Below are positions 1 through 64,000 of a DNA stretch of 64,000 nt, piece after piece; positions within the stretch are counted from its first letter, which is position 1, and the number at the start of each line of letters is the position of its first letter. Where the stretch lies: positions 22,586 through 86,585 of IMG/VR virus record IMGVR_UViG_2681813421_000002. One strand, given 5' to 3'. Below the pieces are notes generated by a model. That model ran no database searches. It saw only the letters and a list, made by a program, of their open reading frames with translations, and was not told the origin of the DNA. A program made the translations under genes and the position numbers. The stretch is from a virus (taxonomy: Duplodnaviria > Heunggongvirae > Uroviricota > Caudoviricetes).

Positions 1-775
1 CGTACAATTCGTCGCTGAACGACAAAGCCTTGATACTCATATCGTCATTCAGTCTGAAAAATGCACGGTCTTGCCAGTTAACCGCAACTGTGGTTGCAAC
101 CTTACCAGCTTCTATATGACTCATGATCTCGTCGGATAGCAGGTCCACTTTTTTGCAGCGGACCGCGCCGCCATCATCAAGCAATGCTTTTAAGGTCGCT
201 TCCTCACCGGCACGGAAACCGTTCGGGAAGCCATTTTTAATCCAGCCAGTGATGGTCAGTTCTAATGGGTCTTTCGGAGAGAAGGGGACAACGGGCAAGC
301 TGCCAAGCGATTTCCGTAACAAAGCCAGCTGATCCTCTGCTTTTTTAGCACTGCTGGCCTCGACAAAAACCAGATGATTGCTTCGGTCTATCAGGATTTT
401 AGCTACTGATTTTCTCGTGAAAGCGCGAGGAAGAAGAGAGTGAAGCACTTCATCCTTCAGCGAATCTTTTTCGGTCTTCTTCAGCTTTCTGTCTTGCTCT
501 TCTTCAAGTTTCAGGATTTTTTTCTGTAACTCTTCTTTGAGTACTTGAGAAGGTAGGATTTTTTCCTCTCGTTTATGCTGCATCAGAAGAAAACCCTGGT
601 ATTCATGGGTGAGGTTGTCGCCAAGAACGGGGGTCCAACCAGCTTTAGCCATATCCTGAGAACCGCATGGGGTAAACACAAACTTGCTAAGGGCTGCATT
701 TACTTCTGCAGTATCCCAGCTAACTTCGCGTGAAAGACGATAGATGAAGATATTTTTGAAAGCGACTGATCTCAT
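1..775 (-). CDS. rdgC: RdgC-like recombination-associated protein (partial; C-terminus lies beyond window start)
   Basis: Minus-strand frame open from ATG at 773-775 to position 2; translation [19 protein letters not shown]...[14 protein letters not shown]...REEKILPS closely matches the E. coli RdgC N-terminal region as I recall it. Confidence 0.75.
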
Positions 776-786
776 GTCTCACCATA

Positions 787-824
787 TGTGTTAGAAAATA
801 CATATTAATTATCTAACACAAATG
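787..824. promoter_or_regulatory. Operator-like dyad (TGTGTTAGA ... TCTAACACA) just upstream of rdgC-like start
   Basis: Two copies of the dispersed TTTCTAACA core in inverted orientation, 12 bp upstream of the start codon. Confidence 0.5.
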
Positions 825-834
825 GGTGCATTTT

Positions 835-1488
835 CTATCCTTTCTTGAAATCGAAGTTGCTAGCAGTGGCCTGAAAGGTTCCTCCTGCCTTGAAAGCTAT
901 GTCTCCGTTAGCGGTGACAGCAATATTTTCCCCTTTAACATTGATGTTGTTGGCTGATTTGACGTTAACACTCCCTCCTGCATTCACGATTACATCAGCC
1001 GGACCAATGATATATATCTGCCCGGACTCATTCATGCCAATCCTTGAGCCTGCAGCCGTATTGGCAATTTCATAGCCGCCACCAGCAGTTCGTACTTCAA
1101 GAATATTGTTGCGGTGAATAACGAAGTCTTTCGTTGCTGAGATTTGGGGGCGGGGAGGCGCTCCATCTACTTCCGGCGGCGTCCAGCCGTTGCCTTTGCC
1201 AGATGCTTCTGGTGCAACGTTTGGAATTCCTCCCGGTGCATCCTGAGCGGCACCAACTATCATTGGGCGTCTGGTGTCTATTCGACCGTTAACATCTAAA
1301 TAAGGAAACTCTACCCAGACCAGGTCACCTTTGACTGTGGGTACAAAAGCGTTTCCGATGGGTAACAGGTATTCCGCCCAGGGTAGATCGTCATCAGGAA
1401 CGCCATTCCAGTCAGGTAAAACACGGACTTGAGCACGCATAAGCCCTGCCGGGTGCACAGTTCCAACAATTTGCGCTCTACGCTTCAT
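835..1488 (-). CDS. Baseplate spike/hub-like protein (gpV/gp5-like)
   Basis: 217 aa; N-terminal motif GDLVWVEF...P.IVGAA typical of phage baseplate spike OB-fold, C-terminal short beta-strand repeats (VNVKSANNINVKGENIAVTANGDIAF). Confidence 0.45.
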   Translation of the reverse strand: MKRRAQIVGTVHPAGLMRAQVRVLPDWNGVPDDDLPWAEYLLPIGNAFVPTVKGDLVWVEFPYLDVNGRIDTRRPMIVGAAQDAPGGIPNVAPEASGKGNGWTPPEVDGAPPRPQISATKDFVIHRNNILEVRTAGGGYEIANTAAGSRIGMNESGQIYIIGPADVIVNAGGSVNVKSANNINVKGENIAVTANGDIAFKAGGTFQATASNFDFKKG

Positions 1489-2465
1489 TTGTTCGGCACT
1501 CCCAATATCATTCGTGTTGTGTAGCCTACGCGGTCTTCAAAGTGCGCAACATTTTTTACTATCAGCTTACGGGGCATTGATTCATCAATGCGGTTTTCCT
1601 GGTCATAGCGGTATACGATAATCTCTATCACCATCCCCGGTTTTATATCAGGATTGCCTGCGACTTCTATATCCATTTTGGGGACGAGAGACAGCTGCAT
1701 ATTGCGAAGAGTTTCCATATCAGAGTCGGATATATAACGCACTGGGAGTGAGCTATCGCCATATTCGACGTAGCCATCGGTCATGGAATACCCAACAAAA
1801 CGATATTGATTCTTTGCTGTTGTCGCATGTTCCTGTTGGAGTAGGCGCATTTTGGACAAAGTGTATTCTGCTTTAGGGTTATTCCCCTCGTAGGTAAATG
1901 ATGGCGTTTGCTTCATCAGATCAGCCAGGGTGTAAAAGTTAAATTCCCCCCGGCATACCCAACATAATGCACCTTTGTCTCGCGCTATCTCCGAAAGCAT
2001 TTTTGACGGTTTGTCACCGGCATTCAGATGATATGTAACTGCGCGTTTTAGCACGCTGCTGGTAATTTTAAGCTTGCCGGAATATGCCTTGAATATAGCG
2101 TCTGGTGTTTTGTTGGTATGTAAATTTGTGCGCGGGGAGGGGATCTTAAACCTGCGCACGTCTTCACTGACAGCAATAACGGTAACAACATCACCAGCCA
2201 GCATTGCAGACGTAACAAAGAAATCTGTTTTAAAAGTGCCTGCATTACCGTTTGGATCGCCCATTTCAGCCACCAGCGATGCACCGTATTTGGCTTTCCA
2301 GTCATCAATTACGGTGCCGGTAGCGTCATGAATTTCCAGTTTTAGCAAAGGGGCTTTGAGGCTGGTTTTTTCTACATATACTGCGGTAAAAATCCAGTCT
2401 CGTGGCACTTTGTTATCGTTAATGAGCACTGACTGTAGAAAATATTGTTGTAACTCCTGGGCCAC
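1485..2465 (-). CDS. Hypothetical phage protein, co-oriented with spike-like gene (possible virion/baseplate module)
   Basis: 326 aa ORF with 4-bp start/stop overlap with neighbours, typical of structural operons. Confidence 0.45.
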   Translation of the reverse strand: MAQELQQYFLQSVLINDNKVPRDWIFTAVYVEKTSLKAPLLKLEIHDATGTVIDDWKAKYGASLVAEMGDPNGNAGTFKTDFFVTSAMLAGDVVTVIAVSEDVRRFKIPSPRTNLHTNKTPDAIFKAYSGKLKITSSVLKRAVTYHLNAGDKPSKMLSEIARDKGALCWVCRGEFNFYTLADLMKQTPSFTYEGNNPKAEYTLSKMRLLQQEHATTAKNQYRFVGYSMTDGYVEYGDSSLPVRYISDSDMETLRNMQLSLVPKMDIEVAGNPDIKPGMVIEIIVYRYDQENRIDESMPRKLIVKNVAHFEDRVGYTTRMILGVPNK

Positions 2466-2468
2466 TTA

Positions 2469-3236
2469 TCACCCCATAGATATCGAGGTTTCGGTAATAA
2501 TACGTTTTGCGTCCAACTCCCATGCTGTGATCACGTCTGTAATCACACTTATCGGCGCTTGTGTGGCATAAATACGCTCTTCTCCAATTGGTGCTGAAAC
2601 ATCCGTAAAGCCGACTTCTTTGGCATCCTGTATCGAGCAAATCAGCGGGACCGGGACACGAACAAGGTGAGTGGTTGCTTCAAATTGTGTACCTGTCATC
2701 AGGCGAAGCCGTGCGCCCAGCGAATTACACATCAGACTCATGGTCGCTTTATCAGTTGCCATTAACGTAACGTCATACGTCAGAATGGCCTGGGTGTATT
2801 CCAGTTCTGCTAAAGGCATTCCGGTATCTGGTTCGCAAAAACTGGCTACTTTTTTGCGGTCAATCTGCTGATCATCGTTGATATAATTGATATCCATAGT
2901 GCGTGAGATATTGACCAGGGGGAGAGCATCCCGGTTAATGTTCTGGTTTTCAGGTTTTCTCCCTTGCCCGGCATTTGCGCGACGAACTGCTTTAAGAAAC
3001 TCGATCGCATTGTCGAAACGGGCCATATAGACACGCTCTGCTGGTGGACGATTCAGGAATGACGCAAAGCGTTTTTCTTCCGGCGCGGGGGCCACCAGTA
3101 AGATATCAGAAAAAATGTTGCTGATTAGCGTCGCAAACGCGTTATCCACGTTTTCAAAGCCCGTGGTCTGGAATTTTCCTGTGCGTAAGGTTTGCCATTC
3201 ACCGGTTCGCGCCAGGAGGGTTTTATTTGAAGTCAT
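2469..3236 (-). CDS. Hypothetical phage protein
   Basis: 255 aa ORF, tightly packed with flanking genes. Confidence 0.45.
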   Translation of the reverse strand: MTSNKTLLARTGEWQTLRTGKFQTTGFENVDNAFATLISNIFSDILLVAPAPEEKRFASFLNRPPAERVYMARFDNAIEFLKAVRRANAGQGRKPENQNINRDALPLVNISRTMDINYINDDQQIDRKKVASFCEPDTGMPLAELEYTQAILTYDVTLMATDKATMSLMCNSLGARLRLMTGTQFEATTHLVRVPVPLICSIQDAKEVGFTDVSAPIGEERIYATQAPISVITDVITAWELDAKRIITETSISMG

Positions 3237-4036
3237 TCGATCACTCCGTTTTGAGTCGTATCAAAATTTCTGGCAGGTATGCAGTAGTAAAGCGAACCAA
3301 CATGCTGTGTGCCGTAGCTAAAAATACGGTGCACGTACCACCAGCGGCGGGCTACGCCGTTTACCATCTCTTCATTCCATTCAAGAATTGAGCCGACGGG
3401 GACGTTATTTGCTGCAATACGCAGAATCAGAACATCATCGGTTAAGCCATCCTGCTCACCGTCTGCGTCAATCGCATGGAAAGAGTCACGCCCGTCAGGG
3501 TTATCCAGCACATAAACGATTTCAGGTTCCTGGTAAGTCAGTTCGCGTTGGTTGTTATCCAGTTCAGTGAATGACTCTTCTCCTGTTTCGTCGCTGACTA
3601 CCCCATATGTGCCAACATCTGGTCGATATAAGAGAGCCTGAAACGCGTCTGGGCTGGATTCAATAATCAGCATCCAGTCTGCGCGGATTTGGTCGTTAAA
3701 GGCTTTATGCCCGTTATAGCGTGCTTTTAACTGTGGAGTCGGTTCTCTCCCAGCCAGGGAAGATGGAAGTATGGCTATATCTGATTCGCCAGCATCCGAA
3801 GTAAGGCCACCGTTGCTATCAGCAAAATTATCATGGCTATCAGCTTTGGCGGCGGGTTGCTCTTCCAGAATGCTGAATGAATCCGAACCGGTATTGCCAT
3901 GTTCCGGCGCGCCTCCTGCATTCGCTTCAATCGGTGCTGGCGTTTCTCTCTGCGTGCTGTCATGTTCTGACTCCTTACTTGCCAGGTTTGCATCGTCAGC
4001 AAACCATTCGTCAAAACGGCCCATAAGCATCCTCAA
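3233..4036 (-). CDS. Hypothetical phage protein with acidic, low-complexity N-terminal half
   Basis: 267 aa ORF; N-terminal D/E/S/G-rich region. Confidence 0.45.
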   Translation of the reverse strand: MRMLMGRFDEWFADDANLASKESEHDSTQRETPAPIEANAGGAPEHGNTGSDSFSILEEQPAAKADSHDNFADSNGGLTSDAGESDIAILPSSLAGREPTPQLKARYNGHKAFNDQIRADWMLIIESSPDAFQALLYRPDVGTYGVVSDETGEESFTELDNNQRELTYQEPEIVYVLDNPDGRDSFHAIDADGEQDGLTDDVLILRIAANNVPVGSILEWNEEMVNGVARRWWYVHRIFSYGTQHVGSLYYCIPARNFDTTQNGVIE

Positions 4037-4186
4037 AGGTCGATCTGTCAGGTATCGAAAGGAAGATTTTCGGGAGATTGTGATTTTGGATGAAGGAGGG
4101 GGAATTCATAAAATGCACTTGCGCACAGTGCAACAGTGCGCTATAGTTATGGCATTCGGTAATCATCACGGAGGATCAAATGACTA

Positions 4187-4489
4187 ATGACCAAAAAAAT
4201 TAACATAAAGGATTTCAGGGATGCGTGGCTTGATGATTTTTTTGAATTTTCAACACCACATAGAAAGATACCTCCTGATATTCATATGACATTGTCACGG
4301 AAGTTGGACATTATCAATGCCGCAACTACCTGTAAGGATTTAAGATCACCACCAGGTAATCGGTATGAGGAACTGTCAGGGAAGCTAAATGGCTATTCAT
4401 CAGTAAGGGTGAATAAGCAATATAGGTTAATTTTTAAGTGGGTTAACGGAAAGGCCGAGGACTTGTATCTCGACCCTCACAAATACTAA
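4187..4489 (+). CDS. higB: HigB toxin (plasmid-maintenance killer family, Vibrio/Rts1 type)
   Basis: 100 aa; motifs RKL.I..AA....DLR.PPGNR.E.L.G.L.G..S.RVNKQYRLIF.WV.G...YLDPHKY match HigB-type RelE-fold toxins. Confidence 0.8.
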   Translation: MTKKINIKDFRDAWLDDFFEFSTPHRKIPPDIHMTLSRKLDIINAATTCKDLRSPPGNRYEELSGKLNGYSSVRVNKQYRLIFKWVNGKAEDLYLDPHKY

Positions 4490-4559
4490 AACAGATACCC
4501 GGTTACGGACCGGGTTCTGACCAGAGTCCACTTAATACGCACGCTAGTAAGGGCAAAAA

Positions 4560-4898
4560 ATGAAACAGGCAACCAGAAAACCGACGACCGTAGGTGATAT
4601 CCTGCTGTACGAATACCTGGAGCCGTTAGAGCTGAAGATCAACGAGTTAGCAGAAATACTTCATGTTCATCGTAACACCGTAAGTGCTCTTGTTAATAAT
4701 AATCGTAAGCTAACGATGGATATGGCATATCGCCTGGCAAAAGCATTCGATACTTCTGTAGATTTTTGGATTAATCTCCAGACCGCAGTAGACCTGTGGG
4801 AAGTCGAAAATGACATGCGCGTTCAGGAAGAGTTAAGTCGTATCAATACTGCTGAAAAATTTATTTCTCAGCGGAACCTGAATAAAAAAGCAGCCTGA
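4560..4898 (+). CDS. higA: HigA antitoxin (XRE-type HTH)
   Basis: 112 aa; VGDILLYEYLEPLEL...HVHRNTVSALVNN HTH region, toxin-first gene order characteristic of higBA. Confidence 0.8.
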   Translation: MKQATRKPTTVGDILLYEYLEPLELKINELAEILHVHRNTVSALVNNNRKLTMDMAYRLAKAFDTSVDFWINLQTAVDLWEVENDMRVQEELSRINTAEKFISQRNLNKKAA

Positions 4899-4918
4899 TA
4901 TAGTAAAACACATACAAA

Positions 4919-4948
4919 AAGCCCACTTAACAAGTGGGCTTTCCTTTG
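4919..4948 (+). terminator. Rho-independent terminator after higA
   Basis: Stem AAGCCCACTT/AAGTGGGCTT with 3-nt loop followed by a T-rich tract. Confidence 0.5.
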
Positions 4949-4954
4949 GAATTA

Positions 4955-5314
4955 ATGAACATTAAAACTATCCGTACAGAACAAGATTATGAGGCCGCAC
5001 TGCGTGCGGTAGAACCGATGTTCGATAACGAACCGGAAACGAACACCCCGGAAGGTAATTTCTTGGAGGTTATGTGTCTTCTCATTGAGGAGTACGAGAA
5101 AAAACATTACCCAATTGAGCCGCCATCACCTATTGAAGCCATTAAATCCCGTATGGAATAGCAAGGGTTGACCGTGAAGGATCTGGAACCGGCGATTGGT
5201 AAGTCAAATCGTGTTTACGAAGTGCTAAATGGGACACGAAATTTAACGTTACCTATGATTCGTCGTTTACATTCCCAGTTTGGCATTCCTCTTGAAAGCC
5301 TAGTTGGTGTTTAA
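4955..5314 (+). pseudogene. HigA-family (COG5499-like) antitoxin gene interrupted by in-frame TAG at 5159-5161
   Basis: Upstream part MNIKTIRTEQDYEAALRAVEPMFD...KHYPIEPPSPIEAIKSRME, then TAG, then in the same frame QGLTVKDLEPAIGKSNRVYEVLNGTRNLTLPMIRRLHSQFGIPLESLVGV; the two halves together resemble E. coli K-12 HigA (YgjM)-type antitoxins. Confidence 0.55.
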
Positions 5315-5374
5315 GTTTGGCAGTCTGGAGGGCCGATTTTACATAAAATCAAGGTTTAAATATTTGGTGATTAT

Positions 5375-6115
5375 ATGAGCACTGATTCATCAATAGAAAA
5401 GGAAAATGAAAAATCATCCGCCCAAAATCTGATAGAAGATGCTGTAAAAGATAAGTTGTTTAATAAGGTTTTTGCCTACATTTTTATTTCATTTTTAATT
5501 TCTAACTGGCGAGATATATTTATATTGTTGAAGTCAAAAGATGATGTTATGTATACATTATCTATGGTGTTTGTTGGGGAAAAGATTCCATTATTTGGGA
5601 ATGTTTTTGTACCCTCATTCGTAGCTCATTTTGTCTTGCCTTTTATTTATGGTGTTGTGGCTTCAATATTAGCCCCAATGTTAACTTTACTAATTTCTAT
5701 GGTGACTGGCACAATATACGCTAAATTGAGAGAGATAGATAAAATTGAAGACAAAAAAGAACAAGTAAGAAAAATTAACAGAGACATTAATGATCTTACT
5801 AAGAAACGGAAAGACGTTGAAGAGCGTCTTGAAAAAGAAAAAGAAGAACATGAATCATTAAAAAGAAAGGTAGAAGAAGTTAGGGAACAGATTGAATGTG
5901 TGGATAGCGATATCCGTCATGTTATTAAATTATATAGAGAGAAAGGTGAGAGCTTAAATTCGTTGGATGATTTTTATGAATTTTTTACTGCCGTGAAAAA
6001 CTCATCTTTTCGTTCGGGTGATACAAATGACAGGGAGACACTTGAGGAGATTCTCTCAAAGCTTTCTGATTCACTTGAAAAAATTAAATGCGATGCTAAT
6101 AAAAAGGTGGGATAA
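5375..6115 (+). CDS. Membrane protein with long C-terminal charged coiled-coil (unknown function; AT-rich gene)
   Basis: 246 aa; hydrophobic segments (FAYIFISFLISNW; FVPSFVAHFVLPFIYGVVASILAPMLTLLISMVTGTIY) followed by K/E-rich heptad-like region; visibly AT-rich versus flanks. Confidence 0.6.
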   Translation: MSTDSSIEKENEKSSAQNLIEDAVKDKLFNKVFAYIFISFLISNWRDIFILLKSKDDVMYTLSMVFVGEKIPLFGNVFVPSFVAHFVLPFIYGVVASILAPMLTLLISMVTGTIYAKLREIDKIEDKKEQVRKINRDINDLTKKRKDVEERLEKEKEEHESLKRKVEEVREQIECVDSDIRHVIKLYREKGESLNSLDDFYEFFTAVKNSSFRSGDTNDRETLEEILSKLSDSLEKIKCDANKKVG

Positions 6116-6126
6116 ACCCACCTTTG

Positions 6127-7317
6127 TTAATTTTTTATGTACTCCATGAACATTTTTTCAGCTTGTGCTGGTGGTGTTCCAGCCATGACAAGCGCATCAA
6201 TGAACGCCTGCTTCTTCAGTGCGAACTGATCGGCAAGGCGTTGCTGAAGTTCCTTATTTTTCTGTTTCTCACGTTGCAAGGCCGCTTCTTTTGCAGCCGC
6301 CCGTTTTTTCTGTGCGTCTGACAACTTTCTGGCCCTGGTCAATTGGTCACGTAGCTTGTCGATATTGCCGTTGTCCTTTGCCAGTTTTGTACTTAAAGCT
6401 GCCTGGCGCTTCTGATAGAGCCTCCATTCGCGTTTGGCGGCTTCAACGTTTGTTTTACTGCTTCGATTGCGATTAAACTCCTTCTCGTCTTCTTTTGAGA
6501 AGTGTTTGGTTGTACGGCGGCGATCGTCACCAAATGCAATTTGCGTTGCAGCCTTTTGTAGCGCACGAGCAATACTCATTTGCCAACTGGCGGACTGTAA
6601 CCGCGTCATTGAGTGGATCACGTGTTTACAGGCGACGCCTTGCAGCTTCGGGTTGCGAACTTTTGGATAGGCGTATTCTTTTGGCGGGGCCAGGGCAAAG
6701 TTACCCGCAGTAGCGATGTAACGATACCAGTATTGATGACGACCACAGTCACAATCGAAAGACACTCGCCCGGCGCACAGTGATTTAGTGATTTTGAGAG
6801 CTGATTTATCGTCTTCTGCGATGTCATCGACCATCTGATCCCATTCTTCAAAGCGTATCCGGACGATATGGTGCTGGTGGACGGATATATCCGATGCTTC
6901 TACGCGGATATTAATCACGTTGTGGCGAAGAGATACGGGGGTAGCTCTTTTGATACCAGATCCGTCATCCACGGCGTTATTTGCACGCTTAATATCGATT
7001 GCCTGGCTGGATGCCACCAGCTGGGCGTATGTGATGCCAGCCGTCTTGCTGTCATATTTTTCGCGTGTTTTACTCCGTAGCTTTTCGAAACCTTTCAGGT
7101 CGTCTCGCGTGAAGAACGTGCCGCCTTTTTTCTTCCCTAACTTGAGAATATCTTCGGCGGATTTGTTCCTCAGTCCACCTGGCGTCAGCGTCCGGTGAGC
7201 TTGTCGGCGCTTACGGGTTTGTTCTTTCCTGATAATCTCGAATATACGCGTGAAGTCCTTAGAGGACAGACCGTCAGTGATATAGCGCCCGTCCTGGTTT
7301 TTCAGGAAATCAGGCAT
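6127..7317 (-). CDS. Hypothetical protein with SWIM-like zinc-finger motif and C-terminal basic coiled-coil
   Basis: 396 aa; CDCGRHQYWY...CKHVIHSM (CxC-x-C-x-H pattern), K/R/A/Q-rich C-terminus. Confidence 0.5.
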   Translation of the reverse strand: MPDFLKNQDGRYITDGLSSKDFTRIFEIIRKEQTRKRRQAHRTLTPGGLRNKSAEDILKLGKKKGGTFFTRDDLKGFEKLRSKTREKYDSKTAGITYAQLVASSQAIDIKRANNAVDDGSGIKRATPVSLRHNVINIRVEASDISVHQHHIVRIRFEEWDQMVDDIAEDDKSALKITKSLCAGRVSFDCDCGRHQYWYRYIATAGNFALAPPKEYAYPKVRNPKLQGVACKHVIHSMTRLQSASWQMSIARALQKAATQIAFGDDRRRTTKHFSKEDEKEFNRNRSSKTNVEAAKREWRLYQKRQAALSTKLAKDNGNIDKLRDQLTRARKLSDAQKKRAAAKEAALQREKQKNKELQQRLADQFALKKQAFIDALVMAGTPPAQAEKMFMEYIKN

Positions 7318-7639
7318 TTTCTATCTCCGGTTCCGCGCTTGCGTAATCACGGATCTTGTTCCTCAGCCATGCCACATCAGGAAGAGTTAACGTGGTCCCT
7401 GCGGGCATTTCTTCCATTTCTGACTCATGGCCCACCAGCACCCGGAATACCCAGCGCAAATCTGCATTGCCATACGCCCTGTAGGCTGCAAGGTCTGAAC
7501 GATATACTTCATCAATCTTTATCGTGTACTGGAAATTATCAGAGTGATACTCCGATACCCGCTTAATCATTTCCTGGTGAAACAGCGCACGAAAAATATC
7601 GTCTTCAATGTACCTATCGTCGAGTCTGCTATAGCCCAT
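7310..7639 (-). CDS. Hypothetical protein
   Basis: 109 aa ORF overlapping start of downstream gene by 8 bp. Confidence 0.4.
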   Translation of the reverse strand: MGYSRLDDRYIEDDIFRALFHQEMIKRVSEYHSDNFQYTIKIDEVYRSDLAAYRAYGNADLRWVFRVLVGHESEMEEMPAGTTLTLPDVAWLRNKIRDYASAEPEIENA

Positions 7640-7822
7640 AACAAAGCCTCTCAGTCATAACCTGGTGGAAACTGTATGCAGGGTGTGAAATGCGAGAAAC
7701 AGACAGGCCACCAGTTCAGGGGGATGTGGTTCATAAATCCCCTCACTGGTGACAAGTGACTTTCATTAATCTTTATGCGGGGGCCAGCTTCATTTGCTGG
7801 CATTAGATTAAAAATTAAACGG

Positions 7823-7957
7823 AGTGAATGACATGGATGTTATCTTCGAATTATTAATGCTAATTGATCTGTTTATGAACGCTTCATTGACCACGCAAAT
7901 ACTGGCGTCAATATTTTTGTTACTCTTCTACCTGGTATTGAGGGAGTTAACAAAGCT
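7823..7957 (+). CDS. Small hydrophobic peptide (44 aa), possible membrane-active small protein
   Basis: ATG preceded by GGAG at about 8 nt; MDVIFELLMLIDLFMNASLTTQILASIFLLLFYLVLRELTKLLM; not in the supplied ORF track (below its size cut-off). Confidence 0.25.
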
Positions 7958-7967
7958 ACTAATGTGA

Positions 7968-8621
7968 TCAAAGTATCACGGTATCTTCATCAACTTCTTT
8001 CCCAGCCAGTGACTTTGGCTGGGAGGTGCCTGCTTTAACTTTTTCATGCCCAATAATGGACAGGAACGAAGCGAGTATGCCTGTTTTTTGCTCTTTCTCG
8101 ACTGTACCGATCATCTGCTCTACGTAATCCGCACTGGCAACGTTGTGGTATACGGTCGCGTAGCAACACAGGACCATCAGAATATGTTCCGGCCTGATAT
8201 CCTGCCAGTTCACCCGGTAGACTTCTTCTCCGTTACCGTTGTATTCGGTGTCAACGATGGAGTCAGGGATTTCGAAAGCACCTTTGTTATTTTGCGGCAG
8301 GGATAATAGCTTCTGGAGTTTTAACTCTCTGTATCTTTCCATCCCGACGATGATTGCTGCTCTGCCATCGGCATGACGGGTCTTGAGAGTCACCTGGCTT
8401 GCTCCGGTGCCAGCGGAGATCGTTGGCGTTATTTCGTCTACCAGTACCTTAAATTTGCTTTTCCGCAGGGCTGCTATAGCTGGAGGAATTTTTTGCTTTT
8501 GCTCCAATGCTGACGCGGGAAGGGGTTTTACTTCGTTAATAATGAGAGCACCGTCTTTCAGTATTGCAGTGAGCATTTGAGGCTTGCTGGTGGTCAGGCT
8601 GAATATTGCGATCTTTTCCAT
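7968..8621 (-). CDS. Hypothetical protein
   Basis: ATG at 8619-8621 preceded by GGAGG; the longer track ORF (to 8663) would start on a GTG inside an upstream terminator hairpin. Confidence 0.5.
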   Translation of the reverse strand: MEKIAIFSLTTSKPQMLTAILKDGALIINEVKPLPASALEQKQKIPPAIAALRKSKFKVLVDEITPTISAGTGASQVTLKTRHADGRAAIIVGMERYRELKLQKLLSLPQNNKGAFEIPDSIVDTEYNGNGEEVYRVNWQDIRPEHILMVLCCYATVYHNVASADYVEQMIGTVEKEQKTGILASFLSIIGHEKVKAGTSQPKSLAGKEVDEDTVIL

Positions 8622-8648
8622 TGTCCTTCCTCCACGGATGACGGATAC

Positions 8649-8672
8649 AAAAAAAGGCCGCACATGGCGGCC
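8649..8672 (-). terminator. Rho-independent terminator (minus strand)
   Basis: GGCCGC-ACAT-GCGGCC hairpin followed on minus strand by a 7-T run. Confidence 0.45.
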
Positions 8673-8889
8673 TGCTTTGGCGTTATGACTCCCTACCGCG
8701 CTTCGGCTGAAAGTTAATCGTCAAAAGAACCTTCAACGGGAGCCGTTAGCGCGATGGATTATGTGCAGTTTGTGATTTCCAAAATAGTGTCAACCACTTT
8801 TTGTGGATTTTATTTTTTGACCGAAATTTGGCCTAAATCATGTTGATGTAGTTGATTGTTTTTGTAACATAAAACTTCATTTTGTTTAC

Positions 8890-9513
8890 ATGAAGGACGG
8901 TGTAGTGAAGTTAAGGGTTTTAGGGACCGCGCTCGCGGCTATGTTGGGATGCGTATCTGTTAATACAGCCAATGCAACTGCGTTACCTGCACAATTCAGG
9001 GCAGGGCAGCAGGTTATGAATAACGCTGGTGGGGATCATTCACAAGCGGCAATTATGGACTTTTGCAAGAGAGAGGGCATTCCATTACGGCCTGTTGGAA
9101 CTCAGTTTATTGGTAAAACTGACTTTTGCGTTTTTGCATATACAGCATATCTGACGGACAAAGCTATAACAAAAACAGGTTATTCAACCAAAGATACTCT
9201 TTCCAGATTAAGTCAGGGATGGCAGCAATTCGAAGTGTATCGCCAGCAAGGATTAGGTGAGTTATTACAACCACTTTTTATGCTTGCGTTGGTGCCCGAG
9301 GGGCAGCAATTTTTGGTTAAAAAGGGAATGCTTCGCCAAAGTGATATTGCCGGGTTCGATAGCATGATGGCTTATGAGCGCAAACTAACCGAGCAGCGAA
9401 ATAAAAAACCATCTGCTTCATGTGTGCAAAGTAAAACAGCAGAATACAGTGCAGTAGCCGGGCCTTTAGCCAAACAAATGGCAGAGCAATGGTGTAAAAA
9501 ATACGGGCAATAA
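8890..9513 (+). CDS. Secreted protein with N-terminal signal peptide
   Basis: 207 aa; LRVLGTALAAMLGCVSVNTANA signal-like N-terminus. Confidence 0.5.
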   Translation: MKDGVVKLRVLGTALAAMLGCVSVNTANATALPAQFRAGQQVMNNAGGDHSQAAIMDFCKREGIPLRPVGTQFIGKTDFCVFAYTAYLTDKAITKTGYSTKDTLSRLSQGWQQFEVYRQQGLGELLQPLFMLALVPEGQQFLVKKGMLRQSDIAGFDSMMAYERKLTEQRNKKPSASCVQSKTAEYSAVAGPLAKQMAEQWCKKYGQ

Positions 9514-9533
9514 GTTACGCAGCGGAGGCAGAA

Positions 9534-9926
9534 TTGAAAAGATTGGCTATTGCTTTACTGGCGTCTTTCCCTTTGATCGCGAGCGCCGGAAATTTACAAG
9601 TTAAGTGCGGTCGGTTTGATATAAAAATCTATCCAGATGCCATATTTCTGAATGGGAATAAGGTTGATAACGCACACCGAAAAACTGAATCTGACGTAAT
9701 GAGCTATGTGTTCCAGGAGTATGCGGAGATGGGGGGAACTTACACGCTGTACTCGCTGGATGTTCCTTCTCGCGGTGATATGACATTATCCCATCAATGG
9801 CAGAACGCCGATGGCGAAGCTCTGCGCGAGGTTAAAACAGAAAAATGTGGCACTTTCCATTCTTTTAAAGGGAAAGCGCCAAATGTTAAATCTGTGCTTG
9901 AAAAACAGCGCGCAGGTGAGCTTTAA
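9534..9926 (+). CDS. Secreted/periplasmic small protein with signal peptide
   Basis: 130 aa; MKRLAIALLASFPLIASAGNLQ signal peptide. Confidence 0.5.
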   Translation: MKRLAIALLASFPLIASAGNLQVKCGRFDIKIYPDAIFLNGNKVDNAHRKTESDVMSYVFQEYAEMGGTYTLYSLDVPSRGDMTLSHQWQNADGEALREVKTEKCGTFHSFKGKAPNVKSVLEKQRAGEL

Positions 9927-10234
9927 ACACCTTTAACCACGGAGATGCCGTTTCCTGCACGATAGCGGCGGGGAACGGAATTCTCCATCAGGTCACGAAT
10001 TACTCCCGCCTCATGTAGTTCCTCTGTTTCCCAGTATCTGTTTGTCACCAGATCGAGGCTGGCTATGACCTTGTGCCGGTCATTCGGCATAGCCAATTTT
10101 TCTGCTATAACCATCAGTGAAAACTCTTCATCCAGTAGGATTTGATACCAGACTTTTGACAGTTCCAACTCTCTAATGAGGGTGAAGCGCCGCTCAAGTG
10201 TGGCGGCAGAATAAGTGAAATCTATTTTTTTCAT
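9923..10234 (-). CDS. Hypothetical protein downstream of antirepressor gene
   Basis: 103 aa ORF co-oriented with the ant-like gene. Confidence 0.4.
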   Translation of the reverse strand: MKKIDFTYSAATLERRFTLIRELELSKVWYQILLDEEFSLMVIAEKLAMPNDRHKVIASLDLVTNRYWETEELHEAGVIRDLMENSVPRRYRAGNGISVVKGV

Positions 10235-10293
10235 CGTGCGGATAATCCGATTATTTGGCAGTTAAATCCCCGGCGTCGCCGGGGATGCAGCAT

Positions 10294-11235
10294 TTAACTA
10301 ACAATCCAGTCCATAGCAATAACATCCTCTGGAGCTAAATCAATAGCATGGATTTTCCCGTCACGGATGGTGCGCCAGTGCTTTCGTGATCCACCTTCGG
10401 GCCACACCCATATACCTTCAGGCCAGGAAGAACGACGACACACTGTTGCGTATCCAGTCCTGATCTTCTCTCTGACGGTATGTAGTGACAGATTATCCTT
10501 TGGGCTTTCAGGCACAGGATGGTGGATTGCCTGAAACATCCCCATCTTTGGATGATACCAGCGTTTATTGCGTGGTTCTGCCTCCGACATCACCTGCTTA
10601 AAGGCTTTCCGGAAGGGGGCCAGGGCCACAATGGAGCGTCGCGCAAGCAAACCATCTGGAGTTAAAAACTCATGCGTATCGGTGGGAATCCGGAAAGCGT
10701 TAACCAGGTTGCGACATTTGGCTTCAGTCAGGCCACATTTCGCCGCCAGCTGGCGGTAGCCAATGTAGCCTTCCGGAATATTGCCTTTCTTTATTTGCTC
10801 GAGTGTTTCAGCGACCATCGATACTTGTGCTGATACCTCGGCTACCTGGGCATTTACGGCGTTGATCCGGCGTTCATGCTCAAGATGCATTTGCGCCATT
10901 TCAGCCAGGATTTCGGCTTTTGATTTTAACTGTACCCGGGCATTCTCCAGTTCGCGCCAGCGGTCCACCAGCCGGGCGGTGAATTCCGGAGAGAGCTGCG
11001 CGACGACAATGATGCTGTCTCGTTTTCCTTGTTCGCCTTCAAATATGTAAGCCTTGGAAAATCGACGAGGGCCAACTGATTGTTTATTTTCAATTTCCAC
11101 AGATTGTGGAAATTGGATCACACTCTTTTTAGCCAGTGTTTCGATAGTTCTCTTCACACTATCTTGGCGACTTCCTACCAGTTCCGCGATCTCAATGCTG
11201 GTCATTGTCGCTTTTTGAGAGATGGACAGATTCAT
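10294..11235 (-). CDS. ant: Antirepressor-like protein (Rha-type N-terminal domain) with C-terminal DUF2829-like extension
   Basis: 313 aa; N-terminus MTSIEIAELVGSRQDSVKRTIETL (Rha/antirepressor family), paralog of 49975-50682; last ~65 aa (VCRRSSW...WVWPEGG...DVIAMDWIVS) resemble DUF2829. Confidence 0.6.
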   Translation of the reverse strand: MNLSISQKATMTSIEIAELVGSRQDSVKRTIETLAKKSVIQFPQSVEIENKQSVGPRRFSKAYIFEGEQGKRDSIIVVAQLSPEFTARLVDRWRELENARVQLKSKAEILAEMAQMHLEHERRINAVNAQVAEVSAQVSMVAETLEQIKKGNIPEGYIGYRQLAAKCGLTEAKCRNLVNAFRIPTDTHEFLTPDGLLARRSIVALAPFRKAFKQVMSEAEPRNKRWYHPKMGMFQAIHHPVPESPKDNLSLHTVREKIRTGYATVCRRSSWPEGIWVWPEGGSRKHWRTIRDGKIHAIDLAPEDVIAMDWIVS

Positions 11236-11450
11236 CAGTGCACCTCCACGCAGTTCATTGGCAGATTCCAGTAATTGAGGATCTCCATCGCATCAAGAGT
11301 GAAGCGTGCGGCAAAAATGCAGGGTTCTTCAGGAAGGTATGAACGAGCTTCTGCTTCGGTTGCAGCCATGACGCAGATATACAGGTGTTTTTGGCAGGAA
11401 TAGAAACGCCAGATAAATTCAGAATGAGTTGGGGTAGGGATAGTAGCCAT
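11235..11450 (-). CDS. icd: Icd-like (Ash family) small protein
   Basis: 71 aa; EFIWRF...KH...AATEAEAR motif as in P1 Icd-like proteins; sits between c4-like RNA region and ant, as in P1 immI. Confidence 0.5.
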   Translation of the reverse strand: MATIPTPTHSEFIWRFYSCQKHLYICVMAATEAEARSYLPEEPCIFAARFTLDAMEILNYWNLPMNCVEVH

Positions 11451-11454
11451 ATTG

Positions 11455-11700
11455 GCAGCCTCCTTTTGCTAATTTAAGGAGCTACCGCGTGAGGTTCCAA
11501 TCTCAATGGCGGTAGCACTGACTGGGTTGGAACTACCGGCGCAAAAGGGAACCGGCCTGCCTTTCGGCAGCCCAGCCAGCACTACCATTGATCTCTGAGC
11601 TAAACGCTACGTATGGCTGTGCGATGGCATGACACAAGAAAAGACGCTTTCGGCGTCTGTGTCGCCTTTTGCATTATCCGGGGTTCCAATCCCGGCACCC
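11455..11700 (-). ncRNA. c4: c4-like antisense RNA region (immI-type) with repeated target elements
   Basis: Two hairpins whose loops carry GGTTCCAATC (plus-strand reading, near 11490-11520 and 11678-11695) and an intervening complementary element GGTTGGAACTACC; layout matches P1 c4 with a1/b1 and a2/b2 sites ahead of icd. Confidence 0.4.
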
Positions 11701-11763
11701 GTTTTTCTAAGGTGCCGTAGAAATATACCCCACGATAATGCCAGGGCGCAACAGTCAGTATTT

Positions 11764-11930
11764 TATGCTTTGGCGGATTTCTTCCGGGCTTGCTTGCAGG
11801 CGTAGGCCATTGCTTTAGCTTTCACTTCATCCAGCTTCCCGGTAATCACTTCTTTTCCGAGAGTGACAAACCAGTCATAGCAACCGCCAGTAATGTTCTT
11901 GATTTGAAAGTTGAGGTAGCGAACAGTCAT
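11764..11930 (-). CDS. Small ORF (55 aa), translationally coupled to a 29-codon ORF upstream
   Basis: MTVRYLNFQIKNITGGCYDWFVTLGKEVITGK...; upstream ORF stop overlaps its ATG (ATGA). Confidence 0.25.
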
Positions 11931-12249
11931 TTTGACTCCCCCAGCGCGAATAAAGAATGCAGATTATCGCGTGAGTGGTGGACGACGAGTGATGGGAAAA
12001 GACTGTAGTTGTTCATAGTGTAGTGACTCCTTGCTTTCGGAGCCGCCATCGACTGTTCCACGGTCTGGTGGCGGCGCAATAAAGGCTGGAACACCGTGAG
12101 TCAACGGGGGCTTTTCAGCCACCTATATTGCACCGCCATAGGTATGGCGGGGGCAATAATACGAAAAACTAAACAGTTTGTCTCAAAAAGTTGACCGGTG
12201 TGCCAATCGGTAGTGAATGTACATCGGAGAAATTTACAATTCAACTTAA

Positions 12250-12269
12250 AATGTTAGAAAACTAATTTA
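12250..12269 (-). promoter_or_regulatory. Operator-like motif (AATTAGTTTTCTAACAT on minus strand)
   Basis: Member of dispersed operator family; lies at 3-prime end of ref-like gene, upstream of the small-ORF/c4-like region. Confidence 0.45.
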
Positions 12270-12840
12270 TTAATTCAATCGCCATCTGATACAACGCCAT
12301 TTCATCGGCATTGTGCCGTATGAAATCTGCTTTTCCGCCTATTTTTCCATCAGCATGAACAGGGACCAGCCAGGGATATTGTTCTCGGACCTCGGCTGGC
12401 GCTGCGTACTGGTGGTGCCATTTACACAAAGGGAGGACATATTTATGTGCGTTCTCTGCCGTTCTCCCGAAGATATGGTGCAGGGATACCACTGGGCTAT
12501 GTTGCCCGTGAATATGGCAGGCAATGCAGGGGAGAGTACCGATAGCGGTCTGTATCCGGCGTTCATCGGCTGTGAGTGATCTGCCCTTCAGGCCGCGTGA
12601 CGTGCGTGTTTTTTTGGGCGGAGCGGATACAGCTTTATCTTTTCTCCGCTGTTCATATTGCTTTGCTTTTTCAATTTTCTTTTGCCGATATTCAGGCGAT
12701 GCGGCTTTTTCTCTCGCTCGCTGCTGCTGGCGTTGAGCTTGTTGAAGGCGCTTTGCCCTTTGTTCCTCTCGCCAGGCTGGGTCAGCCAATTTTTGCATGG
12801 CTTTTTGTCTCTGTTTCTCCCAATAGCTCTGTTTCTGCAT
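12262..12840 (-). CDS. ref: Ref-like HNH-type endonuclease (recombination enhancement function)
   Basis: 192 aa; basic K/R/Q-rich N-terminus, RGLKGR, Cys/His cluster (CIACHIHGQHSPVVSLHHI...CKWHH) consistent with P1 Ref architecture. Confidence 0.55.
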   Translation of the reverse strand: MQKQSYWEKQRQKAMQKLADPAWREEQRAKRLQQAQRQQQRAREKAASPEYRQKKIEKAKQYEQRRKDKAVSAPPKKTRTSRGLKGRSLTADERRIQTAIGTLPCIACHIHGQHSPVVSLHHIFGRTAENAHKYVLPLCKWHHQYAAPAEVREQYPWLVPVHADGKIGGKADFIRHNADEMALYQMAIELIN

Positions 12841-12904
12841 GATGGCTGCCTCTTACTTTTCAGCTATTTTTCTATGATTGATCAAAACAGTTAGATATTC
12901 AAAA

Positions 12905-12922
12905 TTGATTTTCTAACACAAA
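12905..12922 (+). promoter_or_regulatory. Operator-like motif (TTGATTTTCTAACACAAA) in divergent promoter region
   Basis: Between ref-like start (12840) and plus-strand operon start (13113). Confidence 0.5.
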
Positions 12923-13112
12923 ACATTAATATCATTCCTGATAACTGTTTGGAGGACATGATGCTTATAGCTTTAAGTGCGATCCACCAGCCATCTGTGA
13001 ATGAGATTGGCCTGTTCTATGTGTTGTTTTTCGGGGCGTTGGCGCTACTTGAACTTGGTATTGAGCTTTTCGCAGTGCTTATGTTTTGCGTCACGATTTT
13101 GGGGAAATTTTG

Positions 13113-13724
13113 ATGGTGAAACGTGTTTTGAAAATTTACATCGCGGGGCCGATGACTGGTTATCCAGATTACAACCGTGCGGCGTTTAATGCGAAAGCGA
13201 GCGAGCTGATGGCTGAAGGGCATATCGTTCTGAATCCAGCGGTGTTACCTGGTGGCCTTTGCCAGAGTGAATACATGGATATTTGCCTGGCAATGGTGCG
13301 TTCTGCTGATGCGATTTATTTGCTCAATCGATGGGAAGAATCGGTTGGTGCTCGTGCAGAGCACGCGCTGGCTGAAAAGCTGGGGCTGACTGTAATTTAT
13401 GAGTCACCAACCAACATTGAATGCCAGGTTGCTCCGCATATTTACCGGGAACTGGTCAATGCACTGCGTGATATCGCTGCTGTATATCACGGCACAGAAC
13501 AGCTTCGTGAGCGTTTAGCCCATACCATTTCCTATTACCTTTCTTTATCTCATGAGCACAAGCTCCGCCAGAAGGTAATGATCAAATTTATCATGAGGTT
13601 ATCGAAATCCCTGGCAAACGCCGATCCAAAGAATCCATTACCGAAAGAGGCAATGAATTACCTGAAGTCCTGCAACGTTGTTTCTGAAGATGGCGTTCTT
13701 TTGGTTAGAAGGAGTTCTGCGTGA
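13113..13724 (+). CDS. Nucleoside 2-deoxyribosyltransferase-like/DUF4406-like protein
   Basis: Start chosen at MVKRVLKIYIAGPMTGYPDYNRAAFN (IYIAGPM.G motif); C-terminal region shares YRELVN.L.D.A....GT.QLRER motif with 21255-22661. Confidence 0.45.
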   Translation: MVKRVLKIYIAGPMTGYPDYNRAAFNAKASELMAEGHIVLNPAVLPGGLCQSEYMDICLAMVRSADAIYLLNRWEESVGARAEHALAEKLGLTVIYESPTNIECQVAPHIYRELVNALRDIAAVYHGTEQLRERLAHTISYYLSLSHEHKLRQKVMIKFIMRLSKSLANADPKNPLPKEAMNYLKSCNVVSEDGVLLVRRSSA

Positions 13725-14038
13725 GCTGGCGGGGATGGGGAAGGGCAGAAATCATGATACTCCGCCAGTGCGCCGGAACTATGACGGTCGAGAGTATTGG
13801 GAAGCTGATCGGTCGTACCGGTGATGCCGTCAGGACTAAAGCGCGGGAGTTGGGGATCAGCATGATTCTGAAAGGAGACTTTCATCCGTCAGTCAAATAC
13901 CGGCAGAGCGATATAGAACTGGCACGGCAGCTTCATCAGTGTGGTGTTCCCCGCCGTGAGATCGCGGAAAAACTCGAAATGCCCCTGGGCATGATTAATC
14001 AGTACGTTTATTTCGAAAGGAGAGTGTATGAAGTCTGA
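13721..14038 (+). CDS. Hypothetical protein
   Basis: 105 aa ORF overlapping neighbours. Confidence 0.4.
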   Translation: MSWRGWGRAEIMILRQCAGTMTVESIGKLIGRTGDAVRTKARELGISMILKGDFHPSVKYRQSDIELARQLHQCGVPRREIAEKLEMPLGMINQYVYFERRVYEV

Positions 14039-14531
14039 AGGTTTAACGCCCGCACAACTGGCAGAGCGTAACGCTGAGTATGTAACGGAAATTTCCCGAC
14101 TTGAGAAAGCGTGTGCTGCGCTGGCGGCGGAGAATGCACTTGCTCGTAAAGCAGTTCAGGCATTCTGCGATGTTGTTGGCGACAACACCGAGGTTATCTG
14201 CGAGGTGGCAGGGAGAGATGGCGTTCTGGTTATTTTGGAGGCCATGAAGGCAACAGGAAATATGCCAGTCACCGATGCTTTCCTGGCTGAAATTCGTGCG
14301 GAGGCTCGCAACGAGGGGATTAACTATACCGCAAGCCGTCTTGCTGCTGCTTTCAACCACGGATTTATCAATAAGTCTTTACGTGAAGTTTTCGACGTTA
14401 CGCGCATGATTCTGTCAGCGAAAGAAGAGTTGGCTAATGAACCGCACCCGATTGATGGCCTGTCCGGTGAATATGCGGAGAAATCCCTTGAAGAATGGGC
14501 GGAACAGATTCGCAAAGGAGCTGACAAGTGA
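14028..14531 (+). CDS. Ead/Ea22-like protein
   Basis: 167 aa; paralogous to 18811-19449 over a near-identical ~180 bp DNA block. Confidence 0.5.
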   Translation: MKSEGLTPAQLAERNAEYVTEISRLEKACAALAAENALARKAVQAFCDVVGDNTEVICEVAGRDGVLVILEAMKATGNMPVTDAFLAEIRAEARNEGINYTASRLAAAFNHGFINKSLREVFDVTRMILSAKEELANEPHPIDGLSGEYAEKSLEEWAEQIRKGADK

Positions 14532-14938
14532 AGAGGATGATTTTTGTGGCGGCATTGCTGACCATTACCCAACAGGCGCAGGCTTCAGCAGTTATTGTGG
14601 CATCTACCGCCGCGACCACGGCTGCTGTAGCTGCTGCGAACTCTGCGAATATCGCAAACCAACAGTCACAGCGTGCTGCCAATGCATCAGCTAGTGTTCA
14701 CCCAATCGCCATTAAGACCGGCAAGAAAAATATAGGTTTCATAACATGCGGCAAACGTTCTGACGAGGCTGTAGGTTCACTTGGATGTACGGTATATGGG
14801 GATAGTGAGAGTAGAGAAATTCCATGGAAAACGTGGCCCGGATACGTTCTCGGCTCGAAGCTTCCTGCCAGCTATGAAGTAAACGCCGTATCGTTTGATC
14901 ACTATAACGGTGTGGCAACTGTCTATTTTGCATATTGA
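14528..14938 (+). CDS. Secreted protein with signal peptide
   Basis: 136 aa; MKRMIFVAALLTITQQAQA signal peptide, Ala/Thr-rich linker. Confidence 0.45.
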   Translation: MKRMIFVAALLTITQQAQASAVIVASTAATTAAVAAANSANIANQQSQRAANASASVHPIAIKTGKKNIGFITCGKRSDEAVGSLGCTVYGDSESREIPWKTWPGYVLGSKLPASYEVNAVSFDHYNGVATVYFAY

Positions 14939-15699
14939 GGCTCCGCATGAAATTCTCCAAATTTTCTGAGTTGGTGAATCGTATTTTGTCCAATAACCAC
15001 AGCCATCGTCGCGATATGGATGTAACGATCGTTGTTCATTCGCCTGGCAGCATTGGTTCAACACCCTCAGTTGAGGTTCAGTCAATTCACGCTGGTTTTG
15101 ATTGGGATTCCGGGAAAGTGCTGATTTTCCCAGCACAGCCACTGACCACGCTAACACCAGAACAGATTACTGATATTACTGATAGTGTGCGCAAAGGTCA
15201 GTCCTGGCACGCATATCAGGAATACAAGAAGCATAAAGAGCAGTTGGAAAAATTATCGATTGAACTTGATGCCGCAAAACAGCGCATTGCAGAGCTGGAG
15301 GGTAATCGCGCGGCGCTGGCGGCGGAGAATGCAGGGCTGAATAAATTTATCGCACAGAGTTGCTACGTGTTTGATGGCGAGCAGGATGAAATATCTGATG
15401 CGTATATCTGCGCAACAGATGGAGGGATGCCGCAAACACCAGCCACCGATGCTTTTCTGGCTGAAGTGAAGACTGAAGCACGCAAGGAGGGCGCTTACTT
15501 TGTGGCGAACAGAATGCTGGCTGCCTGGGAAGCTGGTTTTATTGATGATACTGCGAAGAACGCCGCGGATATTGCCCGGATGATTCTTACCTCTACTGAG
15601 TTTATGGCTAATGCGCCGGAAGGCGATTTTGACCGCTCATTCTCTGATGGCGTTCTCGAAGATATCGCCGCCCAGCTTGGAAAAGGAGGCAAACAGTGA
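14935..15699 (+). CDS. Ead/Ea22-like protein
   Basis: 254 aa; coiled-coil centre and C-terminus ending QLGKGGKQ, as in 18811-19449. Confidence 0.5.
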   Translation: MRLRMKFSKFSELVNRILSNNHSHRRDMDVTIVVHSPGSIGSTPSVEVQSIHAGFDWDSGKVLIFPAQPLTTLTPEQITDITDSVRKGQSWHAYQEYKKHKEQLEKLSIELDAAKQRIAELEGNRAALAAENAGLNKFIAQSCYVFDGEQDEISDAYICATDGGMPQTPATDAFLAEVKTEARKEGAYFVANRMLAAWEAGFIDDTAKNAADIARMILTSTEFMANAPEGDFDRSFSDGVLEDIAAQLGKGGKQ

Positions 15700-15944
15700 G
15701 CAATTCAGCACGACTACAGCTTGGTTTTTCACCGCTATCAAAAACAATCGTGTTGGCAAAAATGCGTGACTTAGGGGATGGAACAAAACGTCGTGTCGGC
15801 AATGATCGCGGTCGCGATGTAACCAACGAGGCCGCACAACTCGTTTGGCATCTAGTCATGGCTGAAGGCGGTGAAATTAATTGGGAGCTGGATGATGGTT
15901 CTCGCATGGTATTAAAGGCAGAAAAGCAGGAGCCACCACAGTGA
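15696..15944 (+). CDS. Hypothetical protein
   Basis: 82 aa ORF in overlapping series. Confidence 0.35.
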   Translation: MSNSARLQLGFSPLSKTIVLAKMRDLGDGTKRRVGNDRGRDVTNEAAQLVWHLVMAEGGEINWELDDGSRMVLKAEKQEPPQ

Positions 15945-16234
15945 ATATCGACACCACGATAACGATTGATACGGCCCTAAATACCGGTCTGGCACTTCTC
16001 GGTTGGCTTTACATCATGTCCAGTACATGGCGATGGCTGGGTTCCATTTTCCTGAAACAGTGGAAAAAACGGCGCAAACAGGAATTACGCCAGAAGGCAT
16101 TAGAAGCGTTCTATGACGCATTTGAACTTAGCCGCATTGAACCAGGCACAACAGCCAGGATAGCGACAAAAGGCGACCTGATGATAGTGATGTTCCGACA
16201 GGAGAAAGCAAATGGCAGCAAAGCGAATGACTAA
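15941..16234 (+). CDS. Hypothetical small membrane protein
   Basis: 97 aa; hydrophobic stretch LALLGWLYIMSS. Confidence 0.35.
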   Translation: MNIDTTITIDTALNTGLALLGWLYIMSSTWRWLGSIFLKQWKKRRKQELRQKALEAFYDAFELSRIEPGTTARIATKGDLMIVMFRQEKANGSKAND

Positions 16235-16436
16235 TCGCGAACTTGTTGATGCCGCGATTGAACTTGCTGGCGATTTTTATTCCATGATGGGGTACACGCA
16301 TCGCCCAGGCTTCAAATATTGGGAGTCTCCGCACCCGCAAGAGCAACGGGTATTTCAAATGGCCTGTCGCGCTTTTGAAGTTATTCGCGGTTCTGATGTG
16401 ATGGACGCGGTTGCTGATTTGGAGGATGAAGAGTGA
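16212..16436 (+). CDS. Hypothetical protein
   Basis: 74 aa ORF. Confidence 0.35.
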   Translation: MAAKRMTNRELVDAAIELAGDFYSMMGYTHRPGFKYWESPHPQEQRVFQMACRAFEVIRGSDVMDAVADLEDEE

Positions 16437-16744
16437 ACACAATTAAAGAAATGCCGGTAGAACGTGATGAATATGGCTGCTGGACACATCCGGAGTATGA
16501 AAAGTTTTGCGCAGGTCGTGAATATATATCCACTGAGGAATTTGACGCCTGGATGAAGGAAAATAATCTTCAGTGGACTATTCGCAGTATGGATGAAGAT
16601 GATTTTGGTCTGGACGCAGCTGGTCCCGATATTGCCGCCTGGGAACCGGAGCGACCAGAGGGTGAAGGCTGGTTTGTTGGCTCTATTCATGACACTGAAG
16701 ATGGTCCAGTTTGTATCTGGCTGCGGGAGAAGGTTGCCGCATGA
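16433..16744 (+). CDS. Hypothetical protein
   Basis: 103 aa acidic protein. Confidence 0.4.
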
Positions 16745-17433
16745 TCCAGGCTATGCATGAAATGAATTTATATAGCCGTATTGATGGTTCTGGCTACAGA
16801 AACATATGGGTTGTTGGTGATCTGCATGGTTGCTACACCAGACTGATGTCCGAACTCCATCGTGTGGATTTTGACCCGACGCAGGATTTACTGATATCGG
16901 TTGGCGACCTTATCGATCGCGGTACTGAAAATGTCGAATGTCTGGAACTATTGCAGATGCCCTGGTTCAGGGCAGTAATGGGGAACCATGAGCGGTTGAT
17001 GCTTGATGCGTTAAGTCCTGATGGCAACGTGAATAACTGGCTAATGAATGGCGGACAATGGTTCTTCATGCTGGACACTGATCAGGAAATATTAGCCAAG
17101 GCGCTGGTGGAGCTGGTAAAGCGTCTGCCATATATCATTGAGTTGAACACCGGGCATGAAACTATCGTTATAGCCCATGCCGACTATCCAGGTGGAGAGT
17201 ACCAGTTCGGTAAGGATGTGTCGCTTTTTGATGTTGTCTGGTCGCGCAGTCGCGTCGGTGATTCGATAGATGGCATTGGTGGAGAAATCACAGGCGCAGA
17301 TCGCTTTATCTTTGGGCACACACCGGTACGAAGACCAAAAGCATACTGGAATCAGCACTACATAGACACGGGCGCGGTTTTTTGCGGAAATCTGACGCTA
17401 ATGCAGGTGAAGGGAGGGCAGCTTAAAGTCTGA
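16741..17433 (+). CDS. Ser/Thr protein phosphatase (metallophosphoesterase, lambda-phosphatase type)
   Basis: Motifs GDLHG, GDLIDRG, GNHE and downstream His residues; start taken at MIQAMHEM. Confidence 0.75.
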
Positions 17434-17473
17434 TCAAATCATTTACGCACTCAAAATCACATTAGAACATTGA

Positions 17474-17493
17474 TTTTAGTTTTCTAACATATT
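17474..17493 (+). promoter_or_regulatory. Operator-like motif (TTTTAGTTTTCTAACATATT)
   Basis: About 40 bp upstream of 17532 start. Confidence 0.5.
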
Positions 17494-17531
17494 ATTTTAC
17501 CGATCGGAACAAAACAGAGTCGGTATGCATT

Positions 17532-18527
17532 ATGAGTGCAATAATCACCCCATATGTCGTAAATGAAACTGGTGTGGCTGTCTTTCCTGTAGATAAGCCC
17601 ACCAGCAATTACATCGGCGCAGGACGCCGTTTTCTTATATCCCCATTGCCGCGTGAACAGGCTGAAAACACCCCTGATGGTGTCGTTGACCTGAATTATT
17701 CACTGGTTGCCAACCAGTCACTGGCACCCTTTTTTCAAAGTGAGCGCGTATTTAACGCGTTAGGTGGTGAGGATTCTCTCGTTCACTGGGTTAGCACCAA
17801 CATTCACGATTGCCAGGCGCATGATAAGCGCGATTGCAGCCACCAGCTAACCACCCATTTCTATAACGGTTCTGCCGTTCGCCTGTGCTGGAAGCATGAT
17901 GCGGAATACATGATGAAGGGATACGGCAAGCTGGAAGACCAACTGTCACTGAATCGCGCCAACTGGATTATGAACTGGGCTGCCAGCGAGTTAAAACTTC
18001 CGCCAGATCGCGATCTGAGCATGGTTGAACTCACCTTTTGGGCCATTCGCCGGAATCTTAAAGACGAACTGCCTGATGAAGCTGGTCGCATTGCATTTTG
18101 TCAGCCAAAAACTGAAATCCCTACCGGTACGCTGAAAGAATCAGATATCACTTGGGAGCACAGTACCCGCGAGCTGGTGGACATAACCGCAGAGCAGATC
18201 GTCAACCTGTCTGTAGATGAGGATTCCGGCCTGCTTTATATGCGCCGACCAAAAGCGGTCCTCGGTAAAAGCCCGGCTTATCTCCGGTTTGTGGTTTCTC
18301 GTCCGTGCATCGGATGCGGTGGCAAAGTTAACCACCCGTTCATGTACCGCGCCCGCTCGTTAAACGAACACGACCGCTGGGCTGTTCCTCTTTGCGATGA
18401 CTGCGCCAGAAGCGCAGAAAACGATGTCCGGGCATGGGAAAAAGCACATGGCATACGCCTTTACGTAGCCGCTAACCAGCTTTTTGACTTCGCCATCGAG
18501 CGCGGAGTAATCACGTTTAATAACTGA
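17532..18527 (+). CDS. Hypothetical protein with C-terminal Cys cluster (possible zinc ribbon)
   Basis: 331 aa; CIGCGG...CDDC near C-terminus; operator-like motif in its promoter. Confidence 0.5.
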   Translation: MSAIITPYVVNETGVAVFPVDKPTSNYIGAGRRFLISPLPREQAENTPDGVVDLNYSLVANQSLAPFFQSERVFNALGGEDSLVHWVSTNIHDCQAHDKRDCSHQLTTHFYNGSAVRLCWKHDAEYMMKGYGKLEDQLSLNRANWIMNWAASELKLPPDRDLSMVELTFWAIRRNLKDELPDEAGRIAFCQPKTEIPTGTLKESDITWEHSTRELVDITAEQIVNLSVDEDSGLLYMRRPKAVLGKSPAYLRFVVSRPCIGCGGKVNHPFMYRARSLNEHDRWAVPLCDDCARSAENDVRAWEKAHGIRLYVAANQLFDFAIERGVITFNN

Positions 18528-18623
18528 TTGGGATAAAGGCATGAGCATGGAGCCAGGCAGCACCATCCGCATTACTACAAAGGGAGGCCTGATAATCATG
18601 ATGTATCGGAAGGAGGAAGCCAA

Positions 18624-18818
18624 ATGAATAAAGCCTCACCAGCAGAGTTAAGAGCAAGTCTAGAGATGGCGCATAGCCTTGCTCAAATTGGAGTCAGGTT
18701 TGTACCAATTCCAGTTGAAACAGATGAAGAATTTCAAATGTTAGCGGCATCAGCAGCACAAAAGCTGGAAATCATGGCGAATAAAGCAGAGAAAGCGGAA
18801 GGAGCAGATAGTGAGTGA
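18624..18818 (+). CDS. Hypothetical protein
   Basis: 64 aa ORF. Confidence 0.35.
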   Translation: MNKASPAELRASLEMAHSLAQIGVRFVPIPVETDEEFQMLAASAAQKLEIMANKAEKAEGADSE

Positions 18819-19449
18819 AACTAACTATCAGGAGTTGCGCGAGGCAGCGGAGCAGGCAACGCAAGATGAATGGGTAGCATATATTTTGCCGGGTCATAAC
18901 GGCATTTATCCTGCGCGCACGTCTGAGGGTAGGCATTGCGGATACTTTATTGACTGGCCTGGCGTCTGTCAGGGGCGGGAGAGCATCAGCATCAGAACCT
19001 ACGCAGTGAATTGCAATGACGCATGGCTAAACACCGAAGGTGATGACATCTCCGGCTCATACGTTAAGTACAAAGACCATCAGGAAGTGGTTGCCGCTCT
19101 TGAGGCCAAGTGCGCGGCGCTGGCAGTGGAGAATGAGCTGGCTCGTAAGGCAGTTCAGGCATTCTGCGATGTTGTTGGCGACAACACTGAGGTTATCGCT
19201 GAGGTGGTTGGGCGAGATGGCGTTCTGGTTATTTTGAAGGCCATGAAGGCAACAGGAAATATGTCAGCCACCGACGCTTTCCTGTCTGAAGTACGGGCGC
19301 AGGGTGTGGAGATGTTTGCACAGTGGTGTAGAGGTGAGCGCGATTTTACTCTCATTGATGAGGATGTTGCTGATGCAGCGGCTTATGAAGAATGCGTAAA
19401 AAGAGCTGAATATTTCGCCGCCCAGCTTCGCAAAGGAGGCAAACAGTGA
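18811..19449 (+). CDS. Ead/Ea22-like protein
   Basis: 212 aa; shares near-identical block with 14028-14531. Confidence 0.5.
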   Translation: MSETNYQELREAAEQATQDEWVAYILPGHNGIYPARTSEGRHCGYFIDWPGVCQGRESISIRTYAVNCNDAWLNTEGDDISGSYVKYKDHQEVVAALEAKCAALAVENELARKAVQAFCDVVGDNTEVIAEVVGRDGVLVILKAMKATGNMSATDAFLSEVRAQGVEMFAQWCRGERDFTLIDEDVADAAAYEECVKRAEYFAAQLRKGGKQ

Positions 19450-20207
19450 GCAAGATTGACTATCAGGCACTGCGTGAGGCGGCAGAGAAGGCTACGAAAG
19501 GTAAGTGGGCTGTTGAATTCGACGATGAGATTTACTCCACTGACGGCATAAACCATGAGCAAATAGCTATGGTGTTCAGTGAAAACGAATCTCGTGATGC
19601 TGAATTCATCGCCGCAGCCAATCCGGCTACCGTCTTGGCGCTTCTGGATGAACGGGAAAGAAACCAGCAATACATAAAACGCCGCGATCAGGAGAACGAG
19701 GATATTGCGCTAACGGTAGGGAAGCTGAGAGTTGAGCTTGAGGAAGTAAAACAACACGCTGAAGAATTATCCGAAACCAAGGCTGTTCGTAACCAATGGC
19801 GGCCAGATATTTGCCCAATAACCGGACGTGCATTTTTCATGTGGATTGAGCATCCAACATTGGGAAATGTGCCGACATATGGTGGCCCATTAGATAGTTA
19901 CACCATTCCAACAAAGGACGGTGACGGTGAGTTTTCATGTGAGCGTTACGATCATGATTTTGGCGGTTGGGTAGAAAGCGAATGTCTTGGGTTATATCTG
20001 ATTGATGATAGAGAACAATGCAGGGTCTACGAACTGGAGGAACGCGTTAAGGAACTGGATGCTCGGGAAATATCGCTCCCGGAACGTAGCAGCATGCTTC
20101 ATCGAACAGATTTTCACGATGATTACCAAACGGTAATGGCATACAAAGTTTCTGAAGTCATCGCTGCAATCCGCGCCGCAGGCATTCGCATCAAAGGAGG
20201 TGAGTAA
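19446..20207 (+). CDS. Ea22-like N-terminal paralog with distinct C-terminal domain
   Basis: 253 aa; N-terminus YQALREAAEKAT parallels 18811-19449 N-terminus. Confidence 0.45.
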   Translation: MSKIDYQALREAAEKATKGKWAVEFDDEIYSTDGINHEQIAMVFSENESRDAEFIAAANPATVLALLDERERNQQYIKRRDQENEDIALTVGKLRVELEEVKQHAEELSETKAVRNQWRPDICPITGRAFFMWIEHPTLGNVPTYGGPLDSYTIPTKDGDGEFSCERYDHDFGGWVESECLGLYLIDDREQCRVYELEERVKELDAREISLPERSSMLHRTDFHDDYQTVMAYKVSEVIAAIRAAGIRIKGGE

Positions 20208-20382
20208 TGCGTGTGGCATGTATCGGCTTGTTACCGTACCCGACTCGTTTTTGGGCTTCTGCGCTAATTGCAAAGCCGTATGTCCTGATGGCTGACAACA
20301 TCATCCCGGCACCAAAGCGCCGCCATACCGGTATTGCAGCGGCACGACGAGCAGCAAAGAGACGCAGGAGAGCAAAGCGATG

Positions 20383-20559
20383 AAAAACCGTAAGGCAAAA
20401 CGACTTTTTTTACAGCGACCTGTGCGTGTGGTGGAGCTGGTTATTAGCAACCATAAGATAGCGGTACTCCATCCATTTGGTCAGGTGGCTTTTGCCGCAA
20501 AGCGTAAGCCTACTGCGTCACAGAACAGGCGGAAGAAAGGGAACGCTGTAAGATGAAAA
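20383..20559 (+). CDS. Small basic protein (tandem paralog 1)
   Basis: MKNRKAK... 58 aa; stop overlaps next ATG. Confidence 0.3.
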
Positions 20560-20741
20560 ACCGTAAAGCAAAGATTCTGTTAGTTCGTAGAAACGCTCCT
20601 GGCGTCTGGCAGTGGGTGAGACTCAGCAACCGACGGATGGGGTTGATGAAATATTACGGGATGATGGATTGTGGTTTTTGCAAAAAGCCCAGCGCGGCGC
20701 AAAACCGCTGGAAAAACCACTTGCGCACTAAAGGAGAGTGA
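20553..20741 (+). CDS. Small basic protein (tandem paralog 2)
   Basis: MKNRKAK... 62 aa with Cys pair. Confidence 0.35.
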   Translation: MKNRKAKILLVRRNAPGVWQWVRLSNRRMGLMKYYGMMDCGFCKKPSAAQNRWKNHLRTKGE

Positions 20742-20742
20742 T

Positions 20743-21258
20743 ATGGCGTTAACACACCGCGAACTCTGTCAGATTGCGTATAAGTTCCTTAAGCGCAACG
20801 GGTTCAAGGTTTGTTTTCATGACCGCTTTATAGCTGTAACCAGTACCGGAGAACAGCCAGATGCTATGGGATTCAGAAATTCAGCATCATGCCTGATAGA
20901 GGCGAAGTGTTCTCGTGCTGACTTGTTGGCAGATAGAAAAAAGCGTTTTCGTAAAAATCCATCTCTTGGAATGGGCGACTGGCGATTCTTTATTAGTGAG
21001 CCGGGAATTATTTCAGTTGAGGATTTACCACCTGGCTGGGGATTACTTCACGTTGTTAACGGAAGAGTACGGAAAGTACATGGGTGGCCCAAGGGTAATT
21101 GCTGTTGGGGTAATCCTGACGATAAGCCATTTACTGGAAATAAGCAGGTTGAATGCGATTACATGTTATCTGCATTAAGGCGCATGGAGTTGAGAGGGCA
21201 CCTTAATGAAATATATGACGGTGTAATTGTTAATAAGAAAGAAGGAAACGCAGCATGA
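20743..21258 (+). CDS. Hypothetical protein (possible PD-(D/E)XK-type nuclease fold)
   Basis: Start taken at MALTHREL; D...IEAK arrangement is suggestive only. Confidence 0.4.
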   Translation: MALTHRELCQIAYKFLKRNGFKVCFHDRFIAVTSTGEQPDAMGFRNSASCLIEAKCSRADLLADRKKRFRKNPSLGMGDWRFFISEPGIISVEDLPPGWGLLHVVNGRVRKVHGWPKGNCCWGNPDDKPFTGNKQVECDYMLSALRRMELRGHLNEIYDGVIVNKKEGNAA

Positions 21259-22661
21259 TCACTATTACCAAAGAACGCCTGCTGACAATCCAGCAGTGGC
21301 GCGAAACATACGGACCTGGTAGCAACGTTGTACTGCCAGCAGAAGAAGCGGAAGAACTGGCACGAATTGCTCTGGCATCGCTGGAAGCAAAACCAGTTGC
21401 TTATATTTTCAAACATCCGGCCGGGAAATTATTCTGGGCTTTAACGGATGAAAGCAATAAAGAGCAAGCGGACGTTATTCCTGTTTATGCTGCCGCGCCT
21501 GCGTCGGTTGTGCCGGATAATGCATCAGAGCCTCTTGCTTATGCTTACAAAGAGCTTACGCCTGAGATTATGCGCAACCATTTAGCTGTATTCGAGCGAT
21601 ATGGAATAGCCCCAAACGATAGCTCTACCACAATTCAGGCACTGCGAATCGCGCTGGATGGTATAGAGCGGAGCGACGCCATGCTTCAGTCCGGAAACTT
21701 TCGGGAAAACAAGAATTCGTCAACCAATAATTTTCGGGAAATCGCGGAAACGTCAACCAACTATCCGGTAATTCCTAGTGAGCTGTTGTCCGCAATCCTG
21801 AAGGTTGCCAAGATTCGTGCCGATTTCGATGATTTTGACGGTGACAGGCGAGGTATCGATGATTGTCTGGATGAGGCTGAGCAAGAGCTTATCGTTACCA
21901 TTAACAAATATGCCAGTCAGTTGGCAGCAGAACCGATAGCGACTAATGACGTTCGAGAGCAAACAGCCGTTCCGCCAGTTCCGGTAATGCAGGCTGATGT
22001 CGCGCAGGCAATTGAAAAACTCAAACGGAAATTAGTGGAATGCAATCGCTATAACTACTGTGCAGATGCAGTTAAAGGCGTAGAGGATGCCTGCCGTGCT
22101 GTTAGCTATAGCCAAGCCGACAATCAGCCAGCATCTGGCAACCAGGCTGCCGAATCCAATCGCGGTAATGAGTGGACCGGCAATCCTGATATTGATAACG
22201 CCATCATCATGCTCGATCGCATAGATACGCTGGAAAGTTGCGATGATGACCGTATTGAGGCTGTTAAGGCTGTTTTGCGTAGACTGGCTGGCAACTATCC
22301 GGATATTCCGGATAGTTCGGTGCCAGCGCCAGGAAAGGGCGTCACCGGTGAACGTATCCGCATTAAGCCGCATGTTTATCGCGAACTGGTTAACCGTCTC
22401 CACGATACAGCGATCAAGTGTGCTGGCACCCAGCAATTACGAGAAAGAATTAGCCGTGTTTTGGGCGACGTTATTACACCAGATCATCATAAACAAGCCG
22501 AGAAAAGTGACCTGGAAAGGTGTCACCTTGAGGCGGCATTAAACATTAAGCCGGGGCATACGCTTGGCATTATTGATGCACTATTGGTTCATAAGATGGC
22601 CAGGGCTTTATTGCCGCTGGTGGCTGAAAAGCATGAGGTGGACCATGCCAACGAAAGCTGA
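21255..22661 (+). CDS. Hypothetical protein with internal tandem repeat and C-terminal motif shared with 13113-13724
   Basis: 468 aa; repeated FRENK/FREIAE segment; YRELVNRLHD...GTQQLRER. Confidence 0.5.
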   Translation: MITITKERLLTIQQWRETYGPGSNVVLPAEEAEELARIALASLEAKPVAYIFKHPAGKLFWALTDESNKEQADVIPVYAAAPASVVPDNASEPLAYAYKELTPEIMRNHLAVFERYGIAPNDSSTTIQALRIALDGIERSDAMLQSGNFRENKNSSTNNFREIAETSTNYPVIPSELLSAILKVAKIRADFDDFDGDRRGIDDCLDEAEQELIVTINKYASQLAAEPIATNDVREQTAVPPVPVMQADVAQAIEKLKRKLVECNRYNYCADAVKGVEDACRAVSYSQADNQPASGNQAAESNRGNEWTGNPDIDNAIIMLDRIDTLESCDDDRIEAVKAVLRRLAGNYPDIPDSSVPAPGKGVTGERIRIKPHVYRELVNRLHDTAIKCAGTQQLRERISRVLGDVITPDHHKQAEKSDLERCHLEAALNIKPGHTLGIIDALLVHKMARALLPLVAEKHEVDHANES

Positions 22662-22929
22662 ATTACAGGTGCGCGTAGATGAGCTTGAAAAAGAGAACGC
22701 GAGCCTCAAAAAAATGCTGTCGCGGGCGGAAAGGGAATTATCAGGCAAATTATTGCCTGAAGAACTGCCACCAGCAGATATACCTGATCGAGTGTCCTGG
22801 TGGATGAAGTATTTCCGTGCACCGTGGGAGGCGTTTTGGTGCTACGACCATCGCAGATGGTGTGATGAACTTGATAGCAATTTTCCCTACTTTGCGGAAG
22901 GGAACACCTGCCCTCAATGCAGGGGATAG
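22645..22929 (+). CDS. Hypothetical protein with C-terminal zinc-ribbon-like motif
   Basis: Start MPTKAELQ; C-terminus CYDHRRWC...CPQC. Confidence 0.4.
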   Translation: MPTKAELQVRVDELEKENASLKKMLSRAERELSGKLLPEELPPADIPDRVSWWMKYFRAPWEAFWCYDHRRWCDELDSNFPYFAEGNTCPQCRG

Positions 22930-23252
22930 CATTTGACGAAATCGATCACCCTATCCTGAACTTCAGAAAGAAGGTCTTTTTCACGCGCCAGGACGTCAGG
23001 ATATTGACGTTCTGGCCTTACCAGATGCCGGAGCAGAATGGCCTCAGAAAACACTTTTACGCTGTGCTTTATCCCCTCTGTTTCACTTTTCAGCGTCAAA
23101 ATAAAGCGCAATTGCTTATTAGCCTGATTCGGATTCAATACACGAATTTGCAGTTCGTCTATGCTGTTCCGCAATGGGATTGATGCCACCACACTGGTGC
23201 AGTCTCTGATTGTCTGAATTGAACGGCTAACATTGAGAACGTTATTGTGCAT
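22914..23252 (-). CDS. Hypothetical protein
   Basis: 112 aa ORF divergent from hot. Confidence 0.4.
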   Translation of the reverse strand: MHNNVLNVSRSIQTIRDCTSVVASIPLRNSIDELQIRVLNPNQANKQLRFILTLKSETEGIKHSVKVFSEAILLRHLVRPERQYPDVLAREKDLLSEVQDRVIDFVKCYPLH

Positions 23253-23284
23253 GTGCCTGATCCACTAACTCCTGGAGGTTTCTT

Positions 23285-23536
23285 GTGTCAGATCGAAATA
23301 TAGCAGCTAAAAGCCAGGAAGAGCGAGACAAGGTGAACGTAGACCTTGCCGCCAGCGGCGTTGCTTACAAAGAACGGCTGAATATACCTGTGATTGCAGA
23401 GCAGGTGGCCCGTGAGCAACCGGAAAACCTGCGCGCCTATTTCATGGAACGGCTACGGCACTACCGGCAGTTAAGCCTCCAGTTGCCAAAAGGGAGCGAT
23501 CCGGTGTATCAGAACGAGGATGCACCAAAAAAATAA
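23285..23536 (+). CDS. hot: Hot, homolog of DNA polymerase III theta subunit (HolE)
   Basis: 83 aa; [43 protein letters not shown] closely parallels E. coli theta. Confidence 0.75.
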
Positions 23537-23623
23537 CGGCAAGATGGGGGAGAAATGTGATTAGCCCCCAGCGTGGCGCGCCTACAAACCCCGCTTTCAC
23601 AAACTATGCCTTTTCAATGTATA

Positions 23624-23639
23624 CTGTATGAATAAACAG
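23624..23639 (+). promoter_or_regulatory. LexA (SOS) box CTGT-N8-ACAG upstream of humD
   Basis: CTGTATGAATAAACAG, 20 bp upstream of the humD start codon. Confidence 0.6.
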
Positions 23640-23659
23640 CATTATTGAGGTAAAACGCT

Positions 23660-24049
23660 ATGGGCTTCCCTTCTCCTGCGGCGGATTATGTTGAAAGCCG
23701 AATTTCTCTTGATCAGCAGATAATTAGACATCCTTCAGCGACCTACTTCATGCGGGCAGCTGATAGCCATCACCGTGAGGGAATATTGCAGGGAGCTTTG
23801 CTGGTGGTTGATTCCTCGCTTACTCCGGTTGATGGTTCTCTGCTTGTGTGCGCTATGGAGGGTGAATATTGCATAAAGAGATACAGGAAGTATCCGCGCC
23901 AGCACCTGGAGGACTTAAGCACCGGGAAGAAAGAGGCGTTACCAGTAGATGACGATGGATACACGGGCAGTAATGCTGTTTTTGGTGTGATCACTCATGT
24001 CATCAATGATGCCCGAAGTGGGGAATTTGATGATTGTCCGGTTATTTAA
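23660..24049 (+). CDS. humD: HumD, UmuD-prime homolog (S24 LexA-like peptidase fold)
   Basis: 129 aa; FPSPAADYVE.RI.L.Q..I.HPSATYF motif of UmuD, lacking the N-terminal pro-segment. Confidence 0.8.
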   Translation: MGFPSPAADYVESRISLDQQIIRHPSATYFMRAADSHHREGILQGALLVVDSSLTPVDGSLLVCAMEGEYCIKRYRKYPRQHLEDLSTGKKEALPVDDDGYTGSNAVFGVITHVINDARSGEFDDCPVI

Positions 24050-24121
24050 GCTGCAAAGTGCTGGTGCTTTATGCCTGTGAAGTTTATAATTGTGTACACA
24101 TAACGAGTACACGAGGTGTTT

Positions 24122-24343
24122 ATGCAATCCATTAACTTCCGTACCGCGCGTGGCAACCTTTCTGAAGTGCTCAACAATGTTGAAGCCGGGGAAGAGGTTG
24201 AAATCACCCGCAGAGGCCGTGAGCCAGCAGTAATTGTCAGCAAGGCTACTTTTGAAGCCTACAAAAAAGCGGCGCTGGATGCCGAATTTGCATCCCTGTT
24301 TGACACCCTGGACTCCACCAACAAGGAACTGGTTAACCGATAA
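24122..24343 (+). CDS. phd: Phd antitoxin
   Basis: [73 protein letters not shown] matches P1 Phd as I recall it. Confidence 0.9.
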
Positions 24344-24723
24344 TGAGGCATATATCACCGGAAGAACTTATTGCGCTTCATGATGCGAATATAAGCCGCT
24401 ACGGCGGCCTGCCGGGAATGTCAGATCCGGGCAGGGCAGAGGCCATTATCGGGAGAGTTCAGGCCAGAGTTGCCTACGAAGAGATCACCGACCTTTTCGA
24501 AGTCTCCGCCACCTACCTGGTGGCTACGGCGAGAGGGCATATATTCAATGATGCCAATAAGCGTACCGCGCTAAACAGTGCGCTGCTATTTCTACGCCGT
24601 AACGGTATACAGGTATATGATGATCCCGTGCTGGTGGAGCTTGCAGTGGGGGCTGCAACTGGTGAAATCCCCGTATCTTCAGTAGCGAAAAAACTACGTG
24701 AACTATATGGTTCCAATATTTGA
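24343..24723 (+). CDS. doc: Doc toxin (Fic-fold kinase)
   Basis: 126 aa, start overlaps phd stop; matches P1 Doc in sequence, length and gene arrangement. Confidence 0.9.
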
Positions 24724-24755
24724 AAAGAAGCCCGCTCAACCAGGCGGGCTTCTTA
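24724..24755. terminator. Hairpin between convergent doc and terminase-like genes (weak bidirectional terminator)
   Basis: GAAGCCCGC...GCGGGCTTC stem; flanking A/T runs are short. Confidence 0.35.
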
Positions 24756-24758
24756 CTA

Positions 24759-25853
24759 TCACTCAATGATTTTTTCTGCTGTCAGCCAGCTAATTTCTTG
24801 CCTGTCTTTCGGCGGTTTTAGCATGTGGGCGTATTCAGCGACATTCTCCCACGGAATTGTTTTTGCCCACTCAACGATAGCATTGTGATCTGCAGTGAAG
24901 AGTGGAATGGTGTGCGATTTCAACCATTCTAATGTCGTGACGCCATGTTTTTTGGCGTGGTGCTGCGCATGATGCCGGGCTATCACTCGTAATGGTATTG
25001 TCCATTCACTACCATCAGGCATCGAAAAGCGCATTGTCTTCGGCATATCTGATTCAAGAACAGCCTCCCTAATACCAGGGAACTCACCAAGAATCATACG
25101 ACGATAGTCATCACTATTTCGCCCGCCATACCTTTCGGCAAAATGATCAAGATATTCTTGGGTAATAAATGGTGAATCCTCCGCACTCAGCTTAATGGCT
25201 TTATATACACCACTCGGATTATCTTCAGCTAAAGCACGTCCATGATGTGAATCATAAAAAAAGCCTATTTCCTCTGGTGACGGAATTGAAGTGAGCAATA
25301 TGCGTGAATCACCACTAGTCATGCTTGCCCACACAATGCTGTATGCCCGATCGCTGATATGTGCGGAATCCACAATAATGAATAAAAGATGGTCGGCGTA
25401 GTGACCTGCAATGCTATCTTCATAGTTAAGGCGGAAGTTACAAAAGCACATTCCCCAAAATTCATTGAACATCAGACCGCTATCACCGACCTTAAAATAC
25501 TCAATGATAAAAGGTTGTTTTTTCAGCAATGCCTCCCAACATTGCCACACATATGCAACAATTCCTCTTTTGCAAACATTTGATTTTGGATAAACAATTA
25601 CTGTCCGGGAATCAGGATACATAATCGTATAAAGGGTACTAATAACAGCAAGCACTTGCGGTCGTCCGATCCCATACGGAGTGGTGACAGTAGCTTTTGC
25701 ATTATTGGGCTGTATAGCTTCAACAATTTGTTGTTGCTGGTGGCTTAAATCAATATCAAACAATTCTTTTGCTGCCAGTACCCAATTGTCTTTATATTTC
25801 TCCACCAGCGACAGCCAGCGCGGATCTTTATAAATATTGCTCTTAGTCGCCAT
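24759..25853 (-). CDS. Terminase large-subunit-like ATPase paralog with degenerate Walker A/B motifs
   Basis: Aligns with PacB-like N-terminal domain (SHQQQQI..., FYDSHH..., NPxG) but Walker A GHGTGKS is replaced by PYGIGRP and Walker B ILDEASGIS by IIVDSAHIS; start taken at MATKSNIYKD. Confidence 0.6.
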   Translation of the reverse strand: MATKSNIYKDPRWLSLVEKYKDNWVLAAKELFDIDLSHQQQQIVEAIQPNNAKATVTTPYGIGRPQVLAVISTLYTIMYPDSRTVIVYPKSNVCKRGIVAYVWQCWEALLKKQPFIIEYFKVGDSGLMFNEFWGMCFCNFRLNYEDSIAGHYADHLLFIIVDSAHISDRAYSIVWASMTSGDSRILLTSIPSPEEIGFFYDSHHGRALAEDNPSGVYKAIKLSAEDSPFITQEYLDHFAERYGGRNSDDYRRMILGEFPGIREAVLESDMPKTMRFSMPDGSEWTIPLRVIARHHAQHHAKKHGVTTLEWLKSHTIPLFTADHNAIVEWAKTIPWENVAEYAHMLKPPKDRQEISWLTAEKIIE

Positions 25854-26610
25854 CTGCCACTTCCTTAACTTCTTCTTTGGCCTGTTCTGCAATCGCCGCA
25901 CGGCATTTCGCCCTGGCTGTAGCGATTGCTTCAGCTCGCACATCGTCTGGAATCGTTGACGTGATATACATATCCAGTTCTTCGGCACGGAATACTGTTT
26001 GGTCCAGATATTCGCGTAGCATCCAGGTAAATTCGAAATCACACGCGATAATCTCTGCGCCACCTTCTGCACCATTTGGGAAATGAATAAATGCCTGTTT
26101 AGCCAAACCGATAACACGACATGCGGTTGCCAAAACAGCGACAACCAGGTTTACATTTTCACACGCTACGGGCTGGTTAACGCCGGAGATTACTCCATTT
26201 AACTGTCGGTTATATGGAAGGTAGTTTGAGATGCGTTCTACGCGCCATGTGCCAGTCAGGCTGCCATTTTTAAATATAATTGGTGTAACGGATAGCCCAA
26301 GCTCGCGTATAAGTCGTTGCGCTATAGCAGGATCATTAAACAGGTCTAATGCTACACATTCGAAAGACTGCGCAAGGGCAAACAGTTCTTCCAGAGAGTA
26401 GTCTTTGCCCCTGGCGGTGATGTAACGACGAACGCCGCTGTCTGCATCACTCCATATAGCTACGCCATGCTCTTCATTCAGCTCTTCATTAAAGCCGAGA
26501 TACGTCATGATAGTGCGTTCAATCGTGTCAAACGGCAGTGACATGTCGGCGTTAACAGCCACCAGCAGGCCATTACGCAAGCGGTATTGAATTGTTTTAG
26601 TGCTTTCCAT
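25843..26610 (-). CDS. Hypothetical protein
   Basis: 255 aa; stop overlaps start of the terminase-like paralog. Confidence 0.45.
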   Translation of the reverse strand: MESTKTIQYRLRNGLLVAVNADMSLPFDTIERTIMTYLGFNEELNEEHGVAIWSDADSGVRRYITARGKDYSLEELFALAQSFECVALDLFNDPAIAQRLIRELGLSVTPIIFKNGSLTGTWRVERISNYLPYNRQLNGVISGVNQPVACENVNLVVAVLATACRVIGLAKQAFIHFPNGAEGGAEIIACDFEFTWMLREYLDQTVFRAEELDMYITSTIPDDVRAEAIATARAKCRAAIAEQAKEEVKEVADGD

Positions 26611-26616
26611 GTCAAA

Positions 26617-27057
26617 TCACTCCACAACAAACCAGTCACAGGCCAGCAGGTCGCCAACTGAAGGCACCCACGGAACAACTACACCTTGTGCATTTTTTAA
26701 GGCGAAATAAGCACCATACGGAACGAGGTCGCCGGGGAAATATCCCTTAATGGCTTCCATTCGTGCCGGGTACTGTCCTTCAGGAACCAGCCAGCAGAAT
26801 TGGTTTTCGCCGTTCCACCCGCGTCGAGCAACTTTCTTGCCTTCCTTCAGCCACATCAGCGCGTCTGAAAAGTCGGCTGCTTCAAGGTCGATTTCTTCTT
26901 GCTGGGTGGTGATGCCACCAGCAGAAATAGTTACGCTCCCGGTAAGATTAATCATCACGCCGTTGTCATCCGTAATGATGACCGTGGTTCCATTTTTTTT
27001 GTGAGCTTTGTATTTGGGACGGAACTTAAAAAGCTCTTTCGTTGCCATGTTATTCAT
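26617..27057 (-). CDS. DUF2829-family protein (Tad2-like fold) with N-terminal extension
   Basis: 146 aa; FSDALMWLKEGKKVARRGWNG ... VGDLLACDWFVVE signature. Confidence 0.55.
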   Translation of the reverse strand: MNNMATKELFKFRPKYKAHKKNGTTVIITDDNGVMINLTGSVTISAGGITTQQEEIDLEAADFSDALMWLKEGKKVARRGWNGENQFCWLVPEGQYPARMEAIKGYFPGDLVPYGAYFALKNAQGVVVPWVPSVGDLLACDWFVVE

Positions 27058-27071
27058 AGTCTTTTCTCTGC

Positions 27072-27566
27072 TTATAACTTTTCGTACTGAAGCGGTGAAC
27101 GCTTAATTTCAAAGTGGCCTTCCGATGTGCTACCAAAGCCACCAGCACCACGCTCCGTTTCGTTGAGTTCCTCAACCTCGACTAGTGAGACTTGTTCAAC
27201 ACGCTCAAAAATTCCTTGCATGACAGCCATTCCAGGCTTGAGACAAACGCCTTCCCCGCCGGGATCAGTAATCAGTTTTGCCATGATTTCGCCGCGATAA
27301 TCGGAGTCGATAATTCCTACGCAGTTAGCCAGGCGAGTATGTTTTTTGCAGCCCAATCCTGATCGCGGATAGAGTTTCAGACACCAGCCGGGCGGGATCT
27401 CCATAGCCAGTCCGGTATACACCCACCAGCTTGAGGAAATTGCACCATTGCTATCGACGCATGGTTTTATTTCAACAGCCTCAAAATCCATCGCCGCCGA
27501 TCCGGAGGTGGCATAAGCTGGAAGTTTTGCTGCCGGATGTAGGCGTTTCACTTTTACGTAAATCAT
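27072..27566 (-). CDS. dut: dUTP diphosphatase (dUTPase)
   Basis: 164 aa; motifs PRSGLG, GIIDSDYRGEI, RGAGGFGSTS. Confidence 0.8.
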   Translation of the reverse strand: MIYVKVKRLHPAAKLPAYATSGSAAMDFEAVEIKPCVDSNGAISSSWWVYTGLAMEIPPGWCLKLYPRSGLGCKKHTRLANCVGIIDSDYRGEIMAKLITDPGGEGVCLKPGMAVMQGIFERVEQVSLVEVEELNETERGAGGFGSTSEGHFEIKRSPLQYEKL

Positions 27567-28039
27567 TGTTTTTTAGCTCTCTGCGTGAAGGTGTAAACCC
27601 GACGTTTGATATGTGGAACGGTAGGAACAGGAAGACAGGAACTTTCAATAACTCCTTGCTCATCCAGCGATCGCACCGCCCGCAAGAACTGCGACGTGTC
27701 GCCGCCAAACTGGCGGGCATAGGTGCTGCCGTTATGAAGTATTTGAGCTATTACCCGAGTTTTTGTCTGGCTGTCACGATATGCGAATAGCCGCACGGCC
27801 TCTTCTGGCGCAATCGCTAACTGATAGCCTTTCCCGGCACGGTGTCGAATGAATCCATGCGCCAGTAGGTTTTTGAGTTCGTTACGAGTGCGAACAGATC
27901 CGTAACCCAGGAAGTGTGGATTGATAACGACTGGCTTAAACCATTCCGTAGGTGCTTTAGCTAATAGAGCTAACAGCTTCCCGGATAATTCTGGATAGGA
28001 AGACGGGTAACAATTCAGAGATGGGTAATAAGTTTTCAC
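27563..28039 (-). CDS. Hypothetical protein
   Basis: 158 aa ORF in operon. Confidence 0.45.
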   Translation of the reverse strand: MKTYYPSLNCYPSSYPELSGKLLALLAKAPTEWFKPVVINPHFLGYGSVRTRNELKNLLAHGFIRHRAGKGYQLAIAPEEAVRLFAYRDSQTKTRVIAQILHNGSTYARQFGGDTSQFLRAVRSLDEQGVIESSCLPVPTVPHIKRRVYTFTQRAKKQ

Positions 28040-28380
28040 CGACGCCCCCTTGCAGGATATCGACCTGCATTAGTATCCGGTGCAATAAAGCCGGTAGTGG
28101 GGCGAGTGAAAGCGAGATTAATCTTCTCGACCATAGTGCGATAATTTTCCTGATAGTGGGCCAGGAGTTTTTCGGCGGCAATGATGGTTACTTTCCGGAC
28201 GTAGCTTTCTGCTTCCTCCAGATTTCGCCAGTTTTTTTCGAGGGTAAACACAGGGACGGCCTCAAGCCCGGTCATGATGCCGAACACAACGACAGCATGA
28301 CTGTTCTTAACACCAGCGGCGAAGGTTACGGTGTAACCATCCACCTTGAAGCGTCTTGATTCCGTGATTTGACTCTGCAA
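28036..28380 (-). CDS. Hypothetical protein (first gene of operon downstream of cre)
   Basis: 114 aa ORF immediately downstream of operator-like motif. Confidence 0.45.
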   Translation of the reverse strand: MQSQITESRRFKVDGYTVTFAAGVKNSHAVVVFGIMTGLEAVPVFTLEKNWRNLEEAESYVRKVTIIAAEKLLAHYQENYRTMVEKINLAFTRPTTGFIAPDTNAGRYPARGRR

Positions 28381-28435
28381 AGCACCCTCCTAAATAGGCG
28401 AGGGTACTTTACAGCAAAGATGTTAATCTAAAAAG

Positions 28436-28455
28436 ATGTGTTAGAAATTTAATTT
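28436..28455 (-). promoter_or_regulatory. Operator-like motif (AATTAAATTTCTAACACATC on minus strand)
   Basis: Between cre stop and start of the 114-aa gene. Confidence 0.5.
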
Positions 28456-29482
28456 ATAAATCCATCAGGCGGCTATTAGCCCCCACAGACACGCCGCCAC
28501 GGCGCAGATACCGCATAAGTGTTTCCGGTTTCTTCCAGGTTCCTTCCTGCATAATCTCCACCATAGAGACCTGCTTTTCAGCCATATCGATAGCGGCCCC
28601 GACGCGTGCACTATGCCCGGTCCACGTCCGGTATCTTCCTTTGTTTGGCGTAGCATCTCCTTTATTCAGCAACACCCAGGCGTCGCTGAATATTTTCTCC
28701 ATTGCAGGTGCAGTAAGGGGCGTTATCGTGATCCTGGCCTTATTGCTACGGTGTATCGGCGGGAACAGCACTGCGTCAGGATGTTCGCGAAGCCCGGAAA
28801 CATCCAGCCAGTCATTCAGCACAGCGGTAGTGCGACGGGAAAGCACCTTATCAAGCCCGGCGGCGGTCGTTATTGTCTTCGTGTGTGAAATATGTAGCGT
28901 GACAGTGTCACCTGTTTGGTCCAGATCTCCTACACGAATACGCGAGATTTCCGACATACGCATCAGCGTATTGTATGCAACAAAGAGAAAAGCCCGGTTG
29001 CGCAGGTCCACCAGCCGTTCAGACCTGGACAACAGGACGTCGAGCAGTTTCAGATCGTCCCACCGCAGCGGTATAGCCTGGCCTGTTCGTTCGCCTTTTT
29101 CAGTTGCCGCTTCGCGCCGGATGCGCCGCATAGCCAGAGAAACACTTTTATCATCCGAAAGTGGTGGAAGGCCACAATGCGAAAGCAGCATGTTCAGCAT
29201 GGCGTAGTGCTTATCAATGGTGGTCGAAGCCAGATCGGCATCATGCAGCTGAAGAAAATACTCGCGGGCCATTTCTGGTGAGATCGGAAACCAGGCAAGC
29301 TGGCGAGCGTGACACCAGCGCGCCCAGGAATGAAACACCAAACGGAGGTCGCGCAGAGTATTCGGCGCATAAGCTCCCTGGTCATTCATGAACCGCATAA
29401 AGTTTTCTGCGGCTTCCTGGTACTCTTTGCCAATGTTGCGCAGAAAACCACCGGAACTGCCAGAGATAATTAATTCACCCAT
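28454..29482 (-). CDS. cre: Cre-family tyrosine recombinase (diverged from P1 Cre)
   Basis: 342 aa; colinear with P1 Cre including catalytic-region motifs (AYNTLMRMSEISRIRVGDL; WTGHSARVGAA; GTW; MRYLR) but many substitutions. Confidence 0.85.
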   Translation of the reverse strand: MGELIISGSSGGFLRNIGKEYQEAAENFMRFMNDQGAYAPNTLRDLRLVFHSWARWCHARQLAWFPISPEMAREYFLQLHDADLASTTIDKHYAMLNMLLSHCGLPPLSDDKSVSLAMRRIRREAATEKGERTGQAIPLRWDDLKLLDVLLSRSERLVDLRNRAFLFVAYNTLMRMSEISRIRVGDLDQTGDTVTLHISHTKTITTAAGLDKVLSRRTTAVLNDWLDVSGLREHPDAVLFPPIHRSNKARITITPLTAPAMEKIFSDAWVLLNKGDATPNKGRYRTWTGHSARVGAAIDMAEKQVSMVEIMQEGTWKKPETLMRYLRRGGVSVGANSRLMDL

Positions 29483-29633
29483 GAAACTATTTGACCTCTA
29501 TATACAGATGACGCTACGCGAAAAATATAAAAATGACAGGGTAGCTATAAGTTAATTTTCAAAATACAAGCCTTTGATTCGAGGCACGTATTTTCAGTGA
29601 TGTCAACACTGTTCATCTACACATGATTATAGC

Positions 29634-29667
29634 CTAACTTTAAATAATGCCAATTATTTAAAGTTAT
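29634..29667. other. lox-like recombination site (13-bp inverted arms, 8-bp spacer)
   Basis: CTAACTTTAAATA-ATGCCAAT-TATTTAAAGTTAT; same architecture and partial identity with loxP, located about 150 bp upstream of cre. Confidence 0.65.
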
Positions 29668-29762
29668 AAAATGCCGATTTTTTTTAATCCATCATAGATT
29701 GATGATGACCAGTAACACGTTGCCTTCATGGTCTTTAATTTGCGAAGTGTGGTTTCTACGGT

Positions 29763-29779
29763 TGGTTTTCTAAAATTGA
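29763..29779 (+). promoter_or_regulatory. Operator-like motif (TTGGTTTTCTAAAATTG)
   Basis: Variant core TTTCTAAAA upstream of repressor-candidate gene. Confidence 0.35.
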
Positions 29780-29845
29780 TGACAAAAAATCACAGTTCGA
29801 TCCTTTACTCACCCTGTTATTCGACATAAATTTGTCATAGTAATT

Positions 29846-29864
29846 TTATGTTAGAAAACTAAAT
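29846..29864 (-). promoter_or_regulatory. Operator-like motif (ATTTAGTTTTCTAACATAAA on minus strand)
   Basis: 13 bp upstream of the start codon of 29877-30914. Confidence 0.5.
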
Positions 29865-29876
29865 CGAGTAGGAATA

Positions 29877-30914
29877 ATGAGTAAGAAGTCGATCGAGAAA
29901 GAGTACAAACGGTTCCTGCAAACCGCTGAACGGTGGAAAGAGCTGGTGGTCGCAAACTCTGTTTTCCATGATACCAGTTATGCTGGCGAGGAATTCCGCC
30001 ATGTTGCATTAACGCATGACCAAAACATATTAGAAGAAGCTGAAAAATGTCTTGCTGAATGGAAAGCCTTCGTTGACATGTGCCGCGATGCCGACGGCAA
30101 AGCGTCGAACATTGTTGAGTCTGTATATTCTCCGATCCCATTCATCATTGAGGACACCAATCAAAGCACGCATGTCGTTGTGCAAAGCGCTACAACAACA
30201 CGTACATTTACACGTGAACAATTGCTAAAAAAATACGACAAAATCATAAAGAAAAGCCTGAAAAATAGGGTTTTTTCTCAAATCGTAGGTGCTCTTGAAG
30301 AAGAACAGCGCTTCTTTGAAGCTGAGCCTGAAGGCGAGATCTACCGGGCGCGTAAAGAGGCATATACAGATGTTGTGCTGACAACAAACATCGAAGGCAG
30401 CAATGCCCTTTCTCGCTTTAGAGTTGGCGCACATGGCGCATTGGTTTTCGCAAGACTACCGAAGACAACGATCCCCGTTGTCAATAATGTTGGTGAACGC
30501 CGGAGCATTACAATTTATTCTGGCGTCGAATCGGTACCATGCAGCCTTCTCGGCGATTTTAACTTATATCGTGTTCGTGACCTGGAAAAACACCAGCCAA
30601 GCTACGTTGCGAAGTCGTACATCTTAAGGAACATCGATATTCGCAATGAAAGCCTTAAGCAGAAATCCGCTAAGATGCTGGAGGATGCCGATCCGGCTAT
30701 TCGCCATATCATTGAACGTAAGATACGTACATCACGTGAAGCAATGGCAAGGTTGGATAAAATGGATCTGGAATTGTTAGACGTAATGATGGCCTCTGGA
30801 GACGACCTGACCGGCATTAAACTGAATGAAGCTCGTAAAAAATACGGCAAAGCAATCGAAGAACGTTACGGATACACATTCCCCCAAACGCAGTACGCCG
30901 CGAAGCTCTGGTAA
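29877..30914 (+). CDS. Candidate C1-type immunity repressor (positional analog of P1 c1)
   Basis: 345 aa; lies between lox/cre and pacB, convergent with pacB, flanked upstream by two operator-like motifs; I do not recognise the protein sequence itself. Confidence 0.4.
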   Translation: MSKKSIEKEYKRFLQTAERWKELVVANSVFHDTSYAGEEFRHVALTHDQNILEEAEKCLAEWKAFVDMCRDADGKASNIVESVYSPIPFIIEDTNQSTHVVVQSATTTRTFTREQLLKKYDKIIKKSLKNRVFSQIVGALEEEQRFFEAEPEGEIYRARKEAYTDVVLTTNIEGSNALSRFRVGAHGALVFARLPKTTIPVVNNVGERRSITIYSGVESVPCSLLGDFNLYRVRDLEKHQPSYVAKSYILRNIDIRNESLKQKSAKMLEDADPAIRHIIERKIRTSREAMARLDKMDLELLDVMMASGDDLTGIKLNEARKKYGKAIEERYGYTFPQTQYAAKLW

Positions 30915-30923
30915 TCACAACCG

Positions 30924-30946
30924 GCCCCGCATCGCGGGGCTTTTAT
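30924..30946 (+). terminator. Rho-independent terminator
   Basis: GCCCCGC-ATC-GCGGGGC followed by TTTTAT. Confidence 0.55.
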
Positions 30947-32451
30947 ATATCCAGATCCGGCATTTCGATATCCGCCAGAACCTGATCTCGGAAAGTTGCC
31001 ATTTCGGCACCAATATCTTCATTAGCAGGCACATAGTCCACCAGCATAGTGAAGCAGTAGGTATCCCATCGGTCAGGCGATTTGATGTTTAGCTTTTGCC
31101 GCATGTGCTCTTTGCGCATCATCGCCATTTTCCCTTCCTCATTCAGTAAAAAGGGGATTTTTGACGCTTGCTCTGCCGTTTTAGGGTCACTGTCTATCCG
31201 CATACGCCCTGACTTTATGGCATCACGCGCCATAATATTTGCGTAGGCACGCTGATTAACAAATCGCTCCCTGTCTTTGTTCGCAAACATGGGTTTTCCC
31301 CACCGAATACGTACCGGGTTCGCACCACGACGTACCAACTGCGCACACGTATCAGAACCAAAACCATCGGCATCAACCGCGATTGTTATATTCGGGTATT
31401 TTTCCGGCGTACATTCGTTATATATAAAGTCAGCAAAGGCCAATGGGTCCATAGTGCCAGGCATCTCCATTACCTTAAAGTTAACAACGCGCCGCTTATC
31501 CCTGTGACCAGATACCTTGCAGATGTTGAGGACCGACTTATCTCGCCCATTACCAACGTCAGCCGTTGCCACCCATCCCCAGTTTTTCTCCAACAACACC
31601 TTGCGGCGAGCAGCGCGATCGCATTCATCACGACCAAGCAAATAGCCGTTAATTTCTCGTGGGAACTGACCAAGCACCTTGACCATATACTCAATAGAAT
31701 CGCGCCCACCATATTCCAGAAGCTTCTGCCTGATGAATTGTGGTGTGACGAACGGTGATTCTTCCGAGTTAAGAACAATTGCTGTCCAGATCCCTTTCGG
31801 GTTGTCTGGGGTTTTTGCTTGAGAATGGTGCGAATCGTAGAAATAACCACTTGGCCTTGTTGGCTGGGATAGCATCAACATCCGGTTATCTTCTTCAGTA
31901 AGAGCACCGGTCATTACGCCGATCGCCTTATCAGATATACCAGATGCTTCATCCAGAATTAGAAGCAAATGTGCCGCATGTTCCCCCGCCAGCGCTTCTT
32001 CGTTGCCGAGTCGATAACCTTTGCAGAGAACTTCCCAAATCCCCTTACGGGAGCGCTCATAAAACATGGTGTCAGAGAGGACAAAATAGGTCTGCAACCA
32101 CCCATGACGCTTAACTGCATTCGCCCAATACTGTTTAACGTATTTGAATACGCCTGTTTTTACCTGGCCTATCTTGTTAGCAACAATGATGACACGGGCA
32201 TCGGGGAACAGGATCATAAAAATCAACAGCAACATCGCGGTAAGGGACGACTTCCCAGTTCCGTGTCCGGACGTGACGGTCGTCCTACTCCCCGTTTCCT
32301 GCACGGACTGAATGATCTGCTGCTGCTGGTGGGAGGGGAACATCCCAAAAATATCGACAACAGCCTGGGTAAAGTTGTAGCGGTATTTGATTACCATATC
32401 GCGCCAGCGTGGATCGCTGGTGACGCATTTAATCTTGCGCCCTCCAGCCAT
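30943..32451 (-). CDS. pacB: Terminase large subunit (PacB-like)
   Basis: 502 aa; Walker A GHGTGKSS, Walker B LLLILDEA, C-terminal nuclease-type acidic residues. Confidence 0.85.
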   Translation of the reverse strand: MAGGRKIKCVTSDPRWRDMVIKYRYNFTQAVVDIFGMFPSHQQQQIIQSVQETGSRTTVTSGHGTGKSSLTAMLLLIFMILFPDARVIIVANKIGQVKTGVFKYVKQYWANAVKRHGWLQTYFVLSDTMFYERSRKGIWEVLCKGYRLGNEEALAGEHAAHLLLILDEASGISDKAIGVMTGALTEEDNRMLMLSQPTRPSGYFYDSHHSQAKTPDNPKGIWTAIVLNSEESPFVTPQFIRQKLLEYGGRDSIEYMVKVLGQFPREINGYLLGRDECDRAARRKVLLEKNWGWVATADVGNGRDKSVLNICKVSGHRDKRRVVNFKVMEMPGTMDPLAFADFIYNECTPEKYPNITIAVDADGFGSDTCAQLVRRGANPVRIRWGKPMFANKDRERFVNQRAYANIMARDAIKSGRMRIDSDPKTAEQASKIPFLLNEEGKMAMMRKEHMRQKLNIKSPDRWDTYCFTMLVDYVPANEDIGAEMATFRDQVLADIEMPDLDI

Positions 32452-33815
32452 TAATCATCCTCCGGCGGTTCTATCGCGATATCTTCATCTCCGGCGTCAT
32501 ACCCTGCATCAGATGCATCATAATCACCGTAAATTTCAGCCGTTGCCGAAGGGTCAATATCCAGCTCTTCGTCGTTGGCCTCGAATTCTCCAGCTTTACG
32601 CTCGCCATTGCGGTCGTAATCTCCGCACCCCAATTCTTCAACAATGGTTGCCACATCCGCCCGGCGCTCTGCCAGCCATTGCGGATGGTTAGCCTGAAGC
32701 GTCGCAAACTCCCTTGCCTCTTTGTCCAGCTGTTCATCATCAACATCATTGACGTCAGAAACAGGTGGTTCGAGAAGAGTGATAGCTTTCGCCGCGCGCG
32801 CCGCGAGGATAGCCGGGACGCTGACCCCCTGGCGCTCGATGTATTCAGCAACACCGATATCATCCAGTTCCTCGCGCTCACGCATACGTATAGCGGCGGC
32901 GATAACTCTGGCTGCGCGTGCGTCAGCGCCAATGCGATATTCAATCTCTTTGCCACGCTGTTCGGCCTGTAGGCGTGCTAATTCGAGTTTTTCTCTGGCC
33001 TCAGCCTCTTTGAATGCTTGCTGGCGAGCGCTCTGACGAAGCTTTTCATCCCCCTGTCGCAGCTTTTGTTCGGACTGATATATAGCTGCCAACCTACTGA
33101 TAAAATCATTCATGTAGTAGGCAGCGTCACTGATTAGACCGAGAAGGCGCTGCCCAGGGTGCATTCCTTCTGGCTCTTTATCGCCCAAGGCGTCTATTTC
33201 CGCCTGTAGACGTTCGGCCTCCTGATCAACAATGCTTTGATACTGAAGTGCGCGCTCTTGCGCCATTTGAATTGCTAACCGCAGGTGTTCTTCTGCGCCG
33301 TTCTTCATCATATCGCGAGCCACATTCGTAGTGGGCAATGTGGCACGCTGCACAGCACCGCCAGGGATCATTGCTGAAGATCCCTCAATTTTTGGGGCGC
33401 TTTTATCTTCTTCGGGGATCATTTTCGCCATTTTTTCGCGCAATGATCTCCTGACAGATTCTTTTATCTCATTGTTATTATTTGCATTATTTTCATGATC
33501 CGAAGTTTTCTTTCTCGGCATACTTCGGAAAGAACCTGCGCCCTGCGAATTGTCAATTTCTGTAAATTTTGTTTTTTCTGCACCCTCTTCCAGCTTTTTT
33601 GTTGCTCTTCCCGCCCGTTTTTTTTCAGGTGATTTGGTGCTTTTTTTTGTTGTCTTTACCTGCGACCGCACCTCATTTTTTTTCATATTGAGATGCTTTC
33701 TGGCTGTATTGAAGCTAAGGCCATGCTCCTCACAGTATTCCTTTACAGTGATCCCTTTTTCTTCACGCAACGCTATAAAGCGGGCGCGGTGCTCCTCCCA
33801 ATTAACCAGACTCAT
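32451..33815 (-). CDS. pacA: Terminase small subunit/pac-recognition protein (PacA-like)
   Basis: 454 aa; N-terminal HTH-like region, acidic C-terminus, 1-bp stop/start overlap with pacB, internal GATC cluster. Confidence 0.7.
   Translation of the reverse strand: MSLVNWEEHRARFIALREEKGITVKEYCEEHGLSFNTARKHLNMKKNEVRSQVKTTKKSTKSPEKKRAGRATKKLEEGAEKTKFTEIDNSQGAGSFRSMPRKKTSDHENNANNNNEIKESVRRSLREKMAKMIPEEDKSAPKIEGSSAMIPGGAVQRATLPTTNVARDMMKNGAEEHLRLAIQMAQERALQYQSIVDQEAERLQAEIDALGDKEPEGMHPGQRLLGLISDAAYYMNDFISRLAAIYQSEQKLRQGDEKLRQSARQQAFKEAEAREKLELARLQAEQRGKEIEYRIGADARAARVIAAAIRMREREELDDIGVAEYIERQGVSVPAILAARAAKAITLLEPPVSDVNDVDDEQLDKEAREFATLQANHPQWLAERRADVATIVEELGCGDYDRNGERKAGEFEANDEELDIDPSATAEIYGDYDASDAGYDAGDEDIAIEPPEDD
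33360..33505. other. pac-like packaging site: cluster of five GATC-containing elements within pacA
   Basis: GATC at 33366, 33379, 33417, 33445 and 33497, several as TGATC(C/T) in both orientations; reminiscent of the P1 pac hexamer repeats. Confidence 0.4.
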
Positions 33816-34204
33816 AAAGCAACACCACGCTTTTTAACGGCGGCATTCCACAGCTTATTCGCCATGTCCACCAGCTCTCGTTGCTCTTTTCGCGCCTGTT
33901 CGACTGATTTCCTGCTACAGTTTTTAACCAGTAAGCTACCGTATTCAGGCGTGCGCCCGCGCACCTTGAACTGATATCCGTTCAGGCCATGCAACCAGTA
34001 TTTCCGTGGGTAAACACGATCATCAAGCTCACAAATAGCTCGGCTTGACCGCACAAAATGCCGAATGATGTTGGTTACACTTACGCGTGAAACATGAAGG
34101 TGAGGATATTTTTCTTTAGCTAGAGTGGTGATTTCGGTGACTGTCAGATAGCAGTCAGCCCTAATCATGATATCCGCAATTTCTGCGCTGCTGATATGCT
34201 CCAT
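33812..34204 (-). CDS. Lpa-like late promoter activator (positional call)
   Basis: 130 aa gene immediately upstream of pacA with an operator-like motif in its promoter, as for P1 lpa. Confidence 0.4.
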   Translation of the reverse strand: MEHISSAEIADIMIRADCYLTVTEITTLAKEKYPHLHVSRVSVTNIIRHFVRSSRAICELDDRVYPRKYWLHGLNGYQFKVRGRTPEYGSLLVKNCSRKSVEQARKEQRELVDMANKLWNAAVKKRGVAL

Positions 34205-34280
34205 TAATCCCCCAGGCAGGAAATGACCGAGGGGATGATAATGAGAATGTTATTTCTGTATAGACTGGCAAAAAGTTGGT

Positions 34281-34315
34281 TATATTAGAAAATTAATTCC
34301 ATTCATCTAACACTA
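34281..34315. promoter_or_regulatory. Operator-like dyad (TATTAGAAAATTAATT ... TCATCTAACACTA)
   Basis: Two core motifs in inverted orientation upstream of the lpa-like gene. Confidence 0.5.
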
Positions 34316-34705
34316 CCAGCGAGATAAGCGAACGACGTGTTTTACCTTAGCGATCCACTTACCACGTGAGTTATTAATTACGGCCTGCGCCACCTTTAAG
34401 CTGACTTCAAAATCAGCCTTACGACCATCAGAATCCACCAGCGTTGCACCGTCTATTTCCGGCAGGCTTAAATAATCCTGTTCTACCTCTAATGGCATTG
34501 ACGGCTCTCTGAATGGTGTCAATTGCCGAGCTTTCCAGATAAAGCGAACTCTCAATCCCCTATAAGCCATTACCATGTAGCCTGTTATCGTGCTCTTATG
34601 GCCTGCATCAGTACGCGCAGCATTACACGATACAATCTTACAGGTGACGATATTCCACTCCACATTGGATACTTCGTGAATGCTTAATTTTGTGGTCTCG
34701 TACAT
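34313..34705 (-). CDS. Hypothetical protein
   Basis: 130 aa ORF. Confidence 0.4.
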   Translation of the reverse strand: MYETTKLSIHEVSNVEWNIVTCKIVSCNAARTDAGHKSTITGYMVMAYRGLRVRFIWKARQLTPFREPSMPLEVEQDYLSLPEIDGATLVDSDGRKADFEVSLKVAQAVINNSRGKWIAKVKHVVRLSRW

Positions 34706-35280
34706 CAGAATGCCTCCCAGTCAGTCGCGATAATATCCACGCCAGTGGCGAACCAGTCTGTCTGTGCCTGTAAGTCTCCATTCATCATTACCAGCCGAGG
34801 CATAACCATCACATCGCACCCTTCCACAATATCGAATGCTTCTTCCGGCAGGAATTCGACGAGCTTTTCTTTGCTGCCTATACTGCCACGGAACATCGAC
34901 ATATAGCTCCCTTTAGGCCATGATGCCCGGCGGGCGTCAAGCCCCTTCATCATCCAGAACACGGCGGCAGAAAAATTGATGTTCTTTTTGGCGATGAAAA
35001 CATTATTGGCTTCTGTTTGCTTCAGAAACTTAATTAGCCTTGCCATCGACTCTGATAACGCTACGTATGGCTCATGATTGGCTGCGGACACGCTCACACC
35101 ATGTAATCCAACACTGACTACCGTCATATCGCCGCTTTGAGCGGTTTCAATGTTGACACCTTTGCGAACTAACGAGGCATAAAGTTCCTCTCGCTTTTGT
35201 GTCCAGCGTTCCCGCTGACCGATGAAGTCACTCAATATGAGATCTGCTTCTGCATACGCGTTATCGTTCGCCGTTAACAT
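34705..35280 (-). CDS. Hypothetical protein
   Basis: 191 aa ORF, 1-bp overlap with downstream gene. Confidence 0.45.
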   Translation of the reverse strand: MLTANDNAYAEADLILSDFIGQRERWTQKREELYASLVRKGVNIETAQSGDMTVVSVGLHGVSVSAANHEPYVALSESMARLIKFLKQTEANNVFIAKKNINFSAAVFWMMKGLDARRASWPKGSYMSMFRGSIGSKEKLVEFLPEEAFDIVEGCDVMVMPRLVMMNGDLQAQTDWFATGVDIIATDWEAF

Positions 35281-35733
35281 AACGTCTCCTTTTTACACGC
35301 GCGACCATCCCTCGGTTAAACCGATAGAGATGTCGAAACTTCGTATTAATTAAGGGTTACAGCCTGAGCGGCTATATGATGAATTGAAAGGAGTTGTGGC
35401 GGTGGTGCCTCCACCTGCCAGGTTAGCCACTCCTGGCGACGTCACTTATCAGAACGTAGTGAATGAAAATGGCTTCGTCACGAGCGCATAGCCGCAATTA
35501 CCACAACGGAAACGGCGCTCACGCTAATTAAACGCCTTTTCCTGTTGTGCGCCGTACTCTTCCGGCTGTCACACCGAATCGCCAGGATGGTGAGTCCTCG
35601 GTCCGACGATATGAACGGGGCTTGCACATTCCGGCTACCTGGTTTGTTGCCTGAGCTAGGGGAAAAGGTAACCCCTTTAACGTCACCAGACCGCTAACGA
35701 CGCATGTGCCAGACGCCGTGTTACAACCAAATA

Positions 35734-35809
35734 TGGTGGCCCCTACCGGACTTGAACCGGTGACCGTGCGATTATGAGTCGCCAGCTCTAACCACTGAGC
35801 TAAAGGGCC
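35734..35809 (-). tRNA. tRNA with CAU anticodon, Ile2 (lysidine) type
   Basis: 76 nt with encoded CCA; near-identical in acceptor, D and anticodon arms to E. coli ileX-type tRNA as I recall it. Confidence 0.75.
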
Positions 35810-35836
35810 GGATTACTGCCAATTTTGCTTACGCTT

Positions 35837-36664
35837 TTATTTCACCGGAACAAACGGAACAGCGGCATTACTGGTCATATACTGCGGTAATGTACCGTTC
35901 CATTTGTTGATCGCTTCCAACTCCATAACACCGGGGTTCTGGCGCAGAGCTTCACCACGTAAACGAATGGCATCAGCTTCGGCCTGGGCTTTTGTGCGAA
36001 TAGCATCAGCCTGTCCGGCAGCTTCCGCGCGCAGCATGTTGGCCTCTGCTTCACGTTGTTTGACCTCTTGCTCGCGTTGCAGGGTTTTTTGGTTTGCCGT
36101 AACTTTGGCGTTAATACTGTCAATAACTGTTGGCGGATATTCTGGCTTACCTACATAAGAGAGGCTCATCACCTGAATGCCGATTGGCGTCATTTCTTCC
36201 TGAATGTCTTTAAGGGCTGCATCAAGCAATTCAGATTTGCCACCGTCGATAAATTTGTCGGTGGTCATTTTGCTGGCTAACCGGTTCAGAGCATCTGCAA
36301 CCTTCTGGCGTAGATCGGTATCAGTAATATCATCTACACCTTTGCGATAGGTCTGAAATACCGTTGTGACTTTTGCTGGATCAACCTTGTAGGCTACGCC
36401 GATGTGGTAACCAATGGTTGTTCCGTCGCTCATCTGGAAGCTGAACGGCTCATCGTATGTCTTCATTTGCTTAAAGGTCGGGAAGATATAAACTTCAGTA
36501 TTCAAGCCTGTCCAGTAGCGACCAACACCAACTACTTCACCGATACCTTTATCATCCCCCAGCTTATTTACTTTGATCCCTACGTTACCTGGCTCTACCC
36601 GATCGCATCCGGTCAGACATAAAGAACCCAAAATAATCGCTGCACTAATCAACGTTTTTTTCAT
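35837..36664 (-). CDS. plp: Prohibitin-like SPFH/band-7 lipoprotein (Plp)
   Basis: 275 aa; lipoprotein signal LISAAIILGSLCLTGC, SPFH-like core and Ala/Glu-rich coiled-coil tail. Confidence 0.75.
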   Translation of the reverse strand: MKKTLISAAIILGSLCLTGCDRVEPGNVGIKVNKLGDDKGIGEVVGVGRYWTGLNTEVYIFPTFKQMKTYDEPFSFQMSDGTTIGYHIGVAYKVDPAKVTTVFQTYRKGVDDITDTDLRQKVADALNRLASKMTTDKFIDGGKSELLDAALKDIQEEMTPIGIQVMSLSYVGKPEYPPTVIDSINAKVTANQKTLQREQEVKQREAEANMLRAEAAGQADAIRTKAQAEADAIRLRGEALRQNPGVMELEAINKWNGTLPQYMTSNAAVPFVPVK

Positions 36665-36881
36665 TAATTAATTTCCTGGTTTTTTCACGAAAAAAGACTA
36701 CTGCGAAAGCCGGGTAAATGAGCGCGAGAAGGACTCCCAACAATACAAGTATTGTGCTGTTAGATGAGATCATATTTGGCAAAAGCCAAACATACAGAAC
36801 CAGTGACACAATCAAACAGAGGACGGCATAAATATATAACCGCACCCATAGCGTTCGACATTTGTTCGGATTGTTCTGCAT
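36645..36881 (-). CDS. upl: Small membrane protein upstream of plp (Upl-like)
   Basis: 78 aa with two hydrophobic helices; overlaps plp start. Confidence 0.5.
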   Translation of the reverse strand: MQNNPNKCRTLWVRLYIYAVLCLIVSLVLYVWLLPNMISSNSTILVLLGVLLALIYPAFAVVFFREKTRKLINEKNVD

Positions 36882-37144
36882 CCTCTCACTCCATTATTTA
36901 ACGAATAAAAAAGCTGCGGTGCCGGGTACCTCCCGGTGTCCTTTGGCTGGTTATCCACCGTGGACGGGGAAACAAGGAGAAATGAATGGACTGATATAAC
37001 CATTTCCCCGCGTGCGCTTAGCCGCATTCACCGCAATGGTAAGAGCACTTGGCTGGCTGGGCGGCGATGACGCCTGTACGCATTTGGTGATCCGGTTCTG
37101 CTTCCGGCATTCGCTTAATTAGCCAAATACTCTTAACGTTGCAC

Positions 37145-37231
37145 TGGCGGAGAGTAATGGAATCGAACCATCATCGCTTGCGCAATGGGACGGTTTTCAA
37201 GACCGCTTGAGCACCATGCTCCCTACTCTCC
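37145..37231 (-). tRNA. Type II tRNA with long variable arm, anticodon UGA (Ser-like)
   Basis: 87 nt; acceptor GGAGAGT/ACTCTCC, anticodon stem GCGGT/ACCGT with loop CUUGAAA, T-arm GATGG-TTCGATT-CCATT, G73 and CCA. Confidence 0.5.
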
Positions 37232-37365
37232 CGTTATTGTGGCGACCGGTGCTGATCTCCGGCTTGCGGTTATTTCAGACTCTCACGGGCGTTTAATTGC
37301 CCCGCCGAACAGCTCTTTTCCGCAATAGCTGCAATGTCTTTCGCGCATCAGCCTGCGCATTCACC

Positions 37366-37457
37366 ACAATGTTGAGAACACTGGTTGTCACGCTGCAACG
37401 CAACATTTATTCATAGATTGGGATATGACCCCGTTACGCCAGTGTTCTCAACGTTGT
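37366..37457. repeat. 19-bp inverted repeat (18/19 match) separated by 54 bp
   Basis: ACAATGTTGAGAACACTGG ... CCAGTGTTCTCAACGTTGT in the tRNA-cluster intergenic region. Confidence 0.55.
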
Positions 37458-37603
37458 AGTGCCGGTTACGGTTCCGGCCAGGCCTCTTCCTCAACGGGGT
37501 GTTCTCCATACGGACTACCGTTTATTGGTCGTTCCTGCGGTTTATGTTGTGAAGCCAGATGCTTATCTTCTGGTTGCTTCAAAGAGCTGCACTTCATCAC
37601 AAC

Positions 37604-37677
37604 GGTAAGGGTACTTCGTAGGGATTCGAACCCTCTGCCAAGCACGGCGATCTCCGACGTCGCAAAATACCCTTACC
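37604..37677 (-). other. tRNA-like element with T-arm motif but non-canonical secondary structure
   Basis: Contains AGGGTTCGAATCCCT and a 10-bp terminal pairing (GGTAAGGGTA/TACCCTTACC) but I could not fit a standard cloverleaf; directly abuts tRNA-Thr. Confidence 0.25.
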
Positions 37678-37685
37678 TGTTGTGT

Positions 37686-37761
37686 TGGTGCCGGTTAACG
37701 GACTCGAACCGCTGACATCCTGCTTACAAGGCAGGCGCTCTACCAACTGAGCTAAACCGGC
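37686..37761 (-). tRNA. tRNA-Thr (anticodon UGU)
   Basis: 76 nt; GCCGGTT acceptor, GCTCAGTTGGTAGAGC D-arm, loop CUUGUAA, T-arm GGTTCGAGTCC, CCA. Confidence 0.8.
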
Positions 37762-37763
37762 AT

Positions 37764-37840
37764 TGGCGATGGTGGGTGGATTCGAACCACCGACCGACAG
37801 CTTAGAAGGCTGCTGCTCTATCCTACTGAGCTACACCATC
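37764..37840 (-). tRNA. tRNA-Arg (anticodon UCU)
   Basis: 77 nt; loop CUUCUAA, T-arm GGTGGTTCGAATCCACC, CCA end. Confidence 0.75.
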
Positions 37841-38300
37841 ACTTGCCGGGTACGTCTCCGGCGAGGGCTTCCACCTCCGTATGCTTTTCGGCGCACCGCG
37901 CCCTGGCTGCAATTCGGTAACAGGGGATGCACAACCCTGGCTTCCAGCGTGATTAGCGCCTTCAGCATGACGGGATATACCCGTAGTAGGATGTTATCCC
38001 AGAAAGCCATTAATCAATGGCTGTTACGCGGGAGGGACGTAACAGGTAAGGGCGCTGACCAGAAAGACCTGACCCTTCTCATTCATCTGGTTAATCACAC
38101 CAGCACCCTTGCCTGTTATGCCTCCCCGTTCCCTAATACACAGACGGGGACACTCTGCGGTCGATTTTTTGACGGGGGACGACTCATACCCCGTGGCGTC
38201 AGGCTTCTTAGGCCGCTACCATCATCAGATCATCGTTTGCATTTACTTTAATGGTCGGGTTCTAAACCGCCGCAAAGTCGCTAACCATGACGAAAACCCT

Positions 38301-38324
38301 AAAAAAGCCCACCCGAAGATGGGC
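38301..38324 (-). terminator. Rho-independent terminator (minus strand)
   Basis: GCCCA-loop-TGGGC followed on minus strand by TTTTTT. Confidence 0.45.
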
Positions 38325-38344
38325 AAATACGCTACATCTCACAC

Positions 38345-38422
38345 AAGAAAGAAGCCGACTGCCTGAGCTGGATTCACTTTCAAATGCCCGCTGAAAGGGA
38401 TCACAAGTCGGCTTCTTTCTTG
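38345..38422. repeat. Perfect 17-bp inverted repeat with 45-nt spacer
   Basis: CAAGAAAGAAGCCGACT ... AGTCGGCTTCTTTCTTG. Confidence 0.55.
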
Positions 38423-38638
38423 ATGCGGCACTCTCTCCGCCCGTCACCGCTCTGTCTCGGTTGTCGCGTTTGCCACGCCAGCCGTAACGAGGTTTAAAGT
38501 CTTTGCACGTTTCCATCACTCGACTGCCGTCTGTGGCTGTTCGTTGCAGCGGGGGTGCCTCCCCCTGGGGATATCCCCGGCCTTACCCCATTCTTTCAAG
38601 ACACAATGCAAGGCCACATCCGCATAGGTGCATTACTG

Positions 38639-38703
38639 CAACATTAAGGAGACTCAGGGCAAAAGGTAACCGCCACAAAAATCCCTATGCCTCCTTAATG
38701 TTG
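38639..38703. repeat. Perfect 13-bp inverted repeat with 39-nt spacer containing an inner stem
   Basis: CAACATTAAGGAG ... CTCCTTAATGTTG. Confidence 0.55.
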
Positions 38704-38905
38704 AAGACGTGCATTGATGATTAGATGCAGCATGTACCGTTACTCTCTGCCGGACCATCATCAATGAACACCTTAAAAAGACCTTCCGTGGCTCAACATG
38801 TATTGTCGTTTACTCCGCAAAGTGCTCTCTCTGAAACCACTTTCCGCACTAAACCTGCTGAACTTTGGCCTGCACGGTGCCAAAGCGTGCTCTTGCGTTA
38901 CTACA

Positions 38906-38921
38906 CTTTTCTAACACTTTA
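38906..38921 (+). promoter_or_regulatory. Operator-like motif (TTTTCTAACACTTTAA)
   Basis: Core TTTCTAACAC inside the structured noncoding region. Confidence 0.4.
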
Positions 38922-39055
38922 ATTTGTTAAATGCTGGTGGGCAAACAATAACCAATAAGTGACTATCAAGCCCAGCAAGCGAAACGTGGGTACCGCCCAC
39001 CAGCAAGGAAAATTCTATGTTAAGTTACCTTCACAATCAATACATTCGAATTGTG

Positions 39056-39076
39056 AATTTAGTTTTCTAACATATT
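39056..39076 (+). promoter_or_regulatory. Operator-like motif (AATTTAGTTTTCTAACATATT)
   Basis: Overlaps the 3-prime end of gene 39075-40283; placed to control minus-strand transcription into the 38.3-39.0 kb noncoding region. Confidence 0.45.
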
Positions 39077-40283
39077 ATTTCCCGTAAAGATCTTCTACAC
39101 CCCCATTCTTCTTATCCCATTCGTTCGCCCATACCCGGCAAGCGTCAATGATTTCCTGACGACGATCTCCTTGCATGAACGGAATGCTTTCATGGAAACA
39201 GCTTGGAATGCAGGCCACACTGAATACAGTATCAAACTCCGTCTGCTTGATTGCCTCCAGCGTCTCCGGACGCATTTTTAATTCATCGATTGGCGCATCC
39301 TTAGAGTCCATAATCCGGCGATATAAGCGCGGAAAATCCGTCTCCAGGTACGCCATAATTTTATCTGCGAGACATTCGTCTATGTCGGTATTCCAGTCCT
39401 TTTCGAAGCCCGGCAGGCGATAGTAAAGCGGCGTTCCCCATACCGATGGGATCACATCCATCGTTAACAGGCGATTAGTTCTGATTTGTTGATGGTAATT
39501 AGCCGTCAGCAGTGCTTCGCCACGCTGCCCAGTTTCCGCAACCAGGCCGTGCGGATACTCATGGATGTAGGCAATGGCATCCCTTCCATCATACATAAGT
39601 GGAAATGTCTCTGGTCTTTGTCCCATGCCACAAGCACGGTTCAGATCGTGACCAAGCTGTGAGCACTCTCGCTTTAATGTTTCGATAATGCTCTGCGCTG
39701 TAGCCAACTTTTTACGCAGTGTGACGCCTTCGCCTTGATAATCAATGCATTGCTGATTGAGCTTGGTTAAACGCTCTTTTAGTTCCCGGCGCTCTCTTTT
39801 CAGCGTGCGGTTATCCTTCTCCGCAACATCCAGCCGCTTTGTCAGGCTTGGCGGATAGTCTTTTTTGTAACGGTTCAAATCGGCTTCGGCAGATTTACGC
39901 AGTGTATTTGCCTGTTCAAGACGCGCTTCCAGATTGCCGATCTCATTACGCATATTCGCGGCAAATTGATTAACTGCATCACCCAGGCTTTCAACTGTCG
40001 CTGATACGCCTGTGACTTGTGAAAAACGGATCAAGCCATCATTAACGGCTTGTTGGTATTCCTCAAACTGATCCACCAGCTTATTGTAATCAACTGCCCC
40101 ATCATCAAGCAGCTTGTTGATTTCCGCCACCAGGTTATCTGTAGTGGCAATGACACTCTCGTGCAGTCGCTTTGACAGGTCATCACCCGGATTCCGTTTC
40201 TGTATAAGAGCGATTTGTGTGCGCAGCGTTTCAATTGCTGTCGAGATAATTTCCAGATTAGAAGTATCAGTGTGTTGACTCAT
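39075..40283 (-). CDS. Hypothetical protein with N-terminal coiled-coil, operator-flanked
   Basis: 402 aa; long heptad-like N-terminal half, globular C-terminal half. Confidence 0.5.
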   Translation of the reverse strand: MSQHTDTSNLEIISTAIETLRTQIALIQKRNPGDDLSKRLHESVIATTDNLVAEINKLLDDGAVDYNKLVDQFEEYQQAVNDGLIRFSQVTGVSATVESLGDAVNQFAANMRNEIGNLEARLEQANTLRKSAEADLNRYKKDYPPSLTKRLDVAEKDNRTLKRERRELKERLTKLNQQCIDYQGEGVTLRKKLATAQSIIETLKRECSQLGHDLNRACGMGQRPETFPLMYDGRDAIAYIHEYPHGLVAETGQRGEALLTANYHQQIRTNRLLTMDVIPSVWGTPLYYRLPGFEKDWNTDIDECLADKIMAYLETDFPRLYRRIMDSKDAPIDELKMRPETLEAIKQTEFDTVFSVACIPSCFHESIPFMQGDRRQEIIDACRVWANEWDKKNGGVEDLYGK

Positions 40284-40304
40284 TGCTGTTCCCGTTACCT
40301 TGTT

Positions 40305-40325
40305 AAATTAGTTTTCTAACATATT
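40305..40325 (+). promoter_or_regulatory. Operator-like motif (AAATTAGTTTTCTAACATATT)
   Basis: 22 bp upstream of the start codon of 39075-40283. Confidence 0.5.
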
Positions 40326-40363
40326 TTATTAGTTTGATGACGGTATCGGAAGATGCAATAAAC

Positions 40364-40390
40364 AAAAAACCCGCTAATTGGCGGGTTTTT
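40364..40390. terminator. Bidirectional rho-independent terminator
   Basis: CCCGC-TAATTG-GCGGG with A-run before and T-run after. Confidence 0.55.
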
Positions 40391-40396
40391 ATGCAA

Positions 40397-40711
40397 TTAC
40401 TGTGTTGCAGCCTGATAAATAAGATACGCGATAAATACAGGTACGATGGCCCATTGCAGCAATGAAAGTAGCCTCATTACTGTTATTGGGGTAACTCCAT
40501 CCACGTATTGTTTCTCTGACATTTTCCCTAACCAACTAACCGACAACAGTGCCGAGTTTTCACCCAATTCCAGCTCTCTGAGAGCTTCACGGATTAACGG
40601 CGCTGTCACAGCCTTAACCGGTGTGCTCAACGTGATACTCCGCGTCCTCCCCGCATCGTCAGCGAACGCCAGACTCACATAATATTTTTTGCTCAATGTA
40701 CAAACTCCCAA
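40397..40711 (-). CDS. Hypothetical small membrane protein (possibly shorter than the track ORF)
   Basis: C-terminal hydrophobic helix LLSLLQWAIVPVFIAYLIY. Confidence 0.3.
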   Translation of the reverse strand: MGVCTLSKKYYVSLAFADDAGRTRSITLSTPVKAVTAPLIREALRELELGENSALLSVSWLGKMSEKQYVDGVTPITVMRLLSLLQWAIVPVFIAYLIYQAATQ

Positions 40712-40893
40712 TCATCAGCGCTTGCACTTTCCGGGGTTATGTGAACCTTATCGCCAGTAACAATATTGCGAGCTTCAAAACTTCCATTGATACGTTTCGA
40801 GATCTCAATACATAGAGCCTGCTGCCATGAGCGACGACGAGCGATAGCATTAGTTCCTGCAGGGATAAGTTCTGCCACGTTAAGTAAACGCAA
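40693..40893 (-). CDS. Hypothetical protein
   Basis: 66 aa ORF. Confidence 0.3.
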   Translation of the reverse strand: MRLLNVAELIPAGTNAIARRRSWQQALCIEISKRINGSFEARNIVTGDKVHITPESASADDWEFVH

Positions 40894-40907
40894 AACGATT
40901 TCTCCGT

Positions 40908-41402
40908 TTAATCAAGACAAACATACTCCGTGATAGCTTTTATGGCTTCAGCGGCACTGCGCGCCTCAAAGCAGTAGTAACCGGCTTCAGTGAGGCGAGT
41001 CATCCAGACGAGTTGTTCGGGAGTCAGGCGATTTCTCCCATGTTTCATCTCAATGCGCATTCCGTGGTATCCCCCACAAGCAAGGTCTATAGAAAGATCG
41101 GGGTATCCCTTCTTTTGGCCCTCTGCCACCATTTTTATTGCCGTCCTTATGCCTCGCAGGCCACCGTTTGGAGTGGCGTGAGTATGCTCATACACATAAC
41201 GCATATTGCGATACAACCAGTCCAGGACGCGAACCTGCTCGTAATGCTCATGGTTCCTTTTGATTAGATCTGGGTTTTTCTCCAGTTCTCTAAGAGCTGC
41301 GGCATGTGGGGATGTTTCAGAATATTCACTGCGACGCCTTCTCTTTTGCGCTATTTTTCTAACACACTCATTGATAGTAAATATGCGAAATAATAACAAC
41401 AA
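40908..41402 (-). CDS. VRR-NUC domain nuclease
   Basis: 164 aa; HATPNGG...GYPDLSIDLACGGYHGMRIEMKHG (PD-(D/E)XK core). Confidence 0.6.
   Translation of the reverse strand: MLLLFRIFTINECVRKIAQKRRRRSEYSETSPHAAALRELEKNPDLIKRNHEHYEQVRVLDWLYRNMRYVYEHTHATPNGGLRGIRTAIKMVAEGQKKGYPDLSIDLACGGYHGMRIEMKHGRNRLTPEQLVWMTRLTEAGYYCFEARSAAEAIKAITEYVCLD
41351..41368 (+). promoter_or_regulatory. Operator-like motif (CTATTTTTCTAACACACT) within 5-prime region of VRR-NUC ORF
   Basis: Exact core TTTCTAACAC; position inside the annotated ORF is unusual. Confidence 0.35.
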
Positions 41403-41538
41403 CGTTAGATTTGTAAAACAAGAGAGATACTACTCAAGGATGGTCTATATGCAACAGGTCGGATTTGCTTTTAGAGTAAAGAGTGACCTTAATCAACAAG
41501 GAGGGTAAATCGCATGGCATTTACCCAACCTGTTATTT

Positions 41539-41799
41539 TTAAAGGGTTATTTTATCCTGTTCGGATAATTCTTTGATTGTCTTGTCGATTGCGATCAACC
41601 AACCTTCATAGGTTAAATCATCAACAAGTTCTACCAACTTATCATCGGTGTGAGGAAAGTATATCCAGCTCCAGTTCGCAGGGTTTTCTGCTTTTCGCAG
41701 CGTAAAAACCTTCTTGTATCGGTGGAACTCAAGGATATACCCCTTCGATATGGAATATTCCTTTAGGTCTTCGACCGTAAACCTACGATTCTTTCGCAT
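41539..41799 (-). CDS. Hypothetical protein
   Basis: 86 aa ORF. Confidence 0.4.
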   Translation of the reverse strand: MRKNRRFTVEDLKEYSISKGYILEFHRYKKVFTLRKAENPANWSWIYFPHTDDKLVELVDDLTYEGWLIAIDKTIKELSEQDKITL

Positions 41800-41801
41800 G
41801 G

Positions 41802-42236
41802 CTACCCCATAATTCGATATTTCTCTATAGACTCGTCGTAACTTGTGTACACGTATGGCTCTGTATCATCGGCATAAGGTGCGACTTCCAGAGCATGAAC
41901 AGGATTGTATACCGCGTCATTTTCCAGGCGATCGCTCGAATACAGATGCCCAGCCAAAACCGTAAGCGCCGGGCGACTCATTTTGTAGATCTCTGCCACA
42001 TCACTATCTACAACTTGTCCAAATGATATGTCGCCGCGCTCCAGCAATAACGTTTTAAGCGCAGGCCACCACGGCCCATAAAGGTGATAAAGCTGTGGAT
42101 CTCGTTTCAGCCTTTCCACCATGCCATTCAGATATGCATCCAGAAACGCCTCTTCACTCCTGCCATTGAGCGCCTGCGGCAAAATGTCCTCAAGGTAGGA
42201 TTCCGTCGGTTTTACAGTGTCAATTAATGTCGTCAT
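41802..42236 (-). CDS. Hypothetical protein
   Basis: 144 aa ORF immediately downstream of darB-like gene. Confidence 0.4.
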   Translation of the reverse strand: MTTLIDTVKPTESYLEDILPQALNGRSEEAFLDAYLNGMVERLKRDPQLYHLYGPWWPALKTLLLERGDISFGQVVDSDVAEIYKMSRPALTVLAGHLYSSDRLENDAVYNPVHALEVAPYADDTEPYVYTSYDESIEKYRIMG

Positions 42237-42272
42237 TCAAATTCGGCCCCAGTTGGGGCCGCTCCTTATCTG

Positions 42273-45200
42273 TTAGGCCGCATCGGCGATTATTTTACGC
42301 AGTTCATCTACCGAGTAACGCGTAGATACCATCCATGCAGGACGGTCAAAGTTCACATCAGCAACCGGGTTTGCTTCAAAATTCCAGAAACGCCCGCCAA
42401 TCTTCTTAATCGCGTCTTTGGCGTTCCGTATTGTCGAGGAACCTGGTTGGTCGGCAATGAGATAAACCGCGCCAACGTCCTCGCTGACGCTCCACCAGCG
42501 CCCGCGAACACGCGCCTTAGCGCGAATCGGCTTATCATTAACCACAATGATATAGTCATCATTCGCCGCTTCATCAGCTCTGGCTTCAGCCACTGCCGCC
42601 TGCTCTTCTCTTTTGCTTTCAGCCTGCTCAAGCCTTTCCGCGATCTCTGATTCAGTGGCCCCGCCGTTTTTCAGCGATACATAGTCCTGCCACGTTGCCG
42701 ATTTGAGCGTATCCGGCAACTCATTCACATAGTCGCCGTCTTTCAACTCACGGGCGCGGCGGGTAGCCATTTCTACCAGGCGATTAACAGAAACAGCATC
42801 AGCAAAATCGTCCTTACTAATGTGTTTTTCATCAAATGCATTGATGACAGCCCCCACCTTAATCCACTGTGCTGCCGGTGATTCCAGGGGGTTATCAGCC
42901 TGAACAATGGCGAGTTTAGCTCCATCTACCCCATTATTCGCCAGCTGTTCCAATGCCGCCCATCCATCTGCATCACTGAGTGATTTATATTGCTCAAACA
43001 ATGCATCGCGCCAGGCCACCAGCGCAGAACGTGTTTTTTCGATCTTCGCCTTAATTTTCGCGATCTTGACCTGATTAAACATCCGTTCAATATCATCGAT
43101 ATTGCTAAAGGCTTTCATCCTGCCCTGGAATAAACGGTATGCCAGCACGGTCCTCCAGAATGATTCCAGACCTTCTCCGGACGGTTTGCGGAACAAGCTA
43201 AGAATATCTTCAGAAGTGACTTTATTAAGCGAACGACCTGACAGACCACGCCCAGCCATCCAGTTTTCGAACTCCTGGGCAACATCATCCATCGTTGCCT
43301 GTGCGCCCCATGCCTGCATTCCCTGGATGTAATCATACCCATACAATGCCTGGAGGAATCCCTCGCCGTCCACGATATTCAGCGGGTTATCACTGGCTTG
43401 TATTTTTGCTACTTCACGCTTCAGCGCCTCGTCGTTGCCATCAGGATATATCCATCGCTCAGGTGCTATATCCGATGCTCGCCCGATTTTTTGGCCTATC
43501 ACGCCATCATAGGCCGATGACAGCGCGATCTGACCATCATCTGTGCGATATGCCCAGTATTTAATAGCTGACCCACCGCCCCATGCATTACCAGGTTTAC
43601 CAGCAATAACATTCATTACCCCATTGCGAATAGCATCATAGAACTGATCGCGAGTAAGTATTGTTGATAGCTGGTGGCACTGAACACCTCGCGCAGCCGT
43701 TGCGCGCGATTCAGCTACCCCCTCTTCAAAAGTTACCGCTTCAATCACAGAGTCAAACGGCAATGTAACGATTGACCCCGGTGCTCGAGCGTAACGACTT
43801 GCTCTATCCAGCCAGGCGATACGGCAGAGGTATTGTGCTTTTTCACCGTCAATTTTTTCCACCCGGACAATCGCTGTTGTTTCGCGATCATCAATGACTG
43901 CACGGTAATAACTACCTTTATGCAACAGGATATTCTTGTCAGTGCGCATATATTCCTGTGGGTTCTGAATAACATCGATACTGATATCCAGCACACCAGA
44001 CTTAATAGCGCGCTCCACATCACCACGAGAGCGTTTCATTATGGTATCCGCGTCTTTTGCCCTGGTGATCGCAAACCGCAGCACCCGCGCACGTTTTCTG
44101 TAGCTACTCAACTGCTCAAGTGCGTATTTTTGCCCATTCCTGTTCGTACCCGCTTTTATCAGGTCGTCAAGATTTCGCTGGTAATACTCTATCTGTTCCA
44201 TCGCGCTTTTCAGTTCTGTCTCCATCATGCCGATATCTTTTCCGGCGGCGTTTGCCGCTTTCAGGTAGATATCGAGAGCATTGTTGGCCTCGCGCTGTGC
44301 TTTCAGTTTCAGACGTTCTTCACGCTCTTGCGCCTGGCGAGCCATGATTGCGCGGCGTTCTTCCGGGTTTGCCGCCAGCATAATGGCGCGTTCATCAGCA
44401 TCATCCGCATCACCATTGGCGATCTCTGACATGTCGGAGGTCATCACCATCTTGATCCAGTCTTTCTTACGTTTCAGCGTATCCAGACGGAAGTCATCGA
44501 ATGTGCCTTTGCCACAATAGTAGTGAACATTGACCTTCTCTTGCGGTGACCCTACGCGCGCACCGCGCCCATTTCGTTGGTCGATACTGGCTGGTGTCCA
44601 GGGTAGTGTCAGGTGGTGGATATCGGTTGTCCCGATGTGCAGGTTAATACCTACTTCAGCCTTCTTGTTACAGATTATGATGCGCGTGCGACCTTCGTTA
44701 TAGTCGGCGGCAATACCTTCCATGCCCTCAAGGCCAGCATCATTTTTAGCTGAGAGATAATCCTCATATTGGGCAAGTTTGCTGTAGTAGGTTTCCCATG
44801 CCCCTTCTTTGTATTCACCGTTTTTATTCGGAGTAGGTTCAGTCGGTTTATTCACCTTCTTCAGCTTGATGCCGCCAGCTTGGCTAACGGTCGTCGCATT
44901 GATAATGCCTATCTCCTGCTCCGGCATTTGCAGTGCACTGGCGATAATACGGCGCAGCTTCTGGTGCTGGGCTTTTTCATCAATGAAGACAATTTGTTTA
45001 CCGTTCTTCAGACCTTCACGAAGGTTTTCGATCAGCGCGGCATACTTCGGTGGGATGGGGTGTGATACCTGCTGCAGATCAATCCCGGCGGCAGCAATGG
45101 CCTTCAGTATTTCAGCTTCCAGTTCAATGCTGGCGCGTATTTCAACATGCGCCGGATGTTCACTAAAGGTGGTCTTCACTACCTTGCTGGTACGCGTACT

Positions 45201-48200
45201 GACCAGTCCACCAGCGCCGTCTTCTTCGGCCTCGTCTGCATCATCTGCCACTTTACCGCCTGCGACTTTTGGCAGGGCATCAGCAATAGCTTTTACCTTG
45301 TCTGCAAGCTCAACGGGGAACTGGAATGTAATCGCACTGGCATACAGATCCGGATCTATAGCAACCTTATCCATGTCGCGGATGATGGAGAAGATGAAAT
45401 CATCCGGTTTGTCGTTAGTGATATGCCCGTTTTCATCGACTGTCAGCTCATCATTGCGACTTAACTCCTGAGCACGCTTACGAAGCTCTTCATAAGCAGC
45501 CTCCTGCTCCCCTGTCATCGGGATCTGCAAGGTGTTCTCGATGATATCGGGAATTTTAACCGTCGCTCCGACATCTGCGGCAGTCTTCAGAGTGGTCCAA
45601 CGGTGGAAAATACCACGCAGACCATCAAGGTTCTGGAAGCCCACCAGCCCCTGCTTCTCTTCCACCTCACCGGAAATTTTCTGAACCTGAACTGTGGCTG
45701 TTTTGCCGAACACGCGAACGAAATCATCCGGCGTAACAATACCCATGCGCATCCACTCTTCCTGCGGAATGACAGTAGACAGCATGTTGAAGGCATCAAT
45801 CGGACTGTTCACCAGCGGAGTTGCCGTCAGCATGACTACACCACGCCCGTTGTTGCGTTTCATCATGTACGCAGCTTTTACAGCCATGTCGCGGGCCATC
45901 TTGGATACTGCCGGGTTAGGCAAATATGCCAGTTGTCCCGCTTCACGCCCGGCATTAAAGGAGTTGCGGTAATTATGCCCCTCGTCGGCAATCACGCTAT
46001 CGAAGTTCATATCCTCAAAGTACGGGATATTCTGCTTCTTCGTTGTACCGGTATTCGCGGCCTGATCCTTAATCTTGTTCTTCTTCTGCGCATCACGGTG
46101 TTTACCGGACGCCAGGTCAAGACGCCCCATTTCCACAGCATTAAAGACAGCTTGCTGTGAGTTCTCCTCGATGGTTTTTTCTCGTAGCGGGATAGACGCG
46201 AATTGTTCTTTTGTCATGATGACCGTTCGCCAATTTGACGACGGGATCATGTTCATACGCTGAACGATAACGGCGCTGGCGGACTCTTTCACAACATTTC
46301 TGGTAAGAGGCTGCCCGTTACTGTCGAGGCGTGGTTCGCCATTTTCATCAAGCACCGGCGCGGTCAGAATATTTCCGCTGTCATCACGAACTTCATCCAA
46401 ACCGATAAACATCATATTGGCGAAGGCATCAGCACTGTAGAAACTCTGTGCCTCGTGATACCAGTTCTGATAAACCGCCTTCGGAACAACAATACACGTG
46501 CGTTTAGTGCGACCTGTTTCGAAGTTATACGCCTCAAGCGCAAGCGCGGTCGTGGTTTTACCCAGCCCGGTACCAAATCCCATGATGCCGCGCCCATCTT
46601 CTGACAAGCGCCGAACTTCTTCATTCTGATAAGTAAGAGGAATGCGCTTTCCACTAAGCCCTTCCAGGCCAAGCGGTGCGTCAGAATGTGTGAACGGAAT
46701 GAAACCATTGAATGCGTCGTTATAGTCACGGGCTATCTGATCCGCCTGCGGGTGGGTGCGTAACCAGTCGTTAAAGCTAACTTCCAGTTGAGCAATTTTA
46801 TCCAGGTACTCGTTAGCGTTCTGCCCACGCGGTTTAACACCGTTCAGGTAGTTTTCTAACTGGTTCAGGAAGCCGTCTTTATTGTTGGCCTTCTTGAACT
46901 CATTCCCGTTTTTGCCGTTTACGGTTCGTAGCTGATAGCCGGTAAATACCCCGTCCTTACCTTCGTAATCGTCCGGAGATACCAGAATGCCATCGACGAC
47001 CTTCAGATCAGGTTCAGTGTACTTAAACTCGTCATAGCCCTGCTCTGCCAGGAACTCTTTTATCAAGCGGCGATCCAGCCAGCGGGCATTCAGATTAACG
47101 GTGACTTTATTTAGTGGCGTGAAAATGCGTTTCTCTTCGATTTTCGCCAACTGACGCTCAAAGTTCGCTTTCTGCTCACCTGTTGACGCATCACGCCAGC
47201 CCACCAGCAGTGCTGTTTTGGTTGCAACATCGCCGCTGGTGGCGCGGTCCATCGGCAGCAGACAGCCATACCCATCAATAGCGATATCATCAAATTTCGC
47301 CAGGTATTCAAGGGCCGCGTCGTCGTCCTCTGGCAGTTCACCAGCAAACGCCTCACGAAAGTCGCCCAGCGTTATAGGATTAAGGGCTACATCACTAAAA
47401 AGATGTGCTATCACTTGTTCAGGACGCGTAAAGTCAATACCGGCAGCGCCATCCGTTACATCAAGTCGCCCTGCCAGAAGGTCAGAAGTGGAACCATCCT
47501 GTTTCACATTGCCAGTGAACGTCATCCAGTTTTTAGCGCCAGCTTCAGCAAGCCCATTCAGCTTAATCGCGTGCGGTGGTCCATACTTCGCAACTTCTGC
47601 TGCCGCCAGGCGGGATGCATCTGCCAGTTTGTCATCAACGTTCACCCCCAGGTTACGCAAATCAAGTGCCTTGTTGATCAACTGACCTATCAGTGCACCG
47701 CGCATAACGCGCTCCCTGTCTTTTTCTCGCTGCTTGCCAGCAAAGCGAATCATTGCTGCCACTTCATCACTGACAACCGATGGATAGTCAGACGCGATCG
47801 CCGATATCTGGTCCCATGACAAAGCCAGAATGCCATTTGTTGACTGAAACGCGATCTGCAGATCGCCAAACGTCGAAACACCATATCGACTTACATCAAG
47901 CGCGGAGGATTTGGTTGTCGTGTCCTTAACCCATTTCAGACCATCAAACTCATGCCAGATACCGCCTACAAGGCGTTTATCGCCCACTTTCGCGCCCTGC
48001 CATGCCTGAGTAGTTACGCCGAGCAAATCCCAATTGATGCGACTATCAAAGCGACGAGATAGCGCGGTTTTCATCGACTCATTGGATACACGACCGTCTT
48101 TTTTCACCACCAGGGTATTGCGGAAGCTGGTACGTTCCATGTCGCCGTAAACAAATCGCTTCCCTTCGGTTGTAAACCATTTTCCTTTGAGGAAGGTATC

Positions 48201-49184
48201 CCAAAGGACGTTTGCCGATTTGAGTGTTGAATCATCCGTGTCGGGGATCATCTCCAGGAAGGTTTCCGGGTGTTTACGCAATACCCATACGTCCACCACG
48301 GTATCTGTACCGGATTCGCTGAACGTACCGGAAGGCATACGATGTGCGCCCAAAAATTCCGCTTTACGGCTGACTTTATCGCGCAATTTTTTATATTTCG
48401 TACCATCGGTCATGCCATTTGGCACCACCAATACGATAAGCCCACCAGGCTTAACCTTGTCGATCGTGCGCAGCACAAAGTAATTGCCAACGTTCTTCTC
48501 GTTTGCATATGCCGGATCAAGCCCGGCAACGCCGGAACGCCCTTCACCAAACGGTACGTTACCAACAGCGTGGTCATACATTGCATCTTTCGCCGCCAGC
48601 GCCTCAAACGCCCCGATATTCACATCGTCTTCCGGGTGCAAAAGCTGGTTTATTCGACCGGAAATCGGAGACAGTTCGGCGCTGGTCATTATCATGCCCT
48701 GTCGTTTTGTCTCCTGGAAAATACCTGTGCCCGCTGATGGTTCCAGTACGTGCCCGCCATCAATACCGTAGTCAGCAAACAGATCCCATATACCTTCAGC
48801 CATAAACTGTGGCGTGTAGTATTCGTATTGGCTGCCCTCTCCATCTGTCAGGCCGCCTTCACCGGTATACCCAGCAAGAATCTGACGTTGTTCGTCAGTT
48901 AATTTCGCCCCATCGAAGCCGGGCGGAAGGGAATTAAGAAGATTTACTGCGGCATTGTTTGCTGCCCGGCGTGTTTTCTGAATACTGACGCCATCGGCTT
49001 TCCTGACGCCAAAGGTCGCAACAGCTCGTAATTTATGCAACCGACTAACAATTTCAATCAGTTCGCCTAAGCTGGAGGCTTCACTGATTGAATGAAGTAG
49101 TTTGTCCAAAGGATTTCCCCCTCTAAACCGTAAAAATTCCGCTATGCGGTACGGTTGAGAGGGTATGGAGAATGTTATTTTCAC
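42273..49184 (-). CDS. darB: DarB-like antirestriction protein (N6-adenine methyltransferase domain plus SF2 helicase)
   Basis: 2303 aa; VLEPSAGTGIF (SAM-binding) and NVPFG near N-terminus; helicase motifs GTGLGKT, DEGHNYRN, TATP further on; size matches P1 DarB. Confidence 0.8.
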   Translation of the reverse strand: MKITFSIPSQPYRIAEFLRFRGGNPLDKLLHSISEASSLGELIEIVSRLHKLRAVATFGVRKADGVSIQKTRRAANNAAVNLLNSLPPGFDGAKLTDEQRQILAGYTGEGGLTDGEGSQYEYYTPQFMAEGIWDLFADYGIDGGHVLEPSAGTGIFQETKRQGMIMTSAELSPISGRINQLLHPEDDVNIGAFEALAAKDAMYDHAVGNVPFGEGRSGVAGLDPAYANEKNVGNYFVLRTIDKVKPGGLIVLVVPNGMTDGTKYKKLRDKVSRKAEFLGAHRMPSGTFSESGTDTVVDVWVLRKHPETFLEMIPDTDDSTLKSANVLWDTFLKGKWFTTEGKRFVYGDMERTSFRNTLVVKKDGRVSNESMKTALSRRFDSRINWDLLGVTTQAWQGAKVGDKRLVGGIWHEFDGLKWVKDTTTKSSALDVSRYGVSTFGDLQIAFQSTNGILALSWDQISAIASDYPSVVSDEVAAMIRFAGKQREKDRERVMRGALIGQLINKALDLRNLGVNVDDKLADASRLAAAEVAKYGPPHAIKLNGLAEAGAKNWMTFTGNVKQDGSTSDLLAGRLDVTDGAAGIDFTRPEQVIAHLFSDVALNPITLGDFREAFAGELPEDDDAALEYLAKFDDIAIDGYGCLLPMDRATSGDVATKTALLVGWRDASTGEQKANFERQLAKIEEKRIFTPLNKVTVNLNARWLDRRLIKEFLAEQGYDEFKYTEPDLKVVDGILVSPDDYEGKDGVFTGYQLRTVNGKNGNEFKKANNKDGFLNQLENYLNGVKPRGQNANEYLDKIAQLEVSFNDWLRTHPQADQIARDYNDAFNGFIPFTHSDAPLGLEGLSGKRIPLTYQNEEVRRLSEDGRGIMGFGTGLGKTTTALALEAYNFETGRTKRTCIVVPKAVYQNWYHEAQSFYSADAFANMMFIGLDEVRDDSGNILTAPVLDENGEPRLDSNGQPLTRNVVKESASAVIVQRMNMIPSSNWRTVIMTKEQFASIPLREKTIEENSQQAVFNAVEMGRLDLASGKHRDAQKKNKIKDQAANTGTTKKQNIPYFEDMNFDSVIADEGHNYRNSFNAGREAGQLAYLPNPAVSKMARDMAVKAAYMMKRNNGRGVVMLTATPLVNSPIDAFNMLSTVIPQEEWMRMGIVTPDDFVRVFGKTATVQVQKISGEVEEKQGLVGFQNLDGLRGIFHRWTTLKTAADVGATVKIPDIIENTLQIPMTGEQEAAYEELRKRAQELSRNDELTVDENGHITNDKPDDFIFSIIRDMDKVAIDPDLYASAITFQFPVELADKVKAIADALPKVAGGKVADDADEAEEDGAGGLVSTRTSKVVKTTFSEHPAHVEIRASIELEAEILKAIAAAGIDLQQVSHPIPPKYAALIENLREGLKNGKQIVFIDEKAQHQKLRRIIASALQMPEQEIGIINATTVSQAGGIKLKKVNKPTEPTPNKNGEYKEGAWETYYSKLAQYEDYLSAKNDAGLEGMEGIAADYNEGRTRIIICNKKAEVGINLHIGTTDIHHLTLPWTPASIDQRNGRGARVGSPQEKVNVHYYCGKGTFDDFRLDTLKRKKDWIKMVMTSDMSEIANGDADDADERAIMLAANPEERRAIMARQAQEREERLKLKAQREANNALDIYLKAANAAGKDIGMMETELKSAMEQIEYYQRNLDDLIKAGTNRNGQKYALEQLSSYRKRARVLRFAITRAKDADTIMKRSRGDVERAIKSGVLDISIDVIQNPQEYMRTDKNILLHKGSYYRAVIDDRETTAIVRVEKIDGEKAQYLCRIAWLDRASRYARAPGSIVTLPFDSVIEAVTFEEGVAESRATAARGVQCHQLSTILTRDQFYDAIRNGVMNVIAGKPGNAWGGGSAIKYWAYRTDDGQIALSSAYDGVIGQKIGRASDIAPERWIYPDGNDEALKREVAKIQASDNPLNIVDGEGFLQALYGYDYIQGMQAWGAQATMDDVAQEFENWMAGRGLSGRSLNKVTSEDILSLFRKPSGEGLESFWRTVLAYRLFQGRMKAFSNIDDIERMFNQVKIAKIKAKIEKTRSALVAWRDALFEQYKSLSDADGWAALEQLANNGVDGAKLAIVQADNPLESPAAQWIKVGAVINAFDEKHISKDDFADAVSVNRLVEMATRRARELKDGDYVNELPDTLKSATWQDYVSLKNGGATESEIAERLEQAESKREEQAAVAEARADEAANDDYIIVVNDKPIRAKARVRGRWWSVSEDVGAVYLIADQPGSSTIRNAKDAIKKIGGRFWNFEANPVADVNFDRPAWMVSTRYSVDELRKIIADAA

Positions 49185-49259
49185 GGGGACGATACTACCG
49201 TCAAAATCACATACTCCCCATAGTTTGCCTACTTATTAACCCATGACCGGGAGAAAAAT

Positions 49260-49745
49260 ATGGCAAACATTGAACCTCGCTGGCTAATTGAAGCCCGTAA
49301 GCACATTGGCCTGACTGAAATAAAAGGCGCTAAACACAACCCTGAAATCGTTCAGTTCTGGCGCGACATCAAGCGCGGCGGAATTAAAGACGATGAAACG
49401 CCGTGGTGCGCAGCATTTGTCGGTGCAATGCTGGAACGTGTAGGCATCCGCTCAACAAGATTTGAGTCGGCAAAATCCTATCTGGATTGGGGCGAGAAAT
49501 TAGATACACCGGCATACGGATGTATCGTTGTATTTACCCGCGTAGGCGGTGGGCACGTAGGCTTCGTTGTCGGACGCCGCGCCAATGGCGATCTGCTTGT
49601 CCTGGGTGGGAACCAGGGGGATGCGGTTAATATTCGCGCATTCCCAACATCAAGAGTGTCTGGCTATCGCTGGCCTGCTGGCGAACCACGCAATACCGCT
49701 TTGTTACCAGTCGGAGACGCAGCAACCTCAACTAATGAGGCATGA
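49260..49745 (+). CDS. Conserved phage protein with Cys/His pair (possible CHAP/NlpC-P60-like hydrolase; TIGR02594-like)
   Basis: 161 aa; ETPWCAAFV ... GGGHVGFVVG. Confidence 0.4.
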   Translation: MANIEPRWLIEARKHIGLTEIKGAKHNPEIVQFWRDIKRGGIKDDETPWCAAFVGAMLERVGIRSTRFESAKSYLDWGEKLDTPAYGCIVVFTRVGGGHVGFVVGRRANGDLLVLGGNQGDAVNIRAFPTSRVSGYRWPAGEPRNTALLPVGDAATSTNEA

Positions 49746-49769
49746 AAAAAGCCCCGGCCAGGCCGGGGC
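49745..49769 (-). terminator. Rho-independent terminator (minus strand)
   Basis: GCCCCGGCC-A-GGCCGGGGC followed on minus strand by a T-run. Confidence 0.5.
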
Positions 49770-49777
49770 ATCACGCT

Positions 49778-49978
49778 TCAAGTCACGATCCAATCATTAC
49801 CGACTATATCAGCCGTCGATAAATAAACTTCCCGGATCTTGAGTCCATTAATACAAAACCATCCGGTAGTAGAGTAATTATCAGGCCAGGCCCATACATC
49901 AATACTCCATGCTTTACGGCGGCACACTTCAGCCTGTCCTTCCCTGATTTTTTTTACCGCCTGCATGATGTCCATCAC
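49778..49978 (-). CDS. DUF2829-like small protein (free-standing counterpart of the ant C-terminal extension at 10294-10490)
   Basis: 66 aa; KIREGQAEVCRRKAWSIDVWAWPDN...DIVGNDWIVT aligns with C-terminus of the 313-aa antirepressor. Confidence 0.5.
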   Translation of the reverse strand: MMDIMQAVKKIREGQAEVCRRKAWSIDVWAWPDNYSTTGWFCINGLKIREVYLSTADIVGNDWIVT

Positions 49979-50682
49979 TCACCTCCCCAACCGATCACCT
50001 GGAATTGCCCCATTTTGGGGTGATACCAGCGTTTTCCTCGGTGTTCAGCCTCCGACATCATCCGGTTAAAAGCATTCATGAAGGGAGATAAGGCCACGAT
50101 GGAACGACGCGACAATACCCCCTCTGGAGTTAAAAACTCATGCGTATCGGTGGGAATCCGGTAAGCGTTGACAAGGTTGCGGCATTTGGCTTCGGTCAGG
50201 CCACATTTCGCAGCCAGCTGGCGGTAGCCAATGTAGCCATCTGGCATATTGCCTTTCTTGATTTGCTCAACGGTTTCAGCGACCTGGCTAACCTTTGACT
50301 CAACAGCATGAAGCCGCTTTTGCTGCTGAACTGCATTTGCAGCCATTGCGGCGATCATCTCTATTTCGGTCAACGGCTGGCGTACTTGTTCTTCCAGTTC
50401 GCGCCAGCGGTCCACCAGCCGGGCGGTGAATTCCGGAGAGAGCTGCGCAACGACAATAATGCTGTCTCGTTTGCCTTGCTCGCCTTCGAAGACGTAGTGT
50501 GAATTTTTAACTTTAAATCCTAAGTTATTGATATTTTCGGAAACCTCCATTGGAGGAAGTGGAATAACACCTGATTTACTCAAGCGTTCAATAGTGCGTT
50601 TAACGTTATCCGGGCGACTTCCCACCAGCTCCGCGATCTCAATGCTGGTCATTGATGGCTTTTCAAGAATGCAGATTTCCAT
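49975..50682 (-). CDS. ant: Antirepressor-like protein (Rha-type), paralog of 10294-11235
   Basis: 235 aa; shares N-terminal (MTSIEIAELVGSR...) and central (YIGYRQLAAKCGLTEAKCRNLVNA) blocks with the other copy. Confidence 0.6.
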   Translation of the reverse strand: MEICILEKPSMTSIEIAELVGSRPDNVKRTIERLSKSGVIPLPPMEVSENINNLGFKVKNSHYVFEGEQGKRDSIIVVAQLSPEFTARLVDRWRELEEQVRQPLTEIEMIAAMAANAVQQQKRLHAVESKVSQVAETVEQIKKGNMPDGYIGYRQLAAKCGLTEAKCRNLVNAYRIPTDTHEFLTPEGVLSRRSIVALSPFMNAFNRMMSEAEHRGKRWYHPKMGQFQVIGWGGE

Positions 50683-50906
50683 CAGTGTGCCTCCGCAATT
50701 CCGGGATTGGTAATATTGCGATACCAGGGATTAGTGTTTGGTTGTGGGGAAGTAGAGAAACGACCAGTAAGAACACCATACTGATCAGGGATCAGAGAAC
50801 GGGCTTCTTTTTCGGTTGCGGCAATTGCGAAGTGATCGCAGTGTTTTTGCAGGGAGTGGAAACGCCAGATAAATTCCGGGCGCGAGCAAGGATTGGCATT
50901 AACCAT
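50682..50906 (-). CDS. icd: Icd-like (Ash family) small protein, second copy
   Basis: EFIWRFHSLQKH...AATEKEAR; the track ORF extends further 5-prime into what I read as noncoding RNA sequence. Confidence 0.45.
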   Translation of the reverse strand: MVNANPCSRPEFIWRFHSLQKHCDHFAIAATEKEARSLIPDQYGVLTGRFSTSPQPNTNPWYRNITNPGIAEAH

Positions 50907-50929
50907 AGTTACGGCCTCATTCGTAGGTT

Positions 50930-51200
50930 TAACAACCTGCGCCCCGCTGCTAAACGGGTGGCAGGACGTGACGGGGTTAGCAGACTGGCACGAATGAAAC
51001 CAGCAGGCCGAAGCCTCCCCATCACGCCCCACCATAATTCGGGCGTAACGTGGTTTTACGGACACAAAAAACCGCAATATCGGATATCTGCGGTTGTCCG
51101 CATTCGTATTCAGGCTGCTAAACCCGGTCGCAGAATTTGCTACGACGACATGAATATAAGCCTGAAAACATGGAAGATCAACTAAAAATTTCAGCAATGG
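50930..51200 (-). ncRNA. Second c4-like antisense RNA region with a different target motif
   Basis: Repeated GCTGCTAAAC elements (near 50935 and 51113) and a partly complementary GGTTAGCAG element between them. Confidence 0.35.
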
Positions 51201-51248
51201 ATGACTTCAGTCGATGATGCAGATCATACATTCCGATTTAGAAACAGC

Positions 51249-51270
51249 AAATTAATTTTCTAACACAAAT
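51249..51270 (+). promoter_or_regulatory. Operator-like motif (AAATTAATTTTCTAACACAAAT)
   Basis: Upstream of the second c4/icd/ant-like module. Confidence 0.5.
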
Positions 51271-51319
51271 TATTGAGCGAGCATTTTCCGATCATTGGGA
51301 TGTTTTGTAGACGCACAGG

Positions 51320-52282
51320 TCATCCCCTAAAGCCAGCCGGGATTGACCAATCCTCACGGTCAAATTCAGACCGATAGCCACGCTGTTTCATCAGGTCAAA
51401 GGCTTCACCAATGGTTGCACACCCCTGGGAGCCAGAATAATCCATTGAGAAATCCAGGGCTCTGGATTGTTTAGGCTTATTCACTGCGGTAGCTGCACTA
51501 CGTATCCATGCAAATTTTTTTGCCAGCTTTTCAGCGGTACGATACAGAGCCTGCCGTTTTGCGTGCCCCTCGTCTGAACGACGCTTTGCAGCTCTCGCTT
51601 TTGCCGCCGCCAGGCAGTGGTTGGTATGTTCTTCCCTGATTACTGGTTTTTTATCCAGTACCCCATTATCCGCTTGAGAACTATCTGCTGGTGAAGCCTT
51701 TGGCTGAACCGCGCATGATCTTTCTCTTCTTTTGGCTATAGAGTGACTCTTATTTTCTATTGGCTGTTCATTTTGAACATGGGGGGACTTGTTCAATTTG
51801 AACAGGGGGGTCCCAGTTTCAAAAAAATAACGAACCTTTGAAATCAACTGCTTAACCAGTTTTGTGGCGTTGGCAAATTTGATGCCCTGCTTACCCCCTA
51901 TCTCCATTGCTACATGAATGAAGTGGAGAAATTGTGTCGTAAACCGATATACGTTACACACCTGGGCATTGTTATTCGCTACCTGATGTTGCTTAACAAG
52001 CATTCCGCACTTCGTCGCTTCAGCAAATGCCCGGCGCACAGTAGAAATACTGCGTCCTGTAATCTCGGACATATCAGCATATGAGCGACGGATCATGTAT
52101 TCATCGGTAGACCCTGCCAGGTTGGCGAACTCGGCAATAATGGCGCTATGTGAAGGGGAAAGAAGACCGCTATGACGAGCAAAAAAACTCAACTGATGAC
52201 CTTTGATTTTTTTGTGGTATTCAGTGTTGTTTTTATACTCAGAAGTGTTGAAAGTTACTGAAACTGAATTTAAAATACTCAC
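51320..52282 (-). CDS. RepL-like replication protein (HTH; tentative)
   Basis: 320 aa; HTH-like segment MSEITGRSISTVRRAFAEATKCGMLV; operator-controlled and adjacent to immI-like module, as for P1 repL. Confidence 0.4.
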   Translation of the reverse strand: MSILNSVSVTFNTSEYKNNTEYHKKIKGHQLSFFARHSGLLSPSHSAIIAEFANLAGSTDEYMIRRSYADMSEITGRSISTVRRAFAEATKCGMLVKQHQVANNNAQVCNVYRFTTQFLHFIHVAMEIGGKQGIKFANATKLVKQLISKVRYFFETGTPLFKLNKSPHVQNEQPIENKSHSIAKRRERSCAVQPKASPADSSQADNGVLDKKPVIREEHTNHCLAAAKARAAKRRSDEGHAKRQALYRTAEKLAKKFAWIRSAATAVNKPKQSRALDFSMDYSGSQGCATIGEAFDLMKQRGYRSEFDREDWSIPAGFRG

Positions 52283-52453
52283 CAGATAGTTCCGTGAAAA
52301 AATCTATCTACCGTATAAATCTATGGCAGTGGATTTATACACCCAAAAAGCCGCTTCTCAGCGGCTTTTGCTTTTTTGGCAGTCGCTACCGGAGCAGTGA
52401 CCGCGATCCTACTCGATCCCATCCACCAGGATCAACAGTGTATATAAATACAC

Positions 52454-52473
52454 TATGTTAGAAATTTAACTTA
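52454..52473 (-). promoter_or_regulatory. Operator-like motif (AGTTAAATTTCTAACATAG on minus strand)
   Basis: Overlaps a candidate promoter upstream of the RepL-like gene. Confidence 0.5.
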
Positions 52474-52482
52474 ACAAGGCGA

Positions 52483-53481
52483 TTACCCCCTTCTGGAAAC
52501 GAAGAGTAACGGGGTAGTGTTTTTGTTCTCCTTCGGTGATAACTCTGGTTCTTTCTTGCCTGATACCGGTAAGCCATAAGTAGCATTTGCCCCAAGAGAT
52601 TCAAGCATCGCAGCCACTATGCGGGCATCATCTTCAGACTGCATACGGCAGAGCGCCCGGCGCTGTTCTGCGCTGATAAAAACAGGCATTTCCTGGATAG
52701 CTTCACGCAAAATCCGGCGGCATTGCTTTGCATTTTCCCCCTGGCTTTCCATCATCGCTGTTTGAGCGCGCAGCTTATCTCGAAGCTGTATGTTTTCCAC
52801 TTCAAGGAGCATCAATTCTGATTCCAGGGCTTCACGATGTGCAGATTCGAGCATGGCTTGCTGATTTTTCATTGCTGAAAAGTGGTGAACCAGATCCGTA
52901 GCAGCGTTATCGGTAAAACCTTGTTCGATAAGTGCTGCATGAATAGCCGCATCGCGCTCTTCTGCTGATTCAAGCATCAGGCTTTTCTTGTCGAGGCTGA
53001 TATAGTTAGGCACAGTTACGTAATCAAAGCCGTGGAAAGACTTTACCAGGGATACCGATGAATCTGGACCAGATGTAGCCCACGACCAACCACCAGCACC
53101 AGAATTAATCATGCCCTGAACAATACGCCCGGTGTCTGTATCCAGTATTTCCTGCGTATGAGTAACAATGCCGTTGTCGTCAATCGAAATGTCGATAGTC
53201 CTGTTTGACGGCACGTTCTCCAATACAACAGGCTTCCCATCTACCATCACAACAGAGACTTCCGGCAAGTTCAGGCTTTTCGTTTTGTTATAGTGCATCG
53301 CCCGGCGACCATGACCGTAATAACCATACATCTCACCCAGCGCGATACGCTCTTTTGTTTCTGGCGAGTTGAATGTGTCTCGTACCGACTGAATGACGTA
53401 ATTTCGGTTGTTCTGCGGTGTGTGTTTGCGGATTTTCTCTACCAGGGAGAAGCGATCCGTAACAGTATTCAGTGATTGCAT
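52483..53481 (-). CDS. Head morphogenesis/prohead protease-like protein (positional call)
   Basis: 332 aa directly downstream of portal-like gene. Confidence 0.35.
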   Translation of the reverse strand: MQSLNTVTDRFSLVEKIRKHTPQNNRNYVIQSVRDTFNSPETKERIALGEMYGYYGHGRRAMHYNKTKSLNLPEVSVVMVDGKPVVLENVPSNRTIDISIDDNGIVTHTQEILDTDTGRIVQGMINSGAGGWSWATSGPDSSVSLVKSFHGFDYVTVPNYISLDKKSLMLESAEERDAAIHAALIEQGFTDNAATDLVHHFSAMKNQQAMLESAHREALESELMLLEVENIQLRDKLRAQTAMMESQGENAKQCRRILREAIQEMPVFISAEQRRALCRMQSEDDARIVAAMLESLGANATYGLPVSGKKEPELSPKENKNTTPLLFVSRRG

Positions 53482-53494
53482 TATTTCCCTCCGG

Positions 53495-55177
53495 TTAATT
53501 GCTCATCACAAATTTTGCAAAGTTTATTAACTGTTCTGGCGTCCAGTTTTCCGGATCGTCACCGGACGACAACGGCGCGGATTCGTACATACCATGCTCG
53601 TTGTTTTGCTCTGATTCATTCGCCTTAAACTCTTTGATCATGGTGTTGAGAGTGTCATCGTCGATGTGCAACTGCTCAGTGAACAGATAACGCATAAACG
53701 CGTCGCTACCAGCCAGTTTCGGGTTGTTCTGGATCTGGTCCATAATTTGGGAGATGACAGCAACAAAGTTGGCGCGTGCATCCAGTTCTCGGTTTTCCTC
53801 TTCCTGGATAGCTGTGTTCATTGAGTTGAATTGCACGTCATAAGGGCGATTTGTTTCGGTGTAAACCTTGCCGTATTTATAAGCGAGGTGAATGTCCAGA
53901 AGCCGATAAATAGTTCGCTGGGCGGCCTGTCTGATCCAGTTCGCACGCAATGCAGCCTGGATAGCAGTTTGCTGCCAGCCGCCTTCTCCAAGCCCTCCGC
54001 TCATCTGATCAGCCCAGCCAAGCATTGTTGCGTCAATGCCGAGGCTTGCAGCAAGCTGCCGGAGGTGAAACATAACGTCTTCGATACCACTGATATCTGC
54101 GGGTATGGATTGCGTATCAATGGTGATGCCGTTCTTCCCGTCTCCCATAACAGGTATCAGATGGTTAAGCACAGTCGGAATAGCGTTGGCATTAATCGAC
54201 CTTTGCGCCACCAGGTCACTATGACGCTTCAATGCCTGGCTGACGCCACGCGTATAGTTCGCCGCATTAACCGGGTCCAGTGTGTTCGTCGTAAGAGCAA
54301 TCAGGCGGTCAATTTTGGCTGCATTATTTCGCGTTGATTTCAGCGCGGCGAGCGAAGCACATAAATTAAGGTAAGGTTCATAGCTGTATTCCAGGAATGA
54401 AGTTCCGTAATTCTGCGTCTCCATTAACGGCTTATCAGCCTGATCACTTAACAGTGAGTACCCTTTTGTGCCGTAGCTAACCGGAATAACTTTATGCTGT
54501 GGCGTCCAATAGGGATTTTTCATGGAAACCAGATTCCACGGTTCGGTTATTACTCTGCGCAAACTATGCGTATCCAGAATGTAATCACCACTGAAACCTA
54601 CCAGCTGGCTACCACGATAAAACTCCTGGACGAAGTGTGGCAGAGTGTAATAACTGGACTCAATGCCTGTTATCCCCCTGCCCTGTTCAGCATAAGGTCG
54701 GACATAAGACACCCCAAAGATCGCCATAATCATGGCCCATGAAGGAAGTCCGTCATTAATCATCGTCCCCAAATCAGCGGTTAACTCTTCACATCTACTT
54801 ACTGCCTCGGCATCGGAACCATCCTTTGGCGAAAGGATGAATGCTTGTCCGGTTTTTTTTGAAGGCGCAAGCGCATGTGCAATGTGAATATTTAAAGCCG
54901 TCGAGATAGTCGGGCTTTTAGCCATCGTTTCCAGGATGTTGTACTTTTGCAGGCGGTCGCCGGGCAGTTCTGCCGAAATTGATACTGTATCTGCCGCGCT
55001 TGTCATGCCATCGCTATTGCCACCCAGTATCCCCGGACGTAAAGCGGACAGACCAGAACGCGCAACGACACTATGACCGCTCGTAAAAACGACCGGATCG
55101 GCAGGCGTGACATCGCCACTGTTGAAGGCTTTCTTCAATGCCGACAGAAAGCCTTTGTTTTTGTCTTTCGTTGCCAT
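53495..55177 (-). CDS. Portal-like protein (positional/size call)
   Basis: 560 aa in morphogenetic block downstream of the Dar operon. Confidence 0.45.
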   Translation of the reverse strand: MATKDKNKGFLSALKKAFNSGDVTPADPVVFTSGHSVVARSGLSALRPGILGGNSDGMTSAADTVSISAELPGDRLQKYNILETMAKSPTISTALNIHIAHALAPSKKTGQAFILSPKDGSDAEAVSRCEELTADLGTMINDGLPSWAMIMAIFGVSYVRPYAEQGRGITGIESSYYTLPHFVQEFYRGSQLVGFSGDYILDTHSLRRVITEPWNLVSMKNPYWTPQHKVIPVSYGTKGYSLLSDQADKPLMETQNYGTSFLEYSYEPYLNLCASLAALKSTRNNAAKIDRLIALTTNTLDPVNAANYTRGVSQALKRHSDLVAQRSINANAIPTVLNHLIPVMGDGKNGITIDTQSIPADISGIEDVMFHLRQLAASLGIDATMLGWADQMSGGLGEGGWQQTAIQAALRANWIRQAAQRTIYRLLDIHLAYKYGKVYTETNRPYDVQFNSMNTAIQEEENRELDARANFVAVISQIMDQIQNNPKLAGSDAFMRYLFTEQLHIDDDTLNTMIKEFKANESEQNNEHGMYESAPLSSGDDPENWTPEQLINFAKFVMSN

Positions 55178-55358
55178 GAGTCACCGCGAAATGTTTTCAG
55201 TTTGCGGCAGCATAATCAGTATGTGATTTTTGATGATGGATCTTTTCAACTAGAAATATTGGCTGGCCCCTCTCGTAACAAAGTGAAGAATAAAACTTGA
55301 ATATGCACATTGTGCGCATTAAGATTGAAAAAGTTGACCACTTTGCTGCGGAGAAATC

Positions 55359-55663
55359 CCATGAAAAGCTCTTTAATTAATTCCAAATTACACCAACTTG
55401 CTATCAAAAATCGAGTTCCTGCATGGTCGGTTTACATGCATATCAGCCGCGCATGTCTGAGCAATGAAAACATTTACAATCTGCAAATTCTAAGCCGGGA
55501 AGGCAGGACTTTGTTTAGCGTTGCAGAGGATTCCTATAAGGCCTGGGATATGCTGGATGACGCGTTAAGCCAATACGCGCAAACAGAAGAATGCCAAAAA
55601 GAATGGGCCAGGTACTGTGATGAAGGGATGCCATGCTGCGGTCTATTCGGCGCAGCTCTGTGA
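55359..55663 (+). CDS. Hypothetical protein (first gene of two-gene plus-strand cassette)
   Basis: Start taken at MKSSLINSK; Cys-rich C-terminus. Confidence 0.4.
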
Positions 55664-55675
55664 ATCGATTCAACG

Positions 55676-55939
55676 ATGATATACTTCGTTGCGAATCACA
55701 GCATTGGCAAAGGGCATATTGTGAAACAACTCCCACCAAACACCCCGGAAACTATAATTGAAATCCGCCAGCGAATGGGGCTAACGCAAACGGAGTTAGC
55801 CCACAAAATGGGGTATCAACTCCGGGCTTGGCAATTCAAAGAAGATAGAAATAAACCGAGACGCCTTATGGCTGGTGAATTTGAGTACCTGTTATTGCTT
55901 GCTGGAGAGCATCCTGAATTTATTCTTACACCACGCTAA
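55676..55939 (+). CDS. XRE-type HTH DNA-binding protein
   Basis: 87 aa; IRQRMGLTQTELAHKMG HTH. Confidence 0.5.
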   Translation: MIYFVANHSIGKGHIVKQLPPNTPETIIEIRQRMGLTQTELAHKMGYQLRAWQFKEDRNKPRRLMAGEFEYLLLLAGEHPEFILTPR

Positions 55940-55960
55940 AAAAACCCGCCTGACGGCGGG
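55938..55960 (-). terminator. Rho-independent terminator (strong on minus strand, weaker on plus)
   Basis: CCCGCC-TGAC-GGCGGG with a 7-T run on minus strand. Confidence 0.55.
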
Positions 55961-55973
55961 ATTATCAATCATA

Positions 55974-56267
55974 TCAATTCACATCAATGTCTTGATATGA
56001 TTCGCCAGTATCGTCTTCGTCGTCAGGATCTCCTTCCACCTCTGGCCACTCAACCTCCCAGCCAACAGTTTCCAGGCTCCGCAGAACAAACACCCCATCG
56101 GCATGAATGGTATTCACGATCCCCATTGCGGAATTTGTGTTGATAAAGCGTAAATCTTGCGCAATATTTTCTTCCGAAATATCGCCTTCAAATATACGCA
56201 ATGTGCCGTCATCAGAGCATTCAACAATCCCTCTAATCCCAGCGGGACTCACAATGCTATACTTCAT
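55974..56267 (-). CDS. Small acidic protein at distal end of Dar operon
   Basis: 97 aa, D/E-rich C-terminus. Confidence 0.35.
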   Translation of the reverse strand: MKYSIVSPAGIRGIVECSDDGTLRIFEGDISEENIAQDLRFINTNSAMGIVNTIHADGVFVLRSLETVGWEVEWPEVEGDPDDEDDTGESYQDIDVN

Positions 56268-59200
56268 TTTGCAACTCCTTCATACATCCCAAGAAAAATT
56301 CCAGCACGCCGTCATTGTTTAATACAGAGTTAGTCGCCTGCTCCGGATCGGCATACATCTGCAAGGCCATAGAAAAAATCTCAGTCGCCCTGCAATTGCT
56401 TAATGCAGGTGGCTTTGATATAAATCTGCCGCTGACAGAACTTACCGTATTTTCCATATAAATTTTAGACATATATCCATGACTTAGGTCGGTTCGCACC
56501 AAATACTCAGCACTGCCACGGCTACCAATATTATGATAAGAAACTTTACCGTTAGTTTTTGATTTAATGAAGGCTTTGGCCCTCTCCAATAGATGGGGAT
56601 TTGAATGTTCTATATGGTGACCTATTTCATGCCATAATACACGCTCGTGATCACTATTAGCATCAATTGTTATATTCCCATTTCGACTTGCAAAAGCACG
56701 AACATTGTTCTTGTGGTTAATATTTTTTAATGTAGATAAAGTCCCTCCTGAAATAATATAGGCTTTTTCAATCGTCTCGCGAATACTGTATGCTTTACGG
56801 GAGAAAGTTTCATTATCGTGACCACTTAACTGCTCTGCTTCATCAGAAATAGCAATCCCACGACTCCATTCCTTAGACTGGTCATGTGACACATTTGACG
56901 ATTCAAGAATCATGTCAAATGCGGCTCTGACTTTTTTATGTACTACATTTTCAAGCGCATTAGGATAGGCTTTTTGTCCACGTGTTAATGAAGCTATTTC
57001 ATATAGTTCTGCTTGCAAGTCTTCCGGTATGTCCAGATTAAAAACAAGCATTTTTTTCAGATCATATCCAATCCCATGATCATTCTGGTGCAAAACCTCA
57101 GCAAGGTAGTCAGTGAGTTTTTCCTTATTTGACCTAACTTTATTGATTTGTTCTATAGTAAAGTCAACACGCTCCTTGATTCCGTAATATGAGGAATGCT
57201 CTGCTAATTCCACTATCTCCTTAAGCCTGACAAGTGTCTCAATATACGCATCAGCGATCTCCTCTGCCGTTAGTTCAGAGCTAACTCCGACACTGGCTGT
57301 TATTTTCCTACCAGCCGCCATAATATCGTCGATATTATGCAAGCTCTTTTTGAATAACTTCAAAGTATTTTGGATTATGCACACCATCTCTTCTGCGCTT
57401 CCAGCTTTATTCATTTCCTTTCTAAATCTTAAAGCTGTTTTCTCTGCAATAGACGCTGGAGATTTTAAATAGTTACCTAACCAAACAAGACAACCATTGC
57501 GCAATTCATCAATACTAAAGTCATCAGGAATATGTTTTGCTGCATTATGTAAAACACGTATAAATTGTTCAGCGGGCACGCCTTCTTCTGATATGTTGCA
57601 AAACGTTTCAATATCACAATCAATATTTCTTTCATCTGCGAGCGAAGGAGCTTCATCTCCTTTTTCAATCGCGTCACGCAGTGCGTTAGCATAAAAATTG
57701 CTGCGTTGATAAGACAATAACATCGTTGTTAACACAGCGTCGCTGTATCCATAACGTTTAGCCCACTCCTTAATCTCATTAACGGTGACATTGCGAATAT
57801 AAAAACCAAGTTCCAAAAATACATTGCGCTTTATTTTTTTTGCGGACTCCTTAATTTTTTCTGACACCTTCACGATTCGGATCAAGTCCTCCACGCTGGT
57901 CGCATCAGCAATTAGCTTTGAAATGTATGGTTCGACATCTCCTGAAACCGATTCAAACATGGCGAAATTAAGCCCTTTACCTTCGCCATACTCAGCCTCA
58001 ATTTCATCAGAAACGGCAGATAAAATGCTACGCAGATCGACATCTCCGCCGCCGAACATATCGCCTAACGCTTGTTGCTGGTGAATAAGTTCATCGTTAA
58101 TTTTTTGCGCCAGTTTCTTGAAAGCTGCCCCCATTCGCTTAGCGCTTCGGTTGTTGGCAACAATAAACAGAGCAAGCGCTTCTGCTTCCGGAGTGCTATC
58201 TCCAAACAATCCACGCTGTGCGATCACCTCTTCTACTGCCTGACCGTTATCTTTTGCTTCACGAACAAGGTTAATTGCTTCCTGTAGCGCGGCAATAGCC
58301 TGTTTATCCAGACCATTCAATTGCTCTATACCGTCTACCAGTCCGGTTACCGTGTCATGGTGAACATCACCTGAAAGCGACTGCATTTGCGCAAAATCGC
58401 TGGCTGCCGTATTTAATGCGGTAAGAATGTTACGCATTTCCGGATCTGGCTCTTCCGCCACCAGCCGAACAAGCCTTTCATCCTTGTACGCTTTGGCAAA
58501 AATTGCATTCTGGATGCGGTCGATAAGTTGTTTCGTTGGACGCCCATCGGCAGTAAGCAAACCTGCCGTCGCCGTATCACCTATTTCGCGCAAAAACGCA
58601 CGAATAAACGCATCATTGGACCGCGCCAGTAGATTTCCATCATCTGAAGGATTAAATAGCGCCATGACGCTCTCAGTGAGAAATTGCGCATCCGCATACG
58701 CTTTTTCACTTGCAGCCATCTCTTGCAGATCGCTGATGTTTGAATCACGGGCAAATTGTGCGCGGTCTACATCTGTGAGTCTTTCTCGCACCAATACGGG
58801 CATAGACATTTGTGAAATGTCGTCAGGATTCAGACCAAACTCTTTTGCATGATCGATCAGGTACTGGCGATATTCATCCGCCTGCCCTTGCTCATAGGCA
58901 CGCCAGATACCCATGCTCCTTCCGTTGCCGGATTCAACAACGTTGTCCGGACCAACTATCGGCGCTCCGTGGCTGCTCATGCCGGAATCCGTTAATTGTG
59001 CCGGGCGTAAATTGGAGGCAATACGGTTAACCTGGAGTTTGCTTGATAGCCGTGTACGGTCACGTGGCTGGAGTTCTTCCGGGAAGGCCGGATTAATCGT
59101 ACCGTCAAGGTTGTTCGAAATGATCAGACTGCTGGCATCAACGACCTTAAAAGCCGTCTTTACCTCTGCCCCTTTACTGGTGACTACGTAACTACTGCGC

Positions 59201-59298
59201 CCCTGGCGTGTTTCTCGCCTCTCTAATGAAGAAACCAGCGCAATAACACTGTTAATGTCTGCTGCTTCGGATAGCGCGGAAGTAACTGACTTGTTCAA
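56257..59298 (-). CDS. ddrB: DdrB-like large virion-associated antirestriction component with C-terminal HExxH motif
   Basis: 1013 aa; position and size match P1 ddrB; WHEIGHHIEH near C-terminus. Confidence 0.5.
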   Translation of the reverse strand: MNKSVTSALSEAADINSVIALVSSLERRETRQGRSSYVVTSKGAEVKTAFKVVDASSLIISNNLDGTINPAFPEELQPRDRTRLSSKLQVNRIASNLRPAQLTDSGMSSHGAPIVGPDNVVESGNGRSMGIWRAYEQGQADEYRQYLIDHAKEFGLNPDDISQMSMPVLVRERLTDVDRAQFARDSNISDLQEMAASEKAYADAQFLTESVMALFNPSDDGNLLARSNDAFIRAFLREIGDTATAGLLTADGRPTKQLIDRIQNAIFAKAYKDERLVRLVAEEPDPEMRNILTALNTAASDFAQMQSLSGDVHHDTVTGLVDGIEQLNGLDKQAIAALQEAINLVREAKDNGQAVEEVIAQRGLFGDSTPEAEALALFIVANNRSAKRMGAAFKKLAQKINDELIHQQQALGDMFGGGDVDLRSILSAVSDEIEAEYGEGKGLNFAMFESVSGDVEPYISKLIADATSVEDLIRIVKVSEKIKESAKKIKRNVFLELGFYIRNVTVNEIKEWAKRYGYSDAVLTTMLLSYQRSNFYANALRDAIEKGDEAPSLADERNIDCDIETFCNISEEGVPAEQFIRVLHNAAKHIPDDFSIDELRNGCLVWLGNYLKSPASIAEKTALRFRKEMNKAGSAEEMVCIIQNTLKLFKKSLHNIDDIMAAGRKITASVGVSSELTAEEIADAYIETLVRLKEIVELAEHSSYYGIKERVDFTIEQINKVRSNKEKLTDYLAEVLHQNDHGIGYDLKKMLVFNLDIPEDLQAELYEIASLTRGQKAYPNALENVVHKKVRAAFDMILESSNVSHDQSKEWSRGIAISDEAEQLSGHDNETFSRKAYSIRETIEKAYIISGGTLSTLKNINHKNNVRAFASRNGNITIDANSDHERVLWHEIGHHIEHSNPHLLERAKAFIKSKTNGKVSYHNIGSRGSAEYLVRTDLSHGYMSKIYMENTVSSVSGRFISKPPALSNCRATEIFSMALQMYADPEQATNSVLNNDGVLEFFLGCMKELQNEV

Positions 59299-59391
59299 AA
59301 TACACTCCCCTTACATAGAAAGCAGGAAGTGTAAAAAGTGTGTGATTTATGGACTTACAGGAAAGTGAAAGGGGCATTTCAGCCCCTTTGA

Positions 59392-59766
59392 TTACCCTGC
59401 ATAACCGTTGGCTTTCACCCAGCTTATGGTCTGCTCTTTAGCCTGTTCCAACGTAAGGAACTCGCCAACATAGTTTGAGATCCCACGCAGCGCATCAATA
59501 AATTCCATTTGTGTGGACTTTGTGAACACACCGCCCAGGAAGTCAGTCACTATCTTAGGAACTTCATCTGCAACAGGATCAGACTGTGGGTGCGGTTGCG
59601 GTTCCGATATCGGTTGAGCGGCAGCACCCAGCCCCAGCTTAAGCATCAGATCAACAATCTGCTTACCAATTGCGACGCGTTGTAATACTGGCGCGGTTTT
59701 CTGCGCCTGCATTAAATCTGATAGCTCTTTACCCAATTTCAGACGGTCTAAAACAGAGATAGTCAT
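59392..59766 (-). CDS. ddrA: DdrA-like protein (positional call)
   Basis: 124 aa between darA-like and ddrB-like genes. Confidence 0.4.
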   Translation of the reverse strand: MTISVLDRLKLGKELSDLMQAQKTAPVLQRVAIGKQIVDLMLKLGLGAAAQPISEPQPHPQSDPVADEVPKIVTDFLGGVFTKSTQMEFIDALRGISNYVGEFLTLEQAKEQTISWVKANGYAG

Positions 59767-61709
59767 TAAGCACCTCCCTGCTGAATTTCAGCCAGGATGT
59801 TGATCAGGTAGTCAACTGCTGCGCCAACCGTTGATTCGTTCTCGTCGTATCGACCAGCACTGATAAGAGCGTTTGCAGCTTCCTGCACATGGTCAAGTTC
59901 GGCACTGATTACCGTCAGATCGCGGGATGTAAACTGCACCGGGACGGATTTAAGGTACTCCAACGCTTTATCTGCTTCCTGATCAGCTTCAGTTGCCGCT
60001 TCTCCAGCGTCTTCCGGCGTTGGCTGTTGCTCTGGTTCTGTTTGTGGGTGGGATTCTGGCTCAACTACAGGTGCTAATTCAGGCTCTGGCGTTGCTTCGT
60101 TTGAATGATTTTGAAGGGCGTTATATACGTCCATAATGAAAAGGTTCTCCCCATCACCAAGCGGATAAGCCACGTTTGGAAACGCTTTGCGGAAAAGAAT
60201 TTTCACTTGCGCCTTGAATGTTTTCAGGTCACTGCCAAACAGGTCTACATAGCCATCAATATGTTTCGACATGCTGGACACAACCAATTGGCCTGCAAAA
60301 TCTTTCAGCTCATCTTCATCAGGAAGATAGAGCAACTCGTACTGGCTGACTTCTTCATCTGTCAGTTTACGGTCATACGTAATGATACCGTGACGAGCAT
60401 ATTCATAATACTGATCAGCCTGGTCAGGACGATCAAGCACGGCTTTATTTCCATCCGGAACAGCACCAACACCAGCCGGACGAGATTGAAGTGCATAGTG
60501 GTATTTACCTACATCCTGGCTCTCTGGTTGTGATACTGGGTTCGTCTCGGGGTCTGTCTGTGGTGGTTCGGGGTCTTCCTGCTGGCCTGGTAACACATCA
60601 ACTTTATATTTATCTGCGTTATGCTCTCGGTAGGCTTTAAGTAATTTGGTTGCAGCATCTGCCAAACTGCCTCCTTTGACAGCACTGGCATCAATACTGA
60701 ATTTACCTTCAGGTGCTACTATCGTAACGAAATTATCACTGCCGGACGTGACATAATTAACTTCAGCGCCATTATCCAGCACTGTTTTTCCGTCAATGGC
60801 AAGATTATGTTTTACATGTCGCAGCTGGTCACTAAACGCTCGTTCTTTCGTTTTTTCACCTTTAGCAGACAACAATTTATCGCGTTTTGCTTGTAATTCC
60901 TCGTTGATGGCTTTCTGGGCATCAAGTTTTTTTTGCATCTCCGTAAGAGCAGCACGCTTTTCAGTCAGCCCACGTTGCGCAACTTCCACCTGATCAATCA
61001 TTATTGACCGTTCTTCTGCCAGTTTATCTGCTTCATTGAGATAACTCTCAATATCTGCCTTCATTTTGTCCTGGCGCTCTTTTGCTTTCTTAAATTTTTC
61101 GCTGTTACGCTCAATCAAATTAGATAGCGCCTGGCATACCTGGCTTAAAGAAACATCTCTCCCACCAATCGGGGCGACAACGTGAGTTACGTTACGTTTA
61201 TTAAGTAAAAACTGAAATGCAACAAGCTCGTCGTTACTCTTTATTTTTGCCCCGTCAGCTGTTGGAGAGTGGAAAATTATGCTTGTACTCTGCCCGTCAG
61301 TAAGCGGTATCTGCGCGGTCAAAACAGGGATATTAGCTACCCGACGTACACGACCGATAATCGCACCTCCAATACAATTACGTCCATTTTCATCGGTCCC
61401 AGCTTCATCAGTCCCTGCCATAATATTCGTACCATTCAGGCCACGATTCAGCGCACGGACGAAAGCTCGCATTGTTTGAGCTAACCGAATTCTGGTTGTA
61501 GTTATGGACTCAAACATAGCTTCGTCAGACACAACCAGAATTTCATTGCCCATATAGGCAAGCTCAATATCTTCTAAGGTCGCCGCCTCAAAAATCAGGT
61601 CATCTTCGCTTAATTCTTCTGAAGACCAGCGACTTGGCATATAGCCGGGGATCGTATCAGCAAAAGTAGACTGAATATTAATTCGTAAAGGATTGTTAAT
61701 CATGCTCAT
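59766..61709 (-). CDS. darA: DarA-like antirestriction/head protein
   Basis: About 647 aa; internal coiled-coil and Pro/Glu-rich linkers; operon position hdf-darA-ddrA-ddrB. Confidence 0.5.
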   Translation of the reverse strand: MSMINNPLRINIQSTFADTIPGYMPSRWSSEELSEDDLIFEAATLEDIELAYMGNEILVVSDEAMFESITTTRIRLAQTMRAFVRALNRGLNGTNIMAGTDEAGTDENGRNCIGGAIIGRVRRVANIPVLTAQIPLTDGQSTSIIFHSPTADGAKIKSNDELVAFQFLLNKRNVTHVVAPIGGRDVSLSQVCQALSNLIERNSEKFKKAKERQDKMKADIESYLNEADKLAEERSIMIDQVEVAQRGLTEKRAALTEMQKKLDAQKAINEELQAKRDKLLSAKGEKTKERAFSDQLRHVKHNLAIDGKTVLDNGAEVNYVTSGSDNFVTIVAPEGKFSIDASAVKGGSLADAATKLLKAYREHNADKYKVDVLPGQQEDPEPPQTDPETNPVSQPESQDVGKYHYALQSRPAGVGAVPDGNKAVLDRPDQADQYYEYARHGIITYDRKLTDEEVSQYELLYLPDEDELKDFAGQLVVSSMSKHIDGYVDLFGSDLKTFKAQVKILFRKAFPNVAYPLGDGENLFIMDVYNALQNHSNEATPEPELAPVVEPESHPQTEPEQQPTPEDAGEAATEADQEADKALEYLKSVPVQFTSRDLTVISAELDHVQEAANALISAGRYDENESTVGAAVDYLINILAEIQQGGA

Positions 61710-62316
61710 CCTCCAGGCGCGCGATTTCTTCTTTAAGAGCACGTGTCTTAGCTACTTCCTGAGACAAGGCAGCTTTAACGTTACCCGTATCTTGTATTAC
61801 TTTGTCTGACTTGCTCTGGAGTTTAGACAGTTTGTCGTTAGCATTAGCGATATCTTCACGGAGTGCATCACGTGATTCTTTCGCTTCAGCTAATTTCTGA
61901 GCGTTAGATTTAACTCCCTGCCGCTTCTTATTTCCGTCATCAATATTTTTTGCTGCACGAGCAAGTTTTCGAGCTAATGACTTCTGGAAAGAAGTTGCTC
62001 CGCGATTAAATAAAGCCGCAAGAGATTGCCCCAAAGCCGACATTGTTTTTACTGGCTTGAACGGTACTGTTTTACCATTCAGTTTGATCCCAGATATATC
62101 ACCGGTATCGTTAACCTGAACTTCCATTGTCTGTTCATCAATACCAATAAGGGTAAACGTGCGCGTCATGATCCCATCTTTCTTCCTGCCATTACTTGCA
62201 GGGATCACCCTCGCTATCTTGTAACCACCTTTGCTGATTTCTTTGACGAGTTTTGCCAGCCCCTTTTCGTTTAACTCATCATAATTAAGAAGAACATAAT
62301 TATTCTTATTTGACAT
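61696..62316 (-). CDS. hdf: Hdf-like protein (positional call)
   Basis: 206 aa between lydB-like and darA-like genes. Confidence 0.4.
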   Translation of the reverse strand: MSNKNNYVLLNYDELNEKGLAKLVKEISKGGYKIARVIPASNGRKKDGIMTRTFTLIGIDEQTMEVQVNDTGDISGIKLNGKTVPFKPVKTMSALGQSLAALFNRGATSFQKSLARKLARAAKNIDDGNKKRQGVKSNAQKLAEAKESRDALREDIANANDKLSKLQSKSDKVIQDTGNVKAALSQEVAKTRALKEEIARLEDEHD

Positions 62317-62752
62317 CCCAGTCTCCTTTACGCTTTTCGATCGTAAACTGGCGCTCTATGCAGTCATTGATAGGGAAAATGCGATAAAGCGGATTCAGTC
62401 GGCAGTTACCGTTAGTCAATGTGACTTTCAGATCCCACTTCGTTGGCTCAAGATATTTCGTATCGATGAGCAAATACTCTTCTCTCTCACCGCGTTTTGA
62501 GGCGTCAACTGGTCGCGTTTTCCCTGAAATAACCACAGATGGATTTTTCAGGTCTTGCAACCAATATTCGATTTGAGCATTGCTGACCCAGCTTCGCTTA
62601 ACACGTAGCGAAACAGGAAATGCTATAGCGGATTCTTTCACTACAGCGTCACCAATACTCAAAATCTCAACACTCTTGCGACGAAAAATGAAACGGTCAA
62701 TGATGGCAACAAATGCCATGATAAAAATGAAATAATTTCCAAAGTTACCCAT
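62306..62752 (-). CDS. lydB: LydB-like antiholin (positional call)
   Basis: 148 aa with N-terminal hydrophobic segment, downstream of holin-like gene. Confidence 0.45.
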   Translation of the reverse strand: MGNFGNYFIFIMAFVAIIDRFIFRRKSVEILSIGDAVVKESAIAFPVSLRVKRSWVSNAQIEYWLQDLKNPSVVISGKTRPVDASKRGEREEYLLIDTKYLEPTKWDLKVTLTNGNCRLNPLYRIFPINDCIERQFTIEKRKGDWDVK

Positions 62753-63078
62753 TATTTCTCTCCACCTTTTCCCCCATTCGCTATTACGCTTAAGAGATTC
62801 AAGACGTTACTAGCTCTGGACTTCAAGCCCTGTAAAATTTCACTACCGTTGTTACTGGCAATCAGAACAACGCAGAAAATGATACCTTCAGGCCATTCTT
62901 GGCTAACCGCCACCCCATACCCCGCAAGCCCGGCTGTTACCGCAGTAAACAATTCACTCGCAAGATTGAGCAGGGACGCAGAAATGCGCCCGTCTCTAAC
63001 TCCGAGAAGGAATACGCCGGTTCCACTTAGTAGGGATGTTATGACTACTACAGCCAGATTTTCATAATCTGCAAACAT
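62752..63078 (-). CDS. lydA: Holin-like membrane protein (LydA-like)
   Basis: 108 aa with three hydrophobic helices and charged C-terminus. Confidence 0.5.
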   Translation of the reverse strand: MFADYENLAVVVITSLLSGTGVFLLGVRDGRISASLLNLASELFTAVTAGLAGYGVAVSQEWPEGIIFCVVLIASNNGSEILQGLKSRASNVLNLLSVIANGGKGGEK

Positions 63079-63181
63079 ACCCCTCCAGAAATAACATCTA
63101 ATGCGCCACTAACTTAGTCAGTTTGTTATTTCCTTACAGGACATCTTCTAGGATCGTATCCTTAGCATACAAGGGAGACAT

Positions 63182-63220
63182 ATGCTTATTGGATACATTC
63201 GCATATCAACAAATGATGAT
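63182..63220 (+). pseudogene. Remnant 5-prime end of a second serine recombinase gene
   Basis: Encodes MLIGYIRISTND with its own AAGGGAG ribosome-binding site, then loses homology; the frame runs antisense into cin. Confidence 0.4.
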
Positions 63221-63294
63221 GCGCCGCGCGATAAATGCACTCTATCTTGTGCGATAAATGGCATCCACGCGGCGTTTCATTATTTGAAAAAGAA

Positions 63295-63867
63295 TTACAT
63301 TTCAGGTTGCGTTATGACAGTCCCAACAGGGTGATAGCGGTAGATCGTTGACAGTCCAATATCATAGATAATTGCCAGCCGCTTTCTGTCATACCCTTTC
63401 TGGAGCAATCTTGCGATCTGCTCATGCTGCTCCTTCGTCAGTTTCGGGCGACGTCCTCCAACTCTTCCTTGTGATCGCGCAGCAGCCAGTCCTGCCAGCG
63501 TGCGCTCAACTATCAGTTCACGCTCCATTTCTGCCAGTGCACCCATCATATGAAAAAAGAACCTTCCCATCGGAGTGCTGGTATCGATTGAATCCGTCAG
63601 ACTGCGAAAATTGACACCTTTTGCGCGTAGCTCTTCTGTGAGAGCAATGAGGTGTTTCATTCTTCTACCCAACCGATCCAGCTTCCAGACCACCAATGTA
63701 TCCCCTCTTTTAAGGCACTTTAAAGCGCGTTTCAGGCCTGGTCGTTCCGACTTGGTTCCGCTCATTTTGTCCTCAAAAATCTGTTCACATCCTGCGCACA
63801 TTAATGCATTGCGTTGCAAATCTGTGTTTTGGTCATTTGTTGACACACGTATGTAGCCAATCAGCAT
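63295..63867 (-). CDS. cin: Cin-type DNA invertase (serine recombinase)
   Basis: 190 aa; MLIGYIRVSTNDQNTDLQRNAL...GDTLVVWKLDRLGR...C-terminal HTH; closely matches P1 Cin/Gin/Hin family. Confidence 0.85.
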   Translation of the reverse strand: MLIGYIRVSTNDQNTDLQRNALMCAGCEQIFEDKMSGTKSERPGLKRALKCLKRGDTLVVWKLDRLGRRMKHLIALTEELRAKGVNFRSLTDSIDTSTPMGRFFFHMMGALAEMERELIVERTLAGLAAARSQGRVGGRRPKLTKEQHEQIARLLQKGYDRKRLAIIYDIGLSTIYRYHPVGTVITQPEM

Positions 63868-64000
63868 TAAAAATACTCCCTTTTGAGTGGTTAAAGTACT
63901 GAGATAATGTGGGGAGGATTTGAGAGATAAACGTTGGTTTGGGGGAAGGCTCGGCGCTGCCCGTTGGTGTACCGGTTCCATGGCCCACCGCCACACCGCC

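Follow-up and report, generated by a model that had tools for sequence, protein, structure and literature searches.

Escherichia phage D6 carries in orf73 (YP_009914750.1) a member of PHROG 8191 (E = 6e-115). This entry has no assigned function and membership in it therefore gives no mechanism. The paper describing D6-like prophages names only higA-higB (PMC6799933). The window, by which the whole analysed stretch of 64,000 nucleotides is meant, is a D6-like phage-plasmid, and it carries a gene for a 246-aa transmembrane and coiled-coil protein, here labelled TMCC (Table 1), which matches D6 orf73 in slot, strand and architecture. The two proteins are only 40% identical, while their flanks are ca. 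97-100% identical.

SieB of P22 and lambda and SieA of P22 act in the lysogen and, like TMCC, are small membrane proteins encoded against the neighbouring phage genes. In the P22 record sieA and sieB each have an annotated promoter of their own, and the SieA gene adjoins the genes of the virion ejection proteins. SieA and SieB share the role proposed here for TMCC, but they are shorter (164-192 aa), have to our knowledge no long heptad coiled coil, and show no detectable homology to it: the hhalign probabilities were 0.2% for lambda SieB, 0.7% for P22 SieB and 4.2% for P22 SieA, the last over 38 hydrophobic columns, and SieB was absent from the Pfam scans of the window protein and 28 family members. 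For lambda RexB the probability was 0.5%, and neither a RexA annotation nor a conserved partner gene was found among the neighbours in the contexts read. Phage P2 is the standard example of tail clusters with morons on the opposite strand that exclude other phages, and Fun/Z, Tin and Old are annotated in its record as genes of exclusion by lysogenic conversion. The non-essential orf30 of P2 has the same slot between S and V and the same opposite orientation as the TMCC homologue P0022; its translation includes several hydrophobic stretches, but is unrelated to TMCC in sequence (hhalign probability 0.1%).

In ZorA of the Zorya system and in stalked receptors, a membrane part runs into a long cytoplasmic helical stalk, as predicted for TMCC, and the tail length of ZorA is reported to matter. 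The resemblance is an analogy of function only. TMCC differs from ZorA in having two TM segments and not the MotA-like fold, in lacking conserved partner genes, and in that heptad regularity is not general across its family; furthermore, no significant match to TMCC was found in PADLOC-DB, which includes Zorya models. The mycobacterial TAC systems are three-gene operons of HigB, HigA and a chaperone. The order HigB, HigA and a third gene on one strand recurs in three backbones carrying TMCC. However, in place of a SecB-like chaperone the third gene then encodes a membrane coiled-coil protein, different TA families are found upstream of TMCC, and TMCC often has no TA genes beside it.

The accessory island and its AT-rich last gene

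Between the two tail genes of the window lies an accessory island of ca. 2.09 kb with the gene order HigB, HigA, a decayed HigA2-like gene and TMCC (Table 1). The P1 genes 25 and 7 belong to one operon and are only 3 bp apart; since the copies in the window are split, the island has been inserted. P1 and P7, having the same tail genes, carry no TMCC gene. The TMCC protein is identical to WP_047648361.1 of the E. coli plasmid pGF60-C, and window positions 5300-6200 show 100% DNA identity to NZ_CP172188, in which TMCC is annotated as a hypothetical protein.

Table 1. Positions of the island features and of the parts of the TMCC gene in the window.
Feature	Position	Strand	Basis and remarks
P1 tail gene 7 homologue	3233-4036	-	left border of island
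Accessory island, opposite strand to tail genes	4037..6126	+	between P1 gene 7 and gene 25 homologues; D6 annotation
HigB-like toxin gene, first in island	4187..4489	+	Pfam PF05015, E = 4.4e-35
HigA antitoxin gene, HTH_3, 112 aa	4560..4898	+	Pfam; RefSeq annotation of identical protein
HigA2-like HTH antitoxin pseudogene	4956..5314	+	split ORFs; in-frame TAG 5159-5161
GGTGA Shine-Dalgarno-like motif	5366..5370	+	4 nt 5' of ATG; read from sequence
TMCC CDS	5375..6115	+	ORF list; ATG start, 246 aa
Hydrophobic segment 1, residues 32-52	5468..5530	+	hydropathy; carries Asn44 (invariant) and Ser39 (near-invariant)
Loop, residues 53-84	5531..5626	+	conserved KSKxD motif with Ser54; ca. 10-aa clade-specific hydrophobic insert
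Hydrophobic segment 2, residues 85-116	5627..5722	+	hydropathy, conservation; Pro89 (invariant), Gly93 and Pro101 (near-invariant)
K/R/E/D-rich heptad coiled coil (stalk), residues 117-190	5723..5944	+	heptad test; AF2
C-terminal helical head, residues 191-246	5945..6112	+	AF2 helices 197-209 and 217-244
Intrinsic-terminator-like hairpin, AAAGGTGGG-ATAAA-CCCACCTTT and T-run	6103..6125	+	terminator scan
P1 tail gene 25 homologue	6127-7317	-	right border of island

The base composition of the gene clearly differs from that of its surroundings. Its GC content is 0.320 against the window mean of 0.476 (z = -4.4 over all 741-bp segments, sd 0.035), and only 0.18% of the 741-bp segments are as GC-poor, every one of them overlapping TMCC, which makes it the most AT-rich stretch of the window. 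Within the island the GC content falls from 0.40-0.44 in the left part to 0.30-0.33 over TMCC. The gene also has the lowest GC3 among 39 long ORFs (0.272 vs 0.472 ± 0.059), and the possibility that its AT-richness is a by-product of K/E-rich amino acids was rejected for this reason. All TMCC alleles examined are AT-rich as well (GC 0.29-0.38). The first-pass annotation had described the gene as visibly more AT-rich than the surrounding phage genes and suggested a separate acquisition. The dip against the window average is indeed significant, and separate acquisition is well supported by the opposite-strand island, the AT-richness of the alleles, their saturated dS and the lack of the gene in P1 and P7; it is thus not a gene of all P1-like genomes, nor was a structural role found for it.

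The TAG codon interrupting the HigA2-like gene reads CAG in D6, and RefSeq marks the gene as an 'internal stop' pseudogene. The HigA2-like gene is intact wherever a HigB of the PF09907 type is present, and where this is absent it has been degraded in three different ways. The pseudogene of the window is an orphan of such a PF09907-type HigB, which is still found in other D6-like plasmids.

The TAA stop codon of TMCC is situated in the loop of the terminator-like hairpin, which is 1 nt away from the stop codon of gene 25, a convergent gene, and, judging from the A-run on its 5' side, may act also on the minus strand. The insertion on the opposite strand of a late tail operon, together with an own terminator, counts for reading TMCC as a lysogenic-conversion moron, i.e. 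a foreign gene that would be transcribed against the surrounding late tail genes. The terminator scan found no terminator between TMCC and the upstream TA genes, and the only candidate for a promoter of its own is a weak consensus match inside the upstream pseudogene; the transcript is probably read through from the TA operon. A P1-type late-promoter box in front of higB was rejected, being a 9-bp match with a chance expectation of ca. 0.5 per window.

Architecture and family of the TMCC protein

The first-pass annotation could not assign the product to any family, and this proved correct, as the sole match was to PHROG 8191, an entry without a function label. The profile match has an E-value of 9.7e-75, with TMCC residues 1-244 on positions 1-242 of 242. 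The family comprises 69 of 1.84 billion representatives, with enterobacterial hosts in all cases where the source names one. With a narrower alignment, one TMCC-related locus was detected in the genome collection and 21 in IMG/VR. By tblastn, 156 plasmid records matched, the majority being D6-like. Scans of the window protein and D6 orf73 against Pfam, NCBIfam and PADLOC gave only coiled-coil noise, and the Pfam scan of 28 family members did not find a common domain. The best matches of TMCC in PADLOC-DB v2.0.0 were at most 19 bits and nearly all on the coiled coil alone (LmuB, JetC, PbeC), while D6 orf73 had zero matches in the same database. Also the profile search of PDB sequences returned coiled-coil noise only (best E = 0.018). 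In the Pfam, PADLOC, PDB, fold and hhalign comparisons, no sequence or fold likeness to characterised exclusion or defence proteins was found, and this counts against reading TMCC as an exclusion protein.

The hydropathy profile shows two hydrophobic segments, at ca. residues 32-52 and 85-116, and a hydrophobic insert (residues 71-84) in the intervening loop, so the two or three transmembrane helices proposed earlier were a fair description. The coiled coil seen in the first pass is likewise real, but the length of 130 aa given to it was too long: the region consists of a coiled coil of ca. 75 aa and a separate helical head of 55 aa. Segment 1 is the most conserved region of the family (mean pairwise identity 0.39). 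The loop is 32 aa long in the window protein, 29-37 aa in most of the D6-slot clade and 20-22 aa in most family members. Conservation was read from alignments of 28 and 46 TMCC sequences. Among the 46 aligned members, Asn44 and Pro89 are each present in 46, Pro101 in 45, Ser54 in 44, Gly93 in 42 and Tyr187 in 38, and the window protein carries all six. Tyr187 lies at the junction of stalk and head; Asp199 is shared by about half of the family members.

The family means of K+R are 3.5 in the N-terminal flank, 2.5 in the loop and 5.3 in the first 24 aa past segment 2. These counts favour, without being decisive, a predicted inner-membrane hairpin with both N- and C-terminus inside, and they are what places the loop, by prediction, on the periplasmic side. 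Most of the protein would then be cytoplasmic, which is unusual for proteins blocking DNA entry from the periplasmic side and counts against an exclusion function.

In the AF2 model, which was built from 46 sequences and has a pLDDT of 75.7 (an earlier model from 13 sequences was too poor, with 62.8), segment 2 continues straight into the stalk as one unbroken helix covering residues 81-189, with a pLDDT of 89-96 over residues 121-170 of the stalk. Between residues 112 and 192, 15 of the 21 core hydrophobic residues are at a/d positions in a single register. The heptad periodicity of the window protein exceeds chance (power at period 3.5 of 122 vs 11.7 ± 11.3, reached by none of 2000 shuffles), and the 74-aa stalk includes 23 K/R and 22 D/E. 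The periodicity is significant (p < 0.01) in only eight of the 46 family members, and a rigid stalk is therefore secure only for the allele class of the window. A spacing of exactly 88 aa between Pro101 and Tyr187 is found in 22 of the 46 members, representing four deep clades, even though the mean identity of the stalk in the family is 0.15, and the other spacings cluster at 88+7 or 88+11 multiples. That the 88-aa spacing has been kept despite the sequence divergence suggests that stalk length matters.

Allele exchange and selection at the locus

About 30 D6-like elements carry a TMCC homologue in the slot between gene 25 and gene 7. Their tail genes are mostly 96-100% identical to those of the window (67-93% in Enterobacter and a few other lineages), whereas the TMCC alleles in the slot are 24-83% identical, and the DNA identity with the window drops from 93-100% to 42-75% exactly over positions 5300-6100. 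Between TMCC alleles dS is saturated, in contrast to 0.035-0.15 in the flanking tail genes; for the window and D6 it is above 2, with 0.035-0.06 in the tail genes on either side. The breakpoints differ by lineage, one of them being inside the gene upstream of TMCC. Near-identical tail genes combined with divergent alleles of saturated dS indicate that old alleles have been swapped by recombination, and the exchange of alleles at the TMCC locus is cassette-like. Hypermutation in situ was rejected as the source of the diversity, since saturated dS and sharp breakpoints mean that whole alleles have been exchanged. The family as a whole is exchanged like a cassette among prophages, satellites and plasmids.

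This variation bears on whether TMCC could be a structural, assembly or lysis protein of the phage, for example a spanin-like or tail-associated coiled coil, because alleles of such low identity accompany tail proteins that are mostly nearly identical. The position between baseplate and tail genes would fit such a function, as would the combination of a membrane anchor and a coiled coil found also in i-spanins. However, the weak PHROG match to an Rz-like spanin (phrog_739, E = 0.008) spans the coiled coil only, neither an o-spanin partner nor a lysis cassette lies nearby, and the K+R counts favour a cytoplasmic stalk. The gene is also on the strand opposite to the late operon, is missing from P1 and P7 despite their having the same tail genes, and occurs also on plasmids that are not phages, in an integrase-flanked island and at a bare chromosomal site. 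A structural function is highly improbable, and the distribution of TMCC already largely refutes it.

In the closest allele pair, dN/dS is 0.11 for the TM domain, a sign of strong purifying selection, and 0.77 for the stalk, which is the fastest-evolving part and has a nearly unconstrained sequence. Positive selection was rejected with dN/dS being at most 0.77, and as the ratio never exceeds 1, the fast change of the coiled coil may simply reflect low constraint. The TMCC ORF is retained in most D6-like loci. It stays intact while the upstream HTH gene decays, which indicates that it is kept by selection; TMCC is a real, foreign gene under purifying selection. At least one D6-like locus has a broken copy and so does a widespread Klebsiella plasmid, and these count against the exclusion reading.

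TMCC could also be cargo, either selfish or for lysogenic conversion, whose membrane function has nothing to do with phage defence and whose diversity comes from low constraint and frequent recombination. Bacteriocin or tailocin immunity, envelope-stress or colonisation fitness, and modulation of host division or transport are examples of what such cargo could do. Non-defence morons are found in prophage accessory slots too, dN/dS is below 1 everywhere, and none of the defence models matched. Deep polymorphism on near-identical backbones with cassette-precise breakpoints is, however, more typical of conflict-driven or frequency-dependent selection, and the pore-forming-colicin immunity proteins known to us have 3-4 TM helices and none a long cytoplasmic coiled coil. 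Overall we consider the cargo reading a real possibility, though on the unlikely side. P1/D6-type phage-plasmids are common in clinical and food-chain Enterobacteriaceae, and their accessory slots are far less mapped than the P2/P4 hotspots. TMCC marks one such slot, in which a nearly clonal backbone carries deeply polymorphic cargo, the signature expected of a conflict locus.

Homologues in other elements and the proposed role

Unrelated mobile elements repeatedly carry TMCC in accessory and defence-associated slots. In P2-like prophages the homologue is a solitary gene located between gpV and gpS, on the strand opposite to them. Another lies beside a phage-type integrase, between the genes of a Ser/Thr kinase and a 1589-aa AAA_11/AAA_12 helicase, with an AlpA-like gene nearby in one locus of this integrase-flanked island. 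A third adjoins Ogr, ca. 2.5 kb from AAA_15/21 and DUF4435 (PARIS-like) genes, and a fourth is close to an AAA_13 ATPase gene and integrase remnants. The homologues in these P2-like, integrase, Ogr and AAA_13 contexts are distant (17-25% identity). Recurrence beside the kinase and helicase genes and near the PARIS-like and AAA_13 genes argues against cargo unrelated to defence, while that reading is favoured by two other homologues: one is a single-gene islet between the ordinary chromosomal genes asr and that of an M32 carboxypeptidase, which at the same time counts against exclusion, and the other has a pair of colicin-like bacteriocin and immunity genes at a distance of ca. 2 kb.

From context and anatomy we infer the topology, the oligomerisation, the expression in the lysogen and the anti-phage function of TMCC. 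It is most likely a membrane exclusion or abortive-infection protein expressed in the lysogen, a tentative reading held with less than even confidence. The protein would form a two-helix hairpin in the inner membrane, its two termini facing the cytoplasm, and would oligomerise through a coiled coil of ca. 11 nm running directly from the second membrane helix, with a small helical head at the far end of the stalk. It could shield the lysogen from other phages in one of two ways: it would block an early step of infection at the membrane (superinfection exclusion), or it would open the membrane in response to a sensed infection (abortive infection). The conserved membrane hairpin with Asn44, Pro89, Gly93 and Pro101 would be the working part, and the fast-changing stalk and head would set the specificity, which would explain why very different alleles are found on near-identical phage backbones.

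The exclusion or abortive-infection reading, which the first-pass annotation had raised from the architecture and which stays hypothetical, is favoured by the occurrence of TMCC as an opposite-strand moron in the tail clusters of two phage types and by the integrase-flanked island and the allelic hypervariability. Also the conserved TM domain, the 88-aa spacing and the accessory or defence-type sites of the homologues count for exclusion. The main text of a study of P2/P4 hotspots reports that uncharacterised genes were defensive in six of the eight P4 satellite loci tested, and it describes no TM–coiled-coil system (PMC13586616). Guilt by association with prophage hotspots fits non-defence cargo as well, and to this extent counts against the exclusion reading. 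TMCC is a reasonable candidate for a new anti-phage exclusion protein of a rare family. As an exclusion or Abi factor it would represent a membrane-based single-gene mechanism without a relative among known systems, offer a simple model of how sensor and membrane effector are coupled through a coiled-coil stalk, and show TA modules acting as carriers of defence cargo. Even without a defensive role, TMCC is an unannotated membrane protein that is conserved and under selection in a widespread plasmid type.

In its most extended form the proposal would be that TMCC founds a new single-gene anti-phage family, with a two-helix membrane effector, a stalk of fixed length and a rapidly exchanged cytoplasmic sensor head. 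The allele cassettes would then be exclusion specificities that move between D6-like phage-plasmids, P2-like prophages, integrative islands and plasmids, and would often depend on the promoters and addiction of an upstream TA module for the ride. We regard this full version as rather doubtful.

The frequent linkage to TA genes also allows TMCC to be seen as the third component of a TA operon, that is, a membrane-anchored partner that modulates the upstream TA pair, by sensing an envelope or infection signal or by localising the complex, instead of acting as an autonomous effector. In several independent backbones TMCC directly follows a type II TA module on one strand, without an intervening terminator, and the three-gene mycobacterial TAC systems mentioned above offer a precedent. 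We hold such a partnership to be improbable: no SecB-like or other chaperone domain was found in the Pfam scans of the window protein and 28 family members, TMCC occurs without a TA partner in at least six other contexts, and in the window lineage the adjacent HTH gene has been degraded in three ways with TMCC remaining intact. The related possibility of TMCC being a toxin neutralised by the adjacent HTH protein was rejected, as that gene has decayed to a pseudogene both in the window and in other lineages that keep TMCC intact. Furthermore, the TA modules upstream of TMCC belong to three unrelated families (PF09907 HigB, PF05015 HigB and TacAT), which speaks for a general relation, for instance a promoter in common, stabilisation or the use of one insertion hotspot, and against a specific pairing of proteins. 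The PF09907 HigB and the HigA2-like HTH gene followed by TMCC are found in the D6-like slot in loci L002, L003, L007, L008, L033-38 and L044. In L048/L049, TMCC is located just downstream of a TacA/GNAT-toxin module. The trio of PF09907 HigB, HigA2-like gene and TMCC is present also in a different slot of another P1-like element (L017), with a TMCC of ca. 20% identity, and on Klebsiella IncFIB plasmids outside any phage (L005).

Base composition and the inserted island

The gene for the transmembrane-coiled-coil protein (TMCC, used here also for its family) had been noted as AT-rich in the first-pass annotation. This observation is confirmed and its coordinates are exact: the gene has a GC content of 0.320, compared with an average of 0.476 for the window (z = -4.4 among all 741-bp windows), and the global GC minimum of the 64-kb window falls here. 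The GC3 was 0.272, the lowest of 39 long ORFs (0.472 ± 0.059), so the AT bias is compositional and not merely a consequence of the K/E-rich protein. The second-lowest GC content of the window was found at 56257-59298 on the minus strand, where a 1013-aa ORF has an AT-rich centre with 741-bp windows down to 0.37.

Positions 3000-9000 were 96.9% identical to Escherichia phage D6, a P1-related plasmid prophage, but the TMCC ORF, unlike the DNA surrounding it, gave no match by megablast. Positions 5300-6200 were 100% identical to the E. coli plasmid pGF60-C, in which the product is the hypothetical protein WP_047648361.1. TMCC is the last of four plus-strand genes; the homologues of P1 tail genes 7 and 25, both on the minus strand, lie on either side of this group (Table). 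In P1 these two genes lie 3 bp apart in one late operon, 26-25-7-24-6-5, and no TMCC homologue was found in P1 or P7; hence the accessory island at 4037-6126 is an insertion. The separate acquisition previously suggested from base composition is borne out by this position, and foreign acquisition of the gene is established.

Positions of the features in the window and of the sites compared in other loci
Feature	Sequence	Position	Strand	Remark
HigB toxin gene (PF05015)	window	4187-4489	+	
HigA antitoxin gene	window	4560-4898	+	
Second, HigA2-like HTH gene	window	4956-5314	+	TAG at 5159-5161
GGTGA motif	window			4 nt 5' of the TMCC ATG
TMCC ORF	window	5375-6115	+	ATG start, 246 aa
Intrinsic-terminator-like hairpin	window	6103-6125		TMCC TAA stop codon inside the loop
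S-V slot	L052 (phage P2)	9439-10224		
S-V slot	L009	5001-5651		
Extra-pair site, gene 26-mat	L002	5352-5923		compared with window 7640-7968
Extra-pair site, gene 26-mat	L004	5424-5995		compared with window 7640-7968
Extra-pair site, gene 26-mat	L046	4933-5504		compared with window 7640-7968

The island breaks a late operon that is single in P1 (L055 at 4718-4722), and minus-strand terminator-like hairpins with T-tails are present inside it at 4944-4916 and 4515-4497. The sequence AAATGACTA, identical to the annotated P1 LP26 -22 box, lies at 4178-4186 directly before the higB start codon; as about 0.5 chance matches are expected in 64 kb on both strands, this is probably a coincidence. In the interval from gene 26 to mat, where the window (7640-7968) and D6 have just two tiny ORFs, some D6-like plasmids, among them pGF60-C, carry an additional RelE/ParE-HigA pair. 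Since the window lacks the pair, it is not pGF60-C, though identical to it over the TMCC gene.

Protein anatomy and the TMCC family

By hydropathy analysis TMCC has one strongly hydrophobic segment at residues ~32-52 and another at ~85-116, separated by a 32-aa loop that has an extra clade-specific hydrophobic stretch; in most family members the loop is 22 aa. Residues 112-192 form a textbook heptad repeat in one register (15/21 core hydrophobic residues at a/d), and its power at period 3.5, 122 compared to 11.7 ± 11.3, was reached by none of 2000 shuffles. An AlphaFold2 model from 46 sequences of the family reached a mean pLDDT of 75.7. In this model a single unbroken helix at 81-189 is followed by helices 197-209 and 217-244, so the second membrane segment is predicted to run on into the stalk. 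The coiled coil proposed earlier is retained, but not its length of 130 aa, which divides into ~75 aa of coiled coil and a 55-aa helical head. The K+R counts (family means: N-terminal flank 3.5, loop 2.5, first 24 aa past segment 2 5.3) favour an N-in/C-in hairpin, in which the stalk would be cytoplasmic.

In 5.8 billion proteins, a word-indexed search picked up 12 relatives; when 1.84 billion cluster representatives were searched exhaustively with an HMM, 69 were obtained at E <= 1e-3 and 23 at E <= 1e-10. With fragments left out these representatives were mostly 205-275 aa long, and all named sources were enterobacterial (Escherichia, Enterobacter, Lelliottia, Citrobacter, and Klebsiella and Salmonella plasmids). 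Asn44 and Pro89 are invariant, and Ser54, Gly93, Pro101 and Tyr187 nearly so. The sole library match was PHROG 8191, of unknown function. Scans of Pfam, NCBIfam and PADLOC and a profile search of PDB sequences yielded coiled-coil noise only, and direct profile comparisons with lambda SieB, P22 SieB, P22 SieA, lambda RexB and P2 Orf30 all remained below 5% probability. The gene is not new, since the annotations of D6 and of RefSeq plasmids already list it as hypothetical. The family itself appears to be undescribed, as do its cassette-like polymorphism, its repeated occurrence in accessory and defence-type slots, and its position just after toxin-antitoxin (TA) modules.

Allele exchange and constraint

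The same place in D6 is occupied by orf73 (242 aa), the protein being 40% identical and the flanks ~97-100%. Across plasmid, IMG/VR and assembly collections, ~30 D6-like loci were compared with the window: the tail genes adjacent to the island were mostly 96-100% identical, and the slot gene 24-83%. In 100-bp bins the DNA identity, otherwise 93-100%, is only 42-75% over precisely 5300-6100, and the return to high values coincides with the convergent stop codons. The dS between the window and D6 alleles was saturated (> 2), compared to 0.035-0.06 in the neighbouring genes 7 and 25: the alleles are old and are exchanged by recombination, not diverged in place. Their breakpoints differ among lineages: one widespread lineage has its left breakpoint within the upstream HTH gene, the 3' half of which is removed, and the L003 allele has the 5' end in common with that of the window but not the remainder. 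All alleles examined were AT-rich (GC 0.29-0.38). The backbone region was present in 35 of 5,426 complete E. coli genomes, the window's allele class in only three. Also the left part of the island (4037-4950) is itself a swapped cassette, with DNA identity of 11-45% to L002/L003 2130-2580 and 93-100% in the flanks; the window and D6 have here the PF05015 HigB and HigA, many sister plasmids an unrelated PF09907 HigB.

Between the closest alleles (window and pF374-2, 83% amino acid identity), dN/dS was 0.11 in the membrane domain, 0.26 in the C-terminal head and 0.77 in the stalk. The gene is clearly functional, with a strongly constrained membrane part and a stalk evolving ~5x faster in dN; the stalk value does not demonstrate positive selection. 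Mean pairwise identity in the family was 0.39 and 0.30 in the membrane segments, 0.15 in the stalk and 0.17 in the head. The distance from Pro101 to Tyr187 was exactly 88 residues in 22 of the 46 members, representing four deep clades, and otherwise mostly 88 plus multiples of 7 or 11 (81, 95, 99, 109, 110, 116, 121); in the window's class it is 86. This hints that stalk length, perhaps phase, matters. The single-register heptad signal was significant in only 8 of the 46 members, and a rigid coiled coil, secure for the allele class of the window, is uncertain for the family.

Neighbouring genes and possible function

In many D6-like plasmids the island consists of a PF09907-type HigB gene, a 119-139-aa HigA2-like HTH gene and TMCC. 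The same trio, with a TMCC only ~20% identical, was found in a different slot of another P1-like element (L017), between the tail-tube gene and pmgC; in this slot of another P1-like phage-plasmid lineage (L048/L049, 2781-4714) a related TMCC follows a TacA antitoxin/GNAT-toxin module. The trio also occurs on Klebsiella IncFIB plasmids. Altogether 55 Klebsiella plasmids gave a match, which is confined to residues 3-134 in each of the ten IncFIB-type records of the spread sample. In the one such locus read, on Klebsiella pneumoniae plasmid NZ_CP132738 (L005, 4201-6795), the trio lies outside any phage and IS903B cuts TMCC. The module is mobile, and dead in this Klebsiella lineage.

The window and D6 have the PF05015 HigB/HigA pair in place of the PF09907 toxin gene. 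The HTH gene of the window is a pseudogene with an in-frame TAG (CAG in D6; flagged 'internal stop' in RefSeq). In nine other D6-like loci a 3' truncation leaves 66 aa of it, and in a further locus it is split; wherever the PF09907-type toxin gene remains upstream, it is intact. It looks like an orphaned antitoxin decaying after toxin replacement. TMCC is intact throughout these loci and thus not dependent on the HTH protein, and because the TA family upstream of it varies, the TA modules look like carriers supplying promoter and addiction, not specific partners. That TMCC is a TA-coupled third component is quite improbable.

The interpretation given in the first-pass annotation is partly supported: beside the foreign acquisition, the exclusion or abortive-infection role raised there is a plausible hypothesis. 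A lysogen-expressed, membrane-anchored protein of this kind is the best-supported, if tentative, reading of the anatomy, population genetics and neighbourhood; the conserved membrane hairpin would act as effector, with specificity set by the variable stalk and head. Membrane cargo with a role outside defence is a somewhat less likely reading, and a structural or lysis protein is largely excluded by strand, distribution and variability. TMCC is a candidate, cheap and well defined, for a new anti-phage family based in the membrane, of moderate interest and no surprise in itself. Genes of unknown function in P4 satellite hotspots gave phage protection in 6 of 8 loci tested (PMC13586616), a paper with no description of the TMCC family.

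Distant members were found in several other contexts. In P2-like prophages, P0022 (~25% identical) stands by itself between gpV and gpS, on the opposite strand. In P2 this slot holds orf30, a non-essential opposite-strand gene with several hydrophobic stretches in translation, which is unrelated to TMCC; the S-V junction acts as a moron slot for orf30/TMCC-type genes. P0085 is beside a phage-type integrase, with a Ser/Thr kinase gene on one side and a gene for a 1589-aa AAA_11/AAA_12 helicase on the other; one locus also has an AlpA-like gene. P0080 adjoins an Ogr/Delta gene ~2.5 kb from AAA_15/21 and DUF4435 (PARIS-like) genes, and P0036 is ~1.3 kb away from a gene for an AAA_13 ATPase and close to remnants of integrase and portal genes. 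One Enterobacter copy is an isolated islet that has asr and a carboxypeptidase gene as its neighbours.

Follow-up and report, generated by a model that had tools for sequence, protein, structure and literature searches.

Evidence for a complete immI-type module, with a probable C4 antisense switch on icd and ant, in a D6-like plasmid prophage

The minus-strand region 11751-10264 of the window, that is, of the whole 64 kb stretch of DNA that was analysed, is very probably a complete immI-type module belonging to a D6-like plasmid prophage related to P1, in which a C4 antisense RNA would act as a switch that holds off an icd-like gene, for a cell-division inhibitor, and an anti-repressor gene (ant). 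Family membership, architecture, complementarity, covariation and gene identities are the data on which this assignment of the region, hereafter module 1, rests. Phage D6 and the window share ~95% identity, and homologues of c4, icd and the anti-repressor in D6-like prophages have previously been noted in the literature, which together indicate that the element in module 1 was already known. Its C4 element is an ordinary member of an already described family, and the leader of module 1 was found in 340 of 5,426 complete E. coli genomes, chiefly on plasmids. One E. coli plasmid with 100% identity is pGF4-B (NZ_CP172219).

The C4 antisense RNA gene (11505..11592, minus strand) matches the Rfam C4 model (RF01695) along the full model, positions 1-87, with 76.7 bits against a gathering score of 45. 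The minimum-free-energy fold of C4 alone (-46.6 kcal/mol, z = -5.27) is the structure of the Rfam model, with a long closing stem around two hairpins and a single-stranded joint. The region as a whole (291 nt) also folds better than 200 of 200 shuffles (z = -4.79). In the alignment of relatives, the internal helices of C4 are 96% paired with compensatory change at 14 pairs, and the three C4 helices are 99.7-100% paired with compensatory change at 13 of their pairs. The ends of C4 were mapped by alignment with the annotated 77-nt c4 RNA of P1, which places the predicted mature RNA at 11586-11508 (79 nt). By analogy with P1, C4 would be excised to an RNA of ~80 nt; Hartmann et al. are said to have found in 1995 that RNase P acts at the 5' end of P1 C4 in its processing to ~77 nt.

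Upstream of C4 lies an isrK-type leader RNA carrying the elements a1 and b1 (11637..11715, minus strand), which matches the Rfam isrK model (RF01394) at model positions 1-77 with 59.4 bits against a gathering score of 50. In the minus-strand fold, hairpin 1 occupies 11715-11695 and hairpin 2 occupies 11694-11679, the latter holding a1 in its loop, and both the fold and a terminator scan recognize an intrinsic terminator with a stem at 11658-11642 followed by UUUUCUU. The leader thus combines two 5' hairpins with a Rho-independent terminator-like site, as is characteristic of isrK. Identity with c4-a1b1 (RF03163) was rejected, as that model reaches only 22.4 bits at 11728-11675 against a gathering score of 46.7. 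The P1 immI order of a1/b1, c4 and a2/b2 that had been recognized initially is borne out by the C4 match and by a feature-by-feature correspondence with the annotated P1 operon, with the reservation that the leader is of the isrK type and not of the c4-a1b1 type. The element also extends beyond the upper boundary at 11700 that had been given to it, as the first hairpin runs up to 11715 and the promoter-like hexamers to 11751.

These hexamers (11722..11751, minus strand) comprise a -35 TTGCGC at 11751-11746, an 18-nt spacer and a -10 TATATT at 11727-11722, and form a putative promoter from which transcription of the leader is predicted to start at ~11715. The consensus promoter scanner did not call it. 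The same geometry and the same -10 are found upstream of isrK in Gifsy-1 (TTGACA-18-TATATT), where PisrK has been experimentally defined (PMC4825925). In alignment A3, the -35 hexamer TTGCGC (TTGCGT in 4 rows) and the spacing are conserved, and the -10 hexamer varies between lineages. A search for the P1 C1 operator consensus (Op51-type) found no site in the 64 kb window, even allowing 3 mismatches, and a candidate D6-type operator motif, absent from the promoter of module 1, is present at two further C4-type loci of the window, module 0 and module 2.

Two sets of repeated and complementary elements link the leader, C4 and the region just ahead of icd. Exactly two copies of the plus-strand 10-mer GGTTCCAATC are present in the 64 kb window (11493-11502 and 11682-11691), and read on the minus strand both form an identical 8-nt loop, AUUGGAAC, over a 4-bp stem; the two hairpins with a shared loop element described in the initial annotation are accordingly present as described. 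The first is the a1 hairpin (11694-11679), in which a1 reads UUGGAAC at 11689-11683, and the second is the a2 hairpin (11490..11505, minus strand; stem UGAG/CUCA), which carries a2, again UUGGAAC, at 11500-11494 within its loop. The complement reported between them was likewise recovered as GGTTGGAAC at 11525-11533 of the plus strand, from which a' (GUUCCAA, minus strand 11533-11527) falls in the single-stranded joint of C4. A second triple with the same layout had been overlooked: GCAAAAGG is found at b1 (11672-11665), single-stranded in the leader fold, and at b2 (11469-11462), and C4 hairpin 2 presents their complement b', CCUUUUGC (11548-11541), in its loop. The b2 element overlaps the Shine-Dalgarno (SD) sequence of icd, AAGGAGG at 11465-11459 (combined feature 11459..11469, minus strand), its placement with respect to icd matching that in P1, and this overlap of b2 with the SD is kept in all variants and in P1. 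A local hairpin that would sequester the SD (11487-11454) was considered and rejected, being neither significant (z = -1.57) nor conserved in other subtypes.

Conservation of the complementary elements was examined in 39 distinct relatives or leaders, closely related to each other, in which the contacts stay fully or almost fully paired. The a'/a2 contact is 100% paired with both sides changed at 4 of 7 pairs, the b'/b2 contact is 100% paired with both sides changed at 3 of 8 pairs, and pairing reaches 99.8% for a1/a' and b1/b'. Compensatory changes thus affect 7 of the 15 a and b pairs, and seven specificity combinations occur among the relatives; the words of the window, UUGGAAC and GCAAAAGG, compare with UUGAGAC and GCAAAAGG in D6. 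The covariation score was 0.41, as against 0.13 in shuffles, and sliding the partners by 1-3 columns gave no more than 0.12. We regard this covariation as strong comparative evidence that the antisense contacts are real. Because the sequences used are closely related, part of the signal could come from recombination of pre-matched segments and not from independent compensatory mutation.

The two downstream genes are consistent with such a switch. The icd-like gene (11235..11450, minus strand) encodes 71 aa with 63% identity to P1 Icd (E = 6e-28), exceeds the cutoff of NCBIfam NF033153 phage_ICD_like (49.4 bits against 25) and belongs to phrog_1426, in agreement with its earlier designation. 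It is followed by a 313-aa Rha-like anti-repressor gene (10294..11235, minus strand), which matches phrog_63 'anti-repressor Ant' (E = 2.9e-60), shows a weak match to Pfam Phage_pRha below the cutoff, and is 65% identical to its paralogue in module 2. The description of this gene as ant-like is thus upheld in the sense of a phrog_63 anti-repressor and fails as regards homology to P1 Ant1 (BLASTP E = 0.32), of which it is a functional analogue only. As the protein is not homologous to P1 Ant1/Ant2, its target is assumed to be a C1-like repressor. The ant AUG and the icd stop codon have one base in common (UGAUG), and this overlap makes translational coupling of the two genes probable. Directly past the ant stop, a GC-rich hairpin read from the sequence (CCCCGGC-GAC-GCCGGGG, then AUUU; 10264..10284, minus strand) is possibly, with low confidence, the operon terminator; the terminator scan did not call it.

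From these features we infer the promoter, the processing, the translational block and coupling, the target of the anti-repressor and the decoy role of the leader as parts of the following model. Transcription from the promoter at ~11751-11722 would produce a leader with a1, in a hairpin loop, and b1, ending at the intrinsic terminator, and read-through transcripts would contain C4, from which an RNA of ~79 nt may be excised. From a hairpin loop of C4, b' would pair with b2 (8 bp, on the SD), and from the single-stranded joint a' would pair with a2 (7 bp, in a hairpin loop); this pairing just upstream of icd would block icd translation. Since the ant start lies on the icd stop codon, synthesis of the anti-repressor would be blocked as well and the main prophage repressor would remain active. 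Antisense masking of the icd/ant ribosome-binding region, as initially envisaged, is favoured by the position of b2 and by the contacts that covary, and c4 has been described as blocking the ant mRNA at the ribosome-binding site (PMC12197685). Immunity specificity would be set by the 7-nt and 8-nt elements, which differ among otherwise near-identical phages; the heteroimmunity of P1 and P7 has been attributed to small ImmI differences (PMC6906374). The a1/b1 copy may pair with the same surfaces of C4, and by analogy with IsrK, its homologue in Gifsy-1, the short terminated leader probably counteracts C4 and turns the operon on.

How the leader acts could also be read differently. An IsrK-type positive switch may be the main device, in which the short leader (11715-~11636) binds a'/b', on the read-through transcript or on free C4, and activates icd/ant translation; we give this reading a little less than an even chance, and it complements the C4 repressor model. 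It is suggested by the leader itself, which belongs to the isrK family and has a terminator of its own, and by the a1/b1 elements, whose covariation with a'/b' is as tight as that of a2/b2, indicating that this contact is under selection. The isrK locus of Gifsy-1 has the same isrK-C4-antirepressor layout, and experiments there have established both a processed RNA of ~80 nt, STnc1160, and the ability of the short IsrK to trans-activate anti-repressor translation, 139-fold in a translation fusion (PMC4825925). However, this model comes from Gifsy-1 and not from a P1- or D6-type phage; isrK as a short Hfq-binding trans-activating RNA has been demonstrated only for Gifsy-1 (PMC4825925). The GenBank record of P1 labels a1/b1 just as 'putative' sites, and the natural variant L033 persists despite a mismatch between a1 and a'. 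Moreover, the Gifsy-1 authors invoke alternative cis structures, and constitutive STnc1160 failed to counteract IsrK toxicity (PMC4825925), a result that also fits a simple decoy model poorly.

Compared with the translational block by C4 that we favour, a mechanism of the P4 type, in which the C4-like RNA pairs with flanking repeats and mainly causes premature termination, appears improbable. The identical repeat-RNA-repeat layout, the intrinsic terminator between b1 and C4, and the SeqA/CI analogy drawn by the Gifsy-1 authors speak for it. The overlap of b2 with the SD in every variant suggests ribosome exclusion instead, and the terminator scan found no terminator-like site between b2 and icd. 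Loss of P1 ant transcription reportedly follows from blocked icd translation through Rho polarity, a finding ascribed to Biere et al. in 1992.

We consider it quite improbable that the sequence is conserved as the gene of a small 'Ash family' protein, with the repeats being incidental. A 39-aa ORF over the C4 gene (11469..11588, minus strand) carries the PGAP label 'ash family protein' in a plasmid of 100% identity and matches Pfam PF10554 with 33 bits; it is open in most lineages, where it either stops 18 nt short of the icd AUG or continues in-frame into the downstream gene. The orf45 of Gifsy-1, in the same position, was detected by tagging and is required for coupling (PMC4825925), and in a weaker form of this explanation translation of a leader ORF brings ribosomes to icd. 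Nevertheless, the peptides diverge strongly among C4 subtypes while base pairs are kept through compensatory changes, the ORF of P1 ends after 14 codons, and no NCBIfam model matches, so that the annotated ORF most probably reflects artefactual translation of the RNA gene, or could at most be a leader ORF. The idea that short intergenic repeats and hairpins fell into this arrangement by chance is refuted: a single 7-mer triple arises in 2.2% of dinucleotide-preserving shuffles of the 306-nt leader, but just 4 of 20,000 contained two x..rc(x)..x triples that were separate and 7 nt or longer, and chance would also have to produce two Rfam matches above gathering scores and contacts that covary perfectly in relatives.

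Two other C4-type modules are present in the window. Module 2, at 50.9-51.2 kb, is a true P1-type copy whose leader reaches the c4-a1b1 model with 52.2 bits; it and P1 have the same architecture as module 1 and wholly different a/b words, matched within each. A third C4-like RNA, module 0 (12064..12143, minus strand), scores 40.2 bits with the Rfam C4 model, below the gathering score of 45, and has a C4-shaped fold (z = -4.77). It lies upstream of module 1 in the same orientation, from where it may feed transcription towards module 1. Its b' (UGACUC, 12103-12098) and a' (UGUUCCA, 12093-12087) have downstream partners in UGGAACA at 12060-12054 and in GAGUCA at 12029-12024; this second partner falls within the SD region of a 29-aa ORF (12016-11927). 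Module 0 is conserved in D6-like loci, and its specificity elements are identical in 13 distinct copies and in 27 viral-contig stretches from a degenerate-pattern scan; because they are invariant, no covariation signal could be obtained for this module. Among the three C4 RNAs, cognate pairs usually gave the best duplex energies, which the GC-rich flanks made uninformative, and orthogonality was judged by exact complementarity instead. As a tentative and rather unlikely reading, D6-like prophages may possess three layered, mutually orthogonal C4 locks (12143-12064, the isrK-type one and the P1-type one at 51 kb), with the a1/b1 leaders across the whole family as trans-acting anti-antisense decoys, each opening its own lock; the first lock would gate two small ORFs, of 29 and 55 aa, and transcribe into module 1, and the other two would guard paralogous icd-ant cassettes. 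If true, this reading would bring together the literature on P1 c4 and that on Salmonella IsrK, which recent reviews present as separate systems.

Module 1 would set the choice of a resident plasmid prophage between remaining silent and making the anti-repressor. D6/P1-like elements are commonly found in E. coli, Shigella and Salmonella and often co-travel with resistance plasmids, so the control of their induction is of practical interest. The 7-nt and 8-nt words are candidate determinants of mutual immunity among related phages, and the seven covarying natural specificity types provide a ready panel of orthogonal RNA-RNA pairs. For annotation, GenBank/PGAP records of D6/P1-like elements omit the RNA genes and call a doubtful 'ash family protein' over C4, and one biological element is described by two Rfam models, isrK and c4-a1b1.

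Among known systems, module 1 agrees with the immI of P1 and P7 in the order and sizes of its RNA elements (7-nt a, 8-nt b and an RNA of ~77-79 nt), in the location of b' in a loop, a' in the joint and b2 on the icd ribosome-binding site, and in an Icd of 63% identity, the icd/ant overlap and phage-specific specificity words. Unlike P1 and P7, module 1 has a leader that fits isrK and not c4-a1b1, a Rha/phrog_63-like anti-repressor unrelated to Ant1/Ant2, and no Op51-type C1 operator; its upstream neighbours are ref, the third C4-like RNA and small ORFs, in contrast to sim in P1. Similarly, the isrK-orf45(STnc1160)-anrP locus of Gifsy-1 and the loci of Stx phages have isrK followed by C4 and an anti-repressor-type gene, with the same promoter geometry and with a/b words that match within each locus. 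In Gifsy-1, isrK (79 bits) is directly followed by C4 (69 bits) and then by anrP. These loci differ from module 1 in having no icd, the regulator gene following C4 directly, and their downstream proteins are of a different Rha/anti-repressor lineage; the module 1 Ant shows negligible homology to the regulator that follows isrK/C4 in Stx phages. The published Gifsy-1 model comprises orf45 and alternative structures and no C4 antisense RNA (PMC4825925). We observed that the 'orf45'/STnc1160 region matches the Rfam C4 model. Counted on the Gifsy-1 sequence, the published mutations at G28/G31 of IsrK fall within a1 and those at C162/C159 of orf45 within a'. The CI RNA of satellite phage P4, likened here by description, is also a small RNA processed from between complementary repeats (seqA/seqC) of one transcript, but it acts by premature transcription termination of the P4 replication operon. 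Finally, the sar RNA of P22 resembles C4 as a small antisense RNA that prevents anti-repressor translation (PMC12197685); sar is encoded on the strand opposite to its target (cis-antisense), whereas C4 lies on the same strand, is co-transcribed with its target and would act through short loop contacts.

On the minus strand, the region ahead of the icd-like gene of module 1, the immI-type module spanning 11751-10264, carries two sets of repeated and complementary elements. Within the window there are exactly two copies of the plus-strand 10-mer GGTTCCAATC (11493-11502 and 11682-11691). Read on the minus strand, each becomes a hairpin with a 4-bp stem and the same loop of 8 nt, AUUGGAAC; between the two hairpins lies GUUCCAA (11533-11527, minus strand), complementary to the loop element. 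The initial annotation had described this pair of hairpin loops and the complement between them, which is confirmed, and had thus seen the a elements; it had overlooked the b set, which has equal geometry and consists of GCAAAAGG at 11672-11665 and 11469-11462 together with its complement CCUUUUGC at 11548-11541 (all minus strand). When the leader was shuffled 20,000 times in a dinucleotide-preserving manner, 4 shuffles contained two separate triples of word, reverse complement and word; the arrangement is far beyond chance, and a chance origin is excluded.

The proposed P1 immI-like layout of upstream target copies (a1/b1), c4 and targets ahead of icd (a2/b2) is borne out by a match to the Rfam C4 antisense RNA model (11592-11505, minus strand; 76.7 bits, gathering score 45) and by alignment to P1, whose RefSeq record lists promoters P51a/b with the C1 operator Op51, a1 (7 nt), b1 (8 nt), a 77-nt c4 RNA, a2, b2 (“repression of icd ant translation”), icd and ant1/ant2. 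In the alignment to the window, every element falls in the same order. This alignment predicts a mature C4 of 79 nt (11586-11508, minus strand) in which the second hairpin carries the contact surface b' in its loop and a' occupies a single-stranded joint, and the predicted RNA folds on its own into that same C4 shape (-46.6 kcal/mol, z = -5.27). The leader matches the Rfam isrK model (11715-11637, minus strand; 59.4 bits against a gathering score of 50) and fails the c4-a1b1 model at 22.4 bits. A candidate promoter (-35 TTGCGC, 11751-11746; -10 TATATT, 11727-11722; minus strand) is suggested by identical geometry upstream of Gifsy-1 isrK; its hexamers were not reported by a consensus promoter scanner. 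The U tract of the leader terminator (11636-11641, minus strand) reads UUUUCUU in the window and in one compared locus (L005) and UUUUUUU in most relatives, a variant that might raise read-through into C4, icd and ant.

Downstream, b2 lies across the Shine-Dalgarno sequence (AAGGAGG) of the icd-like gene, an ORF of 71 aa whose product shares 63% identity with P1 Icd and passes the NCBIfam Icd-like model. The start of the following 313-aa ORF overlaps the icd stop codon (UGAUG); its designation as ant-like is upheld by membership of phrog_63 “anti-repressor Ant” (E = 2.9e-60), and homology to P1 Ant1 was ruled out by direct comparison. The C-terminal ~60 residues of this protein constitute a phrog_7385 domain (10294-10490, minus strand), which in module 2, a second immI module, forms a separate 66-aa ORF (49778-49978, minus strand) downstream of a shorter Ant, so that the two Ant paralogues differ by a gene fusion or split.

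Scanning viral contigs with Icd proteins yielded 80 loci, from which 39 distinct leaders were aligned. In these relatives, a'/a2 and b'/b2 were paired in 100% of cells and a1/a' and b1/b' in 99.8%, with changes on both sides in 7 of the 15 contact pairs; the covariation score was 0.41, compared with 0.13 in shuffles (none of 500 reached 0.41) and at most 0.12 when partners were slid by 1-3 columns. The helices of C4 and leader were 96% paired, with 14 compensatory pairs. The a elements fall into the specificity types UUGGAAC, UUGAGAC and UUGG(U/C)CU and the b elements into GCAAAAGG, GUCAAAGG and GUCUAAGG, in seven combinations, including UUGGAAC/GCAAAAGG in the window and UUGAGAC/GCAAAAGG in Escherichia phage D6. 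As the a and b elements interleave along the leader, matched sets could not result from one simple exchange; the compared leaders are closely related, however, and exchange of already matched segments by recombination may account for part of the covariation signal. The specificity-type reading fits P1/P7 heteroimmunity, which has been ascribed to small ImmI differences (PMC6906374). One locus (L033, 2201-2506) combines an a1 of the UUGAGAC type with UUGGAAC-type a' and a2; this probable recombinant, whose upstream site no longer matches C4, could act as a natural test of a1 function.

The P1 model is the best-supported mechanism for module 1. C4 would be cut from the operon's own transcript, and its b' and a' would pair with b2 and a2, excluding ribosomes from icd; because ant would be coupled to icd, no anti-repressor would be made and the prophage would stay repressed. 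We infer all three of C4 processing, icd/ant coupling and the anti-repressor target. Covariation of a1/b1 with C4 is as tight as that of the downstream targets, so the a1/b1-C4 contact is under selection too. In view of the leader's own terminator and of the Gifsy-1 data, the leader could plausibly, if still tentatively, serve as a short decoy RNA relieving C4 repression. A P4-like termination mechanism is less likely, as b2 always lies on the Shine-Dalgarno sequence. The 39-aa ORF on C4 (11469-11588, minus strand), called by PGAP as “ash family protein”, matched by Pfam PF10554 (Phage_ASH, 33 bits) and open in most lineages, is at most a leader ORF; the peptide varies between C4 subtypes while the base pairs are kept, and in P1 this ORF stops after 14 codons. 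Another compared locus (L086, 1363-1482) likewise has an “ash family”/PF10554 call that is a translation of the C4 RNA gene. Since the C4 subtypes share no conserved peptide, the ash protein family may, in the main, be an artefact of RNA conservation.

Directly upstream of module 1 and co-oriented with it lies module 0, a possible third, unannotated C4-like RNA (12143-12064, minus strand), which folds like C4 (z = -4.77) and whose score of 40.2 bits with the Rfam C4 model stays under the gathering score of 45. Two pairings connect it to sequence downstream, one between its loop UGACUC and GAGUCA in the Shine-Dalgarno region of a 29-aa ORF (11927-12016, minus strand), the other between its joint UGUUCCA and UGGAACA (12060-12054). 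The 29-aa ORF is followed by a 55-aa ORF (phrog_7786; 11763-11930, minus strand) ending 12 nt before the module 1 promoter, and a degenerate a1-like hairpin, followed by a U5 run (12208-12193), lies further upstream of module 0. D6-like loci keep module 0 and, in contrast to module 1, show no variation in its specificity elements. In addition, the 15-mer TTAGAAAAYTAATTT has 13 sites in the window at up to two mismatches, against 0.36 expected, for example at 12254-12268 (plus strand), 40305-40319 and 51249-51263 (both minus strand). One of them is found 10 bp upstream of the -35 hexamer of module 0, and another overlaps a P51a-like -35 hexamer of module 2; none of the 13 lies at the module 1 promoter, and the P1 operator consensus was not found in the window. 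TTAGAAAAYTAATTT is probably the operator of the D6-type C1 repressor.

The 2.1 kb around module 1 are 95% identical to phage D6, a P1-related plasmid prophage, whose annotation of this region comprises a Ref-like nuclease, three hypothetical proteins, an Icd-like protein, anti-repressor Ant and PmgF, and no RNA features. E. coli plasmids in RefSeq carry the 306-nt leader at 100% identity; among 5,426 complete E. coli genomes it was found in 340, mostly plasmid-borne, and related copies occur in 456 plasmid records from Escherichia, Salmonella, Shigella and Klebsiella. The window also holds three tRNA genes (35737-35809, 37689-37761 and 37767-37840, minus strand; Rfam tRNA, 65-75 bits), as is usual in P1/D6-like phages. 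An ImmI-related region with homologues of antisense RNA c4, icd and an anti-repressor, as well as a second c4/icd region, has been reported for the D6-like plasmid pYU39_89 (PMC6799933), and curated Rfam models pick up both module 1 RNAs; the module 1 finding, though correct, is thus already known. Interest lies rather in the side results, namely the covarying specificity types as a natural panel, isrK and the a1/b1 leader as equivalents, and the possible third C4-like RNA.

The two complete modules belong to two sub-families, both represented in the window. The leader and C4 of P1 itself align best with module 2, not module 1, and module 2 is of the true P1 type (51159-50954, minus strand; c4-a1b1 52.2 bits, C4 71.9 bits). 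Its genes (50682-50906, 49975-50682 and 49778-49978, minus strand) include icd and ant paralogues of module 1, its Icd sharing 61% identity with P1 Icd and its Ant 65% with module 1 Ant, and its words are orthogonal (UUUAGCAG with CUGCUAA; ACGAAUG with CAUUCGU). Module 1 instead resembles the annotated isrK and C4 pairs of Stx2 phages and the Gifsy-1 isrK locus (L085, 34131-34329, minus strand), where isrK/C4 is followed by anrP. Upstream of anrP, the same bases match isrK (79 bits) and c4-a1b1 (48 bits), and a 69-bit C4 match follows, so the Gifsy-1 “orf45”/STnc1160 region matches the C4 model; counted on the Gifsy-1 sequence, the published IsrK G28/G31 and orf45 C162/C159 mutations fall in a1 and a'. 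In Gifsy-1, a processed RNA of ~80 nt has been shown and short IsrK trans-activates anti-repressor translation, and that study names P4 SeqA/CI, not P1 c4, as an analogue (PMC4825925). The Rfam isrK model has no clan, whereas c4-a1b1 belongs to the C4 clan, and a 2025 review still keeps IsrK and c4 as separate entries. IsrK and c4, though described separately in the literature consulted, appear to form a single family.

Follow-up and report, generated by a model that had tools for sequence, protein, structure and literature searches.

The window, by which we mean the whole stretch of 64,000 nucleotides that was analyzed, belongs to a D6-like member of the P1 phage-plasmid family. Besides a resident PacB with intact motifs, it encodes a second, PacB-like protein that closes a seven-gene operon (Table 1). 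The region around this paralog is collinear with Escherichia phage D6 at 97 to 98% nucleotide identity, and E. coli plasmid p702_18_3 (NZ_CP074704) encodes a 100% identical paralog protein within ~6.4 kb of surrounding DNA that is 98.7% identical at the nucleotide level; RefSeq calls the identical ORF on this plasmid (WP_000201932.1). The ATG start codon at 25853 has AAGGA 8 nt 5' of it, and the stop codon at 24759-24761 gives a protein of 364 aa; a longer ORF from a TTG, reaching 26144, was rejected as a spurious extension into isaA. No further copy of either domain of the paralog was found within the window.

Table 1. Features of the paralog locus and of the resident packaging genes
Feature	Position	Strand	Remarks
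Intrinsic-terminator-like hairpin with T-run	24730-24745	-	directly after the paralog stop, closing the operon; shared with convergent doc
PacB-like paralog, whole gene	24759-25853	-	364 codons plus stop; final gene of the dre operon; matches phrog_5902 over its full length, E = 8.6e-165
C-terminal domain, aa ~266-364	24762-25058	-	small alpha/beta domain with beta-hairpin, three helices and short strands; not a nuclease
N-terminal domain, aa 1-260	25074-25853	-	pseudo-ATPase; PacB/TerL-type ATPase fold that has lost Walker A, Walker B and motif III
isaA-like gene	25843-26610	-	255 aa; phrog_2326; 48% identical to P1 IsaA
Tad2-like DUF2829 gene	26617-27057	-	PF11195, E = 5.9e-23; two genes upstream of the paralog
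dUTPase gene	27072-27566	-	same operon
Two unannotated genes	27563-28039; 28036-28380	-	same operon
Dre/Cre-like recombinase gene	28454-29482	-	first gene of the seven-gene operon
Sigma70-like promoter	29626-29653	-	TTGGCA-16-TATAAT, 11/12 matches; overlaps rox upstream of dre
Resident functional PacB	30943-32451	-	502 aa; GTGKS, LDEASG and SQPTR intact, plus nuclease domain; outside the accessory cassette
pacA	32451-33815	-	true packaging pair pacA-pacB spans 30943-33815

The operon runs in the order dre, two unnamed genes, dUTPase, Tad2-like (anti-Thoeris), isaA-like, and paralog. A rox site is visible at about 29630-29665, and the promoter overlapping it, the only strong sigma70-like one in the interval from 24 to 30 kb, presumably drives all seven genes. 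No P1-type C1 operator or late-promoter motif was found near the operon, as expected for a heteroimmune D6-type element. The isaA-like gene overlaps the paralog start by 11 nt, suggesting translational coupling, and isaA is the upstream partner in all full-length paralog contexts examined. The same pair also ends the dre operon in plasmids with a 64%-identical paralog (type B, below) or with its N-terminal domain only, and in P1-type elements a still more distant version (type C) lies with isaA directly after ssb and before hxr; in P1, a C1 operator is present in the ssb promoters, which marks them as early. In reference phage D6, precisely the paralog is missing and pdcA is found instead, and in reference P1, its exact place is taken by IS1 and isaB. 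The first-pass annotation had placed the gene in an accessory operon, and this holds: the paralog is the last gene of a dre-dut-tad2-isaA operon and is missing from both D6 and P1. Overall, isaA and the paralog form a mobile cassette that ends early or constitutive operons, dre in D6-type and ssb in P1-type elements.

The isaA region has been described as a variable hot spot, "RD-2," of P1-like plasmids (PMC6906374, PMC9603915), and isaA is non-essential in P1 (PMC10695390). IsaA is confined to P1-like elements, where it is present in 479 plasmids, so often without the paralog. IsaA was rejected as a paralog of PacA (TerS), for lack of a BLASTP match, and with it the idea that the pair is a duplicated pacAB operon; it was also rejected as a divergent DUF2303 protein (hhalign probability, 0.08%). 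A comparison of IsaA with the PDB gave no significant match. P1 IsaB and the DNA between isaA and IS1 were likewise rejected as remnants of the paralog, having no similarity to it.

Domains and catalytic motifs of the paralog

The N-terminal domain is homologous to PacB. In BLASTP against PacB of the window, aa 7 to 259 of the paralog pair with aa 10 to 264 (37% identity, 62% positives; E = 3e-56), tblastn matches PacB of P1, P7, D6, and SJ46 at E values of 1e-44 to 1e-48, and the blocks SHQQQQI, FYDSHH, and DNPxG are common to the paralog and PacB. Within this alignment, each catalytic motif is replaced. The Walker A segment reads TSGHGTGKSS in PacB versus TTPYGIGRPQ in the paralog; the Walker B segment reads LLLILDEASG versus LLFIIVDSAH, with the Mg-binding Asp changed to Val and the catalytic Glu to Asp; and motif III reads SQPTR versus SIPSP. 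The first-pass annotation, made from the letters of the window, had described an alignment with PacB along the ATPase domain through shared blocks, GTGKS replaced by GIGRP, and the Walker B DE replaced by VDS, all of which the alignment bears out. Its proposed counterargument, Walker motifs intact in another register, finds no footing either: a regular-expression scan of the whole protein detected no [AG]x4GK[ST], GK[ST], or hhhhD[DE], so the claim of inactivation stands.

The motif losses are set in a preserved fold. AlphaFold2 gave a confident model (pLDDT, 89.8; pTM, 0.80; 46-sequence alignment), in which the TerL ATPase fold is present without a nuclease domain. Among five defining features of a functional terminase, this TerL/PacB-homologous protein has only the TerL-type ASCE P-loop ATPase fold, in its N-terminal domain. 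The other four are absent: the Walker A Lys-Ser/Thr, the Walker B DE with motif III, the nuclease domain, and adjacency to pacA or morphogenesis genes. We infer that the paralog cannot hydrolyze ATP and probably cannot bind it. With no P-loop lysine, Mg-binding Asp, coupling motif, or nuclease, it is not a packaging enzyme and must act by binding.

The C-terminal domain has a separate ancestry. No PacB similarity was found by BLASTP beyond aa 259 of the paralog, and a profile comparison of the C-domain and PacB families by hhalign gave a probability of 0.06%, which rules out a degenerate nuclease domain and confirms the earlier claim that the C-terminal half does not resemble one. That PacB matches phrog_5902 along its full length is due to the mixed makeup of this PHROG; the C termini are not homologous. 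Instead, residues ~265 to 364 match many stand-alone phage proteins of ~100 aa (phmmer E values, 1e-9 to 1e-14). A profile search with this domain collected 1,104 clusters, all annotated as hypothetical; no Pfam family was found among the clusters listed or scanned or on the stand-alone proteins, and no fold neighbor of the domain was found in the PDB. The paralog carries the core pattern of the family, MPDGS.W.VP..VIA.HRA...T.PLF...I.DWA.NNM.W.DV, and the invariant columns of the alignments are D, P, A, A, T, P, F, W, W, and W.

Stand-alone genes of this family sit in early operons. One follows a DnaB-type helicase gene in a 46-kb phage contig, with the same gene order and gene sizes in Cronobacter phage JK004, and another lies in a lambdoid early-left operon with DUF2303, beside int. 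In Xanthomonas phage CP2, a DUF1351-like protein of 511 aa, encoded between DUF2303 and erf-exo-endo-ssb, carries the domain as a fusion. Conversely, a 75%-identical paralog in another D6-like plasmid ends at residue 266, having the N-terminal domain only, and the majority of the distant dead relatives are 244 to 268 aa long. The C-terminal domain is optional for the paralog, and since versions with only the N-terminal domain exist, the fusion is not essential to the core function.

Spread, selection, and mosaic exchange

A word-indexed search for homologs of the full-length protein found just 7 clusters; the family came into view only with an exhaustive phmmer search, which gave 793 matches among 1.84 billion representatives. 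Both GxGK[ST] and [DE]E occupy the Walker positions in 98 of the 123 aligned matches of 200 to 620 aa. Both motifs are missing from the full-length types A, B, and C and from P0007, P0009, P0012 to P0015, P0047, P0150, and others. The catalytic-motif substitutions differ lineage by lineage within this dead set, and the position of the Walker B catalytic Glu, an Asp in the paralog, is variable across it. In a neighbor-joining tree without support values, the dead-motif proteins form one clade beside the PacB clade of the P1 family, and the paralog, having lost the Walker A Lys and the Walker B Asp, falls into the dead clade, apart from PacB. The motif loss is old and clade-wide, not a recent accident. 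The ATPase domain of PacB was duplicated long ago, and the paralog descends from that duplication.

A column-by-column comparison of the two clades identified 28 positions conserved in both. These include the QQ of the Q-motif, the P-loop glycines, and the lid motifs G.FY..HH, SE.SP, YGG, and G.F, which the paralog keeps as G.FYDSHH, SAEDSP, YGG, and G.FP. The positions conserved in true PacBs only are the catalytic set: S58, G59, H60, T62, K64, S65, D161, E162, Q190, T192, and R193.

P1-like genomes had been named in the first-pass annotation as the place to look for further copies, and they are there: ~163 of 791 PacB-bearing plasmids in PLSDB (~20%) have a copy that spans 80% or more of the protein. 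By identity to the paralog, these copies sort into type A (at least 95%), type B (about 64%), and type C (about 51%). The fused form was found among GTDB species representatives in a single Escherichia genome and, as a lone partial match, in a metagenome-assembled genome labeled Bacillota; the remaining matches cover only the ATPase-domain part of the query. Intact ORFs are kept at 51 to 100% identity in at least three lineages and at two genomic positions. The dN/dS ratio by the Nei-Gojobori method is 0.39 to 0.49 for aa 1 to 140 and 0.08 to 0.15 for the rest, remaining below 0.5 in every comparison. The paralog is a selectively maintained pseudo-enzyme.

The N-terminal domain has an exchange history of its own. 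Type A (this window) and type B (CP088573) share 96 to 100% nucleotide identity over isaA, the C-terminal domain, and the flanks, but only 46 to 82% over a segment that takes in the last ~20 codons of isaA and the paralog up to about codon 250. Between them, dS is 1.2 to 1.65 in the ATPase-like domain versus 0.115 in the C-terminal domain and 0.107 in isaA. PacA and PacB, meanwhile, are 99.1 to 99.8% identical among the window, the type-B plasmid, and the paralog-free D6. By these comparisons, the ATPase-like domain behaves as an exchangeable cassette that is swapped between near-identical backbones and does not track the resident terminase. An exchangeable domain that does not coevolve with the terminase favors a target that varies outside the element.

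Possible functions

How could a terminase ATPase domain without ATPase motifs be useful? The explanation that we favor, plausible and held tentatively, is that the paralog would be a mimic of the terminase ATPase used in conflict, as either a decoy for host sensors or a dominant-negative binder of rival terminases. The first-pass annotation had suggested a decoy or a regulator of packaging; a decoy or interference role is possible, a regulator of the resident packaging enzyme less likely (below). Taken together, anti-defense mimicry and interference probably account for the gene, with a soft split between the two. The paralog would act by binding, and its partner would most likely lie outside the packaging machine of its own element, given the lack of covariation with PacA and PacB, its dispensability in related phages, and the Tad2-like gene in an entry or establishment operon. 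The most likely form of such a mimic would be a non-activating competitor for host sensors of the TerL ATPase domain, of the Avs1-3 or Upx type; made early, the decoy would be present before PacB appears. A slightly less likely form would be a dominant-negative binder of the terminase complexes of other phages. The optional C-terminal domain would supply a second binding function.

For activation of Avs2 and Upx, the TerL ATPase domain by itself suffices, and Avs2 and Avs3 read the active-site residues of the terminase and the ATP bound to it; the authors reporting this suggest that non-terminase phage proteins resembling the terminase ATPase may be anti-defense proteins (PMC13601566). The residues read by Avs2 and Avs3 are missing from the paralog. 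The fastest evolution, in aa 1 to 140, fits an arms-race surface, and the Tad2-like neighbor and the early or entry-time operon contexts fit an anti-defense mimic. The most specific version, in which the dead mimics of P1-like elements are diversifying, cassette-swapped decoys that bind Avs1-3 or Upx without activating them, lacking the ATP and Walker residues that the sensors read, is quite unlikely in this full form.

Several points weigh against the decoy. From a trigger homolog one would expect activation of an Avs-type sensor rather than a block, and the loss of ATP binding may simply abolish binding to the sensor. We know of no phage-encoded TerL-like decoy. Guilt by association with Tad2 is weak, as the operon also holds a recombinase and a dUTPase, and both domains recur in replication and recombination modules, which could point to DNA metabolism. 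PADLOC-DB defense models searched with the paralog gave 0 families at E values up to 1.

Interference between phages, or superinfection exclusion, is taken here as an explanation of its own, and we consider it rather unlikely. The dead domain made by a resident element would join or cap the PacB-type terminase complex of an invader, at the TerL ring, TerS, or the portal, and stall packaging, much as one inactive subunit poisons a ring motor. The lid and other motifs shared with PacB are kept while the catalytic residues are lost, the promoter of the dre operon looks like a constitutive sigma70 promoter, and exchange of the N-terminal domain takes place without regard to the resident PacAB, which would suit a weapon against others. 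The gene is also missing from both classic plaque-forming laboratory phages. There is a precedent in the prophage protein TerI, which blocks invader terminases (bioRxiv 10.1101/2025.02.27.640495). However, no self-immunity component is evident, and the P1-type pair lies downstream of C1-repressed ssb promoters, which probably leaves it unexpressed in lysogens. Known PacBs reach no more than about 40% identity to the paralog, making coassembly with a real terminase uncertain.

Unlikely, too, is exaptation to replication or recombination, by which the dead translocase fold would have become a DNA- or protein-binding scaffold working with IsaA, SSB, recombinases, or nucleases, docked by the C-terminal domain onto a replication or recombination factor. 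The contexts of the C-domain family argue for it (after DnaB, in DUF2303 early-left operons, and in the CP2 fusion by erf-exo-endo-ssb), as do the position of the type-C pair after ssb, the N-domain-only relative P0012, whose gene overlaps a Ref-like RecA-dependent nuclease gene, and the presence of Dre and dUTPase in the dre operon. However, early phage operons are generally rich in small accessory genes, so that the association may be non-specific, and the partners vary by lineage. The TerL fold is, moreover, not known to grip DNA without ATP.

A regulator or safety catch of the element's own packaging, titrating PacA or occupying PacB sites to prevent untimely pac cleavage or to time packaging, is very unlikely. 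The protein is a paralog of the resident PacB with N-terminal and lid motifs in common, and its operon is not a late one, so it would be present before the products of the late pacAB genes. Against this, PacA and PacB that are 99 to 100% identical accompany N-terminal domains differing by about 40 to 60%, or no paralog at all; such swaps beside nearly unchanged PacA and PacB, together with the paralog-free D6 and P1, make this role less likely. Moreover, PacA of the P1 type and PacA of the D6 type are only 21% identical, yet the paralog types are not split accordingly, and the gene occurs in only about 20% of PacB-bearing plasmids.

Finally, a functionless, decaying duplicate, the recent pseudogene that the first-pass annotation had named as its alternative, is hardly credible: every catalytic motif is lost, the gene is missing from many relatives, and one copy (vB_EcoM-813R1) has a frameshifted 3' end, but the dN/dS ratios of 0.08 to 0.49 and the conservation of intact ORFs across lineages and positions lead us to reject it, as do the confidently predicted fold, the lid motifs kept across the clade, and the translationally coupled start with a good Shine-Dalgarno sequence.

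The description that we rate best, whatever the role, is that of an uncharacterized pseudo-ATPase branch of the known terminase fold, with its own domain architecture and cassette behavior. TerL is the most conserved protein of tailed phages and a main target of bacterial pattern-recognition immunity (Avs1-3 and Upx), and a 2026 study flagged additional phage proteins resembling the terminase ATPase as an open question (PMC13601566). The TerL branch defined here is catalytically dead yet maintained by selection; one of its domains is swappable and the fusion is optional, and it is found in E. coli phage-plasmids that are clinically widespread. If the mimic in conflict with immune sensors or rival phages, our preferred reading, is right, it would be a weapon of a new type, in which a conserved trigger is copied as a pseudo-enzyme, and it would give a handle on the function of the C-domain family with its more than 1,100 clusters and of IsaA. 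A true Avs/Upx decoy would be the first anti-defense strategy built on a pseudo-enzyme copy of the trigger itself. The absence of the gene from the laboratory reference phages P1 and D6 would help explain the lack of study. At the least, the database label "terminase large subunit" is corrected for this protein.

Comparison with known systems

Existing annotation captures little of this. PHROGs places the paralog in a mixed family of unassigned function, phrog_5902, which it matches end to end and which genuine PacB matches nearly as well (E = 3e-152), so that the match is non-specific. The C-terminal domain matches the C terminus of phrog_17928 (E = 2e-13), whose proteins, of about 511 aa and from Xanthomonas phages, have a DUF1351-like N-terminal part where that of the paralog is TerL-like. 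Pfam and NCBIfam gave no usable match to the paralog, and some GenBank records mislabel it as terminase large subunit. In the literature on isaA and isaB, inactive terminase paralogs, decoys, and phage-plasmid accessory genes, we found no description of it.

The closest known protein is PacB itself, the TerL of P1- and D6-type elements (phrog_2; Pfam Terminase_6N). In contrast to PacB, the paralog is without the Walker A Lys/Ser, the Walker B Asp-Glu, SQPTR, and the nuclease domain; its gene lies beside neither pacA nor a portal gene and is accessory, occurring in about 20% of relatives.

A functional likeness is offered by proteins that target the terminase complexes of other phages. SaPI Ppi, which is satellite-encoded, reportedly does so. 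TerI/TERi of Listeria comK prophages, likewise a resident protein directed at such complexes, provides the functional precedent for a resident element interfering with packaging (bioRxiv 10.1101/2025.02.27.640495). TerI, however, is a small protein that senses the non-enzymatic small terminase subunit (PMC13601566), and it is accompanied by dedicated self-immunity proteins, with no terminase homology described (bioRxiv 10.1101/2025.02.27.640495, PMC13601566). Neither homology to TerI nor analogous immunity genes were found for the paralog.

A likeness in architecture is seen in T4 vs.8 (Evans et al. 2026, PMC13601566), a stand-alone protein that likewise gives a phage an extra TerL ATPase domain with no nuclease domain attached. 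It activates EcAvs2 and has been discussed as a possible anti-defense protein (PMC13601566). By its published description, however, vs.8 keeps Walker A and Walker B (PMC13601566), both of which the paralog has lost, and the two belong to different terminase lineages, vs.8 to the T4 gp17-like TerL lineage and the paralog to the PacB-like one.

Occurrence and labeling of the paralog

The dead terminase paralog is missing from both laboratory reference phages, P1 and D6, and is carried by ~20% of natural plasmids. P1 (NC_005856 19000-25500; comparison locus L005 3533-5245) has IS1 and isaB at the exact position that the paralog occupies in natural P1-type plasmids, and D6 (L001 4644-4841) has a small pdcA gene and no paralog. 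Public records label the dead paralog "terminase large subunit," for example, in MH422554 (L003 4995-6089) and for protein P0002, a 438-aa open reading frame call that is over-extended into isaA. Among the copies inspected, the only disrupted one is the type-C copy of vB_EcoM-813R1 (L004 4989-6059), the C-terminal end of which is frameshifted and divergent.

Operon context in the window

Features flanking or sharing the dre operon with the paralog (window coordinates)
Feature	Position	Strand	Remark
phd-doc addiction module, intact	24116-24723	+	convergent with the paralog
Terminator hairpin	24730-24745		common to phd-doc and the paralog
isaA, final ~20 codons	25853-25910	-	within the divergent swapped segment
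Tad2-like gene (DUF2829, PF11195, E 5.9e-23)	26617-27057	-	same dre operon as the paralog
rox recombination site, TAACTTTAAATAATTGGCATTATTTAAAGTTA	~29626-29665	-	overlapped with a sigma70-like promoter

The sole strong sigma70-like promoter between 24 and 30 kb (TTGGCA-16-TATAAT) is the one that overlaps rox, and the recombination site and Dre expression are therefore physically coupled. The Tad2-like product is a candidate anti-Thoeris sponge of the phage-plasmid. Longer Tad2-like versions of 214 to 218 aa are found in related plasmids (L007 3045-3701 and L083 3590-4234).

Comparison with L007 and D6 (L001) places the end of isaA in the same swapped segment as the ATPase-like domain of the paralog, and D6 IsaA likewise diverges in its final ~9 codons. 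One possibility is that the tail of IsaA is linked in function to the paralog; the other is that it simply marks the recombination breakpoint.

Neighbors of the C-domain family, distant TerL homologs and another dead paralog

DUF2303 genes repeatedly share early operons with the C-domain family (Xanthomonas phage CP2, L082 903-3303; L013 3315-6342), and this recurrent co-occurrence points to a possible connection in function between the two uncharacterized families. Among distant TerL homologs, P0039 and P0053 have a large intein-like insertion within the Walker A loop (…ASGHGCF…VLHNT-GKS…). An 84-kb P1-like contig (L019 6336-7792) encodes P0012, a 263-aa dead paralog consisting of the N-domain only, whose gene has a 4-nt overlap with the end of the gene for a Ref-like RecA-dependent nuclease. 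The partner here is another one than IsaA.
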